Sequence record: NC_041936.1
Length of the DNA stretch: 64,000 bases
Direction: 5' to 3' (one strand)
Source of the DNA: Escherichia phage ECD7
A program made the translations under genes and the position numbers. Below, piece after piece: positions 1 through 64,000 of the stretch; the stretch's first letter is position 1; every line of letters begins with the position of its first letter. Under the pieces are notes generated by a model. The model worked only from the letters and a program-made list of their open reading frames with translations, searched no databases and had not been told where the DNA came from.

Positions 1-94
1 CTCTGCTATTGCATCATTTGCAACGCTAAAGTTTGCAAAATCTTCTCTCGTTTTCTTATCTTTCCACTGATAGGTCACGCCAGCAACAAACATA

Positions 95-919
95 TTACCA
101 TCCTCGCTCTTTACCAATCAAAAATTCAACTTCACGACGTTTAATGTCTTCTTGAAGGTCTTTAATCTTCTGTCGATCTTGCATGATTTCATCCATCTTG
201 TCAAGTGCCGCAATGAAATCATCGAAACGTTCAAAGGTTTTACCTTCATTTGCTTCGCCAAATTTAACCATTGTCAGGCCGTAACGACTACTAAACAGAC
301 GTTTCAACTGTCCAACGATCTTAGAATCAGTGGTTATAACTTCCAATTCTTCTACTTCACGAAAGAATTTTCTATCAGAATCAATAAACCAGCTAGTTCC
401 TTTATGGTCTCTATCTTCGGTTGCGCTCATTAGAGTATGGTCTTTACCATCAATTTCAATTACATCAATTTGCCCACATGGACTAACATTTTTAACAGTA
501 AAAGGTCTATAATTTATTGCTCGTGCAATAACATAATTAAGGTTAGATACGTTTTCAGCATAATGGCAGAAGTCGGTCATAGCATTCGCATCTTTCCAAG
601 TATAAGTTTTACCAACTTCCCATTTCTGGGGAACTTCTTCAACTTCACGAAAGAATTTTCTATCGAATGGACTAAAGAAATATGTTGCCGTCCAAATGTC
701 TTTTCCTGTAGCAGTTTTCGCCGTATGATAAACACCGTCTAGCTCTATTGCATCAATCCAACCGTTACCCTCGATCTCGATGATGGTAAATGGCTTGTCA
801 CCAATAGCTGCACTGATATCGCTGTTAAGTGGAGAAAGAACACCTTCTCCGTTAGTAATAAACTCAGTTTTAGCGTTTTCGTCTTTCCAGGTGTAAGTTT
901 TACCAATTTCCCATTTCAT
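95..919 (-). CDS. hypothetical protein with two tandem copies of a KWExGKTY...DRKFFREV module
   Basis: ORF track 274 aa; internal repeat (MKWEIGKTYTWKD...FDRKFFREVEE and QKWEVGKTYTWKD...SDRKFFREVEE); paralogous to the next two genes. Confidence 0.55.
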   Translation of the reverse strand: MKWEIGKTYTWKDENAKTEFITNGEGVLSPLNSDISAAIGDKPFTIIEIEGNGWIDAIELDGVYHTAKTATGKDIWTATYFFSPFDRKFFREVEEVPQKWEVGKTYTWKDANAMTDFCHYAENVSNLNYVIARAINYRPFTVKNVSPCGQIDVIEIDGKDHTLMSATEDRDHKGTSWFIDSDRKFFREVEELEVITTDSKIVGQLKRLFSSRYGLTMVKFGEANEGKTFERFDDFIAALDKMDEIMQDRQKIKDLQEDIKRREVEFLIGKERGW

Positions 920-931
920 AATATATTCCCC

Positions 932-1417
932 TTAACCGATTTTATCAAGTTCGTTTAATGCTTTCTCTGCTTCCTGTATAGCTTGCACCCTTTCCGGCAT
1001 TTTGTCAAGAAAATCTTTCAACTCTTCAAAACTGGAGATATGACGCAAGGCGTTAGCACCGATAGCCGCATGTGATTTACATTCAAAGCGGATTTTATAA
1101 TTATCCATCGCCAACTTGAGAAGATCTATTAGATCATATTCATGACCAGGCAATAAAACTTCTTTGAAGCACGCTCGGTCGCCATCGGAAAACCATATAT
1201 TATCACCAACATCGATAGAACTAATATAATCCCCTTCGTGATTATAGATTGAACGTACATTACCCCAACGGTCTACAGTAGCGACAGTAAATGGTTTATC
1301 TAGATATGTAAACACACCATCAATATTAGGTTTTTGTTTGTAACGCCAACAATCACGCAAAATGCGCTTTTCGTCCTCACCAACCAACTTATATGTCTTC
1401 CCTTCTTCCCATTTCAT
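932..1417 (-). CDS. hypothetical protein, KWExGKTY module family
   Basis: ORF track 932..1432; likely start at internal Met (MKWEEGKTYK); C-terminal motif ACFKEV. Confidence 0.5.
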   Translation of the reverse strand: MKWEEGKTYKLVGEDEKRILRDCWRYKQKPNIDGVFTYLDKPFTVATVDRWGNVRSIYNHEGDYISSIDVGDNIWFSDGDRACFKEVLLPGHEYDLIDLLKLAMDNYKIRFECKSHAAIGANALRHISSFEELKDFLDKMPERVQAIQEAEKALNELDKIG

Positions 1418-1456
1418 AATATCATCTCTCATTTTTGATACGTGATTCTAATTGGA

Positions 1457-1948
1457 TCATACGGTCGCGCGTTTGCTTGTATTCGCGGATAGCACCGATT
1501 CGGCTAGGCATACCATCCAGTACGCTCTTAATCCTTCTAGGGTAGTGATTTTAGCAATGCTATTATGTAACCCCATCTTATCGGTCAACTGAATGTCGTA
1601 GGCTTCCATAAGCAGACCCAGACGTTCTAAAGTTAGGTCTTCTTCTTTTTCTTCCGATTCTGGAATCTTAGGTTCAATAGTAACTTCGGTAAAGAAACGA
1701 CGCTCACCCGACCAAAACCACACGCCGGAACAACCAATAGGGGATTCTTTTAACGTCATAGAGTCGTAACCACTGCCGATAATAGTAATTTCTCTAACAT
1801 CACCATCATCGTCAAGGTCTTCTACCCTAAACGGGCGACCAGCCAACAAGTCAACAATACATCTGTTAATAGACGACGAAAATTTAGTCAGTTCGGCTTT
1901 CGACGCTTCGCATTCAATCTTGTAAGTTTTACCAACTTCCCATTCCAT
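1457..1948 (-). CDS. hypothetical protein, KWExGKTY module family
   Basis: ORF track 1457..1957; MEWEVGKTYK start and ERRFFTEV motif. Confidence 0.5.
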   Translation of the reverse strand: MEWEVGKTYKIECEASKAELTKFSSSINRCIVDLLAGRPFRVEDLDDDGDVREITIIGSGYDSMTLKESPIGCSGVWFWSGERRFFTEVTIEPKIPESEEKEEDLTLERLGLLMEAYDIQLTDKMGLHNSIAKITTLEGLRAYWMVCLAESVLSANTSKRATV

Positions 1949-1958
1949 AATAATCACC

Positions 1959-2468
1959 TCAAATAATTTTCACTGGAATACTATTAACAATCTTGTATTG
2001 TACTTGATTGTCAGACCCCCGCCACGGCTTCTTCGTTGGCATATCTTTAATATAACGCCCATCGATGAACATGTCAACTGATTCTACAATTTTTCTTTGC
2101 TCATCATTCAATTGGTCAAGGGTATAACCGGACCATAGCCAAATATCTTTATTTGGCATCCATGATTTTACTTCATCGATGATCCGCTGTACACCCTTTA
2201 AATTGCGTTTATACAGTGGATCGCCACCTAAGAATGTTAGCCCCTGAATAAAATCAGGTCTAAGCAGATCCAGAATCAATCCCATTGTATCATCGGTGAA
2301 TGGTTCCCCGTTCTTAGGATTGAGTAGGCTAGCATTAAAGCAACCATCACATGCGTGTGAACATCCGGTAACGTAAAGGGAGACTCTCACTCCCTCACCG
2401 TTAACCATATCACAATCTTTAATATCGGCATAGCGTAGTTTGCCGTATGTATCAGAACTCATATTCAA
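1959..2468 (-). CDS. nrdG: anaerobic ribonucleotide reductase activating protein (radical SAM)
   Basis: 169 aa; Cys cluster GCSHACDGC of the radical-SAM activase type; immediately downstream of nrdD as in T4. Confidence 0.85.
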   Translation of the reverse strand: MNMSSDTYGKLRYADIKDCDMVNGEGVRVSLYVTGCSHACDGCFNASLLNPKNGEPFTDDTMGLILDLLRPDFIQGLTFLGGDPLYKRNLKGVQRIIDEVKSWMPNKDIWLWSGYTLDQLNDEQRKIVESVDMFIDGRYIKDMPTKKPWRGSDNQVQYKIVNSIPVKII

Positions 2469-2604
2469 TTACCCCGAACTCGTTTACAATCTGCGCTTTA
2501 TAGTAACCACCGCGAGATGCTAATAGATAAGCTGGGCTTAGGTATTCGTATTCACGGATTTCTACTTGTGCGTTTTCAGTTTCCCAAATCAGTAAAGTCC
2601 ACAT
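2452..2604 (-). CDS. small hypothetical protein (about 50 aa)
   Basis: ORF 2452..2679 trimmed to the internal Met preceded by AGGAGAATCAAAT and lying downstream of the promoter at 2647-2675. Confidence 0.35.
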   Translation of the reverse strand: MWTLLIWETENAQVEIREYEYLSPAYLLASRGGYYKAQIVNEFGVIEYEF

Positions 2605-2646
2605 ATTTGATTCTCCTGTAAAGTTGTATCTCGTCTTGATGAATAT

Positions 2647-2675
2647 AGTATAGGGGATCTCGCGATCCCCGTCAA
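2647..2675 (-). promoter_or_regulatory. early sigma70-like promoter TTGACG-17-TATACT with palindromic spacer (GGGATC..GATCCC)
   Basis: Hexamers and spacing read on the minus strand; anchored to the ATG at 2679; followed by leader and SD AGGAGAATCAAAT. Confidence 0.5.
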
Positions 2676-2679
2676 GCAT

Positions 2680-3228
2680 TTATTTTAAATTTTTTCGAAT
2701 GTATTCAGACCATTCCTTCCCTGTCATTTCGGACCCGTTCTGGAAACTGAAATATTCATACGGCATCGAGTCAAGATAAAACAGGATCATACATCGCGCC
2801 ATATAATACCAATCACGATTAAAGTAAACTACGTTATCACCAGTACCATCAACCCCTTTATCATAACCATCGCGGGTACGGGCGACCCATTGAATAGTAT
2901 CATTTTTCTCGCGGATCGTAACAGGTTCCCAATATCCAGCACATCCAGCATGACCACACAAACAAGTCAGGAAATATTGACCTTTTGCTTTGTTGTCATC
3001 CCATTCACGATGGATTGGTTCGATCTCGTGAAACAGTGCTAAGCAATCATGATTATGCAACACTGGCTTACCATCAATCAATGCATGGAATGTATACAAA
3101 CGACCAGTAGACAAATAGCTATCCTCACGCTCAACCAGTTCAATAGCAATCTTTTTAGCTCGTTCTTTGTGTCGTTGTGCTTTACGCTTACGGTTTAATG
3201 ATTTCATATTCACCTCACACATTATCAA
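2680..3228 (-). CDS. hypothetical protein
   Basis: ORF track 182 aa; no recognised motif. Confidence 0.5.
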   Translation of the reverse strand: MIMCEVNMKSLNRKRKAQRHKERAKKIAIELVEREDSYLSTGRLYTFHALIDGKPVLHNHDCLALFHEIEPIHREWDDNKAKGQYFLTCLCGHAGCAGYWEPVTIREKNDTIQWVARTRDGYDKGVDGTGDNVVYFNRDWYYMARCMILFYLDSMPYEYFSFQNGSEMTGKEWSEYIRKNLK

Positions 3229-3770
3229 AGGTCGCGATATAGTACATTATGAAAATGAGAACTTGCATTACCAATATTGTAGATAATAAATTCTTCATCC
3301 GGCGCTTGCGCTACAAATTGAGTATGAGCAACCGCCACAACCTTAAAAATACGATCCGTGATCTTGTGTTTAATTTCGGCTCCTACTTCCATAGGAACAT
3401 ATTCATGTGTTTCTGTTTCAGTCGCAAAACAGCCATCTTCTTCATAAGCACGAACAAATCGATCGCAATCAGTACGCTTAACAAATTCAAGAGTATACAA
3501 TTCTCGTGAATTGTCGGTATAGACTAATACAGAATTATTCTGATAGCGAATCACATACAGGTTATTATCATCGTCAATTACGCAAAAGCTACGGATTTGT
3601 GTTCCTTCGCCTTTACTCCAGCAGATATTAACCACAGTTCCTCTAATAAAAAAACTTTCCTTTAAATTAAAACTAGCCAATGTGCTAGCGTGCATTTTAA
3701 CAACAACACCATCGCCAATTTCCAGTTTACGAAGTTTAACTTCTTTGCTCAGTACACAAAACATCATCAT
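3225..3770 (-). CDS. hypothetical protein
   Basis: ORF track 181 aa; promoter and SD upstream; ATGATGATG start. Confidence 0.5.
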   Translation of the reverse strand: MMMFCVLSKEVKLRKLEIGDGVVVKMHASTLASFNLKESFFIRGTVVNICWSKGEGTQIRSFCVIDDDNNLYVIRYQNNSVLVYTDNSRELYTLEFVKRTDCDRFVRAYEEDGCFATETETHEYVPMEVGAEIKHKITDRIFKVVAVAHTQFVAQAPDEEFIIYNIGNASSHFHNVLYRDL

Positions 3771-3799
3771 GTTGTCCTCTCGTTGTTTTCGATGTGAGC

Positions 3800-3827
3800 A
3801 TTATACATTAGCTAATCATGTTGTCAA
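3800..3827 (-). promoter_or_regulatory. early promoter TTGACA-16-TATAAT (AT palindrome ATTAGCTAAT in spacer)
   Basis: Consensus hexamers downstream of the nrdD terminator and upstream of the 3770 start. Confidence 0.55.
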
Positions 3828-3830
3828 CAC

Positions 3831-3864
3831 CCCAAAACGAAAAAGCCGACCCTTTCGGATCGGC
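3831..3864 (-). terminator. rho-independent terminator after nrdD
   Basis: Hairpin GCCGATCCGAAAGGGTCGGC followed by TTTTTCGTTTT on the minus strand. Confidence 0.6.
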
Positions 3865-3870
3865 TGAAAT

Positions 3871-5733
3871 TTACATGTGCTTAACGCGGTTTACCATCTC
3901 GGAGTGTTTCCCGTGATTAAATGGACGCAGATCAACAGATCCAAGATATCCACTAACGCGACGGATAACATTCATCTTTTCCAGATTGTCATTGCCGCAA
4001 TCAGGACAAACAAAACCAGACTCGGTCGCTCTCATTTCCTTATTAGATCCGCATACATGACATACATCAGAAGGAGTATTAACACCGAAGTAGTGCAATT
4101 TATCCATTGCATAGTCTACTACAGTTTCAAGACCTTTCAGGTTGTTTTTCATGTCTGGGAACTCAACATAAGAGATCATGCCACCGGACGCCAGCCAGTG
4201 ATAATCTTTCTCAAAGTCGATTTTCTCAAATGGTGTGACTTTCCGGTCTACGTCAAGGTGGAATGAGTTGGTGTACCAGTCTTTATCGGTAGCACCCTTA
4301 ACAATACCAAATTGCTCTCTGTCCAGTCGATTAAATCGATAGCAAAGGCTCTCGGCTGGCGTACCGTAAAGACTAAACCCAAGTCCGGTTTCATCCTTCC
4401 ATTTTTCAGTATAATGACGCAAGATCTTAAGAATATGTTTACCGTATCGCTGCGCATCTTCCGAATCAAACGGATGAACACCAAACAGGACGCTCAATAC
4501 CTCATGTAAACCAATATATCCAAGAGAGATACTAGCGCGACCATCTTTCAGAACTTCCAAAATTTCATCGTTTTGATGAATACGGAAAAATGCACCTTCG
4601 GTATACAGCACCGGAGCAACATTGGCTTTAGCACCTTTTAAAGCGTCTACGCGACTCATGAGAGCATCAAAGCAAATAGGCAGACGATTAGCTAGCTCTT
4701 GTTCGAATAGCTCAATTCTGCGCATTACAGACGCTTTACCAGCACGACGCGCGGCAATAAGAGCAATACGCGGAAGATTCAGAGTCACAACACCCAAGTT
4801 ATTGCGTCCGTCTAATACTTCCTCGCCTTTCTCATTATGCCACACACCCAGGAAGCTACGACAACCCATCGGGCTAACCGGAACACTAGATCCAGTGATA
4901 CTACGGTTATTCTTCGCAGAGATATAATCAGGGTAAAGACGCTTACTAGAACATTCCAATGCAAGTTGCTTAATGTCGTAGTTCGGATCTTCCGGTTTAA
5001 GGTTTAATCCTTCTTCTAAGAACATCACCAGCTTAGGAAACACCGGAGTGATACCATCTTTACCTAAACCTTTAGTTCGAACGTTCAGGATCGCTTTCTG
5101 AATCAGTTTTTCTTCCCAGCTAGTACCCATACCAAAGGTTAAAGTCACAAAAGGCGTTTGACCGTTGGTGGAGAACAAAGTGTTGATTTCATATTCCAAC
5201 GCTTGATACCCGTCTAAAGTTTCTTTTTCTGTCTTCTCTTGTGCATAGAGAGTATCAGCTTTGATTCCGTAGGTTTCGGCATCAGCAAGGTGTTTATGAT
5301 ATGTTTTCTCAACATACGGTGCTAACACCTGATCGATGTTTGCGATTGTGGTCCCGCCATATTGATGACTTGCCACCTGTGCGATAATTTGAGCGGTTAC
5401 AGCACAAGCAACGCCGATCGATTTCGGACTTTCGATTTGTGCGCTACCCAATTTAAAACCATTCTCTAACATGTCTTTGAGATTAACAAGACAGCAGTTA
5501 GTAAACGGCATAGCGGGTGCATAATCCATATCATGATAATGAATATCACCGTCTACATGCGCTTTATAGATGTGCTCAGGTAACACGGTTTTAGCAATCT
5601 GTTTAGACACAGCACCAGCAATCAGATCTCGACGTGTCGGGAATGTTCGCGCGTCTTTGTTCGCGTTCTCTTTGCTTACTTCGTTTTCTTTACCCGTTGC
5701 GATCTCTGTAATGTCTTTGATTAGTTTTTCCAT
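3871..5733 (-). CDS. nrdD: anaerobic ribonucleoside-triphosphate reductase (glycyl radical enzyme), uninterrupted
   Basis: 620 aa; C-terminal glycyl-radical motif RVSGYLG and Zn-ribbon CHVCGS...CPDCGN; no intron in the ORF. Confidence 0.95.
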   Translation of the reverse strand: MEKLIKDITEIATGKENEVSKENANKDARTFPTRRDLIAGAVSKQIAKTVLPEHIYKAHVDGDIHYHDMDYAPAMPFTNCCLVNLKDMLENGFKLGSAQIESPKSIGVACAVTAQIIAQVASHQYGGTTIANIDQVLAPYVEKTYHKHLADAETYGIKADTLYAQEKTEKETLDGYQALEYEINTLFSTNGQTPFVTLTFGMGTSWEEKLIQKAILNVRTKGLGKDGITPVFPKLVMFLEEGLNLKPEDPNYDIKQLALECSSKRLYPDYISAKNNRSITGSSVPVSPMGCRSFLGVWHNEKGEEVLDGRNNLGVVTLNLPRIALIAARRAGKASVMRRIELFEQELANRLPICFDALMSRVDALKGAKANVAPVLYTEGAFFRIHQNDEILEVLKDGRASISLGYIGLHEVLSVLFGVHPFDSEDAQRYGKHILKILRHYTEKWKDETGLGFSLYGTPAESLCYRFNRLDREQFGIVKGATDKDWYTNSFHLDVDRKVTPFEKIDFEKDYHWLASGGMISYVEFPDMKNNLKGLETVVDYAMDKLHYFGVNTPSDVCHVCGSNKEMRATESGFVCPDCGNDNLEKMNVIRRVSGYLGSVDLRPFNHGKHSEMVNRVKHM

Positions 5734-5745
5734 TGTATCACCTAT

Positions 5746-5768
5746 GAAAAAGCGGGATTTCTCCCGCT
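5746..5768 (-). terminator. terminator-like hairpin plus U5 ending 13 nt upstream of the nrdD start codon
   Basis: AGCGGGAGAAATCCCGCT + TTTTT then CATAGGTGATACA-ATG on the minus strand. Confidence 0.45.
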
Positions 5769-5777
5769 CGTTGATAG

Positions 5778-6272
5778 TTATTTTACCAGTTCTGCTAATT
5801 CTTTTTCCGCCGCTTCCAGTTCAGCTTTCAGTTGTTTGATCTCTTGTCGCTTCTTATTAGCGGCTTCCTGCTTACTATTTCGGATAACCTGATCTAGATA
5901 CAACTCCCAATCCTGAATATTTTTGATAATGTAACCGTCAACATTAATTGGTCGGAGATTCAGTACAGCTTCCAGTTTAGTTGGAAAAACTTTAATTGCT
6001 GGGGTGAAGTATTCATATTCGTTATCTTCAAACCAATAACCTAGACTTGCATTATCAATACGAAGACGAAGTTCAAGATCAAGGTCTTTATCTTCGGTGT
6101 ATAGGTCTTTTACACACCCCATAGAATTAACAACAACTTTAAAACGAATTTTATCTACACCACCAAACACATCAGTAAGGATACCAGCAATTGAGCTATT
6201 AGCGCAAGATTGGTCGCTGAATGCGTCAAGGTTTTCTTTAGTTACAGTATACCAAACATCTTGTACCCACAT
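5778..6272 (-). CDS. hypothetical protein
   Basis: ORF track 164 aa; coiled-coil C-terminus. Confidence 0.5.
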   Translation of the reverse strand: MWVQDVWYTVTKENLDAFSDQSCANSSIAGILTDVFGGVDKIRFKVVVNSMGCVKDLYTEDKDLDLELRLRIDNASLGYWFEDNEYEYFTPAIKVFPTKLEAVLNLRPINVDGYIIKNIQDWELYLDQVIRNSKQEAANKKRQEIKQLKAELEAAEKELAELVK

Positions 6273-6302
6273 AATATAATCCTCTCGTTGTTAAGTGGGA
6301 GT

Positions 6303-6330
6303 ATTATAGCATACTCCCTTTGCACGTCAA
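6303..6330 (-). promoter_or_regulatory. early promoter TTGACG-16-TATAAT with stem-loop GGGAGTAT/ATACTCCC spanning the -10
   Basis: The -35 overlaps the stop of the upstream gene; leader ends GAGGATTATATT-ATG. Confidence 0.5.
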
Positions 6331-7505
6331 GCACTAACTTTTTTCTTTACTGCTTTCACCTTCTGGCGAATTGCTCGAATCTCTTCGATCTCTTTTTCAG
6401 TATCTTTAACAATTTCTTTGCGATTCTGAATATCTTTATCGAGATTATCATCAAGTTTAGGCAGCATGTCAATCAAGAACTTTTTAAGGTCTTTCAGGTT
6501 TCGGATAACAGCACCTTCACCCATTACCGCCACACCAACACCATCCGGCAGATCACCAAACAGCTTAACCAGTTCAGACAGATGATCATGATCTTCTAGT
6601 GCTTCTTCCGGTTCAGATGGCAGTTCAACAAAGTTATAACGTTCATCATTGCTGATCAAGTGATACCACCAAACCCCGAAAGATTTCGGTGTATATTCTA
6701 CACCATCAATTTCAACCGCGTCAACACTTCCATAATCATCTACTTTAGTTACCTTAAATCCTTGTCCCAGCTTTTGAACAATTTCAACAACATTACTTGA
6801 TACAGTTTCAGCGGTAAACCAATATGGCAAATTATGCTGATTTGGCTTGTAGCGTTCACCTACTTTAAATCTCTGACCAGCCGCTTGCATAGAATGAAAT
6901 TGTTGTTTCGTGATTTCCGCGAAGTATTCAAATTCGCCATCATCAAACACACAAGCCCATTGATCACAAAAACGATCTGCCTTAACAGTTTCACCTTTCG
7001 CGGTGATCATGGTAGCTGATCCGTGCAATTCTTCTTCAACTAAAAAGCCATATTCGGCAAAATCAACAAGTTTCATGGCTTCTTTATGCTCTGGGTCATG
7101 CTCTCCCCAGAATCGCTTAAATTCTTGCAAACCTTCTGGGGTAAACGAATAACATTTACCTTTTTCAAAGTAAGTCGGCATTGCATCCTCTTTCTTGTTC
7201 ATCGCTTCGTATGCCTCTTTTGAGATGCGTTTAAAGTATTTACGCTCATTGTGCATAATCATAGTAGCCCAATAATCAACAATATCATTAGCGGAATAAA
7301 CTACATCTCCAGCTTCAATAGTAATAACATGACCGTGGTCATCTTTTTCTAATACTTTAAAGCCCTTTTCGACGATTTCAGCAACCCGAATATGACCACG
7401 GCGCGAAGCATCGGTCAGAATAATTGAATAGCGAGAAAAGTCTAGAAACTCATCTTTACCGCCTTCACGGAATGCATAGTAATGACCTTCAAAGAATTTA
7501 GCCAT
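6327..7505 (-). CDS. hypothetical protein with two internal GFKV...ERKYFKRI-type modules
   Basis: ORF track 392 aa; repeats GFKVLEKDDHGHVITIEAGD...NERKYFKRI and GFKVTKVDDYGSVDAVEIDG...NDERYNFVEL. Confidence 0.55.
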   Translation of the reverse strand: MAKFFEGHYYAFREGGKDEFLDFSRYSIILTDASRRGHIRVAEIVEKGFKVLEKDDHGHVITIEAGDVVYSANDIVDYWATMIMHNERKYFKRISKEAYEAMNKKEDAMPTYFEKGKCYSFTPEGLQEFKRFWGEHDPEHKEAMKLVDFAEYGFLVEEELHGSATMITAKGETVKADRFCDQWACVFDDGEFEYFAEITKQQFHSMQAAGQRFKVGERYKPNQHNLPYWFTAETVSSNVVEIVQKLGQGFKVTKVDDYGSVDAVEIDGVEYTPKSFGVWWYHLISNDERYNFVELPSEPEEALEDHDHLSELVKLFGDLPDGVGVAVMGEGAVIRNLKDLKKFLIDMLPKLDDNLDKDIQNRKEIVKDTEKEIEEIRAIRQKVKAVKKKVSA

Positions 7506-7536
7506 AATATAATCCTCTCGTTGTTTAGATTGTAGT

Positions 7537-7565
7537 ATCTTACTACTCCCGTTTCATCATGTCAA
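7537..7565 (-). promoter_or_regulatory. early promoter TTGACA-17-TAAGAT with dyad GTAGTA/TACTAC
   Basis: Anchored between the 7562 stop and the 7505 start. Confidence 0.45.
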
Positions 7566-8128
7566 GCGTTAAATGACTTTTGGATCTCTTTCAGTTCAGC
7601 TACTTTATCGGCGCTATATTTTGCTTGATGTTCCATGCGCTTAATCTCACCTTTGATATAGGTTTCTAGCTTAGGTTTATTCTCAATCAGAAAATCTTTC
7701 AAGTCATCGGCATTTTTAAAGTATAGCTGATTATCAAAGCTAAAATCTTCCAGCGTCAATGATACCAAAGAAGACTTCGCAAACAAGTTAATCAGATCTT
7801 CCAGCGATTCTTCTTTCTTAACTGGTTTCATTTCTTCAAACTGCTTTTTAGTGATGCGTTTAAAGTATTTGCGCTCGCTTGCATCAATCATGATTGACGC
7901 GCCCTCATAATCATGAGTTTCTACCAAATACACTTTACCCATAACATTAACCGTAAGAACTTTAAAGCCCCTGTGAAGCACACCATACAGGAACTTGTTA
8001 TGTTGTGGATAGCGTTTAACAAATTCCTCTACGGACTCAGCATTACGGAAAGTGTAATAACGACCTCGTTCAAAAACAGCATCATTTGAAGACTTAGCCG
8101 GATACAATTTATACGTTTTCTGTACCAT
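7562..8128 (-). CDS. hypothetical protein, same module family
   Basis: ORF track 7562..8146; MVQKTYKLYP start; GFKVLTVNVMGKVYLVETHD...SERKYFKRI. Confidence 0.5.
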   Translation of the reverse strand: MVQKTYKLYPAKSSNDAVFERGRYYTFRNAESVEEFVKRYPQHNKFLYGVLHRGFKVLTVNVMGKVYLVETHDYEGASIMIDASERKYFKRITKKQFEEMKPVKKEESLEDLINLFAKSSLVSLTLEDFSFDNQLYFKNADDLKDFLIENKPKLETYIKGEIKRMEHQAKYSADKVAELKEIQKSFNA

Positions 8129-8142
8129 AATATAATCCTCTA

Positions 8143-8415
8143 TCATGTCACTAATTGAACAGCACGAAACAGAATGCGGTCACACGGAAGCAGCATAAAT
8201 TCCCAACGCGGATCAAAATCTTTAGCGGTGTATGTTTTCCCATCAACAGAGATTTCACTTACATAACCAATAGGTGACACTTTAAGAACAGTAAATCCAT
8301 TTTTGATTGCTTCGTAGGTATCTTTCAGACCTTCGTAGTCGTCCTCTAAGAAGTCTTTACGTGCTTGCTCAGATTTAAAAACATAGGCAACACCAGCTTT
8401 AAACATCTTACGCAT
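8143..8415 (-). CDS. hypothetical protein, related module
   Basis: ORF 8143..8475 trimmed to the Met preceded by GAAGGAGAATCAACA; GFTVLKVSPIGYVSEISVDG motif. Confidence 0.45.
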   Translation of the reverse strand: MRKMFKAGVAYVFKSEQARKDFLEDDYEGLKDTYEAIKNGFTVLKVSPIGYVSEISVDGKTYTAKDFDPRWEFMLLPCDRILFRAVQLVT

Positions 8416-8446
8416 TGTTGATTCTCCTTCTTGATTAGATGGGAGC

Positions 8447-8475
8447 ATTTTACTACTCCCATTTCTTATTGTCAA
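8447..8475 (-). promoter_or_regulatory. early promoter TTGACA-17-TAAAAT with dyad GGGAG/CTCCC
   Basis: Upstream of the 8415 start (SD GAAGGAGAATCAACA). Confidence 0.45.
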
Positions 8476-8478
8476 CTA

Positions 8479-8952
8479 CTATCTTAATCTTTGTATGAAT
8501 TGTTTCTTATACTTCTTCGTGATCTCTTCTCGTGTATCAGCGTCGCAGTAATCGAAACCTTCTGCGTCCATAATATCAACCATCTCCGCGCGTGTCAAGC
8601 GTGAAAATCGTTTTACTTTATCAACAGCATATTGAGGATGTAAATGATTGTTGGTGTAGTCTCCTTTGATGTAATTAACATAGTTTGTAGCCCAAACAAC
8701 GAAATCAGCACCTAAAGCACCAACACCAAACCGTTTAAAGTCTCCGGTCAACGATCCTTCTAGGCGGTTGCAACACGAATGAAGCAATCCCCTTACGCGG
8801 CCTTGCCCTTTACCATCTAGATCGTGGTCGTGGTCAAGATGGTTTTTGCTCATATCCTCAAAAAGTGGCAATTGACAAAGGGGGCAAATGCCCCCCTGTT
8901 TTTCGAATAGTTCTTGTTTGTACTCTTTAGCACTCTTAGCAGTCAGTAACAT
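8479..8952 (-). CDS. 49: recombination endonuclease VII (Holliday junction resolvase)
   Basis: NHLDHDHDLDG...GRVRGLLHSCCNRLEG matches the T4 gp49 Zn-binding/catalytic region; MLLTAK start parallels T4 MLLTGK. Confidence 0.85.
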   Translation of the reverse strand: MLLTAKSAKEYKQELFEKQGGICPLCQLPLFEDMSKNHLDHDHDLDGKGQGRVRGLLHSCCNRLEGSLTGDFKRFGVGALGADFVVWATNYVNYIKGDYTNNHLHPQYAVDKVKRFSRLTRAEMVDIMDAEGFDYCDADTREEITKKYKKQFIQRLR

Positions 8953-8976
8953 AAATTCACCCTCCAAAGAAGGTAT

Positions 8977-9270
8977 TTAACCATTAATCTTGTTTTTGAC
9001 TACAAAGGATCGGAACTCATCAAAGCCACCGATATAATCACCATCATAGAAAATCTGCGGCATGGTGGCAATAACTTCTACCCCTGCGCGATCCTGAATG
9101 TCGGCAATGATAGAATCAATCTTTACAGGGCGACCGTTTTCGTCCACACCATCATTGACAGGAATATAGATGTAAGGGATCTTACGCGATTCACAAAGGC
9201 GCTTTGCATTCTGGCAATACTTACAGTTGTAACCTTCAAAACCAAAAATTTCTACCATGTTGTACCTCAA
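8977..9270 (-). CDS. nrdC: phage thioredoxin/glutaredoxin (NrdC-like)
   Basis: CKYCQNAKRL redox motif and TMPQIFYDGDYIGGFD closely parallel T4 NrdC. Confidence 0.8.
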   Translation of the reverse strand: MRYNMVEIFGFEGYNCKYCQNAKRLCESRKIPYIYIPVNDGVDENGRPVKIDSIIADIQDRAGVEVIATMPQIFYDGDYIGGFDEFRSFVVKNKING

Positions 9271-10079
9271 TCTACGTTAGTTACATAAACTTCTTGTGTA
9301 TCAGAAGACTTACCACCTGAACGATCTAGGCAATAGGTCTTATTCAACAGGACGCAGTTTAAATCATTCCGCTTGATAAAGTCAAGGAGATGATCATTTA
9401 CCTTTCCCTTATGATGTGTGACATTACTGATACCAAACCGAAAACCACGCTCCATAATAGATTCTACCCACTGATAGAATTTAATCTCTTCCTCGTCACT
9501 CCAGAACTTATTATATTCCGCAGAAGTGATAAGGTACGGCGGGTCCAAATAAACGAAATCACCTGGCAAGATCTCGATCTCGTCATAACGACCAGAAGTA
9601 AAACTGATTCGACCGTCTTTGTTTTCTTCCTTAAAATTCAGGACACGCTCTACCGCGTTTTCGTTAAAAGTCCGGCGACCAAAATTAGCATTAAATTCGC
9701 CCTTCCGGTTATGGCGGTTAATGTTGCTAAAACTGTGCTGAATCAGAACAAACAGAGATAGCGGATCTGGATTCTCATTATACTTCTTACGGAATGCCAT
9801 GTAAGCATCTTTATCATCACGAGACAAATCATTTTCGGCAATAATCCGCTTGATCGTAGAAACCGGATCAGGACACTCGTCAATCGCTTTGTACGCTTCA
9901 ATTAAGCGGTGATCATAGTCATTAGCCAGCACATCCCCTTCGACGTACAGAGACACGCTCAAGCCGCCACAAAAGGCATCAACAAAGCGGTTATAGTGCT
10001 TAGGGAAATACTTACTAACACCTGGCAATAGCTTTTCCTTATTGCCAGTATAGGGAATTAAACCTAATGCTTTCTTCAT
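9267..10079 (-). CDS. dam: DNA adenine methyltransferase (Dam family)
   Basis: 270 aa; motifs YTGNK, NRFVDAFCGGLSV, DFVYLDPPY and ISNV, collinear with T4 Dam. Confidence 0.9.
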   Translation of the reverse strand: MKKALGLIPYTGNKEKLLPGVSKYFPKHYNRFVDAFCGGLSVSLYVEGDVLANDYDHRLIEAYKAIDECPDPVSTIKRIIAENDLSRDDKDAYMAFRKKYNENPDPLSLFVLIQHSFSNINRHNRKGEFNANFGRRTFNENAVERVLNFKEENKDGRISFTSGRYDEIEILPGDFVYLDPPYLITSAEYNKFWSDEEEIKFYQWVESIMERGFRFGISNVTHHKGKVNDHLLDFIKRNDLNCVLLNKTYCLDRSGGKSSDTQEVYVTNVD

Positions 10080-10510
10080 TATCCCTTCCTCAAATAAGTT
10101 CTCTCAAGCTCTACCAGTTCGAAAAATTCTTGCCAATCACACGGAAAATTGCAGTTTCCAAAATGGTCTTCGTTATAGAGTTCTTGACCGGATGGCAACT
10201 TAATATCTGTTACGCTGTAGTATCCGCAACAATCGCAATCACCCTCTGTATATTCTGTTTTGGTAGGAATATCCATCATTGCCAGATACAAAGGTACATC
10301 GTCTTGCTCAAAGTTCATGTAACCTTCATGGTCAAACGAGACAAAGTTATCATCACCACCGAAAGGGATATAATGGTCATAATCGGTTATAGGTTGACCG
10401 TGTAATTCCCATTCTACAATTTTAACATTACCACTAAACTTTATACCCATAATTTCAACAAGAAAATGAGTATCGTCAATGTAAATCTTACTAGGGGTTG
10501 GATAAACCAT
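10079..10510 (-). CDS. hypothetical protein
   Basis: ORF track 143 aa. Confidence 0.5.
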   Translation of the reverse strand: MVYPTPSKIYIDDTHFLVEIMGIKFSGNVKIVEWELHGQPITDYDHYIPFGGDDNFVSFDHEGYMNFEQDDVPLYLAMMDIPTKTEYTEGDCDCCGYYSVTDIKLPSGQELYNEDHFGNCNFPCDWQEFFELVELERTYLRKG

Positions 10511-10520
10511 TATATAATCC

Positions 10521-10817
10521 TCATATCTCAGAGAATAGAATCTCTGTTAGCTTCACTGACTGCTCTCTGAATGTTAGCGTATACTCGAAAGGAAAGTCAA
10601 CACCCAACTTCAAAAGAGAATAGCCTACCGCCTCTTTATGCTTATCGGTTAGGGCGATCCTAACCAATTCCCGTTGAATCTCTTTAGGCGGTGAATGGAT
10701 AGTAACACGGGTATCATGTAATGTCCAGTCACCATTTCGAATTAAGATTAACGGTTTATCATCATTGAAGATCACCGACCCCTTTCCGGTCGGTGAATGT
10801 TTTATATTAATCATCAA
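10521..10817 (-). CDS. hypothetical protein
   Basis: ORF track 98 aa. Confidence 0.45.
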   Translation of the reverse strand: MMINIKHSPTGKGSVIFNDDKPLILIRNGDWTLHDTRVTIHSPPKEIQRELVRIALTDKHKEAVGYSLLKLGVDFPFEYTLTFREQSVKLTEILFSEI

Positions 10818-11028
10818 ATTCTAAGAAATATTCTGGAACGATATAACCGTTAAAGTCATTGCACTTATAAAAATGTGGTGCATTTAATGCTGGATGAGCA
10901 TTAGTAAAGAGTTTACCCTCTAGAAACAGAATGTAATTAATCGGTCTAATACCGACAGAATCAGGGTCTAAACCTTTTTCTTTCAGTTCAGCCAGCGTTA
11001 AAACTCGTCCAGATCGTAACTTAGCCAT
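10807..11028 (-). CDS. hypothetical protein
   Basis: ORF track 73 aa. Confidence 0.4.
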   Translation of the reverse strand: MAKLRSGRVLTLAELKEKGLDPDSVGIRPINYILFLEGKLFTNAHPALNAPHFYKCNDFNGYIVPEYFLEFDD

Positions 11029-11314
11029 GATTTACCCCCAATTCATCAAGATTATGTCGCAGCATTTCAGAGTATTTTTCTACTTCCTTAATCTTAGTGT
11101 GGATATCCACGATCTCATCCACACTATCAGAAATTTTAATGGCATTCGCGAGCGTGCTTTTACCCGCTTTCACAGTCTCTTTCATTTCAACCAACATGTC
11201 CGCGTGTTTCAATAGTAATTCTTCACGTCGAACATAAGCGACGGTCAAAGCCTCATCAGCGATTTCTAAAGCATTTTCAGCGACACCAACAACCATTTTA
11301 CGAGTAGACAGCAT
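11021..11314 (-). CDS. hypothetical coiled-coil protein
   Basis: ORF track 97 aa. Confidence 0.45.
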   Translation of the reverse strand: MLSTRKMVVGVAENALEIADEALTVAYVRREELLLKHADMLVEMKETVKAGKSTLANAIKISDSVDEIVDIHTKIKEVEKYSEMLRHNLDELGVNHG

Positions 11315-11328
11315 AAATTCACCTCACA

Positions 11329-11637
11329 TTATTTCACATTAACGCCGTCATCAATCCAGCCGACGCTATTTGGTTTAACAGTTTTACCATAGGATGCATA
11401 CTTAATCAAGCATGGTTTAACATCATTATCAAATCTTCCTAAACGTACCCCAAGATCAGGAATATCCATGTAGGCGGCTTTATATCCCCATGTGCCATAT
11501 TCAGAATCAATCTCAACCGGACGGCCTTTAAAAGCATACACTACACCGTGACGGTCAACGATAACATAGCAATAACCAGCCGGAAGATACACAGTTTCGC
11601 CGTAAACTTTAACTGGAGTAGCAGAAGAGATAAACAT
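11329..11637 (-). CDS. hypothetical protein
   Basis: ORF 11329..11673 trimmed to the Met behind GAGGATTATATT; promoter at 11672-11700. Confidence 0.45.
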   Translation of the reverse strand: MFISSATPVKVYGETVYLPAGYCYVIVDRHGVVYAFKGRPVEIDSEYGTWGYKAAYMDIPDLGVRLGRFDNDVKPCLIKYASYGKTVKPNSVGWIDDGVNVK

Positions 11638-11671
11638 AATATAATCCTCACATCGTTCATTTGATGCGGTC

Positions 11672-11700
11672 ATTATATGATAACCGCATTTTCATGTCAA
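11672..11700 (-). promoter_or_regulatory. early promoter TTGACA-17-TATAAT with dyad ATGCGGT/ACCGCAT around the -10
   Basis: Consensus hexamers; leader GAGGATTATATT-ATG. Confidence 0.55.
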
Positions 11701-11708
11701 CAGTTTTT

Positions 11709-12071
11709 TTAAAAATCTTCGTCCGGTTTATATCGACCGTCATCGACTGGTTTTGGACTGAATCCTTTATGCGTGCGCGGCTTCGCTTCCGGTTTACCAG
11801 CAATCATCAAACCAAAACATTTCATCCCCTTATAACACATAACAATATCAACCACGGTCCACGTTATAGGCCATAAGATTGCAGCAATACAAAATGCTCC
11901 TGTATCGACCTCTTTGGTGTCCTTGTCGAATCTGGCATACAAGCAGAATACTAGATACGAGATCATTGCACCAGTAACCCAGATATAAAGTACATTAACA
12001 ATATCTTGTGTTGTCAAATTGTCCTCCTTACATGTCTTGCAGTGCATAAAAGCATTTTTCTTCGTAGTCAT
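11709..12071 (-). CDS. hypothetical membrane protein
   Basis: ORF track; two hydrophobic segments; the listed first codon is non-ATG so an internal ATG is used. Confidence 0.4.
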   Translation of the reverse strand: MTTKKNAFMHCKTCKEDNLTTQDIVNVLYIWVTGAMISYLVFCLYARFDKDTKEVDTGAFCIAAILWPITWTVVDIVMCYKGMKCFGLMIAGKPEAKPRTHKGFSPKPVDDGRYKPDEDF

Positions 12072-12306
12072 AGAAAATGTCAAAGTATGCTTTTTCTACA
12101 TACTCGCCATTGATCCAAGCGGCAGTAACAATCAGAGTGGTCCAGTTAGATCCGCTCTCAACGGTAAAGGTTTTAATACCCAGCTTCGCTGCCAAGTCGA
12201 ACGCAAACCGGACGCAACCACGGCAGGAAGTGATATTGGAAGTTTTGATTTTAAAGCCACCGCGAGTTTTAGAAATTTCTACTTTAGCGAAAGACAGGTT
12301 GCTCAT
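12028..12306 (-). CDS. hypothetical protein with CRGC motif
   Basis: ORF track 92 aa; SD AAGGAGAATCAAA; promoter at 12349-12377. Confidence 0.45.
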   Translation of the reverse strand: MSNLSFAKVEISKTRGGFKIKTSNITSCRGCVRFAFDLAAKLGIKTFTVESGSNWTTLIVTAAWINGEYVEKAYFDIFYDYEEKCFYALQDM

Positions 12307-12348
12307 TTTGATTCTCCTTAAGAAAGTGTGTTTCGTTTTGATGTGTGT

Positions 12349-12377
12349 AGTATAGGGGATACGTGATCCCCTGTCAA
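12349..12377 (-). promoter_or_regulatory. early promoter TTGACA-17-TATACT whose 17-nt spacer is the palindrome GGGGATCACGTATCCCC
   Basis: Anchored between the 12386 stop and the 12306 start. Confidence 0.55.
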
Positions 12378-12385
12378 CAACTTTT

Positions 12386-12715
12386 TTATGATTTTAGTGA
12401 ATTAACCACTACATCAAAATGATGGACAGAGCACACCTTACGAAACACATATTCATCGTGTTTCGGGATCTCCCCTAACCTCTCTATTTCGCTCGCCATA
12501 ACGATAAACTGTTTATCTGGTGCATATGCCTTGTATGCTTCAACAACGCACGGAAAACGCGTTTTAGAGAGTTCTGGATAGTTTTCTGAATCCAGAAGGA
12601 CAATGAATACTCTGTTACATTGATTGTAGAATCCTGTTTTTGATTTCATCAAGTTTTCTTCTATGTTCAAGTCGCGCAATCTTCTTTTCATGATTTCGTT
12701 GGTTCTTGTCTTCAC
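12386..12715 (-). CDS. hypothetical protein (overlaps upstream ORF by about 100 nt)
   Basis: ORF track 109 aa. Confidence 0.4.
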   Translation of the reverse strand: MKTRTNEIMKRRLRDLNIEENLMKSKTGFYNQCNRVFIVLLDSENYPELSKTRFPCVVEAYKAYAPDKQFIVMASEIERLGEIPKHDEYVFRKVCSVHHFDVVVNSLKS

Positions 12716-12956
12716 AGTTTACCCACTCAACAAGATCTTTACCTAACTCGAAAGCCCATTCTCGGTCTTGCTTTACGTTTTGTAGGTATGGACTTTCTGA
12801 CACTCTACGAAGTGATGTTGTCGTAACAAGAATGATCCCAGAAATGGTCGGATGTTCCTTTCCATATACAATAGGACGCGAGTCACGTTCAATACCCTGT
12901 AAGAAGGTGTATCCTGAATCACTTAGGATCATATACATTTTCATTTCATCCATCAC
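12615..12956 (-). CDS. hypothetical protein
   Basis: ORF track 113 aa. Confidence 0.4.
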   Translation of the reverse strand: MMDEMKMYMILSDSGYTFLQGIERDSRPIVYGKEHPTISGIILVTTTSLRRVSESPYLQNVKQDREWAFELGKDLVEWVNCEDKNQRNHEKKIARLEHRRKLDEIKNRILQSM

Positions 12957-13210
12957 AGTTTCCTCAACCAGTTATTAAAGCGAGTAAACCATGATGCTTT
13001 TCGTGCTTCTTTTACTTTATGTGCACGTAAACCACTGAAACACCATTCATAATCATCACTGAAACATGATTCAACAGGAACACCCGCATTTCGTAGTTCT
13101 CTGGTCTTTATCATGAATCCTTGACATAAGGGGCGACCTTCAACAATAATAGGAAGTTTAACTTTTTCCATGAAAGTATACCCAGCACGGTCAATAATTT
13201 CAATTTTCAT
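12953..13210 (-). CDS. hypothetical protein
   Basis: ORF track 85 aa. Confidence 0.45.
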   Translation of the reverse strand: MKIEIIDRAGYTFMEKVKLPIIVEGRPLCQGFMIKTRELRNAGVPVESCFSDDYEWCFSGLRAHKVKEARKASWFTRFNNWLRKL

Positions 13211-13454
13211 TTACATTATCTCCATAGATCTTTCCAGCAATATCAATTTCACCAGCGCGAACATCTAGGATAAGATGCGGTAGGTGTATGCAGTTTTCCC
13301 ACCCTACGCGCTTCATTTCTTCTACGGTAACGTAAGCCCATCCGTTCGCTGTAATAAAGTCTACTTCAACCTTGAGAGGAAAGAAAGACTTTTCTATGTC
13401 TTCGAATCCGACAATATGTTTTGTTGTTGAATATGGAATATATCCGGTGATCAT
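13200..13454 (-). CDS. hypothetical protein
   Basis: ORF track 84 aa. Confidence 0.45.
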   Translation of the reverse strand: MITGYIPYSTTKHIVGFEDIEKSFFPLKVEVDFITANGWAYVTVEEMKRVGWENCIHLPHLILDVRAGEIDIAGKIYGDNVNEN

Positions 13455-13885
13455 TTTGTGATCTCCTTATACTCAACACACCATAAGCGGGTAGCCCATG
13501 ATAAACGCTCATAACGCTGGCAGAAATCGGACCATAGATATTGTGCACCGTTCGGCATAGTTGAAATATGCGTTTTCTCTCCAACTTTCACGAAAGAAGT
13601 ATTCGATTTTGTGATCTCGACCGGAGTATACCCGAAAGCGGGTTCCAAGCCAACATCTGAACTAAATGCCAATTTAACAGAATTTGTTTTTCTGACCGCT
13701 GTCCGGTTTCCTTCTGGGTATAGCACAGCAGGTTTAGCGCCTAAGCGGATAAACTCAGTGTTTTTAATAAACAGAATATCATGATAACCGTCATATTCTG
13801 ACACTTCCATAGTAACAGGAAAATCGACATGTGCTAAACCCGGTAGATCTCGCATATCATGAAAGGTCGCCATCAACTTTTTCAT
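13451..13885 (-). CDS. hypothetical protein (paralog of 13896..14141)
   Basis: ORF track 144 aa; shared motif ITKSN.SFV.VGE.THI.TM...QY.WS.FC..YE.LSWA. Confidence 0.5.
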   Translation of the reverse strand: MKKLMATFHDMRDLPGLAHVDFPVTMEVSEYDGYHDILFIKNTEFIRLGAKPAVLYPEGNRTAVRKTNSVKLAFSSDVGLEPAFGYTPVEITKSNTSFVKVGEKTHISTMPNGAQYLWSDFCQRYERLSWATRLWCVEYKEITK

Positions 13886-13895
13886 TCTATATTCC

Positions 13896-14141
13896 TCACT
13901 CTTCTGTAATTACTTCATATTCAATTTTCCATACATCAATCGCCCAGCTTAAAAGCTCGTACGATTTACAGAAAGATGACCAAATATACTGTTTTCCGTA
14001 CATCGTTGTTATGTGTGTATGCTCGCCAACTTCAACGAAAGACATATTTGACTTTGTGATAACTATAGGAATGCAACCGAAAGGAGGCGGTATTACTGAT
14101 TCGTTGGTCTTCATTCTATATTCCTCACTCTTCGGTTTCAT
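13896..14141 (-). CDS. hypothetical protein (paralog of 13451..13885)
   Basis: ORF track 81 aa. Confidence 0.45.
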   Translation of the reverse strand: MKPKSEEYRMKTNESVIPPPFGCIPIVITKSNMSFVEVGEHTHITTMYGKQYIWSSFCKSYELLSWAIDVWKIEYEVITEE

Positions 14142-14322
14142 TTCTTTTATATGGTACTATAACCGGATTAATACAGCAAGCACCAATTACGTTATGAGCA
14201 CCACAATTTAAGCATTTATAATCATGGAACTTATTAAGGAATCGCCCGAACTCATAACCTACTAGCGCCGCGTGTACTTGAGTCTCGATCTCATCCATAT
14301 CAGCCAATGTTTTAACCTTCAT
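14125..14322 (-). CDS. hypothetical Cys-rich protein
   Basis: ORF 14125..14361 trimmed to the Met behind GAGGATTATATT; CLNCGAHNVIGACC. Confidence 0.4.
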   Translation of the reverse strand: MKVKTLADMDEIETQVHAALVGYEFGRFLNKFHDYKCLNCGAHNVIGACCINPVIVPYKRNETEE

Positions 14323-14332
14323 AATATAATCC

Positions 14333-14623
14333 TCAAATACTGGTTTTGCGAAGATGGTCATTACATGCTTTTAATGCATCAGTTGCTGTGTCATAACGAG
14401 TATTATCATAGCACCAATAACCATCTGTCAACTGATAAATTAATCCATCCTTTTTAGCTTCGATGAAAGATAACTCTTTGAAAGTTTCTACTTTCTTTGC
14501 TGATACTCCACGGTCACGGCGCTTATAGAGTTTAGCTAAAATGCGTTCAGCTTGTTCCTCTTTATCACCAGACAGATCCCAAATAATGTTGCGGATATGT
14601 TTGATTAATTGTTCAGTGGTCAT
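14333..14623 (-). CDS. hypothetical protein
   Basis: ORF track 96 aa; promoter at 14653-14680. Confidence 0.45.
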   Translation of the reverse strand: MTTEQLIKHIRNIIWDLSGDKEEQAERILAKLYKRRDRGVSAKKVETFKELSFIEAKKDGLIYQLTDGYWCYDNTRYDTATDALKACNDHLRKTSI

Positions 14624-14652
14624 CTTTGATTCTCCTTAGTTGGTATGTGTGC

Positions 14653-14680
14653 ATTATAGCATTGTGATTATCTTTGTCAA
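14653..14680 (-). promoter_or_regulatory. early promoter TTGACA-16-TATAAT
   Basis: Immediately downstream of the 14684-14717 terminator; SD AAGGAGAATCAAAG. Confidence 0.55.
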
Positions 14681-14683
14681 CAC

Positions 14684-14717
14684 CCAAAAACAAAAAAGGC
14701 TATCCCGAAGGATAGCC
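14684..14717 (-). terminator. rho-independent terminator after the Gly-rich gene
   Basis: Hairpin GGCTATCCTTCGGGATAGCC + TTTTTTGTTTTT on the minus strand. Confidence 0.6.
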
Positions 14718-14724
14718 CATAAAA

Positions 14725-15501
14725 TTACACGCGAGCGCCGTAGATCGTGCCTACTTTATCCCAGCGAGGGGCATTACCAGTAACAGCCTTACCAGCAGCA
14801 CCACCGTTATATTCTGTACCGTTACCTTGAGTATTACATCTTCCTCCAGCAGCACCGACGTCACCACCAGCACCACCTGTATATGCACTAAGAGACCCCT
14901 CACCAACAGATCCTTTACCCGGAGCGGAAATAGTGCCGGCGGTTGCACCAGCACTCATATTAGAGGAAGACCCACCAGCACCAAATGGACGACCGCCGCC
15001 ACCGCCAAAGGATAGTTTACCCCTGTTACCACCGCCACCGCCACCGCCGCCACCAGCGATTGCACCGTTATTCGTAATTCGTAGACGTGTACCGATAGCG
15101 TTATTGATTGCGTTTCCACCAGCAGCGCCAGCAGCGTTACTACCACCATTACCCCCACGTCCGTAGACAGTCACACCGGCGTTAATGATCAATGTTACAT
15201 ATTCGTTTGTTAACGAGCTAGGGAAGTCAAGACAAGGAACGCCAGTAGATTGGGAAACAATATTACCAGTGATAGTAATTACTACAGGAGTAGATCCTTG
15301 TGCTTTCATCCAGTTAATAAGAGTGTCTTTATTGTAAGAGTTACTAGCACCAATGCTATAATGAATCTCTTTAGAGCGTCCGACCATTGCCGACATATAC
15401 GCCGGACGACCTAAGCGTACAGCTTGCATTGCGGCGCTCATCCACCGTTGACCAGTCTCGGACACCGCAGATGATCCTACCCATCCAGAAGATATTGCCA
15501 T
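14725..15501 (-). CDS. glycine-rich protein (folded N-terminal part plus about 140-aa Gly/Ala/Ser low-complexity tail)
   Basis: ORF track 258 aa; runs such as GGGGGGGGGNRGKLSFGGGGG; bracketed by hairpin terminators on both sides. Confidence 0.55.
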   Translation of the reverse strand: MAISSGWVGSSAVSETGQRWMSAAMQAVRLGRPAYMSAMVGRSKEIHYSIGASNSYNKDTLINWMKAQGSTPVVITITGNIVSQSTGVPCLDFPSSLTNEYVTLIINAGVTVYGRGGNGGSNAAGAAGGNAINNAIGTRLRITNNGAIAGGGGGGGGGNRGKLSFGGGGGRPFGAGGSSSNMSAGATAGTISAPGKGSVGEGSLSAYTGGAGGDVGAAGGRCNTQGNGTEYNGGAAGKAVTGNAPRWDKVGTIYGARV

Positions 15502-15514
15502 AAAATTTCCTCAC

Positions 15515-15537
15515 AAGAAAAGCCCCAATTAAGGGGC
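15515..15537 (-). terminator. hairpin with short U-run upstream of the Gly-rich gene (weak terminator or attenuator)
   Basis: GCCCC-TTAATT-GGGGC + TTTTCTTG, 20 nt before the 15501 ATG. Confidence 0.35.
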
Positions 15538-15555
15538 ATTGATTGATAATATTAC

Positions 15556-15777
15556 TTAGATGACCTCTGCTTCACCATCCAGGAAGAAAGACCATGTTTT
15601 GTTAGGATAGCGAAGCGCCCATGATTCAGCAGTTTTAACACCAGATTCGAACAATTGACGACTGGTTACTTTAGCCATACCATCTTCGATGGCAACGTTT
15701 TCAATAATCATCGGGTAATTAGCGCCACGCATGAAACCGAAACCAGCGGAAGATTTGATAATTTTAACAGTTGCCAT
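15556..15777 (-). CDS. hypothetical protein
   Basis: ORF track 73 aa; promoter at 15820-15848. Confidence 0.45.
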   Translation of the reverse strand: MATVKIIKSSAGFGFMRGANYPMIIENVAIEDGMAKVTSRQLFESGVKTAESWALRYPNKTWSFFLDGEAEVI

Positions 15778-15819
15778 TTTTTGATTCTCCTAGAAAGTGT
15801 ATCTCGTTTCGATGTGTGC

Positions 15820-15848
15820 ATTATGCAATAACACCGGATCGCTGTCAA
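15820..15848 (-). promoter_or_regulatory. early promoter TTGACA-17-CATAAT
   Basis: Anchored between the 15867 stop and the 15777 start; same leader as other cassettes. Confidence 0.5.
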
Positions 15849-15866
15849 CACTTTCTAAGAAAAATT

Positions 15867-16151
15867 TTAAATTAATCGAATATAGCCCAGAATTTCAGCA
15901 CTTTTAGCCAGGTCTAAAACTTCCCATTCAAGGTCGCCGTAGTCATAATTTGCAACCATCAACTGACCATTTTTCATGCAGCAATCATGAGAGAAAATTT
16001 GCCCCGCATAAACTACGATAGTGATAAACTTTCCTGATTCTGGCGGTGTGGAAGACAAAGCGACCATATGACCATTCAGCTTAGTCACCAGTGATGGAAC
16101 AATAAAATTCGGGCTTACCTTAATACCGTTAAATTCGTTTGTGTCTTTCAT
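15867..16151 (-). CDS. hypothetical protein
   Basis: ORF track 94 aa. Confidence 0.45.
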   Translation of the reverse strand: MKDTNEFNGIKVSPNFIVPSLVTKLNGHMVALSSTPPESGKFITIVVYAGQIFSHDCCMKNGQLMVANYDYGDLEWEVLDLAKSAEILGYIRLI

Positions 16152-16498
16152 GCCAGACCTCGCAAAACACTAATAGCATAATCATGCTGGTTATTCATAA
16201 TATCAATTGCATTGTGATAACGAGCTAAACCATCAAGGATAAATTCTTGTTTATCCTGTTTCAGTTTGGTATCACGCGCAGCCATAAGAGCATCGAGAAC
16301 AGGTCCAAAGTGATTATCTAATTCATCTTCGGTTGCAATGTTTCCTATTGCCTCGTCGATCCGTGATTCTAATGCTTGCTTTTCGTTGATCACTTGCTGG
16401 GTATATTCCAACACATCAAGAATATCGCGGGTAACGTCGCCATGATAAGGTATTCCCGCATGAAGGTGATCAATTAGTCGTTGAATGTCAATGTTCAT
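16148..16498 (-). CDS. hypothetical protein
   Basis: ORF track 116 aa. Confidence 0.45.
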   Translation of the reverse strand: MNIDIQRLIDHLHAGIPYHGDVTRDILDVLEYTQQVINEKQALESRIDEAIGNIATEDELDNHFGPVLDALMAARDTKLKQDKQEFILDGLARYHNAIDIMNNQHDYAISVLRGLA

Positions 16499-16833
16499 TT
16501 GTAACCCTCCTCTGAAAGCACATCCCAGATCGTTGCGTCAAGATGCATTAAATTCCACATAATAGAATCATAACTACCGAAGCCAGAAGTAAAAATTACA
16601 TCACACTGGCGATAAGTCTTATGAAAATCGGTAGCGGTCTCTGCATCAATAGGCATATCGTCACCGGAAAGCACCAGACATTTAAGAATCATAACTCTGT
16701 TAGCCGTTGGCGCTTGCTTAGTCTTTTCAGCATATTTTTCGATGATCCGTTTTGCCTTTTCTTCTTTGATACGTCCAGACCAAATCCGGTTTCGGTATTG
16801 ATTCATAATAATTTCAATCACATCATTTTGCAT
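16495..16833 (-). CDS. hypothetical protein
   Basis: ORF track 112 aa. Confidence 0.45.
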   Translation of the reverse strand: MQNDVIEIIMNQYRNRIWSGRIKEEKAKRIIEKYAEKTKQAPTANRVMILKCLVLSGDDMPIDAETATDFHKTYRQCDVIFTSGFGSYDSIMWNLMHLDATIWDVLSEEGYK

Positions 16834-17032
16834 TCTTCACGGTCTCCATAATTGTTTTGTAAGCCAGTTTAAGATGATCACCGAAAAACTTTGCGGTGTT
16901 ACCCTTCGGATCGCGGAGCATGGTTTCTACGATCTCATCGTCAGTAACAATTTCTCCCTTCTTTGCTGCATGTTCTACCATATACTTCAAAGTTTCTTCG
17001 GAGGCAAGTGCTGCGGCTACTGGATTAATCAT
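16823..17032 (-). CDS. hypothetical protein
   Basis: ORF track 69 aa; SD AAGGAGAACCAAA; promoter at 17062-17090. Confidence 0.4.
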   Translation of the reverse strand: MINPVAAALASEETLKYMVEHAAKKGEIVTDDEIVETMLRDPKGNTAKFFGDHLKLAYKTIMETVKNAK

Positions 17033-17061
17033 TTTGGTTCTCCTTTGTTGTCGATGTGTGC

Positions 17062-17090
17062 ATTATGCTATACCCTATTCCGGTTGTCAA
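17062..17090 (-). promoter_or_regulatory. early promoter TTGACA-17-CATAAT
   Basis: Downstream of the 17094-17125 terminator; leader CAACAAAGGAGAACCAAA-ATG. Confidence 0.5.
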
Positions 17091-17093
17091 CAC

Positions 17094-17125
17094 CTAAAAA
17101 CGAAAAAGCCACCCTTTCGGATGGC
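17094..17125 (-). terminator. rho-independent terminator
   Basis: Hairpin GCCATCCGAAAGGGTGGC + TTTTTCGTTTTT on the minus strand. Confidence 0.6.
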
Positions 17126-17359
17126 TTTTGATTATATTTTATTCACGTCCATTTGTATAGTAGTGTTTGAATCGACCTTTGCTAAACTCGTTAAACATAG
17201 TAACCAATTTACCATCCCTTTCCAATGATAACCCTTCCTCGTCTTAGATGGGTCTTCCGATTCGGCAGTAATTGAACACGCGAAAGTATGAGGAAGCCAA
17301 ATGGTTGTGTTAATGCTAGTATTCTTTTACTTCTGGTATGTATCCCAATGTGACTAACA

Positions 17360-17758
17360 TTAAGCCAATCGAGTGAGTTTATAAATTGTTTTAAAGCATA
17401 GAGCTTTGATATCGTCTAAAACGCTCTGTAACGAGCTATCAACATCATTATAAATCTCACTAGCCATTTGCGTTAACTCTTGCAAATAGGCAATTTCGCT
17501 CATCTCCTTGCGGACGACCAACGTTGGCTGATAACGACCAGTGATCCCAATATTGGTTTCAGTGAAATCATCAACCAATTCTTGCATTTCAAGATAGAAC
17601 TCTTCTAGAGCCTTATGTTTTGCATAAGATCCAGGACCAGTTACCCCAAAATGCGCAGAATGCATATAAGTAACACTCATCAGACATTCACCGATAAAGC
17701 GGTCAACTTTATTAGCTTTCCCCTCTTCGGACGTCTTTCGAAAATCACTGAATTTCAT
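17360..17758 (-). CDS. Dps/ferritin-like protein (putative)
   Basis: ORF 17360..17857 trimmed to MKFSDF; HSAHFGVTGPGSYAKH...EEFYLEMQELVDDFTE has the His-x12-His and Asp/Glu spacing of a Dps ferroxidase site. Confidence 0.45.
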   Translation of the reverse strand: MKFSDFRKTSEEGKANKVDRFIGECLMSVTYMHSAHFGVTGPGSYAKHKALEEFYLEMQELVDDFTETNIGITGRYQPTLVVRKEMSEIAYLQELTQMASEIYNDVDSSLQSVLDDIKALCFKTIYKLTRLA

Positions 17759-18047
17759 GTTCTCGATTCTCCATATTATGCAACATAACAAACTGTTGTG
17801 CGGCATATTCCCCCATAATAAAACACTGCTTAGAATCCATACATTTACTACGAGCATACATCTTCATAATATGGGCATGAAATTTCTGGCTGGTTTCAAT
17901 GGAAGGAGATATTTTGTTTACATATACTATCATTGCACCGTCGAAATAATCAGTAAAGTCACCAGTTGGATCATATTGATCAGCACTGACACTTCCGACC
18001 GCAGTCAAGCATATTGCCGCTGTTAGAGTTTTACGAATAAATGACAT
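17745..18047 (-). CDS. secreted/periplasmic protein, rI-like (putative lysis-inhibition regulator)
   Basis: 100 aa; N-terminal signal peptide MSFIRKTLTAAICLTAVGSVSA; two-Cys C-terminal region resembling T4 rI; sits next to tk as rI does in T4. Confidence 0.45.
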   Translation of the reverse strand: MSFIRKTLTAAICLTAVGSVSADQYDPTGDFTDYFDGAMIVYVNKISPSIETSQKFHAHIMKMYARSKCMDSKQCFIMGEYAAQQFVMLHNMENREHEIQ

Positions 18048-18055
18048 AAGTCATT

Positions 18056-18096
18056 CCCCCAGATTAAAAATATTCAGTTATATTTATAATCTGGGG
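18056..18096 (-). promoter_or_regulatory. 10-bp stem hairpin (CCCCAGATTA..TAATCTGGGG) containing a late-promoter TATAAATA box (18081-18088) and overlapping the SD of the rI-like gene
   Basis: Inverted repeat between the tk stop and the 18047 start; TATAAATA read on the minus strand; SD GGGGGA lies in the 3' stem arm. Confidence 0.5.
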
Positions 18097-18115
18097 CTTT
18101 ATTTATGATTAACTC

Positions 18116-18712
18116 TTATTTGGTAGTACCGTCAATAAAATGTTTACGGCACACAGAGACATATTTATCCTCTGCACCAACTTCTATTTGAGCACCATCG
18201 CGAATAACATTACCCTCTTTATCTACACGAAGGACCATTGTTGCTTTCTTGCCACAATGACAAATACCCTTCATTTCGACCAGTTTATCAGCAAATGCCA
18301 TTAATGCCGCAGATCCTTCAAATAGATTGCCCTGAAAGTCGGTGCGAAGGCCATAGCACAGTACAGGGATATTTGCATCATCGACAAGCGCACACAAGCC
18401 TAAAACATGCTCTTTAGTCATAAATTGGGCTTCATCTACAAATACAGCATCAGGACGCCATCGATCCGGTCTACGCTTACCTAACGATTCACGATAAACC
18501 AAATCGAAAAGATCATCCGATTTAGTGAAGGTGATCGCTGGAGCACTTAGACCAATTCGGGAAACAACTTCACTTTCTGAATCTCGATTATCAATCGCTG
18601 GCTTAAGAATTAATACTCGCATATCACGTTCGGTATAGTTATAAGCACTTTGTAACAGAGAAGTTGATTTGCCAGCGTTCATAGATGCATAGTAGAAATA
18701 TAGTTGCGCCAT
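18116..18712 (-). CDS. tk: thymidine kinase
   Basis: 198 aa; P-loop SMNAGKST, VFVDEAQF, C-terminal Zn motif CHCGK...CRKH. Confidence 0.9.
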   Translation of the reverse strand: MAQLYFYYASMNAGKSTSLLQSAYNYTERDMRVLILKPAIDNRDSESEVVSRIGLSAPAITFTKSDDLFDLVYRESLGKRRPDRWRPDAVFVDEAQFMTKEHVLGLCALVDDANIPVLCYGLRTDFQGNLFEGSAALMAFADKLVEMKGICHCGKKATMVLRVDKEGNVIRDGAQIEVGAEDKYVSVCRKHFIDGTTK

Positions 18713-19005
18713 TAATTAATCTCCAAAAATCCAGCAAGACCTAAACCGATATAAGTCCAGATACAAAGGAAAAAGAAGCAAACACCCATAGCAAAGATAA
18801 ATCCGCGTAGTGTCTTTGGATAACCTACCCAATATTCCCGACCATCTTCTAACCGGATCAACTTATTGCCTTGCGAGTCCATATCAACTACAACATGTTT
18901 ATTTCGAGATTGCAATAGATATTGTTTTACAATCTCTACACCCGCCATAATAACAATAACGAAAATAAAAGTCCACACAACAAGATTAATGATAGTCTCA
19001 AGCAT
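18712..19005 (-). CDS. hypothetical membrane protein
   Basis: ORF track 97 aa; two hydrophobic helices. Confidence 0.45.
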   Translation of the reverse strand: MLETIINLVVWTFIFVIVIMAGVEIVKQYLLQSRNKHVVVDMDSQGNKLIRLEDGREYWVGYPKTLRGFIFAMGVCFFFLCIWTYIGLGLAGFLEIN

Positions 19006-19240
19006 TTTCTATCACCTCCACCCAATCAGGTGTTTCCTGAAAGACTCCTTCACCTTCATGATGGTCGCAACCTTTATTGCTGCAATACATCCACCAATCC
19101 CACATTCCCCACGGTAAACGCTGCATATCGTCGTTACAGCAAGTGAAGATGATAGGCCAACCACATCTACCACAACGGCAGTTTTCCTTCATGTGTGCGG
19201 TATTAGGCTTCTTCATAGATGACTCCAATATAATCGACAT
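18998..19240 (-). CDS. hypothetical Cys-rich protein
   Basis: ORF track 80 aa; CRCGRCG...CCNDD...CSNKGCDHH. Confidence 0.4.
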   Translation of the reverse strand: MSIILESSMKKPNTAHMKENCRCGRCGWPIIFTCCNDDMQRLPWGMWDWWMYCSNKGCDHHEGEGVFQETPDWVEVIENA

Positions 19241-19443
19241 TTACATTTAGGGCAATGCGGTTCTTTAATATAATACCCGTCTGTCTTTGGAACACTAACA
19301 GGAGCGGTTTTTATATTGTATTCAGTGAAACAACGAAAACAAGTTACGTTTTCTACAGACTGACGTTTCACCCAATCACCGGAATATAGATCATTTTTAT
19401 TTGTCATATTCAACCACCACAATGTTAATGTCTGGAGTAGCAA
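19213..19443 (-). CDS. hypothetical zinc-ribbon protein
   Basis: ORF track 76 aa; CFRC...CPKCKC. Confidence 0.4.
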   Translation of the reverse strand: MLLQTLTLWWLNMTNKNDLYSGDWVKRQSVENVTCFRCFTEYNIKTAPVSVPKTDGYYIKEPHCPKCKCRLYWSHL

Positions 19444-19852
19444 TATTAATGATCTCTTCTACACATTCCCACTCAAGGCCACCGATACCGCAACCGATTT
19501 TAGGAATATAGAAAGGCTGTATAGCACCCTCAAAAACATCATTGAGAGACTCAAATCCTTTCAGGATAGCACCATATTCAGCATTTGGACCCGGTCGGAA
19601 TTTGGTATAGAGATTCACCCCGCACCAGTTATAACCATTAACTTGATGCGTCCAGACACTAAACCCACCCAGCTTTTCGACCTTACCGCGAGAAGTTTGC
19701 TTGTCAATCTCTAACGCTTGCGGGAACTCTTTCGCGATCTTCGCAGCAATACCAGCGCCCATAGTATGAAAACAATTACAACCATGAATTAAATGACCGT
19801 TTCCTTGTTTAAACAGGGCGATGAGATCGCCCTTTACAGTATCAATAATCAT
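19397..19852 (-). CDS. macro-domain-like protein (putative ADP-ribose binding/processing)
   Basis: 151 aa; GDL...IHGCNCFHTMGAGIAAKIAKEFP...IPKIGCGIGGL parallels the macro-domain pattern; SD GAGGTTTATATT. Confidence 0.45.
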   Translation of the reverse strand: MIIDTVKGDLIALFKQGNGHLIHGCNCFHTMGAGIAAKIAKEFPQALEIDKQTSRGKVEKLGGFSVWTHQVNGYNWCGVNLYTKFRPGPNAEYGAILKGFESLNDVFEGAIQPFYIPKIGCGIGGLEWECVEEIINIATPDINIVVVEYDK

Positions 19853-19867
19853 AATATAAACCTCTCA

Positions 19868-20227
19868 TTAGTCACGGGAAGACAACCCAGCCATAAAACG
19901 GCTTAACAGTGTGTCGCGATAAGCAAAGCATAATTGCTTATCAGGAGCAGTATCACACAAGTTGCGTTTTGTTTTAGCAAAGCTGGCAATACTCAGATCC
20001 CATGCTCGATTTTTTCGTTTTTCGTCTCGACCTTGTTTGTATGCTTCATCAAGTTCGAGCGCGATAAAATCACTACACATGTTATCATCATCACAGAAAG
20101 TTTTAATGATCTTTTTGTTGATCTCAAATCCTTTGTATTCAAACTTTGGATAAGGGCGCTCATTACTAGCAAGCGCACCAGCAGAGAACATCATAGCAAT
20201 CATAGCAATTATTGTCAACTTTTTCAT
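19868..20227 (-). CDS. secreted hypothetical protein
   Basis: 119 aa; signal peptide MKKLTIIAMIAMMFSAGALA; several Cys. Confidence 0.45.
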   Translation of the reverse strand: MKKLTIIAMIAMMFSAGALASNERPYPKFEYKGFEINKKIIKTFCDDDNMCSDFIALELDEAYKQGRDEKRKNRAWDLSIASFAKTKRNLCDTAPDKQLCFAYRDTLLSRFMAGLSSRD

Positions 20228-20234
20228 ATATTCC

Positions 20235-20825
20235 TCAATAGCGTTTAGTCTTAAGAATGCCTTTACTCTTTAGATGGTTAGCCTTTTTTAGTACGTCATC
20301 AGCATAACCTAATCCGGCTTTATAGTTCCATCCAGCATTGTAAGAAGCTAGCGCGAGTCTGATATTACCGTTTCGAATATCCAGCCAGTATGCTAACTCA
20401 TCCATCGCGTAGAATGCAGAAACCTCGCGATTCATGATAAAGTTGATAGTCTGGCGATCACTCATTTTAACACCGCGCTTTGCATTTTTCGCTTTCACCG
20501 TTTTAAGGTAATTTTGAAATAATCCATAAGCATGATGATTTTTCTTTGGTGCTAAGTTTGCACCCGCGCTTGATTCTTGCCATGCGATACCCGCCAGGAT
20601 GTGACCTAAACCCTTTCCGTTATAGCGAATATTCGGATGGTACTTTTTCAACTTACCGCTTTTCTCAAATTGCTCGCCGTATTGATAGGCGAAATGTAAA
20701 TTATCTAGTTGGTGTGCTGTAAAGTTGTCTATCGGCGCTTTTTTGATCGGTGCGCTAGTCGATGCGTGTGTAGCACCAACGGCTAGTGACAGACTCAATA
20801 CTATCGCTTTTAGAACTTTTAACAT
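20235..20825 (-). CDS. secreted lytic transglycosylase-like protein (SLT domain)
   Basis: 196 aa; signal peptide; SLT motifs AWQESS, GLFQ and SYNAGWNY. Confidence 0.6.
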   Translation of the reverse strand: MLKVLKAIVLSLSLAVGATHASTSAPIKKAPIDNFTAHQLDNLHFAYQYGEQFEKSGKLKKYHPNIRYNGKGLGHILAGIAWQESSAGANLAPKKNHHAYGLFQNYLKTVKAKNAKRGVKMSDRQTINFIMNREVSAFYAMDELAYWLDIRNGNIRLALASYNAGWNYKAGLGYADDVLKKANHLKSKGILKTKRY

Positions 20826-20859
20826 TAATTTCTCCTGTTTGGCTTAACTTTCTGATTTC

Positions 20860-20888
20860 ATAATATAGCCCTATCACCAGAAAGTCAA
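20860..20888 (-). promoter_or_regulatory. early promoter TTGACT-17-TATTAT
   Basis: Between the regB stop and the SLT-like gene start. Confidence 0.45.
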
Positions 20889-20911
20889 GCATTATTTTTA
20901 ACCAATTTCCA

Positions 20912-21334
20912 TTATTGGTCTACCTTCAAAACAACCGCCGACATTTTACCCGCCAGTCGTTTTGGATTCTCTATAATCATTCGGCAGCATAGACCGTGAT
21001 ATGGCTTACCCTCTTCGATTAGATCTACTGTCATCCCGATCCACATGTTACCATCAGTAATTTCTAATCGATTAGGTCGGTTTTCCATTTTCAGGAAGTC
21101 GAAGATCTCCGGCAAACGAGTTTCTATCTTATTGAATAGTTCCATTGTCTTATGTTCATCGATATGACGATCGGTTAGACGGTCGATCATATGCGGACTA
21201 AAGCGAATGAAAATATACTCGCCGTAACCATCATTCAAGCACTTTTCTTTGATCTGCGCATTGGTTTTGCGCATTTCGGTTTCGAAGAATCTACGCAGCT
21301 TACTACGGCGAACATGTACGTTAATTGTTTCCAT
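20912..21334 (-). CDS. regB: RegB site-specific endoribonuclease
   Basis: ORF 20912..21376 trimmed to METINVHVRRSKLRR; RLEITDGNMW and CCRMIIENPKRLAGK match T4 RegB. Confidence 0.85.
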   Translation of the reverse strand: METINVHVRRSKLRRFFETEMRKTNAQIKEKCLNDGYGEYIFIRFSPHMIDRLTDRHIDEHKTMELFNKIETRLPEIFDFLKMENRPNRLEITDGNMWIGMTVDLIEEGKPYHGLCCRMIIENPKRLAGKMSAVVLKVDQ

Positions 21335-21338
21335 TTTA

Positions 21339-21674
21339 TTATCCTTTCTTAAACAAATTGCGAATCCAGTATACAAACGGGATCTCTTTAAACTTGAATT
21401 TCTCTATAGTTAATTCTTTAGTAGCAAGATGAATACCATAAGCATCATGTGTCACGATATGCCATTTTCTATAGTCCAAATGTGAACAACCGTCTGGATC
21501 TAGGTTAATAAGAGTTTCTCGCTCACTAGGATTATTTTTCCACAATTTTGTAATAGGATCGCACATAATTCGACCTAGCGTACCATGAATAATCTCACAA
21601 CGGTAAAGTTTTCCAGCAGTGAGATAGGCGCACCCGTCATAGTCGGTATAAACAAACACTTCTTTAACACTCAT
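21339..21674 (-). CDS. hypothetical protein (small paralog family with 21732..21992 and 21974..22168)
   Basis: ORF 21339..21731 trimmed to MSVKEV behind AAGGAG; shared GY..D..G......L...C.HLD..W motif. Confidence 0.45.
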   Translation of the reverse strand: MSVKEVFVYTDYDGCAYLTAGKLYRCEIIHGTLGRIMCDPITKLWKNNPSERETLINLDPDGCSHLDYRKWHIVTHDAYGIHLATKELTIEKFKFKEIPFVYWIRNLFKKG

Positions 21675-21702
21675 TTTAATACTCCTTTGTTTCGATGGGG
21701 GT

Positions 21703-21731
21703 ATATTACTACCCCCGTTTTGTTGTGTCAA
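21703..21731 (-). promoter_or_regulatory. early promoter TTGACA-17-TAATAT with stem-loop GGGGGTA/TACCCCC around the -10
   Basis: Upstream of the 21674 start; SD AAGGAG. Confidence 0.5.
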
Positions 21732-21992
21732 CTACTTTTTCAAGATTTTTTTAATTGCGTTCCAAAGACCTTTATTCTCAGGTTGTTTTGGTTCTTCGAT
21801 CAGTGTCCATGTTCGACCGTCTAAGTGTGCACAATTTTTAAGACAAATAAAAATCTGGTGTCCATTATCATCACGGATATAACCACTATTCGCAAATCTT
21901 TCATGTGGTGTATATTCATACAGTGTATTTGGTGTAATATACTTGCGGTTACTATAAGGTGTCATTACATATTTCATGGTACTAACTCCCAT
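21732..21992 (-). CDS. hypothetical protein (paralog)
   Basis: ORF track 86 aa. Confidence 0.4.
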   Translation of the reverse strand: MGVSTMKYVMTPYSNRKYITPNTLYEYTPHERFANSGYIRDDNGHQIFICLKNCAHLDGRTWTLIEEPKQPENKGLWNAIKKILKK

Positions 21993-22168
21993 TTATCACC
22001 GCGAAGATGAGAACATCCACCATCAAGAAGGATCGTAATACGAAACCCCGCATCATCTTCAATATACCCGATTGTCGGTGGATTTTCGTCGTCTCGTGCC
22101 GGGGTAAAATCATACATCTTTCCCGGTGTGATATCATTGCCTTTATTGCTATTGGTATAAACTTGCAT
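21974..22168 (-). CDS. hypothetical protein (paralog)
   Basis: ORF track 64 aa. Confidence 0.4.
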   Translation of the reverse strand: MQVYTNSNKGNDITPGKMYDFTPARDDENPPTIGYIEDDAGFRITILLDGGCSHLRGDKWELVP

Positions 22169-22189
22169 TTTCTTAATCTCCTATATTAA

Positions 22190-22888
22190 CTAACCACGGG
22201 TATAGTGTTCCAGAACAACTGTCAGATGAATATATTCTAATAGATCTTTCCAAAAGTCAACATCTGGTTCTTCCGGCATACCGTTTTTCTTTGCCTCTTC
22301 ACGCGCGAGTTTAACACGCTCGTAGAGGTCTTTCAATTCTTCCCGCACATTATCAAATGTTCTTTCTCCTAACTTACACGCTAAAATCGAAGAACGTCGT
22401 GCGAGCGGGAATTGTAGATCACCTGTCTGGTAGATTTCAAGTAGCTGATAACCAACACGCAGAGCATGAGAAAGATCTTTCCAGTTACTGAAATACTTTT
22501 CCGATTTGGCTACCTGTTTCTTGAGATAACCAGACAAACCCCACATACCAACATGATAGAATTTATCGCGATGTGTTCGGATGTATTCCCATTCTCTGGA
22601 GGATTCGATCAACATGTTACTAGGCGCGTGCACCATGTCAATAGCGCCGATATCGCCTTTACATGCCAGATTGATAAACCGTTTTAGACTGAACATATTA
22701 ACGTCAATATCGTCTTTGGTGTTCTTGATCCCTTGACCGCTAGTGCTTTGATCATAGTGTTCTTTCATCGATCCTAAGATAATTTCTTTCGCAGTCGGAA
22801 CAAAGATACCACGATAATCTTTATCTGAATTTTCAGTATCAAGGCCGTATAAGTGAGATCCGAAGACCATTTTAACCATTGTATGCAT
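22190..22888 (-). CDS. nucleotidyltransferase-fold protein (pol-beta-like NTase superfamily), function unknown
   Basis: 232 aa; N-terminal VFGSHLYGLDTENSDKD matches the GS-x(9-13)-DxD NTase signature. Confidence 0.5.
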   Translation of the reverse strand: MHTMVKMVFGSHLYGLDTENSDKDYRGIFVPTAKEIILGSMKEHYDQSTSGQGIKNTKDDIDVNMFSLKRFINLACKGDIGAIDMVHAPSNMLIESSREWEYIRTHRDKFYHVGMWGLSGYLKKQVAKSEKYFSNWKDLSHALRVGYQLLEIYQTGDLQFPLARRSSILACKLGERTFDNVREELKDLYERVKLAREEAKKNGMPEEPDVDFWKDLLEYIHLTVVLEHYTRG

Positions 22889-22933
22889 AATTAAACCCTC
22901 AGTTGATTAAGAGATTGCATCATATCATCATAA

Positions 22934-22963
22934 AACGAAAAAGCCAACCCTTTTCGGATTGGC
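22934..22963 (-). terminator. rho-independent terminator after the grcA-like gene
   Basis: Hairpin GCCAATCCGAAAAGGGTTGGC + TTTTTCGTT on the minus strand. Confidence 0.6.
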
Positions 22964-22974
22964 TTGATGAAAAA

Positions 22975-23391
22975 TTAGAGAGATTCGGTAAAGGTACGCG
23001 CGATAACGTCACGCTGCTGGTCTGGAGTCAGACTATTGAAGCGCACTGCGTAACCAGAAACGCGAATTGTAAGCTGCGGGTACTTCTCAGGATGTTCAAC
23101 AGCGTCCAGCAACATTTCTCGTAACAATACGTTAACATTCAAATGCTGACCACCTTCGACAACCGGAGCACCATTATCTACAATGACAGGACGGAAGCTA
23201 GTTGTGTGCAGTGCCAGCGAATCGACGTCTTCTGCGGTGATCACATGGTCTTCTGCGAAAGTTTTACTAACAATTACTTTAGCGCCGATCAGTGCTTTCG
23301 GTTCGGATACCAGAATCATAGGCGCGAAGTGTCCACCAATAATAGTACCTTTATGCTCACCTTTCATGATTTGAATTGCTTTAAATTCCAT
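22975..23391 (-). CDS. grcA: autonomous glycyl radical cofactor (GrcA/YfiD-like)
   Basis: 138 aa; C-terminal [12 protein letters not shown]...[36 protein letters not shown] is close to E. coli GrcA; T4 is known to carry a YfiD homolog. Confidence 0.85.
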
Positions 23392-23401
23392 AATTCACCT
23401 C

Positions 23402-23527
23402 TTATAGATCAGGACGTTCGTCATTAATTTTACCAACCAAAACACCATAGAGTTTATCAGGTTGGATTTTACGATTCTTTTTAATTGTAGCACGAAATCG
23501 ACGAGCTACGCTATCTTTATTTTTCAT
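23402..23527 (-). CDS. small basic hypothetical protein (41 aa, not in ORF track)
   Basis: Hand-translated MKNKDSVARRFRATIKKNRKIQPDKLYGVLVGKINDERPDL; start overlaps upstream stop (TAATG). Confidence 0.25.
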   Translation of the reverse strand: MKNKDSVARRFRATIKKNRKIQPDKLYGVLVGKINDERPDL

Positions 23528-24012
23528 TAGTTGATACCTAAGCCAATGAAAATAGGTTGGTCTTCTACACTACCCCTTCCAACACTAAATCGATTTACTT
23601 CTAAAAACTGCAATACGCTGTCAGTAAATCCGCGCATGGTAGTATCTAGGATAAAAATTGTTTTGTCAAGACTACGACCTCGCCAAGTGATCGGATTCAG
23701 GAAAGTTCGGATAGACGTACAATCTACATTTGAAATATTTACATTTTCACCGCGACCGCGATCTCGGATCGTTTTGGCATGTTCCCGCGTCGTTGAAACG
23801 ATAAAGACACTATAGCCTTTTCTAGTATAATGGTCATATAACTTGATTGTAGCGTCTGTATGCCCTGTCTGACGTCCTAAATTGATTGAGACGATGGAAT
23901 CTAGGTCATCAGCAAAATTGCGTCGCTTACGGCGTTCTATGATGCCATTTACGGCAGAAATACACGCAGCATAAATCAAATCTTTACTTTCTAATTTTAC
24001 ATCAATATTCAT
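23527..24012 (-). CDS. hypothetical protein
   Basis: ORF track 161 aa; SD GGAG; GC hairpin just upstream. Confidence 0.45.
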   Translation of the reverse strand: MNIDVKLESKDLIYAACISAVNGIIERRKRRNFADDLDSIVSINLGRQTGHTDATIKLYDHYTRKGYSVFIVSTTREHAKTIRDRGRGENVNISNVDCTSIRTFLNPITWRGRSLDKTIFILDTTMRGFTDSVLQFLEVNRFSVGRGSVEDQPIFIGLGIN

Positions 24013-24028
24013 GGTAAAGTCTCCAGTG

Positions 24029-24061
24029 AACGGGGAGAGATCCTTAGATTGTCTCCCCGTT
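24029..24061 (-). promoter_or_regulatory. GC-rich 10-bp stem-loop (AACGGGGAGA..TCTCCCCGTT) without U-tract, between the endolysin and the next gene
   Basis: Perfect inverted repeat with 13-nt loop; shares the CGGGGAGA arm with hairpins near nrdD and gene 19. Confidence 0.4.
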
Positions 24062-24074
24062 GATGGTTAATATT

Positions 24075-24464
24075 TTATTTTGGATCTGGGTATTTGCTGT
24101 GTGGTAGCTGAAAATGAACACCGTCTTTAAACGATACCCAATCCCCACCCCATTCAACAGAAACACCCAATTCTCGACCAGCTTGTTTAAATGCATCCGC
24201 GATCATGCGGTAGTATTTCATGTTCCATGTATCCTTATCTTTCGGATACGCTACAACGTCAACCGCTAAACCGTGAAGATGACGAGATTTCATAGTCTTA
24301 GATTTACCTTCCGCAACATATTTCTTTTGCGTTTCTAGACTACGTACACCTTCCGTAATACCAAAATCGACCGGAGTCAGTTCTAATGCACGATGAACGA
24401 CTTTTACCAGATCAGGATGCACACCAACAAGCCGATCTTTGCTTCTTTGAGATAATTTAAACAT
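24075..24464 (-). CDS. endolysin, L-alanyl-D-glutamate peptidase (peptidase M15 family)
   Basis: 129 aa; SRHLHGLAVDV and DGVHFQL are the Zn-binding His/Asp/His motifs of M15 peptidases (T5 endolysin type). Confidence 0.7.
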   Translation of the reverse strand: MFKLSQRSKDRLVGVHPDLVKVVHRALELTPVDFGITEGVRSLETQKKYVAEGKSKTMKSRHLHGLAVDVVAYPKDKDTWNMKYYRMIADAFKQAGRELGVSVEWGGDWVSFKDGVHFQLPHSKYPDPK

Positions 24465-24493
24465 TATTCACCCCCCTTTGTGAGTGATAATAT

Positions 24494-24685
24494 TTAGATT
24501 CCGGCGATCCTGCATATAGTTCTTGTATTAGCACCAATCAGGATCGCATTAACGACAACCATTCCCCAATCAACCCACTGATTATTATAAATGCTAAACC
24601 CGTTTGCAAGACCAAATACAAGCATTCCGGTACACATACTCAGAGCAATAATCAACATCACGGTAAAACCAAATGCAAATCTCAT
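24494..24685 (-). CDS. small hydrophobic membrane protein
   Basis: ORF track 63 aa; two TM-like segments. Confidence 0.4.
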   Translation of the reverse strand: MRFAFGFTVMLIIALSMCTGMLVFGLANGFSIYNNQWVDWGMVVVNAILIGANTRTICRIAGI

Positions 24686-24686
24686 A

Positions 24687-24953
24687 TTATTTTCCTTTTC
24701 TCTGTTTACGTTTATAAAAGTAATACATTACCTCATCGCGTCCGGTGATCCAACATGCTAGGGCGGTAAACAGGTTTACAATTCCCAACACACCTACGGA
24801 TGCGGCGCTGTCAACAGACATAGGAACAGTAAAGGCCATAGCTAACATAGCAACGCCACAAATGACATTAAGCACCATTATAATAAGACCGAAGAAAACC
24901 ATTGTCAATCCTCCCAAATAAGAAAACCAACAATCACGCCAGTGATAAGACAT
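24687..24953 (-). CDS. small hydrophobic membrane protein
   Basis: ORF track 88 aa. Confidence 0.4.
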   Translation of the reverse strand: MSYHWRDCWFSYLGGLTMVFFGLIIMVLNVICGVAMLAMAFTVPMSVDSAASVGVLGIVNLFTALACWITGRDEVMYYFYKRKQRKGK

Positions 24954-25096
24954 GATGCGCCGCTAATAAGACAACCCGCGCCAAGTGATTCCCACCAGAT
25001 CAGAGAAGCGACAATAACACAGAATCCCCATACTACCGCAATCACAACATAGGCAAGGGTCGCCCAAAACATATATTTGTTCATAATAAATCCCAT
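24905..25096 (-). CDS. small hydrophobic membrane protein
   Basis: ORF track 63 aa. Confidence 0.4.
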   Translation of the reverse strand: MGFIMNKYMFWATLAYVVIAVVWGFCVIVASLIWWESLGAGCLISGASCLITGVIVGFLIWED

Positions 25097-25254
25097 TCAC
25101 CAAACAAATAAGAAAAAAGCCATATCAACAGAAACGAGGCAATTGATCCGGCAAGCAAAATGATATTAGAGAATCCGCCGTCTATCCAGCGACAAAACAG
25201 AATACGCCAGTATAGAAGCATAAACCCAGTACAAAGCATACTATAAGCAACCAT
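25081..25254 (-). CDS. small hydrophobic protein (57 aa, not in ORF track)
   Basis: Hand-translated MVAYSMLCTGFMLLYWRILFCRW...; fills an otherwise non-coding gap. Confidence 0.3.
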   Translation of the reverse strand: MVAYSMLCTGFMLLYWRILFCRWIDGGFSNIILLAGSIASFLLIWLFSYLFGEWDLL

Positions 25255-25315
25255 AGAAAGCCCTCCAGTGAGCTAATTTAGTGCGGGTAGTACATTACCC
25301 TACCCGTATTGTTAA

Positions 25316-25474
25316 TCATCGCAGAGCTTCTTCTAGCGCGATCCCAAACCATCCACAAACAACGCCCATACAGACAGCTACAAGAAGATTCATTCTCTCT
25401 TTAGGAATCATTGCAATCATAACAACAACCATACAGAAAGCCATTACCATTGAAGTTAACATTTGTTCAACCAT
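25316..25474 (-). CDS. small hydrophobic protein (52 aa, not in ORF track)
   Basis: Hand-translated MVEQMLTSMVMAFCMVVVMIAMIPKERMNLLVAVCMGVVCGWFGIALEEALR. Confidence 0.3.
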   Translation of the reverse strand: MVEQMLTSMVMAFCMVVVMIAMIPKERMNLLVAVCMGVVCGWFGIALEEALR

Positions 25475-25476
25475 TA

Positions 25477-25815
25477 TCACACCTTTAAAGTCATAGACGC
25501 ATAAACATTAATGCCAGTCCAGTTAGGATCGCAATTATACTCAACATCCCACAAATAAAGCGGTTTAGATGTATCAGCCAAGTTTTTAAAATCTTCTACC
25601 CACATTTCAAGGCTATATGATGGATAAACTAGGCTATCATATCCGCCGTAACGTTGGCCTACTGGTCGGTCAGTAAAAACTACCTCAAGATCCGGTAATT
25701 CTTTTTCAAGGATAACCGCCAGCGCATAAATCAGACGGTCTTCCTTGTTACGCTGCCGAAGGACCGTTGTCAGTTGGGTTTTCTGGTTCACTAGCAAGCA
25801 CCTCCACATTTTCAC
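25477..25815 (-). CDS. hypothetical protein
   Basis: ORF track 112 aa; overlaps upstream ORF by 68 nt. Confidence 0.4.
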   Translation of the reverse strand: MKMWRCLLVNQKTQLTTVLRQRNKEDRLIYALAVILEKELPDLEVVFTDRPVGQRYGGYDSLVYPSYSLEMWVEDFKNLADTSKPLYLWDVEYNCDPNWTGINVYASMTLKV

Positions 25816-26068
25816 AGAATGAAATTTTCACAGACACAATTTTACCATAAGTGAAGAATGAATATACATTATCGAGATATTCAACGTCACCTACAATCAC
25901 ATCAAACTGCGGATCAGCAACTGCCGCAACATATTCTACCAGTTCATCAAGAGAATGCAACTTAATTTCATCAATTCGGCTGTATTTGGTTGCATCTTTA
26001 ATTTTAAAACCACGTTCTTTCAGCTTGTCAATCAGAATTTCACGCGGAGTTTCAAACAGTTTGCTCAT
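25748..26068 (-). CDS. hypothetical protein
   Basis: ORF track 106 aa; SD GAGGATTATATT. Confidence 0.45.
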   Translation of the reverse strand: MSKLFETPREILIDKLKERGFKIKDATKYSRIDEIKLHSLDELVEYVAAVADPQFDVIVGDVEYLDNVYSFFTYGKIVSVKISFCENVEVLASEPENPTDNGPSAA

Positions 26069-26089
26069 AATATAATCCTCACATTAAAT

Positions 26090-26290
26090 CTAAAATTTGT
26101 TAACGACGAATTGCATAATTAGACTAATCACAAACATTGCAAACCAAGTATAAATGCAACAGATAAAAGCTACATACAATTCAATCTGGTCAGAGAATAC
26201 ACCGGGTAAAAGCATTAGCAAAATAACAACAGTAAAGACGCTAGCGATACCCGCAACAAAACCAATATCATTTTTACTAATCGTCATCAA
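26090..26290 (-). CDS. small hydrophobic membrane protein
   Basis: ORF track 66 aa. Confidence 0.4.
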   Translation of the reverse strand: MMTISKNDIGFVAGIASVFTVVILLMLLPGVFSDQIELYVAFICCIYTWFAMFVISLIMQFVVNKF

Positions 26291-26496
26291 GTCACCGTTT
26301 TGTAAAGAAACACAATAAAATCCAAGACAAGAAAGACAGTGTAAATGATCATCGTCAAGACAGTAAACACTGTCAAATTTTCATCGTTAGTTAATTCATA
26401 GTCGCCCATCCATACAATAACAAGATATAGCATTGAAAGAATGGAAGCACCTACGAAGTTAAAAAACATATTCTTGAGCGTCATATTAACAACCAT
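26287..26496 (-). CDS. small hydrophobic membrane protein
   Basis: ORF track 69 aa. Confidence 0.4.
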   Translation of the reverse strand: MVVNMTLKNMFFNFVGASILSMLYLVIVWMGDYELTNDENLTVFTVLTMIIYTVFLVLDFIVFLYKTVT

Positions 26497-26668
26497 CGCG
26501 GCTTAAGTCAACAACAATTGCATACAGCATAATGAATATGCTAGCAGATCCGAGAATCAATGCACCCTCACATTTTGAAACTCGCTCATCAAAATGTAAC
26601 ATTATCCATCCGAGGATGTTAAAGGCGCAGACCGCGCCTATGTTCGCTAACCAATTAATCTTTTTCAT
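26486..26668 (-). CDS. small hydrophobic membrane protein
   Basis: ORF track 60 aa. Confidence 0.4.
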   Translation of the reverse strand: MKKINWLANIGAVCAFNILGWIMLHFDERVSKCEGALILGSASIFIMLYAIVVDLSRDGC

Positions 26669-26676
26669 AATATACC

Positions 26677-27003
26677 TTAGAAAGAAACAGTTTTCAAGAA
26701 ATCCAGATTTTTAGTACCGAAAACAGAAAAGTAGTGTTTTCCTTTTTCGGTTTTAGAGAAAGCGATTGTCTTCTCTACATGGTGACGGAAGCCAGACAGA
26801 CGATCACCCAGGTCAAGGCGGCAAGCGTAAGTAGTGCCGTTTTCGAAAGTAACCTCGATTTGAGTTTTGTCATATTCGCTTTCATAGGCTTTTGCTGCCG
26901 CGTCCTGTGCTTTACGCTCGAAGTCTTCGAAGTGGAATACTTCGTTTGCGTTAGCGAATACAGAAGATTCAGAGAAGATAACTTTAACAGATACTGGTTT
27001 CAT
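26677..27003 (-). CDS. hypothetical protein
   Basis: ORF track 108 aa; promoter cassette at 27046-27074. Confidence 0.45.
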   Translation of the reverse strand: MKPVSVKVIFSESSVFANANEVFHFEDFERKAQDAAAKAYESEYDKTQIEVTFENGTTYACRLDLGDRLSGFRHHVEKTIAFSKTEKGKHYFSVFGTKNLDFLKTVSF

Positions 27004-27045
27004 TTTGATACTCCTTAGTAGTTCGTGTTTCGTTTCGATGGGTGT

Positions 27046-27074
27046 ATTATGCTATACACCCTCTCTCGTGTCAA
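27046..27074 (-). promoter_or_regulatory. early promoter TTGACA-17-CATAAT with stem-loop GGGTGTAT/ATACACCC
   Basis: Upstream of the 27003 start. Confidence 0.5.
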
Positions 27075-27083
27075 CAACTTTTT

Positions 27084-27272
27084 TTAGTCTTTTTTCAAAA
27101 TTTTTAAGGCAGTTTCTACAGCACCTTTCCAACCCTCCCACATAATGGACATAGTAATGAAGTTAAAGCACCCGCAGGAATCAACCTTTTTAGAGATAAA
27201 CCATTCAACAAATCCTTCGCTCATACCATGCTCTTTAGCGGATTCGCGTAATTGTTCAATTTGGTCTTCCAT
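27084..27272 (-). CDS. hypothetical protein
   Basis: ORF track 62 aa. Confidence 0.4.
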   Translation of the reverse strand: MEDQIEQLRESAKEHGMSEGFVEWFISKKVDSCGCFNFITMSIMWEGWKGAVETALKILKKD

Positions 27273-27281
27273 AGTATCACC

Positions 27282-27482
27282 TCAACACTTAACGTTATTC
27301 AAACGATTTTGAAAGTACATATAGCAAGCATAATTTTGCTTTGGTTGTACCGTATCAGATAGACACGCTTTTGCAGCCTCGCGGTCCGATGGATCTACAC
27401 CCTCAGCTTTAAGTAATGCTAAAATCTGGTTATAGCGTACTCTTAGCTGTACTAATGGTTTCTCTCCCACAAAACCCTCCAA
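27282..27482 (-). CDS. hypothetical protein
   Basis: ORF track 66 aa. Confidence 0.4.
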   Translation of the reverse strand: MEGFVGEKPLVQLRVRYNQILALLKAEGVDPSDREAAKACLSDTVQPKQNYACYMYFQNRLNNVKC

Positions 27483-27710
27483 TTAAAGTTGTTCTGCAAT
27501 GTATGCGGTGCATTTGCGGAGTTTAGCCATAGCACCACCTTTCATGTCGCTTGCGCCTACAATGTTCATGATCTCTAAGCGATCAGCCGGATTCAGTCTA
27601 GTAGCCCAGATCTGGTTAGCCAGTTCCATTTTACCCATCTGCGGTTCCATCTCAAACATTTCACGCTCAAAGTCGATAATTTCTTTTGCTGCGTCTTTAA
27701 AGTTAATCAT
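27483..27710 (-). CDS. hypothetical protein
   Basis: ORF track 75 aa; promoter at 27740-27768. Confidence 0.4.
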   Translation of the reverse strand: MINFKDAAKEIIDFEREMFEMEPQMGKMELANQIWATRLNPADRLEIMNIVGASDMKGGAMAKLRKCTAYIAEQL

Positions 27711-27739
27711 TTTGGTCCTCCCGTTTCGTTGATGGTTGT

Positions 27740-27768
27740 ATTGTAGGGGAGTTATCCTCCCCTGTCAA
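27740..27768 (-). promoter_or_regulatory. early promoter TTGACA-17-TACAAT whose spacer is the palindrome GGGGAGGATAACTCCCC
   Basis: Anchored between the 27777 stop and the 27710 start. Confidence 0.5.
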
Positions 27769-27776
27769 CACTTTTA

Positions 27777-27962
27777 TCAGAAATATGCAATATAGTTTGC
27801 CAGTCCTACAGAGTCATCATTCGGCATTGCTTTTACCGCCAGTTCAAACCCTGCTTCAACTTTCTGTTTAGCGGATTCTTCGTTATAACCCCAGATGACC
27901 AGAATAGCTACTACGTTTTCTTTGCTTACTGCTTTCAGTGCTTTAGTGATGCGACGTGCCAT
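27777..27962 (-). CDS. hypothetical protein
   Basis: ORF track 61 aa; promoter at 28009-28037. Confidence 0.4.
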   Translation of the reverse strand: MARRITKALKAVSKENVVAILVIWGYNEESAKQKVEAGFELAVKAMPNDDSVGLANYIAYF

Positions 27963-28008
27963 AATTTGATTCTCCGTTTAAGAAAGTGTGTTTCGTTTCG
28001 ATGGGTGT

Positions 28009-28037
28009 ATTATGCTATAGGCGTGATCTGGTGTCAA
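28009..28037 (-). promoter_or_regulatory. early promoter TTGACA-17-CATAAT (near-identical copy of the 27046 cassette core)
   Basis: Shares about 30 nt with the cassette at 27020-27055. Confidence 0.5.
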
Positions 28038-28054
28038 CAACTTTTTTAAAAATT

Positions 28055-28088
28055 TTAGGCAATAAAAAAGCCACTCCGAAGAGTGGCT
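28055..28088 (-). terminator. rho-independent terminator
   Basis: Hairpin AGCCACTCTTCGGAGTGGCT + TTTTTTATT on the minus strand. Confidence 0.6.
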
Positions 28089-28237
28089 TATAGGGAAGGT
28101 AGCGAATCTTCCTTGTCTCCAACCTGCTAGCGGCCTAGCAAGTGAATGCTTTAGCGTACCGGATCACCCCATACGCTGTAATAAATGCGGCTAGGTGACG
28201 TCCAAATCATTCTAACCGCGCTGTCTTTAGTTCACTA

Positions 28238-28456
28238 TTATTTATATCGCTTTCTCTCGCGACGTTTTTGATCTTCTTCCTTGATAGAGTTAAACGCATC
28301 AAAAAGACACATGACACTGATAATGAACATAACCGTATTTTCTACGATATCCCACGGCTTCGCATCAGTACAGATCCCCCAAACGGTAAGAAATGCAAAT
28401 AGTGCAGAAGAGATCACAAGCATGATACTTGCTAAGATATAAAAAGTCATTTTCAT
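28238..28456 (-). CDS. small hydrophobic membrane protein
   Basis: ORF track 72 aa. Confidence 0.4.
   Translation of the reverse strand: MKMTFYILASIMLVISSALFAFLTVWGICTDAKPWDIVENTVMFIISVMCLFDAFNSIKEEDQKRRERKRYK
28239..28246 (-). promoter_or_regulatory. TATAAATA late-promoter-like box overlapping the last codons of gene 28238..28456
   Basis: Exact match to the T4 late -10 consensus on the minus strand, facing a 150-nt non-coding stretch that ends at a terminator; could be chance. Confidence 0.3.
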
Positions 28457-28647
28457 GGTTTTACCTCAATTCTTCGATATTCATCACACATCCACGCAGT
28501 AAGCAAGAATCCCAGCACATAAGCAACAAAATACGTTAATGCTTCTTCTGGTTTCGTGCTATGTATCATCAGTAAACCAGCGAGAACGGTCTTAACAATT
28601 ACATTTAAAATAATTAGCCACGCAAATAATTTCATCGTTTGCCCCAT
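28453..28647 (-). CDS. small hydrophobic membrane protein
   Basis: ORF track 64 aa. Confidence 0.4.
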   Translation of the reverse strand: MGQTMKLFAWLIILNVIVKTVLAGLLMIHSTKPEEALTYFVAYVLGFLLTAWMCDEYRRIEVKP

Positions 28648-28871
28648 TTCGGTCGAGTCTTTTCAAACTTATACATTACGTAACAATCTCGAATCATCCA
28701 CGTAACAAGAGCACCAGTCAACACAGACAACACACAGAAGAAGTAAAACGGTCCGGTTGCATTATCAACATGAGCAAGCCATGTAAAGAAAACACATGCT
28801 AAGAATGTAAAGAACATCATAAAACACAAGAAAGCAAAATATTTTATGCTACTCATAGCGCCACCATACAA
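28632..28871 (-). CDS. small hydrophobic membrane protein
   Basis: ORF track 79 aa. Confidence 0.4.
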   Translation of the reverse strand: MYGGAMSSIKYFAFLCFMMFFTFLACVFFTWLAHVDNATGPFYFFCVLSVLTGALVTWMIRDCYVMYKFEKTRPKWGKR

Positions 28872-28959
28872 CAGATCATAAGAAAACCCAACGCAATAAG
28901 AATTGCATCAAATTTAGTGAACTCCGGTCCACCTATCAACATCATTCGTTCCTGTTCAT

Positions 28960-29202
28960 TCATAGATCACAGAGCCATCTGAAAGCACCACATAAAGCGA
29001 GCAGAATACTAGGTATAAACGAGACTAAAACAAGTTGGCAAAAATCATCTAAGGTAACACCGGAATAGCTACCTACTGTAACAACACCGATCATCAGACA
29101 CAGAAAGAAAACAAATGCAATCAGAAACAAAGTATTGCTAAACAGTTTAGTGATCATTAGACACCCCACGACGATCAATTTCAAAAACTTTTTTATCATC
29201 AA
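28960..29202 (-). CDS. small hydrophobic membrane protein
   Basis: ORF track 80 aa. Confidence 0.4.
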   Translation of the reverse strand: MMIKKFLKLIVVGCLMITKLFSNTLFLIAFVFFLCLMIGVVTVGSYSGVTLDDFCQLVLVSFIPSILLALCGAFRWLCDL

Positions 29203-29350
29203 CGAAGCATGTCACAACTGCCTCGTTGACTTCCGCAAATTGTTGTGTTACCCACTTAAGGTCAGAGCGAAACAATGTTCTATTAATAACAAATGTTTTA
29301 CCGCTCTTATCCTTACCCATAAATTTTGCTTTAACCATATCCAATTCCAT
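29147..29350 (-). CDS. hypothetical protein
   Basis: ORF track 67 aa. Confidence 0.4.
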   Translation of the reverse strand: MELDMVKAKFMGKDKSGKTFVINRTLFRSDLKWVTQQFAEVNEAVVTCFVDDKKVFEIDRRGVSNDH

Positions 29351-29359
29351 ATTATCACC

Positions 29360-29518
29360 TTATTTGCTAATCGCTAAACCCAATCCGAAGAGAGCACCCG
29401 ATGCTACAGTATACACGAAAGTTTCAAAGGCAGTAAAGATATCTAAGCCACCAGCTAACAGAGTTGCAGTAAACAGAGTACCAGCTACGAACATAAAAGT
29501 TTTACCGATAAATTTCAT
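29360..29518 (-). CDS. small hydrophobic protein (52 aa, not in ORF track)
   Basis: Hand-translated MKFIGKTFMFVAGTLFTATLLAGGLDIF...; preceded by AAGGAGAATCAAG and the promoter at 29550-29578. Confidence 0.35.
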   Translation of the reverse strand: MKFIGKTFMFVAGTLFTATLLAGGLDIFTAFETFVYTVASGALFGLGLAISK

Positions 29519-29549
29519 CTTGATTCTCCTTTCGTTTGTTTGTGGGGGT

Positions 29550-29578
29550 ATCTTACTACCCCCGTTTCATGTTGTCAA
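29550..29578 (-). promoter_or_regulatory. early promoter TTGACA-17-TAAGAT with stem-loop GGGGGTA/TACCCCC
   Basis: Between the 29585 stop and the small ORF start at 29518. Confidence 0.5.
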
Positions 29579-29584
29579 CTGTTT

Positions 29585-29959
29585 TTAAGAAAATTTTACT
29601 TCGTCTACAATGTCTTTCATGACATTGATTTCCATTCCGGTCAGAACACGTTGGAACATGTGCTGAACATACGCTTTCAGGTATTCATTTGACGGCTTGC
29701 TATCAAAAGTCTTTTTAGTGTAGTAGTCATCACCGAAAGCTACTGTAATTACATTTTCGTCGTCATTCCAAGCGATATAAGCAAATTTGCCGTTATCCCA
29801 GAAGCGAGCACTAATTGCTACTTTTGTTGAATCGAATCCTAATTCGCTGTGAGATTCAAGAACTACTTGCGTGCCAGTTTCTTTATGAATGTAGTAGCGG
29901 GATACTAAGTCAAAGTTACGGGTGTAGTGACATTCGAATTTATCTTTAAACATCATCAT
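29585..29959 (-). CDS. hypothetical protein
   Basis: ORF 29585..30028 trimmed to MMMF behind AGGAGAATCAAA; promoter near 29997-30025. Confidence 0.45.
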   Translation of the reverse strand: MMMFKDKFECHYTRNFDLVSRYYIHKETGTQVVLESHSELGFDSTKVAISARFWDNGKFAYIAWNDDENVITVAFGDDYYTKKTFDSKPSNEYLKAYVQHMFQRVLTGMEINVMKDIVDEVKFS

Positions 29960-29996
29960 TTTGATTCTCCTAAGTGTGTTTCGTTTCGATATGTGT

Positions 29997-30025
29997 ATTA
30001 TTCTATAGTCGTTTATGGTTGTCAA
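29997..30025 (-). promoter_or_regulatory. early promoter TTGACA-17-AATAAT
   Basis: Downstream of the terminator after the acb1-like gene; coordinates anchored to the 30069 stop. Confidence 0.45.
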
Positions 30026-30029
30026 CACC

Positions 30030-30062
30030 TAAAAACAAAAAACCCCGAAAAATTTTCGGGGT
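30030..30062 (-). terminator. rho-independent terminator after the acb1-like gene
   Basis: Hairpin ACCCCGAAAATTTTTCGGGGT + TTTTTGTTTTT on the minus strand. Confidence 0.6.
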
Positions 30063-30068
30063 ATAAAA

Positions 30069-30539
30069 TTACAGTTTGGTCGTCCACTCCAGGTCTAGAT
30101 CTTCGACATACTCATGAGATCGGACAATCTCTAAATCGAACTCTAGGTCAGTGCCAAATTTACGCGCACCAACATCATAAGAAAGCGTGATATGCGGTAC
30201 ATATTCAGGATAATCCCACGTCGCACCTAAAGCAGTGCCGATATCGTGTCTGAATTGCATGTAGTCGCTTTCAAATGCCAACACAAGCGCATTAGTACCG
30301 GATTGAGTTTCAAACACTTTCAGATGACACAGAGAGCCTAAAAACTTTTCACCCTCTTCCGGGATAAACGGAACATAGACACGAGAATATAAGATAGTGC
30401 TATGCAGTTTATCACGAGGAACAGCATTAGGCAGATCGTAGAACTCCTGCAATTTTTCAATGCGGTCTAGTGTATCCTCAGTGAATTTAACCGCAGCATA
30501 TGTACCTTTAACGGATTCTCGAAACGGGGTCATAATCAA
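30069..30539 (-). CDS. acb1: 2H-phosphoesterase, Acb1-like (anti-CBASS; T4 gene 57B position)
   Basis: 156 aa; two H-x-T/S-x motifs (HSTILY, HITLSY) of the 2H family; lies upstream of 57A and gene 1 as T4 57B does. Confidence 0.65.
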   Translation of the reverse strand: MIMTPFRESVKGTYAAVKFTEDTLDRIEKLQEFYDLPNAVPRDKLHSTILYSRVYVPFIPEEGEKFLGSLCHLKVFETQSGTNALVLAFESDYMQFRHDIGTALGATWDYPEYVPHITLSYDVGARKFGTDLEFDLEIVRSHEYVEDLDLEWTTKL

Positions 30540-30802
30540 GCCTCCGTGATCAGTTCTACTTCCTCTTTATCGTCTTCCGCTGCTTCGTCTTTAGGGAGAA
30601 GTGCTTTCACTTCTTCGACAATCGCATCAAGGGAAACAGTGCCGTTTTCGTCTGGCTGAATACCCAGAATGCGTACCAGTTCCATCAATACACGCTCACG
30701 ATCTTTCAGTTGGCCTTCTAAGAATGCGGCCTTTTCTTGAGTGTCAAACAGACGTACTTTCAGGACATTAATCATTTGTTCATGCTGATTGGACATATTC
30801 AC
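30536..30802 (-). CDS. 57A: gp57A-like protein (by position)
   Basis: 88 aa acidic coiled-coil ORF between the 57B-like gene and gene 1; assignment by synteny only. Confidence 0.45.
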   Translation of the reverse strand: MNMSNQHEQMINVLKVRLFDTQEKAAFLEGQLKDRERVLMELVRILGIQPDENGTVSLDAIVEEVKALLPKDEAAEDDKEEVELITEA

Positions 30803-30829
30803 ATCTCCTACTTGTTGATAACTTTTTTA

Positions 30830-31486
30830 TTAAATGTTCGCGAGAATCGCGCTTTCAAATTCTTCTAATGTACCATTATTTATGATAATGGTTTCACCGT
30901 CAATAGGCAAAATTCCTTTTTCGGTGGAGTGAGTCGATACAATACCAGTATCACGATGAATATGCAACACCTTAGCACCCATAGAACGCATGAGAGCAAT
31001 TTCAATAGGCTGACGCACATCAACCACTACAAAATACCCTTCTTCATTTTTGCGCTTCATAAACTCATTCACGAAGAGATTACACCAATAAAGCGGATTG
31101 ATCAAGTTAACCATTATATCAGTACCGAGAGTGGTTAACATGAGACGAATAGACCAGACGTTATTATGTTTTTCGCCAATCTCATTAACGACCTTGTAAA
31201 TCTCAGCCAGACGATCACAAGTAAAGGAACTACCGCCATACTTCGAATCTAACATAAGCAGACACTGAATAAACCACTTATGCGCGGTATAGGTATCAAT
31301 ACCTAGATCGGCTTCTCTGTCACGCCCTAACCCGTCAAAGTCAAGATAAGTCAGACCTAAGTCTGGTTGACATTCGCATAAGATTTCTTTGATCGGTGCT
31401 GCCAGTTGATAACTGTGTCCATCAATGATTAACGCGGCAGTGTCTTTTCCTACTCGCTTTTTACCACAAAGTGCAATCAATTTCAT
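30830..31486 (-). CDS. 1: deoxynucleoside monophosphate kinase
   Basis: 218 aa; P-loop CGKKRVGKDT; T4 gene 1 position. Confidence 0.8.
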   Translation of the reverse strand: MKLIALCGKKRVGKDTAALIIDGHSYQLAAPIKEILCECQPDLGLTYLDFDGLGRDREADLGIDTYTAHKWFIQCLLMLDSKYGGSSFTCDRLAEIYKVVNEIGEKHNNVWSIRLMLTTLGTDIMVNLINPLYWCNLFVNEFMKRKNEEGYFVVVDVRQPIEIALMRSMGAKVLHIHRDTGIVSTHSTEKGILPIDGETIIINNGTLEEFESAILANI

Positions 31487-31501
31487 TATATAAGCCTCTT
31501 A

Positions 31502-32092
31502 TTACTTTCTAAAAGCAGGGTGCATAGCTTTAATACCTTCCACCCGCTGACGATCCGCCGCCTGAATTGCTGGGCGAGGAACGATCAGTTGACCATCACG
31601 TTCAATGCTCATTGTTTTAAATGGAAGAATTGCAGTACACACCAGAGATTCATGCATATCATCAGTGTATGTTAACTCAAGTTCCCCCAATTGTGAACAC
31701 CAACAACCATAAAAGTTAAAGGTGCAAACAATGTTACGGCGTTCATTGTCCATCATGTGAACTTGAACGGCTTCCGGCATTGAATCCTTCCACGCTGTGG
31801 AGTTACCGTTATTGTAGTCTACTATAGAAAGCATCCATGTGTAAAGGTTTAGATAGCTTTCCAAATGCTCATCAACGATAAACCGGACTACCAACGGGTC
31901 AAACTCCACATGACTAGACGGATAATCAGCAACCGCCAAACCATATTGACCAGCAACTTGCTTAGTCGGTGGAATGGTTATAGCAGGAAGTGTAACACAT
32001 TGACAGTTTAAAGTAAAGCCTTTTGTTAGTTGACCATCTGGAATATTGATCTGCCAGTTGCTAGGGTTAGCATAGTTAAAGAGATTAGACAT
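31502..32092 (-). CDS. 3: tail completion / sheath stabiliser protein gp3 (by position)
   Basis: 196 aa ORF between gene 1 and gene 2; call is synteny-based. Confidence 0.55.
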   Translation of the reverse strand: MSNLFNYANPSNWQINIPDGQLTKGFTLNCQCVTLPAITIPPTKQVAGQYGLAVADYPSSHVEFDPLVVRFIVDEHLESYLNLYTWMLSIVDYNNGNSTAWKDSMPEAVQVHMMDNERRNIVCTFNFYGCWCSQLGELELTYTDDMHESLVCTAILPFKTMSIERDGQLIVPRPAIQAADRQRVEGIKAMHPAFRK

Positions 32093-32282
32093 TACTGATT
32101 CCTCAAATGAAAATATTTATTAACAATTGTCGCTTTGCGACGTGCCGGAGGCACTGACTACTTTTTAACCGAAACAAATTTTCTATTATTCTAAAGATCT
32201 TTCTTCGTTTTGGTTATGTTTTAACCAATAACTATATTTTTATACAGTAATAAATAAAACGGGTACTATACGAGGACTTCTT

Positions 32283-32537
32283 ATGACAGAAGACATTTTG
32301 TTAAAACTCTATGATCGTCTGGATAACGAATTGGCAACATTGCGGGGTGAAGTTCTCTATTTGTCTAAATGCAATACAGATCTGCTTAAGCAGATTGCAG
32401 AAAGGGATGATCAAATAAAATCCCTTTCAGGTGCATTACGTGATCGCGACAAGGCATTAGAGATTTTACAGCGTGTTACCAATAAGGAAGAATTAAAAGA
32501 CTTCTTACATGGTTATGCTCATGCCATCGATCTATAA
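32283..32537 (+). CDS. hypothetical coiled-coil protein, opposite strand to neighbours
   Basis: ORF track 84 aa; only plus-strand ORF in the early block, adjacent to the HE-like gene. Confidence 0.35.
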   Translation: MTEDILLKLYDRLDNELATLRGEVLYLSKCNTDLLKQIAERDDQIKSLSGALRDRDKALEILQRVTNKEELKDFLHGYAHAIDL

Positions 32538-32567
32538 TAAAAAAGCCCGTCAATGACGGGCTTAATT

Positions 32568-33602
32568 TTAATATGTATCAGCTAATTTAATTATGTTATC
32601 AAGTTCCGTGATTGGTAAAGTTTCTGTGTATCCATCTTTCAACATGGATTTATCAACAACGCCACAATGATAAGTTCTCTTTATTTCCTTTTCAAGTTCC
32701 CACGGAATCCAGCCATCAACACTTTGTTTGACGTAAACAAGTTTGTGAACAAACTTAGATTTCTGCATATGTTGTTTCATTCTGGTTTCCGGTAATTCAT
32801 TGGTTACACCAAACTTTATAAATTTATCATCTAACGTCTGGATATAAAAATATCCCATCTCAGATGGACGATAGCCAGAAGAACTACATTTCGGACACCC
32901 TTTAGCATTTCTGTTGAACGTACAATATCTTACAGAAAATTCTGCGTCATGTTTTGTACATTTAAGTTTTATCCATGAATTTGCAGTACCTATCCATTCA
33001 CCATCGACACCTATATATTCATACCCTAACTTTTTACATTTATCTTCTATTCTAGATAGTGCATCTTCCACGGGAACGACATATTCCGTCTTAAATTGTT
33101 CAGCCGCACATTTCTTACAACCACATGTACCATGATTTTTAAAATCAAAGAACTTTGTATTCTTCCAAATGTGGTCATGTTTCTTGCATCTAAGAATCAT
33201 CTTAGTAATTTGTGATTTCCAGCCACCAACAAATCCCAAAAATTCATAATCAAGATCTTTACATTTTTCTTCAATGAATTTGGTTGCTTCCTCTTCTGTC
33301 ATAACTCCCCTACATTGAGGGCAACCAACAATAACCTTTTTAGCATAGAAACTATTACTGGAAACATCATAGACAGTTCCATGCTTATTGCATTGGATAA
33401 CAGATCTAGTCAATTTTCCTTTCCATTCTCCAGAAAATCCTAAGAATGTATGGTCGACAAGTTTACATCTTTCAATAACTTTATCCGCAAATTCTCTAGG
33501 AGATTTTGTTACCTTGTTTACTCTGTATTCTATTTCTTCCGGTTGACGAAGATAATAAACGTGGGGATTGCTCCCCACGGAATTAATATTAATATTAAGC
33601 AT
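32568..33602 (-). CDS. putative homing-endonuclease-like protein: three Cys-containing repeats plus C-terminal T5orf172/GIY-YIG-like domain
   Basis: ORF 32568..33704 trimmed to the Met overlapping the gene 2 stop; three ~55-aa repeats (..C.KHG...GCP.C..); C-terminal GYFYIQTLDDKFIKFGVTNELPETR...ELEKEI. Confidence 0.45.
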   Translation of the reverse strand: MLNININSVGSNPHVYYLRQPEEIEYRVNKVTKSPREFADKVIERCKLVDHTFLGFSGEWKGKLTRSVIQCNKHGTVYDVSSNSFYAKKVIVGCPQCRGVMTEEEATKFIEEKCKDLDYEFLGFVGGWKSQITKMILRCKKHDHIWKNTKFFDFKNHGTCGCKKCAAEQFKTEYVVPVEDALSRIEDKCKKLGYEYIGVDGEWIGTANSWIKLKCTKHDAEFSVRYCTFNRNAKGCPKCSSSGYRPSEMGYFYIQTLDDKFIKFGVTNELPETRMKQHMQKSKFVHKLVYVKQSVDGWIPWELEKEIKRTYHCGVVDKSMLKDGYTETLPITELDNIIKLADTY

Positions 33603-34416
33603 CCTTCCACACCTTCCTTGCATCATAGTTTTTACCTTTAGAAACAAATTTATATGTGTTAAGGTAGATAATATTGCTCCAGTCTTTCGGGCTAATCTCA
33701 ACAAGTTTTGTTTTAATGTGTCCAGGTAGATATGCTTTGATCATGTGGTCACTACCACGCATACCTTTTACATCGCTCCATTTGATTTTTAAGCGTGTTT
33801 TATTGCTCAAGGTAGGAGTAGATGCATATTGCTTTAAAAGTGCCTCTAAAAACTGCTGACGGGCTTTAGGCGTTACATAGTGTAAGTTAAGACCCAGCAT
33901 TACAGTATTACCCGCCTTTGTCTTAGAATCACCCAGACAAATGATCAGCGGGAAAACATCCCAATATGGCAAAGTGTCTTTATACTTCGCATCATACATA
34001 AAGGTATAGATTCGCCCTACTTGCGGTTTTACAATCTGGTGTCCCTTTATTCCCGCTTTTATTGTTTTAGTAAACCACTCCTGTGATTTTTCTTTAGGGC
34101 GACTCTTTGATACAGCACGCATAGACGCACGAAAATCATTAATCATCATCATTGCGCGTTGCTGCTTATTGAGACCCTTTGCGCCTTTCCCTTTTAGTTT
34201 TTCAACTTCTATTGCTGTTTTAATTTCGCTGGCATAACGAGACATACTTTTAGTGAAAGTCGCATAGGCTATTCCCTTAGAATCTGCAAATGCTTTAGCT
34301 GTCATTCCTTTGGCTTTTGCTTTCGCAAATTCTACACCCAATTCGACCCACTGTTTAGACTTTCTTTTTTGGGGAGACGGCTTTTCGTCTTCTGTGATTA
34401 TTTCAAATACGCTCAT
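33595..34416 (-). CDS. 2: DNA end protector protein gp2
   Basis: 273 aa, T4 gp2 size; position between gp3 and gp4. Confidence 0.75.
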   Translation of the reverse strand: MSVFEIITEDEKPSPQKRKSKQWVELGVEFAKAKAKGMTAKAFADSKGIAYATFTKSMSRYASEIKTAIEVEKLKGKGAKGLNKQQRAMMMINDFRASMRAVSKSRPKEKSQEWFTKTIKAGIKGHQIVKPQVGRIYTFMYDAKYKDTLPYWDVFPLIICLGDSKTKAGNTVMLGLNLHYVTPKARQQFLEALLKQYASTPTLSNKTRLKIKWSDVKGMRGSDHMIKAYLPGHIKTKLVEISPKDWSNIIYLNTYKFVSKGKNYDARKVWKDA

Positions 34417-34427
34417 AATATTATCCT

Positions 34428-34901
34428 CTATTTGTTAAGCCCTTTAAAGCCAAACACTTTCTTTAATGCATGTTCGGTTATGATCTTAAACTCCATGTTA
34501 TGCTTTTGGCATAATTTCACGGCAGCTAACCATTTTTCAGTATTTTTTGTGTACGTCCATACTTCATGCATATATCGTTGCTTTGTCTTCGCGGTCATTC
34601 TTTTTGGCTTTTCCGGTGGCCTTGTCTCTTTAGCTGGTTTAACTTCCCATAAATGCTCCTTGCCATCATCAAACTTAACGTAAAAATCCATAAAGTATCT
34701 GTGTCTTTTCCCGTCTGTTGATGACTCATAAGGAATTACTACGGTCTCAGATCCCCATTTTGCAACTCTAGGATTGCGGTCTAGCCACTGCATGATCCAT
34801 CTTTCCCAGCTTGAACGGTATGTGATCTTACGTATATCCCCTTTATACTTTTCCTTATTCTCAGGAACATACTTGCCCTTATAAGTGTTAGATCCTCCCA
34901 T
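34428..34901 (-). CDS. 4: head completion protein gp4
   Basis: 157 aa starting MGGSNTYKGKYVPENK; T4 gp4 position opposite gene 53. Confidence 0.75.
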   Translation of the reverse strand: MGGSNTYKGKYVPENKEKYKGDIRKITYRSSWERWIMQWLDRNPRVAKWGSETVVIPYESSTDGKRHRYFMDFYVKFDDGKEHLWEVKPAKETRPPEKPKRMTAKTKQRYMHEVWTYTKNTEKWLAAVKLCQKHNMEFKIITEHALKKVFGFKGLNK

Positions 34902-34916
34902 TTTAGCACCCTTTAT

Positions 34917-34924
34917 TATAAATA
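34917..34924 (+). promoter_or_regulatory. late promoter box TATAAATA upstream of gene 53
   Basis: Exact T4 late consensus about 32 nt before the ATG, in the divergent 4/53 intergenic region. Confidence 0.55.
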
Positions 34925-34956
34925 CATAATACTATTTATCAATTGAGGGTGATAAA

Positions 34957-35511
34957 ATGCTCTTTTCTTTCTTCCCTGCCATTGAATACAACGGCAAGAT
35001 GATTACTGACATTGTGCGCAATTACCGCGCATATTTCAACGCAATAATTTCTGATTATAACATACAAACATATTACATTCAAGGTAGTCCACGACCGGAA
35101 CAAGTTGCATATGAAGTATACGGAAACCAACAACTTTATTGGATCTTGCTGATGCTTAATGACGTATACGATCCGTTCCATGACTGGATCACCGATCAAG
35201 AGACAGCATATGAATCAGCCGAACAACGATATGCAAATGTAGGAGGAAATCAAGTATTATACCACGTTGATATTGACGGAAACAAGTATTGGAATCTTAC
35301 CGAATATCCGAAAGGATCAAGCAATTGGTATGATAAAGGGGATATTCATCACCGTCATTTGCAGTTTCAGGGTGCATTATCGGCAGTAGACACACTGGAA
35401 GATGCGATCCTCCGTAATGAGGAACGACGCAAGATCAAGATCATAGATCCTACACAAATTAAACAATTTATTAACGCATTCATTCGAGAAATGGAAAAGG
35501 CTGATGTGTAA
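34957..35511 (+). CDS. 53: baseplate wedge protein gp53
   Basis: 184 aa; first gene of the late block ahead of gp5; TATAAATA late promoter upstream. Confidence 0.75.
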   Translation: MLFSFFPAIEYNGKMITDIVRNYRAYFNAIISDYNIQTYYIQGSPRPEQVAYEVYGNQQLYWILLMLNDVYDPFHDWITDQETAYESAEQRYANVGGNQVLYHVDIDGNKYWNLTEYPKGSSNWYDKGDIHHRHLQFQGALSAVDTLEDAILRNEERRKIKIIDPTQIKQFINAFIREMEKADV

Positions 35512-35522
35512 GGTGATTAATT

Positions 35523-37322
35523 ATGCTAATGTTTAATAACTCCGTTAAATGGTTTACCGGAATTGTAGAAAACAGGGAAGACCCATTAATGCTGGGGCGT
35601 GTTCAGGTTAGGATTCATGGTATACATCCCTCGCTATCCGCACACGGTGACATTCAAGGTCTTCCAACCGAAGATCTATTATGGATTACGCCAGTACAAG
35701 ATATTACAAGCGCGGCGATCTCCGGTATAGGTCAAAGCCCTACTGGTATTGTTGAAGGTTCAATGGTATTTGGTTTGGCTTTAGATGAACGCTATTTAAA
35801 CTGCGTTATTCTGGGTACTATTGCCGGACAATATACAGAGAAACCACTCACTACAGAGGGTTTTTGCGACCCTTCTGGTGCATATCCTCGTTATATTGGT
35901 AATGATGTTAATATTCTTGCTCGTGGCGGTATTAACCCAGAAACCGGACAAACAACAAAACCTGATAGTGTCTATATTCGAGATGAAAACACTGGAGTTG
36001 CAGTAAATCCAGACGACGAGCCATTAGACCAAATTCCGGTTGATGATAATCCTGATTTTACAATCGAAAAAATGCTGCGGGGCGATGAGGGATATCGCGA
36101 GAAATGGTATCTTGATTCAGAAGGATATCCGACAATAGGCATCGGGCATTTGATCATTTATAAGAAAACCAGTGATCTGGGTATTATCAATAATGAACTT
36201 TCTAAGCTGGTAGGGCGTGAAGTTACAAACGGAAGACTTACCGCCGAAGAAGTTAGTAAAGTATTTGCCGACGATATAGAAAAGACTCGTCGTGATATGC
36301 GCAAGCATCCACGAATTGCACCTGTCTATAATAAATGTAATGCCTCACGTCGTATGGCATTAGAAAATATGGCGTTTCAAATGGGTGTTGGTGGATTGGG
36401 TAAATTTAAGAATAGTCTTGCTGCGATGTTAGCGGAAGAATGGAAACAAGCCTATGATGGATTACGTCAATCTGTATGGGCTAACCAAACTCCAGGACGA
36501 TCCAGCCGTGTTTCTAAAATTATTCTGACTGGTAACTTAGAATCATATGGCGTAATTGCTCCAAAGAAAGAGGAATCAATTTCGGATGACCCGCGAGCAC
36601 GTTTGAGAAATGCCCGTATTGCTGCCTATAAGACGCAGAGAGCAGAAGAAGACCCAGAAGCACCGTTTACCCCACAAGACACACGAATCATGTTTAAAGA
36701 GCCTAAGAGTTCGTATTCTGCGAGGTATCCTTATAACCATGTTTACGAGTCAGAGAGCGGTCATATTATCGAGATTGATGATACTCCTTCTCATGAGCGT
36801 TATCACCGCAAACATCCTTCTGGTACATTTGAAGAAACCAGACCGGACGGAACGAGGGTAGAAAAGATTGAAGGCGATGATTATCTGATCGTTAAACAAG
36901 GCCGGAAAGTAAACGTTAAGGGTAATTTGCAAGTTGTTGTTGAAGGTGACGCGCAAGTTTATTATATGGGTAATGTGATGCAAACCGTTGATGGTAACGT
37001 CACGGAATTTATTCGTGGCAATGTTAATCAGACCGTTGAAGGCACTGCTAACATGCATGTTGTAGGTGATGTTACCGCTCAGCTTGACGCTAATTTGACG
37101 GCTAATGTCAAGGGTAATGCTGAATTAATGATCGAGGGTAACACTACAGAGACAATTAAAGGTAACTATGATTTAACCGTTGAGGGTAATTTTAATATGA
37201 CCGTCAATGGCACTAAATCAGATCAGGTTAATGGTGATTGGTCCCGTAATTGTGGTGCAAGCGTTAAAGATATTGCATCTGGTACAGTTAAAATTGATGG
37301 TAGCCGTATTGATCTTGGGTGA
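35523..37322 (+). CDS. 5: baseplate hub / cell-puncturing protein with lysozyme domain gp5
   Basis: 599 aa; N-terminus DPLMLGRVQVRIHG, lysozyme core GYPTIGIGHL, C-terminal VxGxxxxx beta-helix repeats and SGTVKIDGSRIDLG. Confidence 0.95.
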   Translation: MLMFNNSVKWFTGIVENREDPLMLGRVQVRIHGIHPSLSAHGDIQGLPTEDLLWITPVQDITSAAISGIGQSPTGIVEGSMVFGLALDERYLNCVILGTIAGQYTEKPLTTEGFCDPSGAYPRYIGNDVNILARGGINPETGQTTKPDSVYIRDENTGVAVNPDDEPLDQIPVDDNPDFTIEKMLRGDEGYREKWYLDSEGYPTIGIGHLIIYKKTSDLGIINNELSKLVGREVTNGRLTAEEVSKVFADDIEKTRRDMRKHPRIAPVYNKCNASRRMALENMAFQMGVGGLGKFKNSLAAMLAEEWKQAYDGLRQSVWANQTPGRSSRVSKIILTGNLESYGVIAPKKEESISDDPRARLRNARIAAYKTQRAEEDPEAPFTPQDTRIMFKEPKSSYSARYPYNHVYESESGHIIEIDDTPSHERYHRKHPSGTFEETRPDGTRVEKIEGDDYLIVKQGRKVNVKGNLQVVVEGDAQVYYMGNVMQTVDGNVTEFIRGNVNQTVEGTANMHVVGDVTAQLDANLTANVKGNAELMIEGNTTETIKGNYDLTVEGNFNMTVNGTKSDQVNGDWSRNCGASVKDIASGTVKIDGSRIDLG

Positions 37323-37330
37323 GGTAACTA

Positions 37331-37897
37331 ATGGTTGAAATTCTTCCGATGAGTTCAAAATTGGAGGATATCAGCGAGCGAGAAATCTTTGAGGTGGTGT
37401 TCTCTTATAAAGCAACGCCACCGGATGCAAATACCACATACACGATTAAAGAGTTTAAGATCAGCGAGTATCGCCCTAATAAGGGCGTTACCGTTGAAGA
37501 AACTAAAATATCTGGTGAGTATCTGGATAGTTTTTCGCTTGGCGCGGATTCTCTTAAATATATAACGAAAGATCGAATTAAAAAATCTGCCGGAAGTTTT
37601 GATGATTTACCAGATCCAACTACCGCAGATCTATATTATTTTAACGCTCCTACACATCTACAGGAGGTTTATACTTATAAAGTAACCCTAACCTATATCC
37701 AATCTGTTTCAGAGTCTTCTGGGGGGTCTGGTGAAGGAAATAGTGGTGGTTCCAATAGCCGAGAGGGTGCTGGTGAAACTAATCCGCCTCCGGTAGTAAC
37801 CGAGCACACAATAGAGAAAGTTTATACTCAAACCGTTTTTGGAAATTGGGATGTGTGGAGTAAACAGTTAAGAGATTATGTACATAGGGGTGTTTAA
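37331..37897 (+). CDS. 5.1: gp5.1-like baseplate-associated protein (by position)
   Basis: 188 aa ORF between gp5 and gp5.4. Confidence 0.5.
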
Positions 37898-38190
37898 TGG
37901 CTGGATTATCCTACGATAAAGCTAAAACTACAGGGCACGGAAACTACCCACCTACGGTAATTAATGCAACTCAATCTAAGGTATTTGTTGAGGGTATCCC
38001 TGTATTAGTCGAAGGAGACCCAATTACACCACACACAAAAACAACAAAGCCTTATGATACACACGGGGGAACTACGGTCGCCAGTACCCCGAAAGTATTT
38101 GTTACCGGAAAGAAAGCAATTCAAATGGCAGATCGTATTAGCTGTGGCGATACCGTCGCTATGGCATCACCGAAGGTATTCATAAAATGA
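37897..38190 (+). CDS. 5.4: PAAR-repeat spike-tip protein gp5.4
   Basis: 97 aa; [32 protein letters not shown] matches T4 gp5.4. Confidence 0.85.
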
Positions 38191-40091
38191 CAAAGCAAAA
38201 GATTACACAAATTCCTGATATTTTTAATGCTGCTACATTCGATGAAATTAAAAGCGCATTAACAGACTGGATGAGAAACCAGGAAGAATTTAAAGATTTT
38301 GATTTTAATGGTGCTGGTATTAACGTATTGATGGACTTGCTCGCATATAATACCCTTTATATTCAGCAATTCGCCAACGCCGCGCTATATGAATCTTTTA
38401 TCAGAACGGCAATTAAGCGTAGTTCAGTTGTTCAAGCCGCGCAAGATTTAGGATATTTGCCAGCGAGCAAAACGAGTGCATCGACTACAATTATGTTGCA
38501 TGTATCACATCCGCGAAATCCGGCAAGTATTCGAATCCCACGAGGAACTAAATTTATTGCAAGTGTGGATCGCCAGACGTCTTATCCGTTTGTGACTACA
38601 GAAGACGTTGTGAGCGTTTTAGGTTCAAATGGTTTATATACGCCTATGCTTAAAGTCGCACAAGGTCGTATTGTTCGTACAGAAATGTTATTTGATCCGA
38701 AGAAACAAATTCTGATCCGTGATCCTGATATTGACCGCGCTCAGGTTAAGTTGTGGGTAGACGGTGCTGAATGGAAAGACTGGACGCGAGAAAGTATTGT
38801 TAATGCAACTGGCGCTAGTAATATTTTCTATCTGCGTGAAACCGTAGACGGACATACTGAAATTTTCTTTGGTGAGGGTGAATCAACTTTATCTGCTGCT
38901 GGCGGTGCACTGGAAGCAAATTATATTGGTGGACTTAAGCCGTCAACTGGCGCTAATATTGTTATTGAATATATCAGCACTAAGGGCGCGGAAGCAAACG
39001 GTTCAGTTAATTTCACATACGCGGATACCCTTGCATCTATCTCTATTGTTAAAATTATTGAGAATCCGACAAATGATCGTGATTATGTCGGTGCAGATGG
39101 TGGTGGTGATCCTGAATCAATCGAACGTATTCGTGAACTTGCTCCGGTAATGCGTGAATCTCAGCGTCGTTGTGTAACTGCGTCCGACTATGAGGCTTTT
39201 GTATCTAGCCGTTTTGGTAGTATTGTTCAGGCGGTACAATGTTTCACCGACCGAGAAAAACCGGGTTATGCTTTTGTTGCTGTTAAGCCTAAATCTGGCT
39301 TGCGCTTGACAACTGTTCAAAAAGAAGATATGCGGGATTATCTGGCAAAATATAATCTTGCCCCTATCACTCCGAGCATCATTGACCCTAACTATCTGTA
39401 TATTAAACAGAATATTAAAGTTTCCTATTCAATCAATGACTTGTCAGAATCAGAGCAGTGGTTGCGCGGTGCGGTTATTGATCAGATTGATGCATATTAT
39501 ACCGACGAAGTGGAAATTTTTAACCAGACCTTTAGTAAGTCTAAAATGCTTGCGCGTATTGACAAAGCTGATGTATCTGTGATAGGTTCTAGTGCAGAAA
39601 TAGAGATGGTGCGAGAGATCGACAACTTCTATAAAGCACCGATGGCTGGAATCAAGTTTTTAAACCAGTATAAGAGCGGAATCAAGTCTAGTTCATTCAA
39701 CTTCGAAAAGGACGACAAGCAATATCCAATCCATTATGTAAGTACAGAAATGAACAAAGAATCCGGTTTAGCTAAATTGCTGGTTGGACCTTTCCCTGTT
39801 GATTCTACAATCGCTTTACCGCACTATTCCGGCACTGATTTTGATAAAGAGGTTATCGACGGTGCGGACCTATACTTTGAGGTTGGAGAGGTTCAGCATT
39901 ATGACGACCTTATTTCATGGGATCTGGGTAAACTGAATATCAATAGCGATCGCTTTACTGGTTCATATATTGAGTTGACAGCTAAACCGATTGCTGATAA
40001 CATCTTTACTAAAGACGGTTCTTTGATCGTGTTTGAAAACGATCTCCGTCCTCAGTACACAACTATTAGTCTGGAGGCAATTGCTCAATGA
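38187..40091 (+). CDS. 6: baseplate wedge protein gp6
   Basis: 634 aa (T4 gp6 is about 660 aa); synteny. Confidence 0.85.
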
Positions 40092-43000
40092 TTAAAGCGC
40101 CTAGTGTAACTAGCTTGACAATAGAAAAATTGTCTGCTAATCAGGCGTATATCACATGGGATGACGTAGGCGAAAACTTCTTTTATTTTGTGGAGTTAGC
40201 CGAAACCAGAACGCGAGACGGGGAGATCATCCCCGTCGATGAGTTAAGCTGGGTAAACCTGGGATATACTGCCGATCAAAACTGGTTTGAGGATAAAAAC
40301 CTTTTTCCAGAATATTATTACAAGTTTCGTGTAGCAGTAGCCGCAGAAGGATTTGAACAAAGTAAATGGGTTGAGACAGAAGAGTTTCAGACATTTAAAA
40401 CAAACGCATATAATTTTTCTATGATGCGAGAGTTCAACCTTGCAAACGAGTTTATAAAGGAAAAATTTACATACGATAATCGAGAGTATGTCAAGTTTAA
40501 TACTGACCTGATTCAAGCATCATTGATGAAGGAAGATTTTGTCTTTAGTCCTGAATATGCAAACATGACAAATATCTCAAACTACATTGTAGTTGATGAG
40601 AACTTTCATGAAATACAGGATCACATAGAAAAAGTTTGTACTGATATAAACCGCACAATGTTAGCGGAAATGAACGGTGTTTTGTACCTTTTCGAACGGT
40701 TCCAGCCGATCGTGAAAGTGTCAAATGATAAAGGTCAATCATGGAAAGCATACAAGGCTTTTAATGATCGTGTAGGCAATCCGGTTTCCCGCACATGCGT
40801 TTATCAGTCTAAAACCACTACTTACGTTTTAGGATATGACCGAATCTTTTACGGACGACAAGCTAGCGATACTCGATGGAGCGCGGACGATGTTCGATTT
40901 AGTGATGATACGATCACTTTTGCAAAGGTTGGTGACGAGAACGATTTAGGCTTTGATGTTGAGGTCTTTGGTGTATTTTCCAGATTAACAGGTGATACCA
41001 CAAAATACGCCGAAGCTATGGCGTGCAGTGATGACTATTTGTGGGTTGGTGCTAAAGATGTTATTCGCCGGATTCGTCTTAAGAATACTCCTGTTGATAC
41101 CGTACAGGGTTCGCCTACGTTTGGAGAAAAAATATTCGATCCTGATGTTATACGAGTAACAGGAAATGATAAAGCTGTCATTCAGAAAATGGATGTGATC
41201 GACGGTAAATTGCTTGTATTTGTTACGGGTGAAGTTAAACAGCGTTATCAAGATCCAACTAAACCAGAAAACGTTGTTCCGTCAGATGATGCGGGTGTAT
41301 ACTTAATAGGGAGTGATGGTCTGTCTTTTCAGAGAGTATTTGGCAACACTCCGCAGGAAAGGGAATATATTCAGCACGGGTTCAGTAATATGTCAACCAA
41401 TGGTGATGAGGTGTTCATAAGCCATTATAATCATCACTTCGAAAGCATTTTACCTGATCCAGAAACTGCCGCAAAATATGAATTAGGCGAAGCTGTAAAA
41501 TATTCTCAGGAGCCAACTTATCTAACTGATAAGAAAATACATCAAACTACTTTCAGAGCAAGTTATGATGATTTGCGTATTTGGGAGTTAGGACCGCAAG
41601 CGTATTATAACGAGGCTGATTATACATGGATGCGTCGAAACGGTGTCCGTGTGTGGATCACAAATGATAATCGCCCGTTGGTTGTTTATCCAGAGGTTGT
41701 CTATACTCAAGAAGTTGATACATCTGGCATTCTTGACCAAAATAGGGTTAACCGAGAAGTTTATGATAAAGGGACCGTGACCTGTTATCTTAACAATGTT
41801 AAATTTGAAGGATTCAAACAATATGCATCCGGTGTAATGTTCCATAAAAACACAGGAGAGATCATTGGATTCTATCAATTTAATTATCGTGTTCGTGATC
41901 AGGTTGGTGTATATTGGAAACCTACAAATGTAGCATTTGTTGCTGAATTGCAAAATCAGGTTAGAGAGGTTCCCTGGGTTCCGGTTCACTACGATCGAGA
42001 GCAAGATCCAGATTTGCGGCCTTTACTGAATAAGATGACCCCTGATAGCTTTTTACTTGAGAACGAAAATTTCAGAAAATTCTCTGAATATTATCTGCAA
42101 TTCTTAAGCGATGGTTCAGGAACATATTATAATAAACTAAAAAATCTGATTAAAAACAAATATCCACGCGAGAAAGATGCATATGAGTATCTTTGGTCAG
42201 AGATGAACAAACGAAACATCTATGCAGATAAAAACAAGCGAGATGCGGTAGTAAGATTCTTTGAATCCCGCAAATCAGATTTTTATTCCACTAAGGGCGT
42301 GGAGGCTTCTTATAAGTTCTTGTTTAAGTTACTTTATAATGAAGATGTGGAAATTGAGGTTGAATCACAAGCCGGACTAGAGTATGATATTGTTGTTAGT
42401 TCAACGAACATTGACGAGGATATCGTAGGTCGCACGATTTATACTCCAACCGGACGGGCTAACGTGACGTATCTTGAAAGGGAATATGAAGGTGGTCGCC
42501 TACGCTGGCGAGTAACCATTCATAACCTGATCGGGCGGTTCGAAGAAGGTCAAGTGATCAAATCAGAGAAAACAGCGTTTGAAGGGATGATCCTTGTTGG
42601 TGTACGTGGTAAAGAGTTGTTGAGTAGTTCAATCGACTATATCAACCGCTCACGAAGCCAATACACCATGAAGATTAAAAGTGCATTGCCAGTTTCGCGC
42701 TATGCAAATGATGTAATGCGATTCGTTCATCCTGTCGGCTTTGGGTTTATCGGTGTTACCCTGCTTACAATGTTCATTAACAGCGGGTTAAGCATGAAGC
42801 ACACCGAGACTATAATTCAATCTCTGAAAAATTATAAGTTTGACAGCGGATTGCCTAGCGTGTATCCTGATCGGGTGGCAGACCTTGACGTTGACGGAAA
42901 CATTAAGAAAGACCCGCTTACCGGAAAAGCATTATATTTGACTTCACCTTTAATTGGTGAAGAATTTCCGGTTCCTCCTGAATATGATCAGGAGAACAGC

Positions 43001-43174
43001 GAATTGTTCCACGGACTTAAAGCAAGCGAACGAAGATTTGCAATGAGTCCACTGTTTGACCAGTCGGCGGTAACATTCTCTATGTTCCGTGAACTTGTAG
43101 ATAAACGGTTGAAGGATAATATAGGGAATCCACGCGATCCGAAGAATCCGACACAGAGGAAAATTAATGGCTAA
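40088..43174 (+). CDS. 7: baseplate wedge protein gp7
   Basis: 1028 aa (T4 gp7 is about 1032 aa); synteny. Confidence 0.85.
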   Translation: MIKAPSVTSLTIEKLSANQAYITWDDVGENFFYFVELAETRTRDGEIIPVDELSWVNLGYTADQNWFEDKNLFPEYYYKFRVAVAAEGFEQSKWVETEEFQTFKTNAYNFSMMREFNLANEFIKEKFTYDNREYVKFNTDLIQASLMKEDFVFSPEYANMTNISNYIVVDENFHEIQDHIEKVCTDINRTMLAEMNGVLYLFERFQPIVKVSNDKGQSWKAYKAFNDRVGNPVSRTCVYQSKTTTYVLGYDRIFYGRQASDTRWSADDVRFSDDTITFAKVGDENDLGFDVEVFGVFSRLTGDTTKYAEAMACSDDYLWVGAKDVIRRIRLKNTPVDTVQGSPTFGEKIFDPDVIRVTGNDKAVIQKMDVIDGKLLVFVTGEVKQRYQDPTKPENVVPSDDAGVYLIGSDGLSFQRVFGNTPQEREYIQHGFSNMSTNGDEVFISHYNHHFESILPDPETAAKYELGEAVKYSQEPTYLTDKKIHQTTFRASYDDLRIWELGPQAYYNEADYTWMRRNGVRVWITNDNRPLVVYPEVVYTQEVDTSGILDQNRVNREVYDKGTVTCYLNNVKFEGFKQYASGVMFHKNTGEIIGFYQFNYRVRDQVGVYWKPTNVAFVAELQNQVREVPWVPVHYDREQDPDLRPLLNKMTPDSFLLENENFRKFSEYYLQFLSDGSGTYYNKLKNLIKNKYPREKDAYEYLWSEMNKRNIYADKNKRDAVVRFFESRKSDFYSTKGVEASYKFLFKLLYNEDVEIEVESQAGLEYDIVVSSTNIDEDIVGRTIYTPTGRANVTYLEREYEGGRLRWRVTIHNLIGRFEEGQVIKSEKTAFEGMILVGVRGKELLSSSIDYINRSRSQYTMKIKSALPVSRYANDVMRFVHPVGFGFIGVTLLTMFINSGLSMKHTETIIQSLKNYKFDSGLPSVYPDRVADLDVDGNIKKDPLTGKALYLTSPLIGEEFPVPPEYDQENSELFHGLKASERRFAMSPLFDQSAVTFSMFRELVDKRLKDNIGNPRDPKNPTQRKING

Positions 43175-44162
43175 TGAAAATAGTGTGATCTATCGCTCAA
43201 TCATTACTAGTAAATTCAGAACGGAAAAACTTCTGAATTTCTATAATTCTGTAGGCGATGAGGCAAATCAAATTACAATTTATGGAACGTTTGGACGTTC
43301 GGAGCCGTGGTCAGAAAACGAAAAAGAGGTGGGCTTTGCCCCACCTTATCCGACCGATTCAACGGCTGGTGTTGTTGACATGTGGACCCATATGATGGGG
43401 GCGGTTAAGATTAACAAATCACTTCTTGATGCGGTTATCCCTCGTAAAGATTGGGGTGATACCGGACAGGATAACCCGCGCACATTCTTTATCAATGACA
43501 TTGTTGTTGTCAACTCAGCACCATATAACAGAACTGATGTTGGTAGCGGCTGGATGGTGTATCGCGTAACCGATGTTCCTGATCGCGGTTACTGCTCGAT
43601 TTCAAGCATTGACGCTAAAGTGGAGTGTTTGAAGTTGGGCGGAAAGTGGACCCCCACTCATGAATCAATTGCGCCACCTGTAGGAAAGGGCGATTCTATT
43701 GATATGGGTGATGGGTATCGTTGGGAATATCTGTACACAATTCCACCTGATGCGGCGATCAACCGTTGCACCAATGAACATATTGTTGTACCGTTCCCCG
43801 ATGAACTGCGACAAGATCCGGCGCGTTGGGGTTATGACAATGTGATCACCTGGTATAATGACTATAATCTGCTTTATCGGCTGAAAGTAGTAACTTTGCG
43901 TTTTCAGGCTTATATGGACTCTGCGCAATTCCCAACTACCGCGTTAGTGGGTAATACTGGTTTCCGTCAGTTAAGCATTATCCTTAACCCATTGGAAAAG
44001 AAAGCACGCCCTAGCGATCCAGACGTTAAAGCGGTCAAAGATAAGTACCGACCGCAAGACTTAGAGCCACACTCAGGCGAAATGATCTACATGGAAAACC
44101 GACAACCTATCGTTCGGTCATTAGATCAAACAGAACTTGTTTCTGTATTGTTTGAGTTCTAA
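43167..44162 (+). CDS. 8: baseplate wedge protein gp8
   Basis: 331 aa (T4 gp8 is about 334 aa); synteny. Confidence 0.85.
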   Translation: MANENSVIYRSIITSKFRTEKLLNFYNSVGDEANQITIYGTFGRSEPWSENEKEVGFAPPYPTDSTAGVVDMWTHMMGAVKINKSLLDAVIPRKDWGDTGQDNPRTFFINDIVVVNSAPYNRTDVGSGWMVYRVTDVPDRGYCSISSIDAKVECLKLGGKWTPTHESIAPPVGKGDSIDMGDGYRWEYLYTIPPDAAINRCTNEHIVVPFPDELRQDPARWGYDNVITWYNDYNLLYRLKVVTLRFQAYMDSAQFPTTALVGNTGFRQLSIILNPLEKKARPSDPDVKAVKDKYRPQDLEPHSGEMIYMENRQPIVRSLDQTELVSVLFEF

Positions 44163-44174
44163 GTGTATGATTTA

Positions 44175-44205
44175 AAAGCCAATTCGAGAGAGTTGGCTTT
44201 TTCTA
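44175..44205 (+). terminator. rho-independent terminator after gene 8
   Basis: Hairpin AAAGCCAA-ttcgagagag-TTGGCTTT + TTTCTATTTT. Confidence 0.5.
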
Positions 44206-44214
44206 TTTTGGGTG

Positions 44215-44242
44215 TTGACAATCTTGTCTGATAAGGTATAAT
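44215..44242 (+). promoter_or_regulatory. early sigma70-like promoter TTGACA-16-TATAAT inside the late block
   Basis: Consensus hexamers then SD GGAGG and the ATG at 44272. Confidence 0.6.
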
Positions 44243-44271
44243 GATCACATCTAAACAACGGAGGATAAATT

Positions 44272-44529
44272 ATGGCACGTCGTAAATTTACAGATAATTG
44301 TGAAGCAATTCAGGTATCCCCTTGCGGTTGGGATGTGATCGCGAACGGTGAAAAGATCGGAGAGATCATCGATCATACTCATTCATCACTAGCCGATTAC
44401 ACCGATGAACTATTGGAGGGTATCAACTTCATGAATGACACTAAACGATTCAAGACTATCGACGAAGCTATCTATTTTGTGTATAATCCAACTTTCGGTA
44501 TGTGGGGTAATAGAAAATGGCACGCGTAA
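44272..44529 (+). CDS. hypothetical protein, first gene of the inserted early cassette
   Basis: 85 aa; MAR start shared by all three cassette genes; SD GGAGG; own early promoter. Confidence 0.5.
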   Translation: MARRKFTDNCEAIQVSPCGWDVIANGEKIGEIIDHTHSSLADYTDELLEGINFMNDTKRFKTIDEAIYFVYNPTFGMWGNRKWHA

Positions 44530-44849
44530 ATATTAAATTGCATTACACAATGAATAAAGCTAAGTTCCCAATGCAAAAGCATTACTATGGTCTACGTGCA
44601 CAAGATCCTAAACTCTATGGTACTCATTGGTTTTGTAAACATGATAACCAATGGCACACATACGAAGAAATGCACGAGATGATGAAACAGGGTATTGAAT
44701 TTAGTTATTCTAATTATGACCATCGTATAACTTGCATTCGAAAATTGAAACGATGGATTCGTAAGAATCCGCAATTTAAAAACTTTGTGTTCTTTATGTC
44801 TCATGTTTATTTGGGACATAGCGTTACCGTCACAGCAAAGGTTAAATAA
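44517..44849 (+). CDS. hypothetical protein, second cassette gene
   Basis: 110 aa; start overlaps upstream stop. Confidence 0.5.
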   Translation: MARVNIKLHYTMNKAKFPMQKHYYGLRAQDPKLYGTHWFCKHDNQWHTYEEMHEMMKQGIEFSYSNYDHRITCIRKLKRWIRKNPQFKNFVFFMSHVYLGHSVTVTAKVK

Positions 44850-45688
44850 TGGCACGACTTTCTAAACAAGAACAAAAATTACACGATCGGGTGATGGAGT
44901 TGATTAATTCAGATCGCCCATTGACATATGAAGAAAAAGAATTTTGCTATAATAACTATCATGGCGATGGTCTAGGCGGTTCAGGTGCATTCTTTACCCC
45001 AGAAGGGCTTGCATGGGATTTTACCATCGATGCACATTGCACAGGAAAAGTATTAGATCTTTGTGCTGGGATCGGTCGCTTATCTTTTTGTATGTTACAT
45101 CGTTGTAAGCCAGAAAAGATCGTATGCGTCGAACTCAATCCAGAATTTGCGCGGATTGGCAAGAGACTATTACCGGAGGCAGAATGGATCACCAGCGATG
45201 TATTCGAATTTGAGTCAAACGAAAAATTCGATGTGGTGATCAGCAATCCACCTTTCGGGAAAATCAATACAACCAACACAAAGGATGTATTTGAGTACAC
45301 TGGCGGCGAATTTGAATTTAAGGTTATGACATTAGGCCAGAAGTTTGCCGATGTTGGCTATTTTATTGTTCCTGTGGGTTCCGCTGGTTTTGCTTATTCC
45401 GGCAGACCTTATTATGACGGGACCATGAAGTCTAATAAATATCTAAAATGGAGCAAACAAACTGGTTTGGTGACTTATGCCGGATGTGGTATCGATACAT
45501 CAATCTATCGCGATGAATGGCACAGTACCAACGTTTTAACAGAAGTGGTTGAGGTTCGGTATTACGAGAAAGAAGCCGTAGAAGCGCCTAAATCACGCCC
45601 TAACGAACAAATAGAAGAAAGTAAGGAGATTACCTTACCGAAACAGGAAAGCGAGTCTGGGACGCTCTCAGATTTGTTTGACATTTAA
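44849..45688 (+). CDS. N6-adenine methyltransferase-like protein (gamma-class motif order, NPPF)
   Basis: 279 aa; FFTPEGLAWDF, AdoMet motif VLDLCAGIGRL, catalytic DVVISNPPFGK; no obvious target-recognition domain. Confidence 0.65.
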   Translation: MARLSKQEQKLHDRVMELINSDRPLTYEEKEFCYNNYHGDGLGGSGAFFTPEGLAWDFTIDAHCTGKVLDLCAGIGRLSFCMLHRCKPEKIVCVELNPEFARIGKRLLPEAEWITSDVFEFESNEKFDVVISNPPFGKINTTNTKDVFEYTGGEFEFKVMTLGQKFADVGYFIVPVGSAGFAYSGRPYYDGTMKSNKYLKWSKQTGLVTYAGCGIDTSIYRDEWHSTNVLTEVVEVRYYEKEAVEAPKSRPNEQIEESKEITLPKQESESGTLSDLFDI

Positions 45689-45693
45689 TTATA

Positions 45694-45718
45694 AGCCGTC
45701 CTCGTGGGCGGCTTTTTT
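45694..45718 (+). terminator. rho-independent terminator after the methyltransferase-like gene
   Basis: Hairpin AGCCGTCC-tcgt-GGGCGGCT + TTTTTT. Confidence 0.55.
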
Positions 45719-45728
45719 GTATGTATTT

Positions 45729-45736
45729 TATAAATA
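45729..45736 (+). promoter_or_regulatory. late promoter box TATAAATA upstream of gene 9
   Basis: Exact late consensus 28 nt before the gp9 ATG; SD GAGGA. Confidence 0.55.
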
Positions 45737-45763
45737 ATACATCATAACATGAGGAATTAAACA

Positions 45764-46618
45764 ATGGCACAAGTTCCAAAGAAAAGAATAGACACAGGTA
45801 CTGTCGGCAATCCATCGACTGGCGATATCTTATATGATGGCGGTAATAAAATTAACGATAACTTTGATTCAATATATGACGCATTTGCTGATCAGCGGTT
45901 TAAAGACGTAGACCACGGCGTGGGAAGAATGGTTATTCATGCAACCGGATACTATCAGAAGCATCCACGTCAAAGCTACGCTGGTTCCGCTGTTGAGATT
46001 GGGAGTCTACACGATATCGATACAACTCAAGGCGCACTTATTGCTATTCTACCTAAAGCGAAGGTTGGTGAGGGTGTTGTATTCATAAATAGTAACGGTA
46101 GCCTTTCAACGACGACACCGCTCAATATTCGAACTCAAGCAGGTGATTCTATTAGCGGGTATTCCGGTGATGCTACAATAACACAACCATTTTCAAAAGT
46201 CACTGTTTGGTGTACTGCCGTTGAAGGTAGTCGCGTAACATGGCGATTGGGTATCGAAAGTATGTTTACCGATACAACAACGCCATTAGATAAAACAGTT
46301 AACGTAACTGGAGTAGCAACAAACGTTGCTATTGCCGCAAAAACAGAATACGTTTCCATCAAATTATTAACTACCGCTAGCAATACATCCGGTTCAAAAA
46401 TGCGTTCAAGTGAAACGCTACTAATGATTGATTCTAAAGCCGGAAAAGTTTATGCGACGGAATATGCAGTTTTGCAGAAGACAGAAGATGAACTATACAC
46501 GGTTCGTTATTTCATCGGTTCCGGCGATAAAGTATATGCAGAGTATAAGGCTACTGGCGAAAATATTCGTTTAGCAGTTAAAGCCGTAGACACTATTAAA
46601 ATCGGGGTTGCTACATGA
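45764..46618 (+). CDS. 9: baseplate wedge / long tail fiber connector gp9
   Basis: 284 aa; N-terminus PKKRIDTGTVGNPSTGDILYDGGNKINDNFDSIYDAF parallels T4 gp9. Confidence 0.85.
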   Translation: MAQVPKKRIDTGTVGNPSTGDILYDGGNKINDNFDSIYDAFADQRFKDVDHGVGRMVIHATGYYQKHPRQSYAGSAVEIGSLHDIDTTQGALIAILPKAKVGEGVVFINSNGSLSTTTPLNIRTQAGDSISGYSGDATITQPFSKVTVWCTAVEGSRVTWRLGIESMFTDTTTPLDKTVNVTGVATNVAIAAKTEYVSIKLLTTASNTSGSKMRSSETLLMIDSKAGKVYATEYAVLQKTEDELYTVRYFIGSGDKVYAEYKATGENIRLAVKAVDTIKIGVAT

Positions 46619-48417
46619 AACAATTAATTAATATCGGTAACGTTGTTGATGACGGTACAGGTGATTATCTAAGAAAAGGTGGTCAAAAGATTAATGACAA
46701 CTTTTCTGAACTTTACACTAAGCTGGGGGATGGTGATATCCCTCATGCATCCGGCGCGTGGAAAACTCACACACAACCAGTATTAAAACCAAATTTTGGT
46801 GATGCATGGGCGATTAATACAACGAACAACGCTGTTTCTGTTGAATTGCCTAAAGGAAGCGCGAGTGATTATAATAAAACAATTAAACTTCGTGATGTTT
46901 GGCGCTCATGGGCTGCACATAACGTAACGTTGAAGCCAGCACAAGGTGATACCATTAAGGGATCTCCAATCGACCGTGAGTTGTATAAAGATTTCATGGA
47001 TGTTGAATTGGTTTATTGTGCGCCTGGACGTTGGGAATATGTCGAAAATAAACGAGTAGATACTATCACCACTTCCGATTTAAGCACAGTCGCTAAGGAA
47101 GTTTATATTGCAACCGAAGGACAAACAGACTTCCCCAATGTGTTTGGTTCCAATACTTACAACATTCGAAATGTTGAAGTGTATTATCGCGGTAACTTGC
47201 TTTATTATGGCAAGGATTTAACCGATGATTCTAACTATGGTTCAATCGGTGAAAATGGTGATATTGTTCCGCTGGACGGTAAAAGCATTAAATTACGCTT
47301 CCCTTGTTCGGCGGGTGATACCATTCAAATCATCACTTATATGGACGGTATCGCATCCTTCCGGTCAAGCTATATTACTCATACAATCCGCGTTTATGAA
47401 ACAGGAATGACCACTTTGGAATCCATCCCAGGTGAAGTTTGGGTTGGTGAACTAGCTAATAAGAAAGAATTTACTAATGCTGAATTAGGCGTAAGTAAGC
47501 GAGATCTTATTAATCCAAATTCATTTGAATTGCTGATCAACGGCACACAAATGATTAAAGCGGGCGATGCGGATTTACCTTTCTTTATTTGTGAAGGTGC
47601 TGACGGTGAAACAGAAGAAACCTGCGTACTTGCTGGCGGTCAATGGGTGGAATCTGGCGAAGATTATTCATTGATGTTCGACGAAAACAGCGTGGTGACT
47701 GGTATTAAATTATCTAAAGCACTAGATAACCGAGACACTATCACAATTCGCTGGTTTAATAATGATATCGGAACATTAATGGAATGGGACGGTGTAGGTG
47801 GTATTAAAGAAAAAGCAGATAAAATCTATCTTAATAACGAAGATGAAGTTACTCTGACAAATCGAATTGAATATACCGATTTCCAGAATCCAAGCCAAGC
47901 GACTAAACGCCCAATGGAAGATTATACAGGTCGTGTGATGGATATCTATTCCATATTCGATATTTTCTATCCTATAGGCACAATTTATGAAAATGCGCAT
48001 AACCCAGCTAACCCAGCGACCTATATGGGATTTGGTACATGGGTACGTTATGCAGAAAAAGAATTTTTAGTTGGTTGGTCCTCTGACGCAAGCGATCAAA
48101 ACTTCGCACTAAACAACAACGATCTTGATACACATGGTCAACCTACACACACCGCAGGTGGTAACGGTGGTGATGTTGCATACCAGATCAAGAAAAATAT
48201 GATTCCTGAATTACAGAGCGACGATCGAGTTCTTGTAAAAGATGATAACGGAAATATTATTATCGGTGGTTGTCAGGTAGACCCTGATGCAGTAGGTCCA
48301 GCGTTTACCAAATATCGCGAAGATAATGTTAAAGTTAATCAGGGAAATACCGATCCATCAATGATTGGTATTCTTCCTCCATACAGAACTGTCTATCGTT
48401 GGCTAAGGGTAGGTTAA
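46615..48417 (+). CDS. 10: baseplate wedge / short tail fiber attachment protein gp10
   Basis: 600 aa (T4 gp10 is about 602 aa); synteny. Confidence 0.85.
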   Translation: MKQLINIGNVVDDGTGDYLRKGGQKINDNFSELYTKLGDGDIPHASGAWKTHTQPVLKPNFGDAWAINTTNNAVSVELPKGSASDYNKTIKLRDVWRSWAAHNVTLKPAQGDTIKGSPIDRELYKDFMDVELVYCAPGRWEYVENKRVDTITTSDLSTVAKEVYIATEGQTDFPNVFGSNTYNIRNVEVYYRGNLLYYGKDLTDDSNYGSIGENGDIVPLDGKSIKLRFPCSAGDTIQIITYMDGIASFRSSYITHTIRVYETGMTTLESIPGEVWVGELANKKEFTNAELGVSKRDLINPNSFELLINGTQMIKAGDADLPFFICEGADGETEETCVLAGGQWVESGEDYSLMFDENSVVTGIKLSKALDNRDTITIRWFNNDIGTLMEWDGVGGIKEKADKIYLNNEDEVTLTNRIEYTDFQNPSQATKRPMEDYTGRVMDIYSIFDIFYPIGTIYENAHNPANPATYMGFGTWVRYAEKEFLVGWSSDASDQNFALNNNDLDTHGQPTHTAGGNGGDVAYQIKKNMIPELQSDDRVLVKDDNGNIIIGGCQVDPDAVGPAFTKYREDNVKVNQGNTDPSMIGILPPYRTVYRWLRVG

Positions 48418-48418
48418 T

Positions 48419-49063
48419 ATGATTTCGAAAACACGTTCAAAAGCTAGTGTATTTTCCAGCGATGCGGCGTTTATTTCATACGATCCAGGATCGAAAGATC
48501 CTGTTATCGGTGGTTCTCGTCCAATTGGTGGCGTTAATGTCGATCAATCAAGAAAAGGTTCCTATGTAAACAACGTTCAATCTGCAATTGATGACCTTTA
48601 TTCGTTGTCAATGATCCGAATTGGTGACGTTTTAGTAACAACAAATTCAACTGCACCACAATCGGCAGGGCAAATTGAAACATTAACATTTGCAGGAAGC
48701 GTTAATAATCAACATAACCCAGAAGCAAAGAAAGTATTAATTGATGTTTTGGGTTATCCATTTATTGTTGATGTTGGGTCTTCCGGCGTTTCTCTATGTG
48801 AGAAAGTAACGGAAAAATTTACCGAACTAATGAATAAAAACATTATGTTCAAAGAAGTAAAAAGAAAAGGAAGTAGCAACGACCAATTAGAAATTCATTA
48901 TATCGATTCTCTTGAACATCAACCAACCGATATTAACAAGTACGGAATTACAATCACAGGAAATGTTGATTCTCCTGCTCGTGTTGGTTATGGTTCATGG
49001 TCTCGCATGGGTACAGAAGAGAAATTTGGAACTACCCTATATTATTTCAAACGTATTGCATAA
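48419..49063 (+). CDS. 11: baseplate wedge protein gp11
   Basis: 214 aa (T4 gp11 is about 219 aa); synteny. Confidence 0.8.
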   Translation: MISKTRSKASVFSSDAAFISYDPGSKDPVIGGSRPIGGVNVDQSRKGSYVNNVQSAIDDLYSLSMIRIGDVLVTTNSTAPQSAGQIETLTFAGSVNNQHNPEAKKVLIDVLGYPFIVDVGSSGVSLCEKVTEKFTELMNKNIMFKEVKRKGSSNDQLEIHYIDSLEHQPTDINKYGITITGNVDSPARVGYGSWSRMGTEEKFGTTLYYFKRIA

Positions 49064-49074
49064 GGTGATGTATA

Positions 49075-50475
49075 ATGGCAAACAATACTATTAACCACGT
49101 AAAAGACGATGCTCAATACGTCAAGTTTAACCCTGTAAATGATTGGCCTCAAAACATTACCAACGTACAAGCGGCTTTAGCCGCTATTAACGGCTTTGCT
49201 GTAAATGGATTGCCGGACGCTACGGAAGATACAGCCGGGATCGCTGCAATCGCAACTCAGGAAGAAGTAAACGACGGTACTGTAGATAATAAGATCGTGA
49301 CTCCAAAAACACTGGCTGTTAAAATGTCACGTCCAGATGCTACAAAAGAAGTAAAGGGTATCACCCGATTTGCCACGATGGAAGAATCGCTGCAAGAGAG
49401 CAACGAGAACATGGCAATCGGTCCAGACACACTAAACCATTACTTCACCACTAAAAAGGCGTCAGAGAGCGTTCAGGGGACTATTAAGATATGTTCTCTT
49501 GAGGCAGCAAAGATTGGCAGTGATGACACAATGGCAGTAACACCGAAAAAGATGCACACTGCCATTGCACAGATTGTGCCGGGATTAATTCCAGATCAAA
49601 ACACAGCAACCGAAAGCGCACAGGGTTTAGTTCAGTTAGCAACTAATGCGCAGGTTTTACAAGGCCAGATTCGAGAAGGTTTTGCAATTAGCCCTTATGC
49701 ATTTGCAAATGCTCGCGCCAATGAGAATCAGGCGGGTACTGTTAAGATCGCCAGCCAGTCACAGATGAATGCTGGTTCAGATGATACTGTAGTTGTTTCT
49801 GCTAAGAAGTTTGCAAGCACTAAGGCAACAACGTCTCAATACGGCATTGTTAAACTACGAGACACCGTAGGAAGTGAGGCTAACGCTGCACTATCAGCAA
49901 ATGCTAAGGTTCTTCCTAGCACTGGCGGTACGGTAAGCGGAAACGTCTATAAAGGTTCAAACTCAGACGGCAACCAGTTTGTTACTAAAAATGAATTAGC
50001 GAATCACGCAATGCCAATTGGTGGTATTATCCTTTCTGGATTCAATGCCGATCGAGGTGACTTTCTGATCTGTAATGGTCGTTCACTGAATAAAAATCAA
50101 TATCCGCAATTATTTTCTGCGATTGGTTATACCTTTGGTGGTTCAGGTGACAATTTTAATATTCCTGATATGCGCGGTTTAGTTGCTCGTGGTTGCGATC
50201 ATGGAAGAAACCTTGATCCAGGTCGTCGATTTGGTTCTTATCAAGAAGATGCAATGCAGAGAATTACTGGTAAATTCCCTGTAGCTGACCGCTGGCGCGG
50301 TTGGTATGGTGGCGCATTTACTGCACAGCGCGGTCAATGGAGCACGAACTATAAAAACGGTGGTGGTGATGATTGGGGTTCTACTGTTAACTTTGATTCA
50401 GGAAGATCCGTAAGAACGGCTAACGAGACTCGCGTCAAGAGTCTGGCATTAAACTATATCATAAGGGTGCGCTAA
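49075..50475 (+). CDS. 12: short tail fiber protein gp12
   Basis: 466 aa; N-terminus NNTINHVKDDAQYVKFNPVNDWPQNITNVQAALAAI and C-terminal NIPDMRGLVARG collinear with T4 gp12. Confidence 0.9.
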   Translation: MANNTINHVKDDAQYVKFNPVNDWPQNITNVQAALAAINGFAVNGLPDATEDTAGIAAIATQEEVNDGTVDNKIVTPKTLAVKMSRPDATKEVKGITRFATMEESLQESNENMAIGPDTLNHYFTTKKASESVQGTIKICSLEAAKIGSDDTMAVTPKKMHTAIAQIVPGLIPDQNTATESAQGLVQLATNAQVLQGQIREGFAISPYAFANARANENQAGTVKIASQSQMNAGSDDTVVVSAKKFASTKATTSQYGIVKLRDTVGSEANAALSANAKVLPSTGGTVSGNVYKGSNSDGNQFVTKNELANHAMPIGGIILSGFNADRGDFLICNGRSLNKNQYPQLFSAIGYTFGGSGDNFNIPDMRGLVARGCDHGRNLDPGRRFGSYQEDAMQRITGKFPVADRWRGWYGGAFTAQRGQWSTNYKNGGGDDWGSTVNFDSGRSVRTANETRVKSLALNYIIRVR

Positions 50476-52244
50476 TGATTGAACAATTAAACATCCACGA
50501 GATCCCACATGTTGACGGTGTACCAAGCGAAGGACAGCACCGTATTAACTGGATCAAGAATGGCGAATGTTTAAGCGCAGCAACGACACAGACGGGCAAT
50601 GACGGGACGCTTAACCGCGCCCCGGTTGCAATTCAAGAAAACGTTGCACGCGTAAACGAAAACGCAAAATCAACCGTCGCTAAAGTTAACGAGGTTGTAA
50701 CGGCGGTTAACGATATTAAAACAACTTTAGGGGTAATTTCTGACGGAAGTATCATTGATGTGGTTAACCAGACTGTCGCAAAAGTTGAATCCGTCGAAGA
50801 GAACTTAGGAGAAACAGCAAGAACTCTGCAAACAACGGTAGACGCTGTATCAGAACTTAACATCAAGATTGGTGATCGCCCCGCTGCCGATCCGAGCACA
50901 AGAACAATCTATGATGACATTTCTTTCATCAAACAAGAAATGGGTTCTTATCCTAACTTTAATATCAATGGTTCCCCTGATGCTGGCAGTTCCGGTTCTG
51001 GCATCAAATACCGAGTTATTCAGAATACCGCAGCATTAAATGACCACGGTCGCCGAATCATTCAGCTTGAAAACGACTGGCAAGATTCTGACGTAGGCGA
51101 GTTAACAAGACAAGTTAACAAAATGCGCAGTGAGATCGGCGACACGTCTCTTGCAACACAAGAAAATGTGTATGTTCGTCTCCGCACCAACGCAAGAAAC
51201 ATTGCTAACTTATCAAACGAAGTTCTAGAAGTCAAGAAAGCAATTTTGTTTGATTCAATCCCTGATATCGGGACTAAAGTCACTACGCTGGGAACTAATT
51301 ATGAACGTCTAAACAATGATGTTAATGGTGTAGATTCCGGTATTCGTCCTCGTCTTCTGGCTGTCGAGAATAAGATCGGAACGCCTCAATCGGCTGGAAG
51401 CATTGACTATCGATTAACCAACACAGAGCGAGAATTTTTAGATCTTAAACAGGTTGTTGGTGTAAGCGGTGCTGACGGTTTGCGCGGTGAAGTTGTTCGA
51501 CTTTCCAATGAGATTGGCACTGACAGCGATCGACATACTCTAGCCGGACGTATTAAAGTTGTAGAAAACACTCAGGGTCGGTTAGAAGCAAGCGTACAGG
51601 ACATGGAACAGATTGTAGGTGATCGCGAATCAGGTTTGACCGCTGGCGTTATTAAACTATCAAGTGATATCTATGGCGATGATGGTTCAGAAGATCCATT
51701 TACTCAGAAAGGCGTGATTAAAATCGTCAAAGAGCTACAAACATCTAACGGAAACAAAGTAGATGATGTACCTGATGACGGTTTCCATTATCTGCGTAAG
51801 CGCGGAGAATGGGTGCAAGTTGCATATGCTGCTGGAGCATTTAAAAATACCGCAGATATTACGGTTGAACTTGACGAACAGGATGTTTATAAACCGATTC
51901 CGCTAAACGATATGACCGAAGAAGTTCCTGCGCGTGGAATGGTTAAGAGCGAATCTCTTGTTACGGTTAACGACAAAGGATTATTCCGTTGTGATTTCCG
52001 TTGTTCTGTAAATGCGGCACATAACGCTACTTTCGTAGTCGGTATTGCTAAAAATGGTCTGATTGTACATGAGGTACGAAATGGTCATTATGGAGCTGAT
52101 GATTTAATTAGCTATTCTACCAGTGCTTTCCTAAATATTGAAAAGGGCGACCGGATCGATATTCGCATTAAGGGCGTATCCGAAGAAGCATTAGCGCAAC
52201 AGCTACAAATTAAAGAGTTCCTCTTTGGGATTTCTCCGGTATAA
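50475..52244 (+). CDS. wac: fibritin (whisker/neck fibre) with extra C-terminal domain
   Basis: 589 aa; N-terminus VDGVPSEGQHRINWIKNGE as in T4 wac; foldon-like YLRKRGEWVQV followed by about 140 additional residues. Confidence 0.85.
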   Translation: MIEQLNIHEIPHVDGVPSEGQHRINWIKNGECLSAATTQTGNDGTLNRAPVAIQENVARVNENAKSTVAKVNEVVTAVNDIKTTLGVISDGSIIDVVNQTVAKVESVEENLGETARTLQTTVDAVSELNIKIGDRPAADPSTRTIYDDISFIKQEMGSYPNFNINGSPDAGSSGSGIKYRVIQNTAALNDHGRRIIQLENDWQDSDVGELTRQVNKMRSEIGDTSLATQENVYVRLRTNARNIANLSNEVLEVKKAILFDSIPDIGTKVTTLGTNYERLNNDVNGVDSGIRPRLLAVENKIGTPQSAGSIDYRLTNTEREFLDLKQVVGVSGADGLRGEVVRLSNEIGTDSDRHTLAGRIKVVENTQGRLEASVQDMEQIVGDRESGLTAGVIKLSSDIYGDDGSEDPFTQKGVIKIVKELQTSNGNKVDDVPDDGFHYLRKRGEWVQVAYAAGAFKNTADITVELDEQDVYKPIPLNDMTEEVPARGMVKSESLVTVNDKGLFRCDFRCSVNAAHNATFVVGIAKNGLIVHEVRNGHYGADDLISYSTSAFLNIEKGDRIDIRIKGVSEEALAQQLQIKEFLFGISPV

Positions 52245-52251
52245 GAAATTA

Positions 52252-52278
52252 AAGGGGCGTTAAGCCCCTTTTTCGTTT
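52252..52278 (+). terminator. rho-independent terminator after wac
   Basis: Hairpin GGGGC-gttaa-GCCCC + TTTTTCGTTT. Confidence 0.55.
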
Positions 52279-52290
52279 ATAGGTGATATT

Positions 52291-53223
52291 ATGTCAGGAT
52301 ATGTAACAAATAACCCAAGAGAATTAAAAGACGCTATTCTGCGTCGTTTAGGCGCACCAGTAATTAACGTAGAAGTAACAGAAGACCAGATTTACGATTG
52401 TATTCAGAGAGCATTAGAACTCTATGGGGAATATCATTTCGATGGTGTGAATAAAGGATATAAAGTATTTCGTGTTAGTGCAGAGCAAGCTCAACACGGG
52501 GTATTTGATTTGAGCGATTCTGGAGTATTCGCAGTAACTAAAATAATTCGAACAAACGTAGGTAGCGCGGCTACGATGGATGGCACTGCCGTTTATCCGT
52601 GGTTTACTGACTTTCTGTTGGGTTTAGCTGGTGTAAATGGCGGTTTAGGATCTGGCTGTAGTAAATTTTATGGTCCAAATGCAATGGGCGGTGATCTAGG
52701 ATATTTCGAACAGCTTATGAGCTATCGAGCCACTATGCAAAATATGCTCAATCCGCTTCCAGACTATTGGTATAATAGCGCAAACGGACAACTTAAGATA
52801 ACAGGAAACTTCCGAGAAGGTGATCTCATTGTTGTTGAATTATATGTTAAAAGCTATGTAGACGTTCCTGATATGATCGGCGCGGTTGCTGGTTATGCTC
52901 ATGCTGGAGGATGTTCTACCGCTGGCGGGATTAGCGCCGTTTATGATAATCCAACTGCTGGTTTAAGCGGGATTGTTGCTGGCATGGGACCGATCAGTGA
53001 GAACAAGCAGGGCGCATATAATAACCGTTGGGTTAAAGACATGGCAACCGCTTTCACTAAGGAGGTGTGGGGGTCCATCATGGCTAAACATCAAGGTCTG
53101 CAATTACCCGGCGGTGTCACTGTTGATGGTATCCGAATCATTGAAGAAGCACGCGCCGACATTGAGAAATTGCGACAAGAACTAGAATTATTAGATCCTC
53201 CGTTCGGCATCCTCATGATTTGA
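52291..53223 (+). CDS. 13: neck protein gp13
   Basis: 310 aa (T4 gp13 is about 309 aa); synteny. Confidence 0.8.
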
Positions 53224-53232
53224 TTAAATGTG

Positions 53233-53275
53233 TTGACTAATATGTTCTCGTTAGTGTATGATCTGACGAGAACAT
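53233..53275 (+). promoter_or_regulatory. sigma70-like promoter (TTGACT...TATGAT) embedded in a 10-bp stem-loop ATGTTCTCGT/ACGAGAACAT upstream of the GIY-YIG gene
   Basis: Inverted repeat with the -10 in the loop; SD AAGGAG; same promoter-plus-stem-loop architecture as the early-region cassettes. Confidence 0.45.
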
Positions 53276-53289
53276 AAAAGGAGAATCAT

Positions 53290-53874
53290 ATGGCATATTA
53301 TTATCTATATCAAATAACAAATAATTTAAATGGGATGGTCTATGTTGGTATGAGAACGTCCAAAAAACCAATAGAAAAGGATTCTTATTGGGGGAGCGGA
53401 AAACGAATTAAAAGAGCAATAAAAAAGTATGGAATAGAGAACTTCACAAAAACTATTCTTTCCACACACAACACGTTAGAAGAACTAGCTTTAGCAGAAA
53501 AAAAGATAGTGACTAAGGAATTTGTAGAAAGAGAAGATACATATAATATTGCTCTGGGTGGAGTGAATAGAGGTTCTTTGTGGGATGACATGGACGAAGA
53601 AACAAAAAATGAAGCAAGAAGAAAAATATCTGAAAAAGCATCCAGTCGAAAAAGAGAATCTCACTCAGACGAGACTAAAAATAAAATGAGTCAATCGGCA
53701 AAAAATAGAAAGAGAGATTGGGAAAATTTTAAAGGCGCAAGAAAAATTATGGCAGAAGGTGTTCTATACCTAACCACTCAAGAATGTTGTAGAAAGTATG
53801 GGATATCAGCCGCTTCTATGAGGAAACGAGTAAAGTCAACCGCAGAAAAATGGAAGGAGTTTTATTATGTTTGA
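53290..53874 (+). CDS. free-standing GIY-YIG homing endonuclease (Seg/I-TevI-like)
   Basis: 194 aa; N-terminal [23 protein letters not shown]...[16 protein letters not shown]...EELALAEKK fits the GIY-(x10)-YIG, Arg, Glu layout; AT-rich; between genes 13 and 14. Confidence 0.8.
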
Positions 53875-54619
53875 CTCTACATTATTTGCCAGATTGGAGT
53901 CACAGAAGGATTATGAGAACACTAGACAAACAGAAATTCTCAATCCTTATGTGAATTTCAATTCACATACAAATACACAAACTCTAGCCGATATTATGGT
54001 TGCCGAGTCTATACAAATGCGCGGCGTCGAGATGTACTACATACCGAGAGAATTTGTTAAACCTGATATGATATTTGGGGAGGACGTACAAAGCAAATTC
54101 ACTAAGGCGTGGAAGTTTGCAGCGTACATAAATTCTTTCGATGGGTATGAGGGTGCTGGCAATTTCTTTCAATCTTTCGGTTATACCGCTAATGATGAAT
54201 TAACCATAACCATAAATCCAAATTTATTCAAACATCAAGTAGACAACCAAGAGCCTAAATCCGGCGATTTGTTTTACATTCCTATGAGCAACGATTTATT
54301 CGAAATCTCATACGTCGAGCCATATCAGCCGTTTTTTCAGGCTGGCAAAAATGCCATGCGTAAAATTATTGCAGAGAAATTCGTGTATAGCGGCGAGGAA
54401 TTGCGACCAGAATTACAACGCAATGATGGAATTAATGTTGATGAGTTTGCGGATCTGGATCTTGCACCGATCACTAATCTGGACGGGTTAACAGATATCA
54501 ACTTAGATCAGTACAAAGAAGATAAGCAATTCAGAAGCGAAGGACAAGATTTTATTGATCCGTTTGATCCTATTAATGCAAGGGTTCACCTTTCGCCGAT
54601 TTTTGATAAATACTCATAA
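53867..54619 (+). CDS. 14: neck protein gp14
   Basis: 250 aa (T4 gp14 is about 256 aa); synteny. Confidence 0.8.
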
Positions 54620-54632
54620 ACAAGGGGGTCAA

Positions 54633-55466
54633 ATGTTCGGTTGGCACTATAATTCGTCAATTAGACGGTATATTGTATTGCTGGGTAATTTATTCTCCGG
54701 CGTACAAATTAAAAGGGTGCGTAGCGACGGTGAGCGTTTTATTAAAGTTCCTATCACCTACGCAAAGAAAGAAAAATTCATGATGAGTCTGGACAAATAT
54801 AACAACATCTCAAGTGAGGAAGACGTAGCAAAGGTAGAAACTATTTTACCGCGTATGTGTCTTTCTTTGATTGATATGACATACGCCCAGAACTTTAAAA
54901 CAAATATTGCAAATAAGACAGTACCAAAATATACGGCTGATGGAATCAGGAGCATAACACAATATAACCCTGTACCATATAAGTTTACTTTCGAGTTAGG
55001 GATTTATACGCGTAACGAAGATGATATGTTTCAGATAATTGAACAGATTCTTCCTTACTTCCAGCCTCATTTTAACTGTAAGATTAAAGAACTACACGGT
55101 AATGATGTATGGATTGATCGAGATATTCAGGTCACAATTAGTTCTATTACTCCAGATGAACAGGTAGGCGAAGATAAGTTTTCTCGTCGTCGTCTTGAGT
55201 GGACCATTATGTTCGAATTTATCGGGTTTATATATCCTCCAGCTACCGACGTTAAGGGGGAAATCAGAACGATTTATCTTGATTTTCATGCCAATTCTCG
55301 TGAATTGAATCCTAGCGGTAATTTTGAATCAGTGGATCACGAGGTCGTTAAACGTGACGTCGAGCAAGAAGAATGGGATGGAACAATCAAAGAATCATAT
55401 TCTAGTGATATTCCAATACCAGTTGCACCGACCCCACCGGGTCCACGTATTGTAAGAGAATTTTAA
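54633..55466 (+). CDS. 15: tail sheath stabiliser / tail terminator gp15
   Basis: ORF 54555..55466 trimmed to MFGWHYNSS downstream of the gp14 stop; 278 aa (T4 gp15 is about 272 aa). Confidence 0.8.
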   Translation: MFGWHYNSSIRRYIVLLGNLFSGVQIKRVRSDGERFIKVPITYAKKEKFMMSLDKYNNISSEEDVAKVETILPRMCLSLIDMTYAQNFKTNIANKTVPKYTADGIRSITQYNPVPYKFTFELGIYTRNEDDMFQIIEQILPYFQPHFNCKIKELHGNDVWIDRDIQVTISSITPDEQVGEDKFSRRRLEWTIMFEFIGFIYPPATDVKGEIRTIYLDFHANSRELNPSGNFESVDHEVVKRDVEQEEWDGTIKESYSSDIPIPVAPTPPGPRIVREF

Positions 55467-55479
55467 GAGGTAATTTATT

Positions 55480-58793
<3,314 letters not shown>

Positions 58794-58824
58794 CGATAAT
58801 GCATAAAAAGATGAGGAAATTCTA

Positions 58825-60825
58825 ATGACTCTATTATCACCGGGTTTCGAAACGAAAGAAACTACTCTCTCCACTACCATTGTGCAATCTGCGACTGGTC
58901 GCGCGGCACTGGTAGGTAAATTCCAATGGGGTCCAGCTTTCCAGATTATTCAAGTAACTAATGAAGTTGAATTAGTTAATAAATTTGGTCAGCCGGATAA
59001 TAACACCGCAGACTATTTCATGAGCGGGGCTAACTTCCTCCAGTACGGTAATGATCTGCGTGTTGTTCGTGTATTGAATAAAGAAAAAGCGAAAAACGCA
59101 ACTGCCCTAGCTGGTAACGTCGAGTTTGAAATCACAAACGAAGGTTCAAACTATGAAGTAGGCGATACCATCAAGATTAAACATAACCGTCAAGATATTG
59201 AAACGGCAGGTAAAGTAACTAAAGTTGATGGTGATGGTAAAGTTAAGGGTGTATTTATCCCAACTGGTAAAATTATCGCTCACGCTAAAGCAATCGGTGT
59301 ATATCCAGAACTTGATGGCGATTGGACGGCAGAGTTCACTTCTTCGTCGGGTAACGGTAGTGCGGCGCTGTCAGTAACGAAAATTGTTACTGATTCCGGT
59401 CTTCTGTTAACGGATCTGGAAACTTCCCGCGCCAATATCACAAATCAAACTTTCTTGACTAAACTCAAGAAGTATGATATGCCAGCGGTAAGCGCGATCT
59501 ATGCTGGTGAGATTGGCAACTCGCTGGAAGTTGAAATTCTGGCGCGTAGTGCGTTTAAGAACACAGCACCGGAACTGACCATGTATCCTTATGGTGGCGA
59601 GCGCACCGCAGCACGCAACCTGATTCCATATGCACCGCAGAATGATAATCAATATGCATTTATTGTTCGTCGCGATGGTGTTGTGGTAGAATCCTATGTA
59701 CTGTCTACTCTGAAAGGGGATAAAGACGTATATGGCAATTCTATCTACATGGACGACTTCTTTGGTCGTGGTTCTAGCCAGTACATCTATGCAACCGCTC
59801 AAGGGTGGGTAGATGGTTTCAGTGGTATTATCTCTCTTGCCGGTGGTGTTTCTGCTAACGAAGCAACGACTGGTGGAGTTGGTGCTGATCCGTTCATCGG
59901 TGCGATGATGCAAGGTTGGGATCTGTTTGCTGAACGAGAATCTATTCACGTAAACCTGTTGATCGCTGGTGCATGTGCTGGCGAAGGCGATGCGTTCTCT
60001 ACCGTACAGAAACATGCTGTTTCCATCGGTGATGAGCGTCAGGATTGCTTAGTAATGGTTTCTCCGCCACGTAGCACTGTTGTTAATATTCCGGTGACTA
60101 CTGCAATTGATAACCTGATTGCATGGCGCGAAGGTTCAGGAAACTATAATGAAAACAACATGAACATTAATACCACTTACGCGGTTATTGATGGTAACTA
60201 CAAATATCAGTATGACAAATACAACGACGTAAACCGTTGGGTTCCGTTGGCTGCTGATATTGCTGGTTTGTGCGCTCGTACTGATGCTGTATCCCAGCCG
60301 TGGATGAGTCCGGCAGGTTATAACCGTGGTCAGATCATGAACGTGGTTAAACTGGCAATTGAGCCTCGCAAGGCGCACCGCGATCGTCTGTATCAGGCTG
60401 CAATTAACCCGGTGATCGGTGCTGGTGGTGAAGGGTTTATCCTGATGGGTGATAAAACCGCTACGACTGTTCCTAGCCCGTTTGACCGCATTAACGTTCG
60501 TCGTCTGTTTAACATGCTGAAAAAGAATATCGGTGATTCAAGCAAATACAAACTGTTTGAAAACAACGATAACTTTACTCGCGCTTCCTTCCGTATGGAG
60601 GTTTCGCAATATCTCAGCACGATTCGCTCTCTGGGTGGCATTTATGACTTCCGAGTACAATGCGACACCACGAATAACACGCCGGATGTAATTGATCGTA
60701 ACGAATTTGTTGCTAGTATGTTCATCAAACCAGCAAAATCGATCAACTATATCATGCTCAATTTCACTGCTGTTGCAACTGGTTCTGATTTTGACGAAAT
60801 TATCGGTCCAGTTAACCAGGCATAA
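58825..60825 (+). CDS. 18: tail sheath protein gp18
   Basis: 666 aa (T4 gp18 is about 659 aa); TATAAATA late promoter upstream. Confidence 0.95.
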   Translation: MTLLSPGFETKETTLSTTIVQSATGRAALVGKFQWGPAFQIIQVTNEVELVNKFGQPDNNTADYFMSGANFLQYGNDLRVVRVLNKEKAKNATALAGNVEFEITNEGSNYEVGDTIKIKHNRQDIETAGKVTKVDGDGKVKGVFIPTGKIIAHAKAIGVYPELDGDWTAEFTSSSGNGSAALSVTKIVTDSGLLLTDLETSRANITNQTFLTKLKKYDMPAVSAIYAGEIGNSLEVEILARSAFKNTAPELTMYPYGGERTAARNLIPYAPQNDNQYAFIVRRDGVVVESYVLSTLKGDKDVYGNSIYMDDFFGRGSSQYIYATAQGWVDGFSGIISLAGGVSANEATTGGVGADPFIGAMMQGWDLFAERESIHVNLLIAGACAGEGDAFSTVQKHAVSIGDERQDCLVMVSPPRSTVVNIPVTTAIDNLIAWREGSGNYNENNMNINTTYAVIDGNYKYQYDKYNDVNRWVPLAADIAGLCARTDAVSQPWMSPAGYNRGQIMNVVKLAIEPRKAHRDRLYQAAINPVIGAGGEGFILMGDKTATTVPSPFDRINVRRLFNMLKKNIGDSSKYKLFENNDNFTRASFRMEVSQYLSTIRSLGGIYDFRVQCDTTNNTPDVIDRNEFVASMFIKPAKSINYIMLNFTAVATGSDFDEIIGPVNQA

Positions 60826-60858
60826 TCAGTAAATTAGCATAGATTAAAAGTTAAATCA

Positions 60859-60879
60859 AGCGGGGAGAAAATCCCCGCT
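60859..60879 (+). promoter_or_regulatory. RNA stem-loop AGCGGGGA-gaaaa-TCCCCGCT between genes 18 and 19
   Basis: 8-bp GC-rich stem, weak U-tract; likely transcript-stability or attenuator element. Confidence 0.4.
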
Positions 60880-60898
60880 CTATTAAGGAATATCAATT

Positions 60899-61393
60899 AT
60901 GGCACTCGATTTGAATGATATTACACGCGGTTTCGAGTCTGGCGATTTTGCTCGTCCCAACCTGTTTGAAGTTGAGATCCCGTATCTGGGGCAAAACTTT
61001 AAGCTGATGTGTAAGGCTGCGACTGTCCCGGCTGCTACCGTAGAAAAAATTGCTATAGGCTATCAAAACCGTAAAATTAACATCGCTGGCGACCGTGTAT
61101 ACGACGACTGGACCATCACTGTATTCAACGATGACGCACACAAGATCCGTGATGCTATCGTTGCATGGAGCGATCAGACACACGGCACTGGTTCGGCGAT
61201 CACGGGTGCAACTCCTGCACAATATAAGAAACAAGCTATTGTTCGTCAACTTAACCGTAACACCGAATCAACTAGCGAAAAAACATTGTACGGTATTTTC
61301 CCGACCAACGTTGGTGAAGTAACCCTCGATTGGGAACAAAACAACGAAGTTGAAACGTTTGAAGTTACTTTTGCTATCGATTGGGTAGAATAA
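60899..61393 (+). CDS. 19: tail tube protein gp19
   Basis: 164 aa (T4 gp19 is about 163 aa); flanked by GC hairpins. Confidence 0.9.
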   Translation: MALDLNDITRGFESGDFARPNLFEVEIPYLGQNFKLMCKAATVPAATVEKIAIGYQNRKINIAGDRVYDDWTITVFNDDAHKIRDAIVAWSDQTHGTGSAITGATPAQYKKQAIVRQLNRNTESTSEKTLYGIFPTNVGEVTLDWEQNNEVETFEVTFAIDWVE

Positions 61394-61405
61394 ATATATT
61401 ATCAT

Positions 61406-61424
61406 GCGGGGAGAAGTTCCCCGC
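61406..61424 (+). promoter_or_regulatory. RNA stem-loop GCGGGGA-gaagt-TCCCCGC between genes 19 and 20
   Basis: Near-identical stem to the 60859 hairpin; followed by CTAATTTCTCCC. Confidence 0.4.
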
Positions 61425-61451
61425 CTAATTTCTCCCAATTCGAGGTGAATA

Positions 61452-63017
61452 ATGTTTAGTAGATTAAAAATGCTTGCGCGTTGGGCTGATTTTGACAACG
61501 ACAAATACGAAGAACAAATTAAAGATAAAGCAGAGTCTATCGCCGCACCTAAAAACAATGATGGTGCTACGGAAGTAGAAATTAATGATAATTTACCTGC
61601 TAGCGCGTGGAACTCTCTTACCCAGCAATTTTACAGCACCGACCAGAAAATCAGCACAACTAAGCAATTAGTTAACACATATCGCGGTTTGATGAATAAC
61701 CATGAAGTCGAAAACGCTGTACAAAATATCGTTAACGATGCGATTGTATTTGAAGAAGGTCATGAAGTTGTTTCATTAAATCTTGAGGCGACTGGCTTTA
61801 GTGAATCTGTAAAAGAGCGCATTCATGAAGAATTTAAAGATCTTTTAAACACTATCCAGTTTGATAGGCGCGGTCAGGATATGTTCCGTCGCTGGTATGT
61901 CGATTCGCGTATTTTCTTCCATAAAATAATCGGCAAAAATCCAAAAGATGGTATCGTAGAATTACGCCAGCTTGACCCACGTAATCTTGAATATGTTCGC
62001 GAGATCATTACAGAAGACACACCGGAAGGTAAAATTTATAAAGCAACGAAAGAATATTTCATTTACACTGTAGGCAATAGTTCTTATTGCGCGGGTGGTC
62101 AAGTATTCTCTCCTAATAGTCGCGTTAAAATCCCGCGTAGTGCTATTACATACGCTCACAGCGGCTTAATGGATTGCGATGATAAATATATCATTGGTTA
62201 TTTGCATCGGGCTGTTAAGCCAGCAAACCAGCTTAAATTGTTGGAAGACGCAATGGTCGTTTATCGTATCACGCGTGCACCGGAACGCCGAGTGTTCTTT
62301 ATTGATACCGGAAACATGAACAACCGCAAGGCTGCACAGCACATGAACTCAGTGGCACAGTCTTTTAAAAACCGCGTTGTTTATGATGCATCGACTGGTA
62401 AACTTAAAAACCAGCAAGCAAATCTATCAATGACAGAGGACTACTGGTTACAGCGTCGAGATGGTAAAGCAATCACCGACGTTACTACTTTACCAGGTGC
62501 ATCCGGTATGAGTGATATCGATGATATTCGCTACTTTAACCGTAAATTGTATGAAGCGTTACGCGTTCCATTGTCACGCAGCAATCTCTCCGATGCTAAT
62601 ATGGTGATCGGTGGTGATGGTTCAGAAATTACTCGCGATGAGTTGGAATTTTCGAAATTCATTAGAACTCTGCAATCACAGTTTTCGGAAGTATTGCGCG
62701 ATCCTCTGAAATATAATCTGATTCTCAAAAATGTAATTACGGAAGATGATTGGGATCGTGAAATAAATAATATCAAGGTGGTTTTCCATCGGGACTCTTA
62801 CTATACAGAAGTTAAAGACGCGGAAATTTTAGAACGTCGAATCGGTCTAATCGAACGTATTACACCTTACATTGGTAAGTATTTCTCTAACCAGACAGTG
62901 ATGCGTGACATTCTGAAATATACCGATGACCAGATGGACACCGAGAAGAAACAGATCGAAGAAGAAGCGAACGATCCGCGCTTTAAACAAACTCCCGATG
63001 AAATAGAGGATTTTTAA
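61452..63017 (+). CDS. 20: portal vertex protein gp20
   Basis: 521 aa (T4 gp20 is about 524 aa); synteny. Confidence 0.95.
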   Translation: MFSRLKMLARWADFDNDKYEEQIKDKAESIAAPKNNDGATEVEINDNLPASAWNSLTQQFYSTDQKISTTKQLVNTYRGLMNNHEVENAVQNIVNDAIVFEEGHEVVSLNLEATGFSESVKERIHEEFKDLLNTIQFDRRGQDMFRRWYVDSRIFFHKIIGKNPKDGIVELRQLDPRNLEYVREIITEDTPEGKIYKATKEYFIYTVGNSSYCAGGQVFSPNSRVKIPRSAITYAHSGLMDCDDKYIIGYLHRAVKPANQLKLLEDAMVVYRITRAPERRVFFIDTGNMNNRKAAQHMNSVAQSFKNRVVYDASTGKLKNQQANLSMTEDYWLQRRDGKAITDVTTLPGASGMSDIDDIRYFNRKLYEALRVPLSRSNLSDANMVIGGDGSEITRDELEFSKFIRTLQSQFSEVLRDPLKYNLILKNVITEDDWDREINNIKVVFHRDSYYTEVKDAEILERRIGLIERITPYIGKYFSNQTVMRDILKYTDDQMDTEKKQIEEEANDPRFKQTPDEIEDF

Positions 63018-63259
63018 ATGAAACAATTTATCGAAGCAATTAAAACTCGCGATCTAACGCTGATCGAAAAAGAATTTGATAAGATCATGGAGGCTAAAAA
63101 AGCCAGATCATCGAATCCCAGCGTGTCGAAATCGCATCCAGTATCATGATCGAAGGTGAAGAAGAAAAAGACCGCGATGATGAAGAAGATATGGAAGATG
63201 AGGACGACGAAGACGAAGATCGCAAAGAAGATAAAAAAGACAAAGAAGACGACGAATAA
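63018..63259 (+). pseudogene. 67: prohead core protein gp67 homolog disrupted by a -1 frameshift in an A6 run
   Basis: Frame 0 MKQFIEAIKTRDLTLIEKEFDKIMEAKK stops at 63147-63149; the -1 frame continues SQIIESQRVEIASSIMIEGEEEKDRDDEEDMEDEDD... to 63259; together about 80 aa, the T4 gp67 size. Confidence 0.6.
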
Positions 63260-63271
63260 TAGGAAGCCAAC

Positions 63272-63679
63272 ATGATTAAAGATTTTACTCCTAAAGCTGA
63301 CTTAGAAACTTTTCTGCCGGAAGCACAGGAAAAATTGGACATGTTGGCTATGTTTGAGTCAGAAGAACTATTGAAAATCGTTGAAGGTATCTCCGAGGAT
63401 GAGCCGGAACTGGCGGTAGCAATGCTGTCTATCATCGACGGAATTACTGTAAATGAAGCAATGGTTAAACATGTAAACGCACGCGGGGAAGTTGCACGTA
63501 AGAAAGATCGCAAAACCCGTGAGCGTAATGCTTACATGACTACTGGCCTAAGCAAAGCTAAACGCCGTCAAATTGCCCGTCGTGCTGCAAAAACCAAACG
63601 TGCAAATCCATCTATCGAACGTCATGCGGAACGTAAGCGCAAAAAAGCAATGCGTAAACGTAAGGCGTTAGGATTATAA
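63272..63679 (+). CDS. 68: prohead core protein gp68
   Basis: 135 aa basic C-terminus; between 67 and 21 as in T4. Confidence 0.75.
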   Translation: MIKDFTPKADLETFLPEAQEKLDMLAMFESEELLKIVEGISEDEPELAVAMLSIIDGITVNEAMVKHVNARGEVARKKDRKTRERNAYMTTGLSKAKRRQIARRAAKTKRANPSIERHAERKRKKAMRKRKALGL

Positions 63680-63690
63680 CAGGAAACAAC

Positions 63691-64000
63691 ATGGAAAAGA
63701 ACGAATTACTGATCGAACAATGGGGCGTTCCTTGTGCTCGCGGTAGTTCGTCATTGCTTGAATCATTTGATGATAAGGCTACAGGAAATCTCTATATTCA
63801 AGGGATTTTCCTGCAAGCCGAAACGGTAAACCGCAATAAACGCTGGTATCCTCGCAGTGTTCTAGAAAATGCGGTTACTAAATACATACATGAACAAGTT
63901 GAGACACATCAAGCTCTAGGCGAACTTAATCACCCAGCAAGAGCAATGCCAGATCCATCTAATGCTTGCATCATAATTGAAAAATTATGGTGGGAAGGTA
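63691..64000 (+). CDS. 21: prohead core scaffold protein and protease gp21 (5' part; runs off the window)
   Basis: Hand-translated MEKNELLIEQWGVP...IQGIFLQAETVNRNKRWYPRSVLENAV...ALGELNHP parallels the T4 gp21 N-terminus. Confidence 0.85.
   Translation, partial: MEKNELLIEQWGVPCARGSSSLLESFDDKATGNLYIQGIFLQAETVNRNKRWYPRSVLENAVTKYIHEQVETHQALGELNHPARAMPDPSNACIIIEKLWWEG

Follow-up and report, generated by a model that had tools for sequence, protein, structure and literature searches.

Between the neck genes 13 and 14 of Escherichia phage ECD7, a Krischvirus (RB49/Phi1 group), lies a Seg-like GIY-YIG homing endonuclease gene preceded by a promoter-early stem-loop (PeSL), a type of element defined by Arbiol et al. 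2010 (PMC2839356). The DNA analyzed (the window) is a stretch of 64,000 nucleotides of this phage (NC_041936.1); the features at the locus are collected in Table 1. A sequence-only reading of the window had described an AT-rich 194-aa ORF whose 3' end overlaps the start of gene 14. Both points were borne out: the GC content of the ORF is 0.34, compared with 0.436 in gene 13 and 0.404 in the window, and the overlap between the endonuclease stop and the gene 14 ATG (53867) is 8 nt long (ATGTTTGA). The same 3' junction, with the Shine-Dalgarno (SD) sequence of gene 14 inside the endonuclease gene, is also present in the related cassette of phage E26.

Table 1. Features of the gene 13/14 junction of phage ECD7 (nucleotide positions in the window; aa, residues of the endonuclease)
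Feature	Position	Strand	Details
Gene 13, neck / head-tail adaptor, upstream flank	52291-53223	+	PHROG 211 head-tail adaptor, E 4e-40
66-nt spacer with PeSL, part of the inserted block	53224-53289	+	
-35-like hexamer TTGACT	53233-53238	+	consensus match
Hairpin	53241-53276	+	arms 53241-54 / 53263-76, 14 bp with one G.U, 8-nt loop
-10-like hexamer TATGAT, in the hairpin loop	53257-53262	+	consensus match
SD AAGGAG of the endonuclease gene	53278-53283	+	6 nt before ATG, 1 nt past hairpin base
Seg-like GIY-YIG homing endonuclease gene	53290-53874	+	194 aa, ATG start, Pfam/PHROG/fold matches
GIY-YIG domain	~aa 1-95		
Helical linker with one NUMOD3-like repeat	~aa 100-147		
I-TevI-like helix-turn-helix	~aa 148-191		
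SD AAGGAG of gene 14	53854-53859	+	inside the endonuclease 3' end (codons W-K-E)
Gene 14, neck / head closure, downstream flank	53867-54619	+	Pfam T4_neck-protein, E 9e-101
Gene 14 first 450 nt, endonuclease-linked haplotype	53867-54316	+	24% diverged from RB49

The assignment of the ORF to the GIY-YIG endonucleases, proposed in the sequence-only reading, is upheld by Pfam, PHROG, profile and fold evidence, all of which agree. Compared with the Seg and I-TevI families, as had been suggested, the protein matched Pfam SegE_GIY-YIG with 29.5 bits (cut-off 25) and PHROG 314, "homing endonuclease", with an E value of 6e-46; an I-TevI DNA-binding domain was also detected by the Pfam search. A profile of 46 homologues matched the I-TevI catalytic domain (1ln0/1mk0, E 8e-4), and the C-terminus matched the I-TevI DNA-binding domain (1i3j, E 1e-4). 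The AF2 model of the N-terminal domain has a pLDDT of 96-98. In a Foldseek search of the PDB with this model, the top three matches were I-TevI catalytic domains (probability 1.00, TM 0.61-0.64); no other significant fold was found, all remaining matches having E > 2.

The GIY-YIG strand pair comprises YLY (aa 5-7) and VYVG (aa 17-20). Residues Y7, Y18 and G20 are invariant across the 46 homologues and align with Y6, Y17 and G19 of I-TevI. E70 and N86 are likewise invariant; N86 aligns with N90 of I-TevI, and E70 is one residue off E75 in the HMM alignment. The family-invariant residues (Y7, Y18, G20, Y33-G-S-G, E70 and N86) are all kept in the ECD7 protein, and the set is common to T4 SegC, which is experimentally active (PMC2988022). 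The earlier description of an R...E layout holds for the Glu, represented by E70; its Arg is not the R27 of I-TevI, and no residue could be assigned as the catalytic Arg. There is no invariant Arg column among the 46 homologues, and a short loop takes the place of the I-TevI R27 helix region throughout the subfamily, active T4 SegC included. Of the homologues, 36 have H at position 22, 9 have R and 1 has K; the ECD7 endonuclease has R and T4 SegC has H22. All four database copies of the gene are intact and carry every family-invariant residue, E70 among them. Sequence and model comparisons confirm that the ECD7 ORF encodes a member of the Seg/I-TevI type of GIY-YIG endonucleases, free-standing and with a predicted enzyme activity.

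Protein identity with the homing endonuclease annotated in ECD7 is 100%, and with "SegC" of Phi1 (phi1p149.1, ABR24660) 99%, the window copy differing from the Phi1 copy by 4 nt and 2 aa. Phi1, ECD7, kvi and phiS have the same gene at the same site: their proteins are 99-100% identical, the PeSL does not vary, and each gene overlaps gene 14 by 8 nt. The Phi1 segC gene was reported to be absent from RB49 (Arbiol et al. 2010, PMC2839356), and in the count of Petrov et al. 2010, phi-1 has a single seg-like gene and RB49 has none. The linkage to a PeSL, the anatomy of the junction and the linked gene 14 haplotype are not spelled out in the available text of these two papers. Among T4 proteins, SegC matches best, with 35% identity across 97% of the length, and it has the same motif set and overall domain layout; it too is free-standing and overlaps its downstream gene. 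However, it has no clear NUMOD3 repeat, and T4 segC, located between 5.1 and 5.3/5.4, lacks a promoter of its own and shares 20 bp with the ORF upstream (PMC2988022), whereas the ECD7 gene sits at 13/14 with a promoter-like element. Other Seg-like proteins, from Krischvirus and from metagenomes, are closer to the ECD7 endonuclease (39-49%) than T4 SegC is. Orthology with T4 SegC was ruled out by the 35% identity, the different locus and the gene's own promoter-like element; on sequence comparison, the name "SegC" is a best-hit label and does not denote orthology. I-TevI, encoded in the T4 td intron, resembles the ECD7 protein in its catalytic fold (1mk0/1ln0), in the C-terminal minor-groove helix and helix-turn-helix (1i3j), and in having two domains joined by a linker. 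In contrast to I-TevI, the ECD7 gene is not intronic, and its product has no zinc finger and lacks the R27 helix.

The 13/14 junction was compared in 56 related records. It is empty in 41 of them, carries the ECD7-type gene in 4 (three distinct sequenced phages plus the window), and is occupied by three other GIY-YIG genes in the remaining 11; a fifth GIY-YIG gene is located at 14/15. The four GIY-YIG genes in the 13/14 spacer have four different junctions. An empty junction consists of a 36-nt spacer with a GGGGGAGTATTCCCCC hairpin directly before the next SD. The proposal that the ORF interrupts an otherwise contiguous 13-14 pair, put to the presence/absence comparison suggested for it, is borne out by the 41 records with this spacer alone. 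The indel boundary shows that the inserted block starts directly after the gene 13 stop and takes in the PeSL. Up to its stop codon, the 3' end of gene 13 does not differ between genomes that have the endonuclease and those that lack it, and no co-conversion tract was seen on the gene 13 side. Between carriers, the endonuclease gene diverges by only 0.2-0.7%, compared with 2.3-4.1% for the adjacent gene 13 (Fisher p 0.02 to 1e-7). The carriers have different species-level backbones (kvi belongs to Krischvirus RB49, Phi1 to K. georgiaone), and RB49 itself is without the gene. From these comparisons, the endonuclease cassette looks recently mobile.

The few carriers would also suit a resident, non-mobile or domesticated endonuclease, a relic fixed in one sub-lineage whose patchiness stems from losses. 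Such a gene might be retained for supplying the ribosome-binding site (RBS) and start of gene 14, or for excluding competing phages. The position of the gene 14 SD and ATG inside the endonuclease gene fits the first of these reasons, and because of it a clean deletion of the cassette would need a precise replacement. However, a cassette 5-20 times less diverged than gene 13 among carriers argues against long residence, as does an intact ORF with the family-invariant residues in every copy; the occurrence of carriers on different species backbones, with RB49 lacking the gene, is hard to square with old vertical inheritance. We regard this explanation as distinctly improbable.

On the downstream side, the carriers share a gene 14 haplotype that differs from RB49 at 110 positions in 450 nt, mostly synonymously. 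The carrier allele has no 36-nt spacer and shows 34 differences in the first 135 nt of gene 14, and this part (nt 1-135, 53867-54001) is exclusive to endonuclease carriers. Beyond it, parts of the haplotype are shared without the gene by two mosaics, pEJ01 (94.8%) and Makalu_002 (83.1%), in which the carrier-type segments are nt 136-450 and nt 334-450 of gene 14, respectively. The junction of pEJ01 is empty, so its carrier-type segment could also reflect a loss of the endonuclease, as domestication would predict. The import of the whole 450-nt patch together with the endonuclease is weakened by these two phages; since strict linkage is limited to nt 1-135, the patch could partly be an independent polymorphism. 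A donor of the patch was not found: apart from pEJ01 and Makalu_002, the nearest phages without this particular endonuclease, of which there are many, are 77-78% identical. The half of gene 14 next to the junction is a haplotype patchwork across Krischvirus: the 5' half is mosaic genus-wide, and all haplotypes converge at nt 450.

The sequence-only reading had also noticed a TTGACT...TATGAT promoter associated with an inverted repeat, in the same layout as the early-region cassettes, and both observations stand. The hexamers are 18 nt apart and together match the consensus at 10/12 positions; the repeat is 14 nt long with one G.T and 11 bp perfect, and the -10 box lies within the 8-nt loop. 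Promoter-in-hairpin arrangements also occur on the minus strand in the early region of the window (e.g. at 11700, 8475, 27074 and 6330), and they correspond to the PeSLs of Arbiol et al. 2010 (PMC2839356). As RNA, the hairpin region has a folding energy of -24.5 kcal/mol (z = -4.9), and none of 200 shuffled sequences was as stable. The 10/12 match alone is not beyond chance, 11 such sites being found in 6 kb where 16.8 were expected, and the weight rests on the combined features: the site is intergenic, stands directly before an SD, has its -10 box in the loop and is conserved in the diverged E26 cassette. Transcription is predicted to start at about 53269-70, within the 3' arm of the hairpin.

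The hexamers might instead be fortuitous. The hairpin would then be no more than an RNA element between cistrons that serves stability, processing or attenuation, and the gene would be expressed by late read-through alone. The commonness of 10/12 matches in the AT-rich DNA here agrees with this, and so do the hairpin that endonuclease-less genomes also have just before the next SD, the promoter-less T4 segC and the absence of early promoters from T4 endonuclease genes, whose specific promoters are middle or late (PMC2988022). Yet the E26 cassette has a homologous PeSL with two compensatory stem changes, in which both hexamers (TTTACA-17-TATAAT, 11/12) keep their position with respect to the stem. 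In the Makalu- and G37-3-type cassettes, altered codons at the end of gene 13 have given rise to TTGACT-16-TATACT. Across the entire + strand of the window, moreover, the ECD7 site is one of five with at least 5/6 matches per hexamer and the sole one with a hairpin, and other PeSLs of this phage group were very strong promoters in reporter assays, with functional stem-loops (PMC2839356). Fortuitous hexamers therefore appear unlikely, and a genuine promoter is the preferred reading.

Other roles for the hairpin were considered. An intrinsic terminator is unlikely, the stem being followed by AUAAAAGGAG without a U-tract; with an essential late gene downstream as well, strong termination at the 13/14 PeSL is not expected. 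No late-promoter consensus (TATAAATA) that could restart gene 14 transcription was found within 45736-58786. Sequestration of the RBS, as in I-TevI and mobE, was not supported, its pairing to the SD being weak and interrupted. Late promoters inside an RBS-sequestering hairpin give I-TevI its late expression, whereas the predicted ECD7 promoter belongs to the early sigma-70 type, with the RBS just beyond the stem. A leader initiated at the predicted promoter would be unstructured (-3.3 kcal/mol, z = -0.5). No Rfam family was found within 52000-55000, the sole match (E 0.43) being due to chance. Three homologues from metagenomes or genomes (P0002, P0005 and P0014) showed no PeSL upstream, so that the promoter-hairpin is not shared by the protein family as a whole.

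The 13/14 element has the features by which PeSLs are defined. It follows a stop codon and precedes an SD and ATG, and a stable stem-loop lies between or over its sigma-70-like -35 and -10 boxes. Like the PeSLs described for RB49 and Phi1 (Arbiol et al. 2010; Comeau et al. 2014), of which Arbiol et al. 2010 listed 52 (PMC2839356), it adjoins a gene that differs between close relatives. In contrast to them, it lies in a conserved virion module and not in a hyperplastic region, although a few PeSLs in core modules were noted by Arbiol et al. 2010 (PMC2839356). Its GTTCTCG/CGAGAAC stem also differs from their poly-G/poly-C stems and is unique, lacking the similarity to other PeSLs that would allow recombination, and no second PeSL flanks the endonuclease gene. 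The possibility that it is a copy of a resident early-region PeSL was ruled out, the window having no second GTTCTCG...CGAGAAC stem and the database no other copies: neither in the window nor in 50,697 phage records does the sequence occur except with the endonuclease gene. That the gene and the cassette travel together, as had been suggested, fits the data best, because the PeSL is inside the insert, is found solely with the gene and has a homologue in E26.

A rival explanation is PeSL-mediated modular shuffling. In this model of Arbiol et al., homologous recombination between PeSLs would have carried the gene along as a mini-circle or as a module flanked by PeSLs, and endonuclease activity would be irrelevant to its spread. 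A PeSL directly precedes the endonuclease gene, a homologous PeSL stands ahead of the E26 allele, and 10 of the 14 ORFs differing between Phi1 and RB49 were linked to a contiguous PeSL (Arbiol et al., PMC2839356), all of which accords with shuffling. However, the empty site holds a G5/C5 hairpin alone, without -35/-10 boxes or similarity to the 13/14 PeSL; only a single PeSL flanks the gene, and the 3' junction is inside gene 14. Since the window and the phage records contain no other copy of this PeSL, an exchange between PeSLs would have had no partner. The presence of four GIY-YIG genes with four junctions in one spacer points to endonuclease-driven targeting, and we consider PeSL-mediated shuffling very unlikely as the origin of the insert.

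Taken with the apparent mobility of the insert, the sequence features suggest that the cassette is probably a Seg-type GIY-YIG homing endonuclease unit residing in the Krischvirus 13/14 spacer, composed of an early sigma-70-type PeSL promoter, an SD and a 194-aa enzyme, with the 3' codons of the gene also supplying gene 14 with its RBS and start. Host RNA polymerase would, early in infection, initiate inside the 3' arm of the hairpin, and the endonuclease mRNA would therefore be without the hairpin and be translated. During mixed infection, by analogy with SegF, SegG, SegE and SegB, the enzyme may cut the endonuclease-less allele within, or close to, the spacer and the 5' portion of gene 14, while the carrier allele may be immune through its differing target region. 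Recombinational repair would then copy the cassette and adjoining gene 14 sequence into the cut genome, a step indirectly indicated by the presence/absence pattern, the uniform cassette on diverged backbones and the linked gene 14 haplotype. Because the full hairpin lacks a U-tract, late read-through transcripts from gene 13 should run on into gene 14; in these transcripts, we speculate, the cassette hairpin probably replaces the resident inter-cistronic hairpin in its role and may damp late translation of the endonuclease.

Several known systems resemble this arrangement. SegG, SegF and SegE of T4, which show intronless homing with co-conversion, and seg43(25) of Aeromonas phage 25 are free-standing GIY-YIG genes between conserved genes with a donor-type flank linked to the gene, and in the case of SegG the expression signals of the downstream essential gene are embedded in the endonuclease gene. 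For seg43(25), a very stable hairpin lies just upstream of the RBS and not over it (PMC2988022). Cleavage sites and marker exclusion have been measured for these four. More tentatively, Seg-type endonucleases of RB49-like phages may travel as self-sufficient, promoter-armed cassettes that are expressed at once after infection, with the hairpin possibly serving as an early/late switch. The sigma-70 early promoter would be a PeSL in some cassettes and the co-converted last codons of gene 13 in others. As a switch, the hairpin would let the early mRNA, made without the 5' arm, be translated; late read-through would form the hairpin, limit the endonuclease and pass into the essential gene 14. If such promoter-armed travel were true, linked endonucleases, and not recombination between PeSLs, would account for the mobility of some PeSLs, and expression would be immediate, unlike that of every T4 homing endonuclease, which is middle or late only.

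The gene and the type of promoter-hairpin were already known, since Phi1 SegC and PeSLs were both described in 2010. As annotation there is nothing new: the gene is in GenBank both as Phi1 segC and as the homing endonuclease of ECD7, and the PeSL concept dates from 2010. What is added here is the occupancy counts, the insert boundary including the PeSL, the low divergence of the cassette, the gene 14 haplotype and the non-orthology with T4 SegC. The 13/14/15 junctions provide a compact natural system for asking whether endonucleases drive mosaicism in structural genes, why early promoters are used here when those of T4 endonucleases are never early, and what role a hairpin just upstream of the RBS plays. 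In the records compared, the Krischvirus 13/14/15 neck-gene junctions are a hot spot for at least five different GIY-YIG genes, each with its own junction, and most of these genes bring a predicted sigma-70-type promoter.

Comparison with the Seg and I-TevI families bore out the sequence-only reading that a GIY-YIG homing endonuclease gene lies between neck genes 13 and 14 of ECD7. The protein matched Pfam SegE_GIY-YIG at 29.5 bits (cut-off 25) and PHROG 314 'homing endonuclease' (E 6e-46), and a profile of 46 homologues matched structures 1ln0/1mk0 of the catalytic domain of I-TevI (E 8e-4). The AlphaFold model had a pLDDT of 96-98 over its first 90 residues; the sole real Foldseek match in the PDB was the I-TevI catalytic domain (probability 1.00, TM 0.61-0.64). 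The C-terminal 83 residues matched 1i3j, a solved structure of the DNA-binding domain of I-TevI (E 1e-4), over both the helix-turn-helix and the minor-groove helix 'HSDxTKxKxS', which is a NUMOD3-like repeat; the Pfam I-TevI DNA-binding domain gave a sub-threshold match at aa 148-191. The family alignment is invariant at Y7, Y18, G20, Y33-G35-S36-G37, E70, Y85-N86 and G90-G91. Of the catalytic Arg/Glu pair recognized earlier, the Glu stood, as E70, and all four database copies of the gene are intact (3-4 nt and 1-2 aa from the window); the Arg could not be assigned, the subfamily having no invariant Arg column. The R27-bearing helix of I-TevI is absent throughout this subfamily, and most members have His at position 22, where the window protein has Arg. 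T4 SegC, which Edgell, Gibb and Belfort list among the active enzymes in their review (PMC2988022), has the same layout without the R27 helix. Thus, nothing suggests that the window protein is inactivated.

Escherichia phages Phi1 and kvi (Krischvirus, RB49 group) match the window region at 98.6% identity, and the database entry 'homing endonuclease [Escherichia phage ECD7]' matches the protein at 100%. The Phi1 annotation calls the gene segC, 'SegC homing endonuclease'. Arbiol et al. (2010, PMC2839356) count segC among seven Phi1 genes missing from RB49, and Petrov et al. (2010, PMC2993671) give a single seg-like gene for phi-1, with RB49 having none. By sequence identity, 'SegC' is best taken as a best-hit label: T4 SegC is 35% identical to the window protein, whereas other Krischvirus Seg-like proteins (39-47%) and metagenomic proteins (up to 49%) are closer. 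T4 segC also differs in locus, lying between 5.1 and 5.4 rather than at 13/14, and is a promoter-less cassette with a 20-bp overlap with the upstream ORF (PMC2988022). The promoter-plus-hairpin layout was defined as the 'promoter-early stem-loop' (PeSL) by Arbiol et al. (2010, PMC2839356), who showed that other PeSLs act as promoters and terminators and noted a few PeSLs in the virion module. The finding is correct, but both its halves are already published, the gene as an annotation and the regulatory cassette as a described type; an explicit link between gene and PeSL, or the junction anatomy, was not found in the published text that could be searched. The additions to this framework are modest: a hot spot with five endonucleases, promoter-armed cassettes, cassette uniformity across backbones, and a mosaic gene 14.

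The 194-aa AT-rich ORF is real, with a GC content of 0.34 versus 0.436 in gene 13, and its flanks are the T4-type neck genes 13 and 14, with wac further upstream and gene 15 downstream. Its 3' end does overlap the gene 14 start, by 8 nt (ATGTTTGA).

Features of the 13/14 junction in the window and GIY-YIG genes at the neck loci of relatives
Feature	Position	Strand	Details
gp13	52291-53223		PHROG 211 head-tail adaptor, E 4e-40
TTGACT hexamer	53233-38		in the 66-nt spacer between gene 13 and endonuclease gene
Inverted repeat	arms 53241-54 and 53263-76		14 bp, one G.T, 11 bp perfect
TATGAT hexamer	53257-62		18 nt from TTGACT; in 8-nt hairpin loop
Endonuclease Shine-Dalgarno AAGGAG	6 nt 5' of its ATG
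Endonuclease ORF	53290-53874	+	194 aa, ATG start
Gene 14 Shine-Dalgarno AAGGAG	53854-59		inside endonuclease gene, codons W-K-E
gp14	53867-54619		Pfam T4_neck-protein, E 9e-101
E26 GIY-YIG gene	L004 2434-3391
Makalu_002 GIY-YIG gene	L005 2434-3338
G37-3 GIY-YIG gene	L007 1234-1895
JSE GIY-YIG gene	L006 1161-1956

The promoter had been placed within a perfect inverted repeat, and its -10 box indeed lies in the loop of a largely perfect stem; as RNA, the hairpin has a folding energy of -24.5 kcal/mol (z = -4.9). A 10/12 promoter match is by itself not unusual in the window DNA. Position, hairpin geometry and conservation in the diverged relative E26 set this promoter apart. The PeSL of the E26 cassette retains this geometry, and its promoter is better (TTTACA-17-TATAAT); the core of the stem is shared with the window, and the outer pairs are changed on both sides (A-T, T-A to C-G, C-G). 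This covariation, from two sequences only, is anecdotal, yet suggests selection on the stem. The proposed likeness to the early region also holds, since the minus-strand early region (2-30 kb) has several hairpins with a -10 box in or beside the loop (e.g., 11700, 8475, 27074 and 6330). The PeSL sequence itself was found only with the endonuclease gene, with no other copy in the window or in 50,697 phage records. Another 10/12 sigma-70-like match, TTGATA-17-TATGAT (53313-53285, minus strand), overlaps the endonuclease gene start and is directed towards gene 13; in DNA this rich in AT, it probably arose by chance.

In RB49, pEJ01 and most other genomes, the junction is empty, a 36-nt spacer (TGA-TTTATTGGGGGAGTATTCCCCCATTTGGAGTAACAT-ATG) with a G5/C5 hairpin immediately 5' of the gene 14 Shine-Dalgarno sequence. 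In carriers, the genomes with the same endonuclease gene, the 3' end of gene 13 is identical to that of endonuclease-less genomes through TGATT, followed by the PeSL, the endonuclease gene and an altered gene 14 start. The PeSL lies inside the indel, occurs only with the gene and keeps its geometry in E26, which supports the suggestion that the two move as a unit. The model of Arbiol et al., in which exchange between PeSLs moved the gene, fits poorly: the empty site has no PeSL, and the gene is flanked by a single one.

The presence of the gene at this junction varies among relatives. In a census of 56 related records, 41 had an empty junction and four the window's cassette (Phi1 in two records, kvi and phiS); GIY-YIG genes of other lengths occupied it in E26 (~298 aa, 1/56), the Makalu_002 type (271 aa, 7/56) and the G37-3 type (214 aa, 3/56). 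JSE-type phages carry another between genes 14 and 15. Between the window protein and the four others, identity is 29-47%. Makalu-type insertion is 5' of the resident hairpin, which is kept, and G37-3-type insertion begins within it; E26 and the window share a homologous PeSL and an identical 3' junction (AAATGGAAGGAGTTTTATTATGTTTGA). These four other genes, each with its own junction, indicate that the neck module is a hot spot for free-standing endonucleases. In Makalu- and G37-3-type cassettes, a linked diverged patch makes TTGACT-16-TATACT within the last gene 13 codons; the upstream gene itself appears to hold a sigma-70-like promoter for the endonuclease that follows. Together with the PeSL cassettes, this suggests that most Krischvirus neck-locus endonucleases come with a sigma-70-type promoter. 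The patch (L005 ~2390-2433, L007 ~1190-1233) changes ELELLD to ELLDLD and includes synonymous changes. The E26 endonuclease is unnamed in its record, where a 'hypothetical protein' (311 aa) has its annotated start inside the PeSL (L004 2456-2494); translation probably starts 13 codons further on (MNHYVYKITN...), behind an AGGAG Shine-Dalgarno sequence, which gives ~298 aa.

The four carriers differ from one another at 1-4 of 585 nt (0.2-0.7%) in the endonuclease gene and at 21-38 of 933 nt (2.3-4.1%) in gene 13, the latter as much as carriers differ from RB49 (endonuclease gene versus gene 13, Fisher p 0.02 to 1e-7). The carriers also belong to different species: kvi is Krischvirus RB49 and Phi1 K. 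georgiaone, and RB49 itself lacks the gene. Such uniformity on different backbones agrees better with recombinational spread than with vertical descent. Relative to RB49, gene 14 shows 110 differences in its first 450 nt (24%) and just 15 amino-acid changes there, versus 1-2% in gene 13 and the remainder of gene 14. Phages without the endonuclease match this stretch at ~77-78% at most, except the mosaics pEJ01 (94.8%) and Makalu_002 (83.1%). Mosaicism in the 5' half of gene 14 extends across the genus, with at least three haplotypes 20-24% apart in the first 450 nt (window 53867-54316 and its equivalent in L003, L005 and L006), reshuffled between strains; all converge sharply at nt 450, and strains are nearly identical from nt 451. 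pEJ01, without the gene, is RB49-type at nt 1-135 and identical to the carrier haplotype at nt 136-450 (L002 2470-2920 = window 53867-54316), Makalu_002 shares nt 334-450 with carriers, and JSE has patches of its own. Only nt 1-135 are strictly linked to the endonuclease. Repeated endonuclease-induced break repair would be expected to produce this mosaic, an interpretation rather than proof; pEJ01 could have lost the gene or, as described for SegG, have had its site converted without acquiring it.

Host RNA polymerase would start ~7 nt past the -10 box, near 53269, in the 3' arm of the hairpin. Thus, cassette-initiated mRNA would be unable to form the hairpin; its leader was computed as unstructured. 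The endonuclease may be made early and, by analogy with SegB, SegE, SegF and SegG, cut the empty allele of a co-infecting relative, whose repair would copy the cassette. Late read-through RNA from gene 13 would hold the complete hairpin, 1 nt 5' of the Shine-Dalgarno sequence. No U-tract follows the stem and no late-promoter consensus was found between the hairpin and gene 14, so transcription must run on into this essential gene. The hairpin may stand in for the resident inter-cistronic one, reduce late translation, or protect an mRNA end. The same hairpin-before-Shine-Dalgarno layout has been noted for seg43(25) of Aeromonas phage 25 (PMC2988022).

A hairpin with a T run (AAAGGGGCGTTAAGCCCCTTT, 52251-52271) lies between wac and gene 13 and resembles a strong bidirectional terminator. 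A consensus scan found no late promoter (TATAAATA) after it, nor anywhere in 45736-58786, and the late transcription route of genes 13-15 is thus not obvious from such scans. Near the gene 14 3' end (~54578), the window lacks one base that all five of the compared relatives have (ATTAAT-GCAAGG versus ATTAATGGCAAGG); the resulting frameshift in the last codons gives a gp14 of 250 aa instead of 246 aa. The missing base reflects either genuine variation or misreading of a G run during sequencing. In the window, the gene for the large terminase (gene 17; 55974-58790, +) encodes 938 aa versus 607 aa in Phi1, RB49 and pEJ01, and has the same length in Makalu_002. Pfam places LAGLIDADG_3 at aa 364-422, upstream of a Terminase_6N match that begins only at aa 496; the extra sequence resembles an intein that carries a LAGLIDADG homing endonuclease and interrupts the ATPase domain.

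Follow-up and report, generated by a model that had tools for sequence, protein, structure and literature searches.

Intercistronic stabilizing hairpins set differential expression within operons, as the REP elements of malEFG and the hairpins of the puf operon do. Hairpins with UUCG or GNRA tetraloops were reportedly first noted in the intercistronic regions of phage T4, by Tuerk et al. in 1988. In RB49 and Phi1, stem-loops made of a G-run, a loop and a C-run form the terminator half of early-promoter cassettes called PeSLs, and one PeSL stem-loop cut downstream lacZ expression approximately as much as rrnB T1 (Arbiol et al. 2010). For RB49, TransTerm predicted a terminator named '19-->20' at 89423-89441 (+), with a 7-bp stem and a score of 100 (Nolan et al. 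2006, Virol J 3:30, Additional file 6).

Here we analysed a stretch of 64,000 nucleotides of Escherichia phage ECD7 (NC_041936.1), hereafter the window, in which similar hairpins flank gene 19. The hairpins are already known: they are of the terminator/attenuator type that T4-type phages ordinarily carry between genes, and records of this genus mark them as putative terminators. Their conservation across genera and their sense-strand bias are not described in the terminator predictions for RB49 or GenBank MK327932.

Two hairpins flank the tail tube gene of a Krischvirus

In a sequence comparison, positions 60000-62500 had 99.5% identity to Escherichia phage Phi1 and 99.2% to RB49. By this measure the source of the window is a Krischvirus, an RB49/Phi1-like T4-type coliphage of the Straboviridae, and we took the names of genes 18, 19 and 20 from the 99.5% identity to Phi1 (Table 1). 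Of the genes in the 17-23 block, gene 19 alone has hairpins on both sides; a classical terminator follows gene 23. The gene at the start of this block, gene 17 (terminase large subunit), is one continuous ORF of 938 amino acids (55974-58790, +), compared with 608 amino acids in Phi1. A segment of approximately 990 bp (56465-57456) has no counterpart in Phi1, a LAGLIDADG_3 domain is found at amino acids 364-422, and the Terminase_6N match starts only at amino acid 496. The extra segment looks like an intein with a homing endonuclease inside the terminase.

Table 1 Genes, hairpins and late-promoter boxes discussed in the text (window coordinates)
Feature	Position	Strand	Description
Gene 18, tail sheath	58825..60825	+	Phi1 match
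Gene 19, tail tube	60899..61393	+	Phi1 match; hairpin on each side
Gene 20, portal protein	61452..63017	+	Phi1 match
Hairpin 1, gene 18/19 gap	60859..60879	+	AGCGGGGA-GAAAA-TCCCCGCT; 8-bp stem, 5-nt loop
Hairpin 2, gene 19/20 gap	61406..61424	+	GCGGGGA-GAAGT-TCCCCGC; 7-bp stem (8 bp counting a G-U pair)
Late promoter box TATAAATA	58786..58793	+	Upstream of gene 18, overlaps the gene 17 stop
AATAAATA	61389..61396	+	Overlaps the gene 19 stop, 9 nt upstream of hairpin 2
Family member inside the gene 7 CDS	40217..40237	+	GACGGGGA-GATCA-TCCCCGTC; perfect 8-bp stem; z = -3.8
Family member, ORF057/nrdD gap	5751..5768	- (coding strand)	AGCGGGA-GAAA-UCCCGCU, then UUUUUC; z = -4.9
Longer relative upstream of vs.8	24029..24061	- (coding strand)	10-bp stem, 13-nt loop; -21 kcal/mol, z = -3.6

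An earlier note on this DNA had pointed out both hairpins, and the coordinates and sequences that it gave match the letters of the window exactly. Each hairpin lies on the coding strand downstream of a stop codon, the placement of an intrinsic terminator. Hairpin 1 starts 33 nt past the gene 18 stop and ends 19 nt ahead of the gene 19 ATG, and hairpin 2 lies 12 nt past the gene 19 stop and 27 nt ahead of the gene 20 ATG. With six G-C pairs per stem and loops of five nucleotides, both fall within the range for the GC-rich stem-loop of an intrinsic terminator (stem of 5-14 bp, loop of 3-8 nt). The predicted folding energy of hairpin 1 is -15.2 kcal/mol alone and -16.8 kcal/mol in its intergenic context (z = -3.2), and that of hairpin 2 in its intergenic context is -16.2 kcal/mol, with a modest z of -1.9. 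As the note had also said, neither is followed by a long U-tract. On the + strand hairpin 1 runs into CUAUUAAGG, which contains no U-tract, and it fails the + strand terminator scan. Hairpin 2 runs into CUAAUUUCU, which is U-rich with no uninterrupted U-run, and it passes a lax terminator scan and TransTerm.

The 5' arm and loop of hairpin 2 (GGGAGAAGUU, 61409-61418) can also pair with AAUUUCUCCC downstream (61427-61436), forming 10 bp that include one G-U pair. This alternative fold can form in the sense RNA only and is mutually exclusive with hairpin 2. The two are near-isoenergetic (-13.2 kcal/mol compared with -13.7 kcal/mol for hairpin 2), and the equilibrium probability of the alternative is approximately 4%. 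By eye, the 19/20 gaps of T4 and Mosigvirus offer no obvious counterpart. An Rfam scan of 58700-61700 returned only a chance-level match to rli48 (E = 0.88, 22 bits against a gathering score of 100).

Prior annotation covers both elements. The RB49 terminator at 89423-89441 is exactly hairpin 2 (window coordinate + 28017), and the same TransTerm table has no '18-->19' entry, meaning that hairpin 1 was not called (Nolan et al. 2006). The table also lists 'nrdD<--ORF057c', the gap that contains the 5751-5768 hairpin. In phage G2248 (MK327932), both hairpins are annotated as 'putative transcriptional terminator'. These RB49 and G2248 features are the same elements as ours and are automated predictions. 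A text search of the literature with the hairpin sequences gave no match, a literature search for T4 3'-end mapping or long-read transcriptomes and for Krischvirus RNA 3' ends found nothing relevant, and a review of T4 late transcription does not discuss termination.

The hairpins belong to a genome-wide stock of stem-loops

We searched the window for CGGGGA-N3-9-TCCCCG and found three copies against 0.01 expected. The third copy (40219-40235) lies within the coding sequence of gene 7, which encodes a baseplate protein; in Phi1 the stem of this hairpin is kept and the loop is different. It may be a coincidence or an internal attenuator. The two related sites named in the earlier note, at 5751-5768 and 24029-24061, are real hairpins on the minus strand. 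The arms of the first are one G shorter each than those of the gene 19 hairpins, and the stem arms of the second are ACGGGGAGA...TCTCCCCGU, also given as ACGGGGAGA / UCUCCCCGU.

To extend the search to a whole genome, we assembled full Phi1 from four annotated pieces (L058 + L002 + L057 + L059), assigned hairpin locations by the Phi1 annotation and obtained expected counts from shuffles. The motif GCGGGG-N3-11-CCCCGC occurs six times against 0.03 expected, which is well above chance, and all six copies are intergenic: 18/19, 19/20, 36/37, 54/ORF182 (convergent genes), rnlA/pseT.3 and nrdA/ORF233. The copy at 36/37 shares its 8-bp stem with hairpin 1 and runs into UUUUC. The hairpin core GGGG..CCCC is found 40 times against 2.7 expected, nearly always between genes, and the opposite polarity, CCCC..GGGG, five times against 2.1 expected. 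These excesses place the gene 19 hairpins in a genome-wide stock of G-run/loop/C-run hairpins. A scan of IMG/VR for GCGGGGAGAANNTCCCCGC was uninformative: it returned 32 loci, one of them from Krischvirus, which by a rough estimate is about chance for a 17-base pattern.

The stock includes the PeSL stem-loops, which have the same type of stem as the gene 19 hairpins (Arbiol et al. 2010; Comeau et al. 2014). Both share the G-run/loop/C-run form, and two Phi1 PeSLs carry literally the same stem, GCGGGGA-GAAA-TCCCCGC, as their promoter spacer. One, in the nrdA/ORF233 gap, reads TTGAC-GCGGGGAGAAATCCCCGC-TATAAT, and a similar PeSL is located in the gene 47/ORF038 gap. The stem-loop of PeSL211/210, the G4 hairpin tested by Arbiol et al. 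(2010), is followed by UAUAAU and has no U-tract. Around either gene 19 hairpin, however, we found no sigma-70 -35/-10 pair at proper spacing; the nearest + strand match, TTGCTA-18-TATATT (61371-61400, 9/12), lies wholly upstream of hairpin 2. PeSLs sit in hyperplastic regions by early ORFans, whereas the gene 19 hairpins flank the conserved late core genes 18, 19 and 20. We therefore rejected the identification of these hairpins as PeSLs.

The window contains further hairpins. A near-identical pair, GGGGGTAT(A/C)TTACTACCCCC, is present at 21697-21716 and 29544-29563 with similar flanks, in the early minus-strand region; in Phi1 names these are the gaps ORF095/096 and ORF124/125. The pair is probably related to PeSLs. 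In the 5' part of gene 49 (endonuclease VII, minus strand), a G5/C5 hairpin at 8879-8897 has an adjacent TTGACA, which resembles how a hairpin and a promoter are arranged inside T4 gene 49.

Position and structure are conserved across T4-type genera

We read the 18/19 and 19/20 gaps in 12 genera (T4, Krischvirus and ten others), 24 gaps in total. Hairpins at least as stable as -9.6 kcal/mol are present in all 24. Stem sequences vary by genus, and structure and position are kept. The sense-strand RNA is more stable than its complement in 20 of the 24 hairpins (Wilcoxon p = 6e-4), and the sense-strand loop is of the GNRA or UUCG type in 14 of the 24. In T4, UGGGGA-GAAA-UCCCCA is found six nucleotides past the gene 19 stop, and a Mosigvirus has the same hairpin; in Citrobacter phage Ursula, gene 19 is immediately followed by GGCGGA-GAAA-UCCGCC. 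Constant position with changing stems, the bias towards the sense strand and the GNRA/UUCG loops indicate that the gene 19-flanking hairpins function in late mRNA across T4-type phages, not in DNA alone.

In the window, as in T4, an intercistronic hairpin follows gene 19, and the core GGGGA-GAA-UCCCC is shared. The hairpins of the window differ in their loops, which have five nucleotides (GAAAA and GAAGU) and are not canonical UUCG or GNRA tetraloops. Such an extra-stable tetraloop is present in the close relative G2248 (GAAA), and T4, Mosigvirus, Ursula and AS-yj have one at the corresponding site; in most genera, extra-stable loops are on the sense strand. The promoters differ as well: T4 has late promoters of its own for genes 19 and 20 beside the hairpins, whereas Krischvirus lacks one for gene 19.

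The strand bias bears on a different view of hairpin 1, in which it would be a terminator for the opposite strand that stops antisense ('anti-late') transcription into gene 18. GenBank MN894885 annotates hairpin 1 as a minus-strand terminator, and on that strand the stem is followed by UUGAUUUAACUUUU, passes the terminator scan and folds with z = -3.5. Yet the T-richness of this tail is weak, there is neither a gene on the minus strand nor a supported promoter in the vicinity, and promoter-like matches in the gene 19 region are below shuffle expectation. Given also that the hairpins are more stable on the sense strand across genera, we consider an antisense terminator very improbable.

Loops drift and stems are kept within Krischvirus

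The 18/19 gap, including hairpin 1, is identical in 41 Krischvirus records, and the variants of hairpin 1 in the genus change the loop only. The loop is GAAA in G2248. At the IMG/VR locus L003, hairpin 1 carries the GAAGT loop of hairpin 2, making both hairpins the same 19-mer. In JSE (L053 733-753), hairpin 1 reads AGCGGGGA-TTTTC-TCCCCGCT, the exact reverse complement of the hairpin in the window, with the 5-nt loop inverted; sense-strand loop identity at hairpin 1 is therefore not essential. Drift among GAAAA, GAAA, GAAGT and UUUUC loops on preserved stems argues against a protein that reads the loop sequence. The earlier note had raised a dispersed repeat recognized by a protein. As a description, dispersed repeat holds, with six intergenic sites in Phi1; the recognition part is unsupported, and the loops vary freely among close relatives.

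Protein recognition could take a more specific form, with the GGAG at the stem-loop junction serving as a processing site for the endoribonuclease RegB, or the hairpin serving as an operator for another RNA-binding protein. GGAG is present in both hairpins and this genome encodes regB. RegB targets are unstructured GGAG motifs in an intergenic or Shine-Dalgarno context of early mRNA. A GGAG within a secondary structure is reported to be protected, and late transcripts are all reported to be resistant to RegB (Uzan and Miller 2010). In these hairpins, the GG and the A of GGAG are base-paired, and we rejected a RegB target on the published specificity. The loop differences between near-identical phages, inversion included, tell against RegB and an operator alike, and we regard this whole class of explanation as having almost no likelihood.

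The inverted loop of JSE shows that the palindromes undergo inversion at the DNA level, and conversion possibly occurs as well. The 18/19 gap has also received insertions. In phiS (L055 303-902), a 200-aa ORF resembling an HNH endonuclease is located between gene 18 and hairpin 1, and this insert brings its own G5 hairpin after gene 18. HNH genes occupy the same gap in Ursula (L016 1-371) and in L005, where the gene lies upstream of gene 19. Free-standing homing endonuclease genes appear to land in this gap repeatedly.

Such events raise the question of whether the hairpins could be DNA-level homologous or palindromic linkers, similar to PeSL stem-loops, that promote recombination, gene conversion or mobile-gene insertion around gene 19. 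The identical 19-mers of L003, the exact loop inversion in JSE, the HNH endonuclease gene next to the hairpin in phiS, Ursula and L005, and the use of the same stem as spacer in two sigma-70 PeSL promoters of Phi1 all speak for such linkers. But recombination between direct repeats around gene 19 would delete this essential gene, the position of the hairpins is conserved even in genera whose two copies are unrelated in sequence, the greater stability of the sense strand is a pointer to RNA, and properly spaced sigma-70 boxes are missing around both hairpins. We consider such linkers distinctly unlikely.

Late promoters around the hairpins

The box at 58786 is the sole exact TATAAATA upstream of genes 18-20 in the window, and it corresponds to the predicted RB49 late promoter at 86777-86819. 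The RB49 predictions contain no late promoter between 86777 and 92358 (Nolan et al. 2006). Gene 19 therefore lacks its own late promoter in the window. Since gene 19 is essential and its product abundant, hairpin 1 must be read through by most polymerases.

The AATAAATA at 61389-61396 is a possible weak late promoter for gene 20. In RB49, both A and T are tolerated at position -13, and a late promoter was predicted in the 19/20 gap of 44RR, where the box is AATAAATA (Nolan et al. 2006). The candidate lacks statistical support, as AATAAATA is not enriched in the window (5 found, 7.9 expected). If active, it would place hairpin 2 also at the 5' end of the gene 20 message, and the role of hairpin 2 would then not be purely 3'.

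This possibility leads to an alternative in which hairpin 2, and ancestrally hairpin 1 too, is part of a cassette of late promoter plus hairpin, with a 5' hairpin that protects the gene 20 message from 5'-end-dependent decay. Transcripts from AATAAATA would start near 61402, with the hairpin 4 nt from the 5' end, an arrangement that is compatible with a 3' role. Besides the tolerance at -13 and the 44RR prediction, two observations favour it. In Dhakavirus MX01 and L004, a perfect TATAAATA is followed after 9 nt by a UUCG hairpin in the same place, with a promoter-to-hairpin spacer that resembles that of the window. In addition, a 39-nt direct repeat (77% identity) covers box and hairpin in both gaps; its upstream 20 nt match at 11/20 and are AT-rich, so we do not take it as proof of duplication. 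Against the cassette stand the lack of AATAAATA enrichment, the absence of an RB49 late promoter here from Nolan's model, and the box in the 18/19 gap, ATTAAAAG, which differs from TATAAATA at three positions in addition to the tolerated first one. Moreover, T4, Mosigvirus and Ursula have the promoter on the downstream side of the hairpin, and in Earwig, leB and 44RR transcription is predicted to start within the 5' arm. With the promoter position varying in this way, a 5' hairpin is not the conserved feature, and we give the cassette a low probability.

A related view is prompted by a (N)ATAAATA late-promoter box that directly adjoins the 3' arm of the 18/19 hairpin in nine of the 12 genera. 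The hairpins and boxes may be composite terminator-promoter modules, the late-gene counterpart of PeSLs, in which the box doubles as the weak-hybrid tract and the stems are points of conversion or insertion. The AT-rich box would let a hairpin without a U-tract terminate upstream transcripts, and new transcripts would start just beyond it. L003, JSE and the HNH genes of phiS, Ursula and L005 provide hints of conversion or insertion points. We regard these modules as an unlikely, speculative extension.

A proposed role for the hairpins in late mRNA

On balance, we think it reasonably probable that the two hairpins act as stem-loops of late mRNA, hairpin 2 as a leaky terminator and 3' protector and hairpin 1 as a decay barrier or mild attenuator. 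A late polycistronic transcript would start at the gene 18 late promoter and run through genes 18, 19 and 20, and both hairpins would be drawn from the standard G-run/loop/C-run family with which the phage marks the 3' side of genes.

The T4 virion contains approximately 12 copies of the portal protein and approximately 138 copies each of sheath and tube. A portal needed in far fewer copies, together with the U-rich tail of hairpin 2, fits a leaky terminator, which in this case would be factor-independent and would also protect the 3' end. Termination at hairpin 2 would make messages that end after genes 18-19 outnumber those that reach the portal gene, lowering gene 20 expression. For hairpin 1, read-through and the absence of a U-tract make a decay barrier or weak attenuator likelier than efficient termination. 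As a barrier to 3'-to-5' exonucleases, it would give defined, protected ends to the gene 18 segment and to a processed gene 19 segment. The proposed working is that of the malEFG REP elements and puf hairpins, where a stem after the upstream cistron blocks 3' exonucleases and the upstream parts of the message live longer than those downstream; those hairpins and the ones flanking gene 19 are unrelated in sequence.

The earlier note had proposed partial terminators or 3' stabilizers that tune gene 19 relative to genes 18 and 20. Part of this proposal now has support, and all of it agrees with everything that we computed. Terminators or stabilizers are suggested by the sense-strand sites after stop codons, the conserved position in 12 genera, the stability bias, the earlier predictions and the reporter result of Arbiol et al. 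(2010). What the analysis shows is the structures, their excess over chance, their bias towards intergenic sites and the sense strand, and a constant position with varying sequence; termination, stabilization and any effect on protein ratios we infer.

Beyond annotation, the finding is of little importance. It presents genes 18, 19 and 20 of Krischvirus as a single late transcription unit in which two hairpins serve as punctuation, and the hairpins flanking the tail tube gene as a conserved feature of T4-type phages at the RNA level. It provides a concrete handle on how adjacent genes yield sheath, tube and portal in very different amounts. For phage engineering, it means that insertions into the 18/19 and 19/20 gaps are not to be regarded as neutral.

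Follow-up and report, generated by a model that had tools for sequence, protein, structure and literature searches.

Introduction

Among the T4-type phages, gp67 (a precursor of internal peptides) is a prohead core protein whose gene, as annotated in RB49, Phi1, JSE and other members of Krischvirus, lies between gene 20 and genes 68/21. The T4 prohead core holds approximately 340 copies of gp67 (PMC9958956), the incorporation of the protein into that core and its cleavage by the gp21 protease are known for T4 (PMC9958956, PMC9026906), and it has been linked to the setting of head size (PMC9026906). The core proteins listed as not essential for T4 assembly are IPI-III, gp68 and Alt, and gp67 is absent from that list (PMC9958956).

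The gene 67 locus presented here reads, in its assembled form, as two overlapping pieces in different frames, and it shares the letters AAAAAAG (63096-63102) with another known system, the −1 frameshifting of the Escherichia coli dnaX type, the features of which are the A AAA AAG heptamer, an upstream Shine-Dalgarno-like element and a downstream hairpin. A preliminary description of the locus had placed a −1 frameshift in its run of six A residues, and had offered a homopolymer sequencing or assembly error, a real pseudogene, and programmed slippage on A AAA AAG as the possible explanations.

Genomic context of gene 67

The window, by which the whole analysed stretch of 64,000 nucleotides is meant throughout, is that of a Krischvirus, i.e., an RB49-like, T4-type phage, and shows the gene order 20-67-68-21. 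A megablast search against the phage collection matched 57 records, all of them Krischvirus (RB49, Phi1, JSE, GEC-3S, kvi and others), at identities of 90-99.6%; as the top whole-region match in that collection, kvi, reaches only 98.4% over 24 kb, the window's own record is not part of it. Gene order was assessed by setting the window's open reading frames (ORFs) against the annotations of 011D4, Phi1, JSE and kvi and against the Pfam labels on 10 contigs, the relatives' annotation running through gene 20 (portal), gene 67 (prohead core protein, 79-80 aa), gene 68 and gene 21 (prohead protease).

Gene 20 (portal vertex protein; 61452-63017, plus strand) is an ORF of 521 aa whose protein is found in identical form on many Krischvirus contigs, with a Pfam Portal_T4 match, and is annotated as gp20 in Phi1 and kvi; its TAA (63015-63017) directly abuts the gene 67 ATG. 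Downstream, on the same strand, lie an intact gene 68 (prohead core protein; 63272-63679, 135 aa, gp68 in the relatives' annotation, with Pfam Phage_T4_gp68 found on its homologues) and, 12 nt after it, with the spacing seen in the relatives, the start of gene 21 (prohead protease; 63691-64000, where it exits the window), on the homologues of which Peptidase_S77 is found. Gene 67 is thereby found in its expected place within the head-gene cluster 20 (portal)-67-68-21 (protease)-22. On the minus strand, opposite genes 67 and 68, there is also a 139-aa antisense ORF (63094-63513), which is Ser-rich and mirrors the acidic GAA/GAT/GAC codons; it is very unlikely to be coding and was not considered a gene.

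Two further observations were made elsewhere in the window. The terminase large subunit gene (gene 17, 55974-58790) has 938 codons here and in kvi versus 607 in Phi1, with an in-frame insertion of ~330 codons (about 56465-57456) that directly follows SRQLGK, ends in ...THN just before a T, and gives a LAGLIDADG_3 Pfam match at aa 364-422; the insertion resembles an intein carrying a homing endonuclease, and SRQLGK is taken, by our own interpretation rather than from any tool result, to be the Walker A motif of the ATPase. Between genes 13 and 14, a 194-aa ORF (53290-53874) corresponds to the SegC homing endonuclease of the Phi1 and kvi annotation.

Gene 67 as assembled and the identity of its repaired product

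The gene 67 ATG at 63018 opens a frame of 43 codons, translating as MKQFIEAIKTRDLTLIEKEFDKIMEAKKARSSNPSVSKSHPVS, which runs to a TGA at 63147-63149. This 5' fragment (63018-63149, plus strand) consists of 28 native codons, whose residues 1-28 are identical to those of the relatives' gp67, followed by 15 out-of-frame codons and the stop, and its match to phrog_1064 is limited to residues 1-30. The remainder of the gene lies in the −1 frame (63104-63259, plus strand), which starts with QIIESQRVEIASSIMIEGEEEK..., reads ...SQIIESQRVEIASSIMIEGEEEKDRDDEEDMEDEDD... and continues through an acidic tail (...SQIIESQRVEIASSIMIEGEEEKDRDDEEDMEDEDDEDEDRKEDKKDKEDDE) to a TAA at 63257-63259, 12 nt before the gene 68 ATG at 63272. 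Within this 3' part there is a 37-codon ORF with an ATG start of its own (MIEGEEE..., 63146-63259, plus strand), the ATG of which overlaps the TGA of the 5' fragment as ATGA (63146-63149). A Pfam search with the assembled 43-aa and 37-aa pieces returned no match for either. The start, the 43-codon frame and its stop, the A6 run at 63096-63101 and the −1 frame up to 63257-63259 are thus all present as initially described, and the single uninterrupted frame of ~75-81 codons that would be expected of a gp67 gene is absent from the assembly and appears once a single C is restored.

The protein obtained upon restoring that C is 80 aa long and aligns end to end with Pfam PF17634 (GP67; 1-80 of 80), scoring 44.9 bits (E = 1.6e-11) versus a curated cut-off of 27 bits, as well as with phrog_1064 ("prohead") over 1-80 of 81 (E = 1.1e-22), so that both family profiles are matched at full length, that of Pfam above its threshold. 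It differs from the gp67 of Phi1 by one extra residue and one Asp-to-Glu replacement, both in the acidic tail. With low-complexity filtering and a limit of E <= 1e-3, a tblastn search did not reach gp67 of T4 itself; what connects the gene to T4 is, accordingly, its place in the gene order together with the Pfam and PHROG profile matches. Judged by these profiles and by its position between genes 20 and 68, as proposed initially, the predicted repaired protein is a true gp67 homolog, resembling T4-type gp67 in its length once the base is restored, its helical N-terminal half and its acidic, Asp/Glu-rich tail, and differing from it in that the frame is broken, in this assembly only, by the loss of a C at 63103-63104. 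A second window-unique difference within the gene is found at 63229 in the tail, where the window has GAA (Glu) and all of the relatives inspected have GAC (Asp), giving RKEDKK versus RKDDKK or HKDDKK, a conservative change when read in the native frame.

Location of the missing base

The preliminary description had placed the shift within the A6 run, noting that one additional A would yield a single ORF of about 80 aa, and had suggested a comparison of A-run lengths in related genomes. When aligned to 011D4, Phi1, JSE and RB49, all of the sequences show A6, and over the first half of the gene they differ in length only once, two bases further on, where AAAAAAGCCCAGATC in the relatives corresponds to AAAAAAGCCAGATC in the window. 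A regular-expression count gave an A-run of six and a C-run of three in 15/15 related loci versus an A-run of six and a C-run of two in the window; the relatives having A6 and C3 and the window A6 and C2, the missing base is a C at 63103-63104. Over the site as a whole, the relatives read AAAAAAGCCCAG and the window AAAAAAGCCAG, and the A6 run (63096-63101, plus strand; codons AAA AAA, Lys27-Lys28), being of the same length in every relative inspected, is not the lesion. The frameshift site proper is the CC run at 63103-63104 (plus strand), which the alignment and the run counts alike set against CCC in the relatives (GCC CAG, Ala29-Gln30).

Seen at the level of nucleotide sequence, the gene 67 frameshift thus comes down to a single C missing from a CCC run outside of the A6 run. 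Adding an A does give an 80-codon ORF arithmetically, but the extra base carried by the relatives is a C, and the native protein reads ...MEAKKAQIIESQR..., that is, ...AKKAQII... and neither ...AKKKSQII... nor ...AKKSQII.... None of the relatives inspected shows the predicted seven A residues, and A-run length polymorphism as the cause was ruled out by the A6 present in all of the relatives inspected at base level.

Conservation of the intact gene among relatives

That gene 67 is split here by a single-base frameshift was borne out by comparison: with a 111-nt query (63050-63160), 57/57 Krischvirus records proved to be one base longer (112 nt over the full query), and none was identical. Residues 1-45 of gp67 are encoded in one uninterrupted frame in all 57 of these records, and at least 99% identity over those residues is seen in 41/57. 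Ten further contigs bearing a portal protein identical to that of the window, drawn from ENA metagenomes, Logan assemblies of sequencing runs and NCBI genomes, have gene 67 intact in 10/10 cases, at 75-81 aa, with the natural length variation of gp67 among them involving whole codons only and being confined to the acidic tail. An exact 31-mer with the C2 variant occurred nowhere in the viral, genome and metagenome collections scanned, while its C3 version was found by exact scan, and looking up the exact products (the 43-aa fragment and a frameshifted 250-aa gp14, for which see below) found no other carriers.

These comparisons bear directly on what we rank as the main rival to a technical artefact, namely that the one-base deletion is real, being a very recent mutation in the phage stock or a variant of metagenomic origin. 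Under such a reading, gp67 would be cut to 28 native and 15 junk residues, and the allele, null or hypomorphic, might be sustained through complementation within a mixed population; another possibility is that Krischvirus depends on gene 67 less than T4 does. The C is, after all, absent from the sequence as given, the window alone proves no error, and the intact downstream frame would fit a very recent event just as well as an artefact. Against this stand the uniqueness of the deletion with regard to the 57 records and 10 contigs and its absence from the three large collections, the abundance of gp67 in the core and its absence from the list of dispensable T4 proteins (PMC9958956), and the conservation of residues 1-45, which points to strong purifying selection. 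A real mutation would, moreover, require two more frameshifts, likewise unique and in conserved genes (one of them that of the neck protein gp14), to be present alongside it, and altogether we regard it as improbable, albeit still worth keeping in mind.

Other single-base losses in the window

The whole window was aligned to Phi1 and kvi, and indels with a local net length that is not a multiple of three were listed. Uncompensated 1-nt indels inside coding regions number exactly three; each is a deletion in the window and falls within a G/C run of 2-3 nt, gene 67 (plus strand; 63103-63104, CC in the window, CCC in the relatives) being the third of these unique coding deletions. The second virion gene concerned is gene 14 (neck protein; ORF 53867-54619, plus strand), where the window has G at 54578 and the relatives have GG, the last 10 residues are replaced, and the ORF is 250 aa long versus 246; 56/56 records are one base longer at this site, and, with a G added, the last 10 residues equal those of Phi1 exactly, in a protein matching Pfam T4_neck-protein. 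The remaining one is the homolog of ORF051/kvi_192 (hypothetical protein; ORF 1457-1957, minus strand), with a deletion at 1533-1534 (in plus-strand letters, CC in the window, CCC in Phi1 and ACC in kvi) that replaces the last 36 residues; 49/49 records are one base longer there, and adding the base again makes the last 36 residues exactly those of Phi1. Restoring a single base at each of the three sites gives full-length proteins.

The indels specific to Phi1 or to kvi are all located between genes or at gene boundaries, neither genome having coding indels of this kind. Since the repaired post-shift parts match Phi1 (with acidic-tail differences only in the case of gp67), there is no decay past any of the three shifts; pseudogene decay, another of the explanations offered initially, was ruled out by these post-shift sequences being identical or nearly identical to those of the relatives after a one-base repair.

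Two other kinds of length difference were seen in passing. Intergenic homopolymer runs at 12382, 27079, 28048 and 30823 (also at 11704 and 24471) differ in length, as assembled, from those of Phi1 and kvi, and several of those that are T-runs have beside them, on the minus strand, a recurring motif similar to GTTGTTGACA, which may represent the −35 box of an early promoter with an A-tract upstream of it. Relative to ORF106 of Phi1, the window also carries 1-nt and 14-nt deletions at 25189 and 25251, ~62 nt apart and netting 15 nt, a pair that would recode ~20 residues with the frame kept; kvi has no annotated gene there.

Recoding or split expression of gene 67 as an improbable alternative

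If the C deletion were real and heads were still assembled, full-length gp67 might be supplied by low-level −1 slippage on the A-run (U AAA AAA G), either by the ribosome or by RNA polymerase adding an extra A, resulting in an 80-aa product with Ala29 changed to Ser; alternatively, the N-terminal helix and the acidic tail might be made as separate peptides through termination-reinitiation at the ATGA (63146-63149). It is true that a −1 shift within 63096-63101 would give ...MEAKKSQIIES..., just one residue off the native sequence (the hypothetical shift-spanning peptide being ...EAKKSQIIESQR...), that tRNA-Lys can re-pair on A-runs, and that an ATG in frame with the 3' part shares bases with the TGA closing the 5' ORF.

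The details of the site, however, argue otherwise. The zero frame reads GCU AAA AAA GCC (AGA), whereas A AAA AAG requires codons starting from 63097, i.e., in the +1 phase, and the heptamer that is in phase, U AAA AAA, does not fit the X XXY YYZ pattern. The AAAAAAG heptamer occurs 20 times in the window versus 24.2 expected by chance, which shows no enrichment, and the downstream RNA (63102-63190, 89 nt) folds no better than its shuffles, with a minimum free energy of −15.1 kcal/mol versus a shuffle mean of −14.5 (z = −0.22; 73/200 shuffles fold as well). The two-frame layout is also not conserved, gene 67 being in a single frame in the 57/57 Krischvirus records and in the 10 further contigs, and, as relatives in which no shift is needed have identical sequence around the site, no signal for one can have been selected. 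Despite sharing its letters with the dnaX site, the locus consequently differs from it in having the heptamer out of phase, no hairpin beyond chance, no enrichment of the heptamer and no related genome that shifts. Programmed −1 frameshifting on A AAA AAG, as had been put forward, was therefore ruled out on the grounds of phase, heptamer frequency, downstream structure and conservation.

On a run of six A residues, slippage that is not programmed should be rare. A prohead requires ~340 copies of gp67 (PMC9958956). As to split expression, no Shine-Dalgarno sequence was found upstream of the ATG at 63146. Some leaky rescue is conceivable should the deletion be real, but we consider both slippage and separately made halves to be highly improbable, far more so than a plain recent mutation.

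Most plausible explanation and its implications

By far the most probable explanation, going by the comparative sequence data, is that the split of gene 67 is a sequencing or assembly artefact, in which one C was dropped from CCC, and that the gene is intact in the phage. The phage itself would have a normal, intact 80-codon prohead core gene 67, and the CCC run would have been under-called at 63103-63104 during sequencing or consensus building, giving rise to an apparent frameshift, with the same assembly probably having lost single bases in gene 14 and in the ORF051 homolog as well. A technical cause, rather than a mutation in the phage, is the most likely one, and is favored by the C loss being unique to the window and by the two similar unique one-base losses in conserved genes, none of the three deletions recurring among the roughly 50-70 relatives.

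It is unlikely that a viable phage would have real frameshifts in two of its virion genes (67 and 14) at once, and three consensus under-calls are much more likely than a viable phage with fresh frameshifts in these two as well as in another conserved gene. The pattern resembles that of short-homopolymer under-calls in comprising several one-base G/C-run deletions, unique to one assembly, that break conserved genes and leave the downstream frames untouched. It differs from the typical cases in that the runs here are short (2-3 nt), runs of 2-3 bases not being the most error-prone homopolymers, and the attribution to under-calling is one that we infer. Among the explanations offered initially, a sequencing or assembly error is hence the one favored by the evidence, albeit not as an error in the A homopolymer, as the missing base is a C.

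Should the deletion nevertheless be real, a core protein regarded as required in T4 could be lost or split in an RB49-like phage, and, were slippage or split expression to be true, gp67 would have to tolerate being split or made in small amounts; this analysis found no support for the loss or splitting of gp67 in an RB49-like phage. For the curation of this genome, gene 67, gene 14 and the ORF051 homolog should rather be treated as intact genes with consensus errors, or at least be flagged, and annotating any of the three as a pseudogene or a recoding site would be inappropriate.
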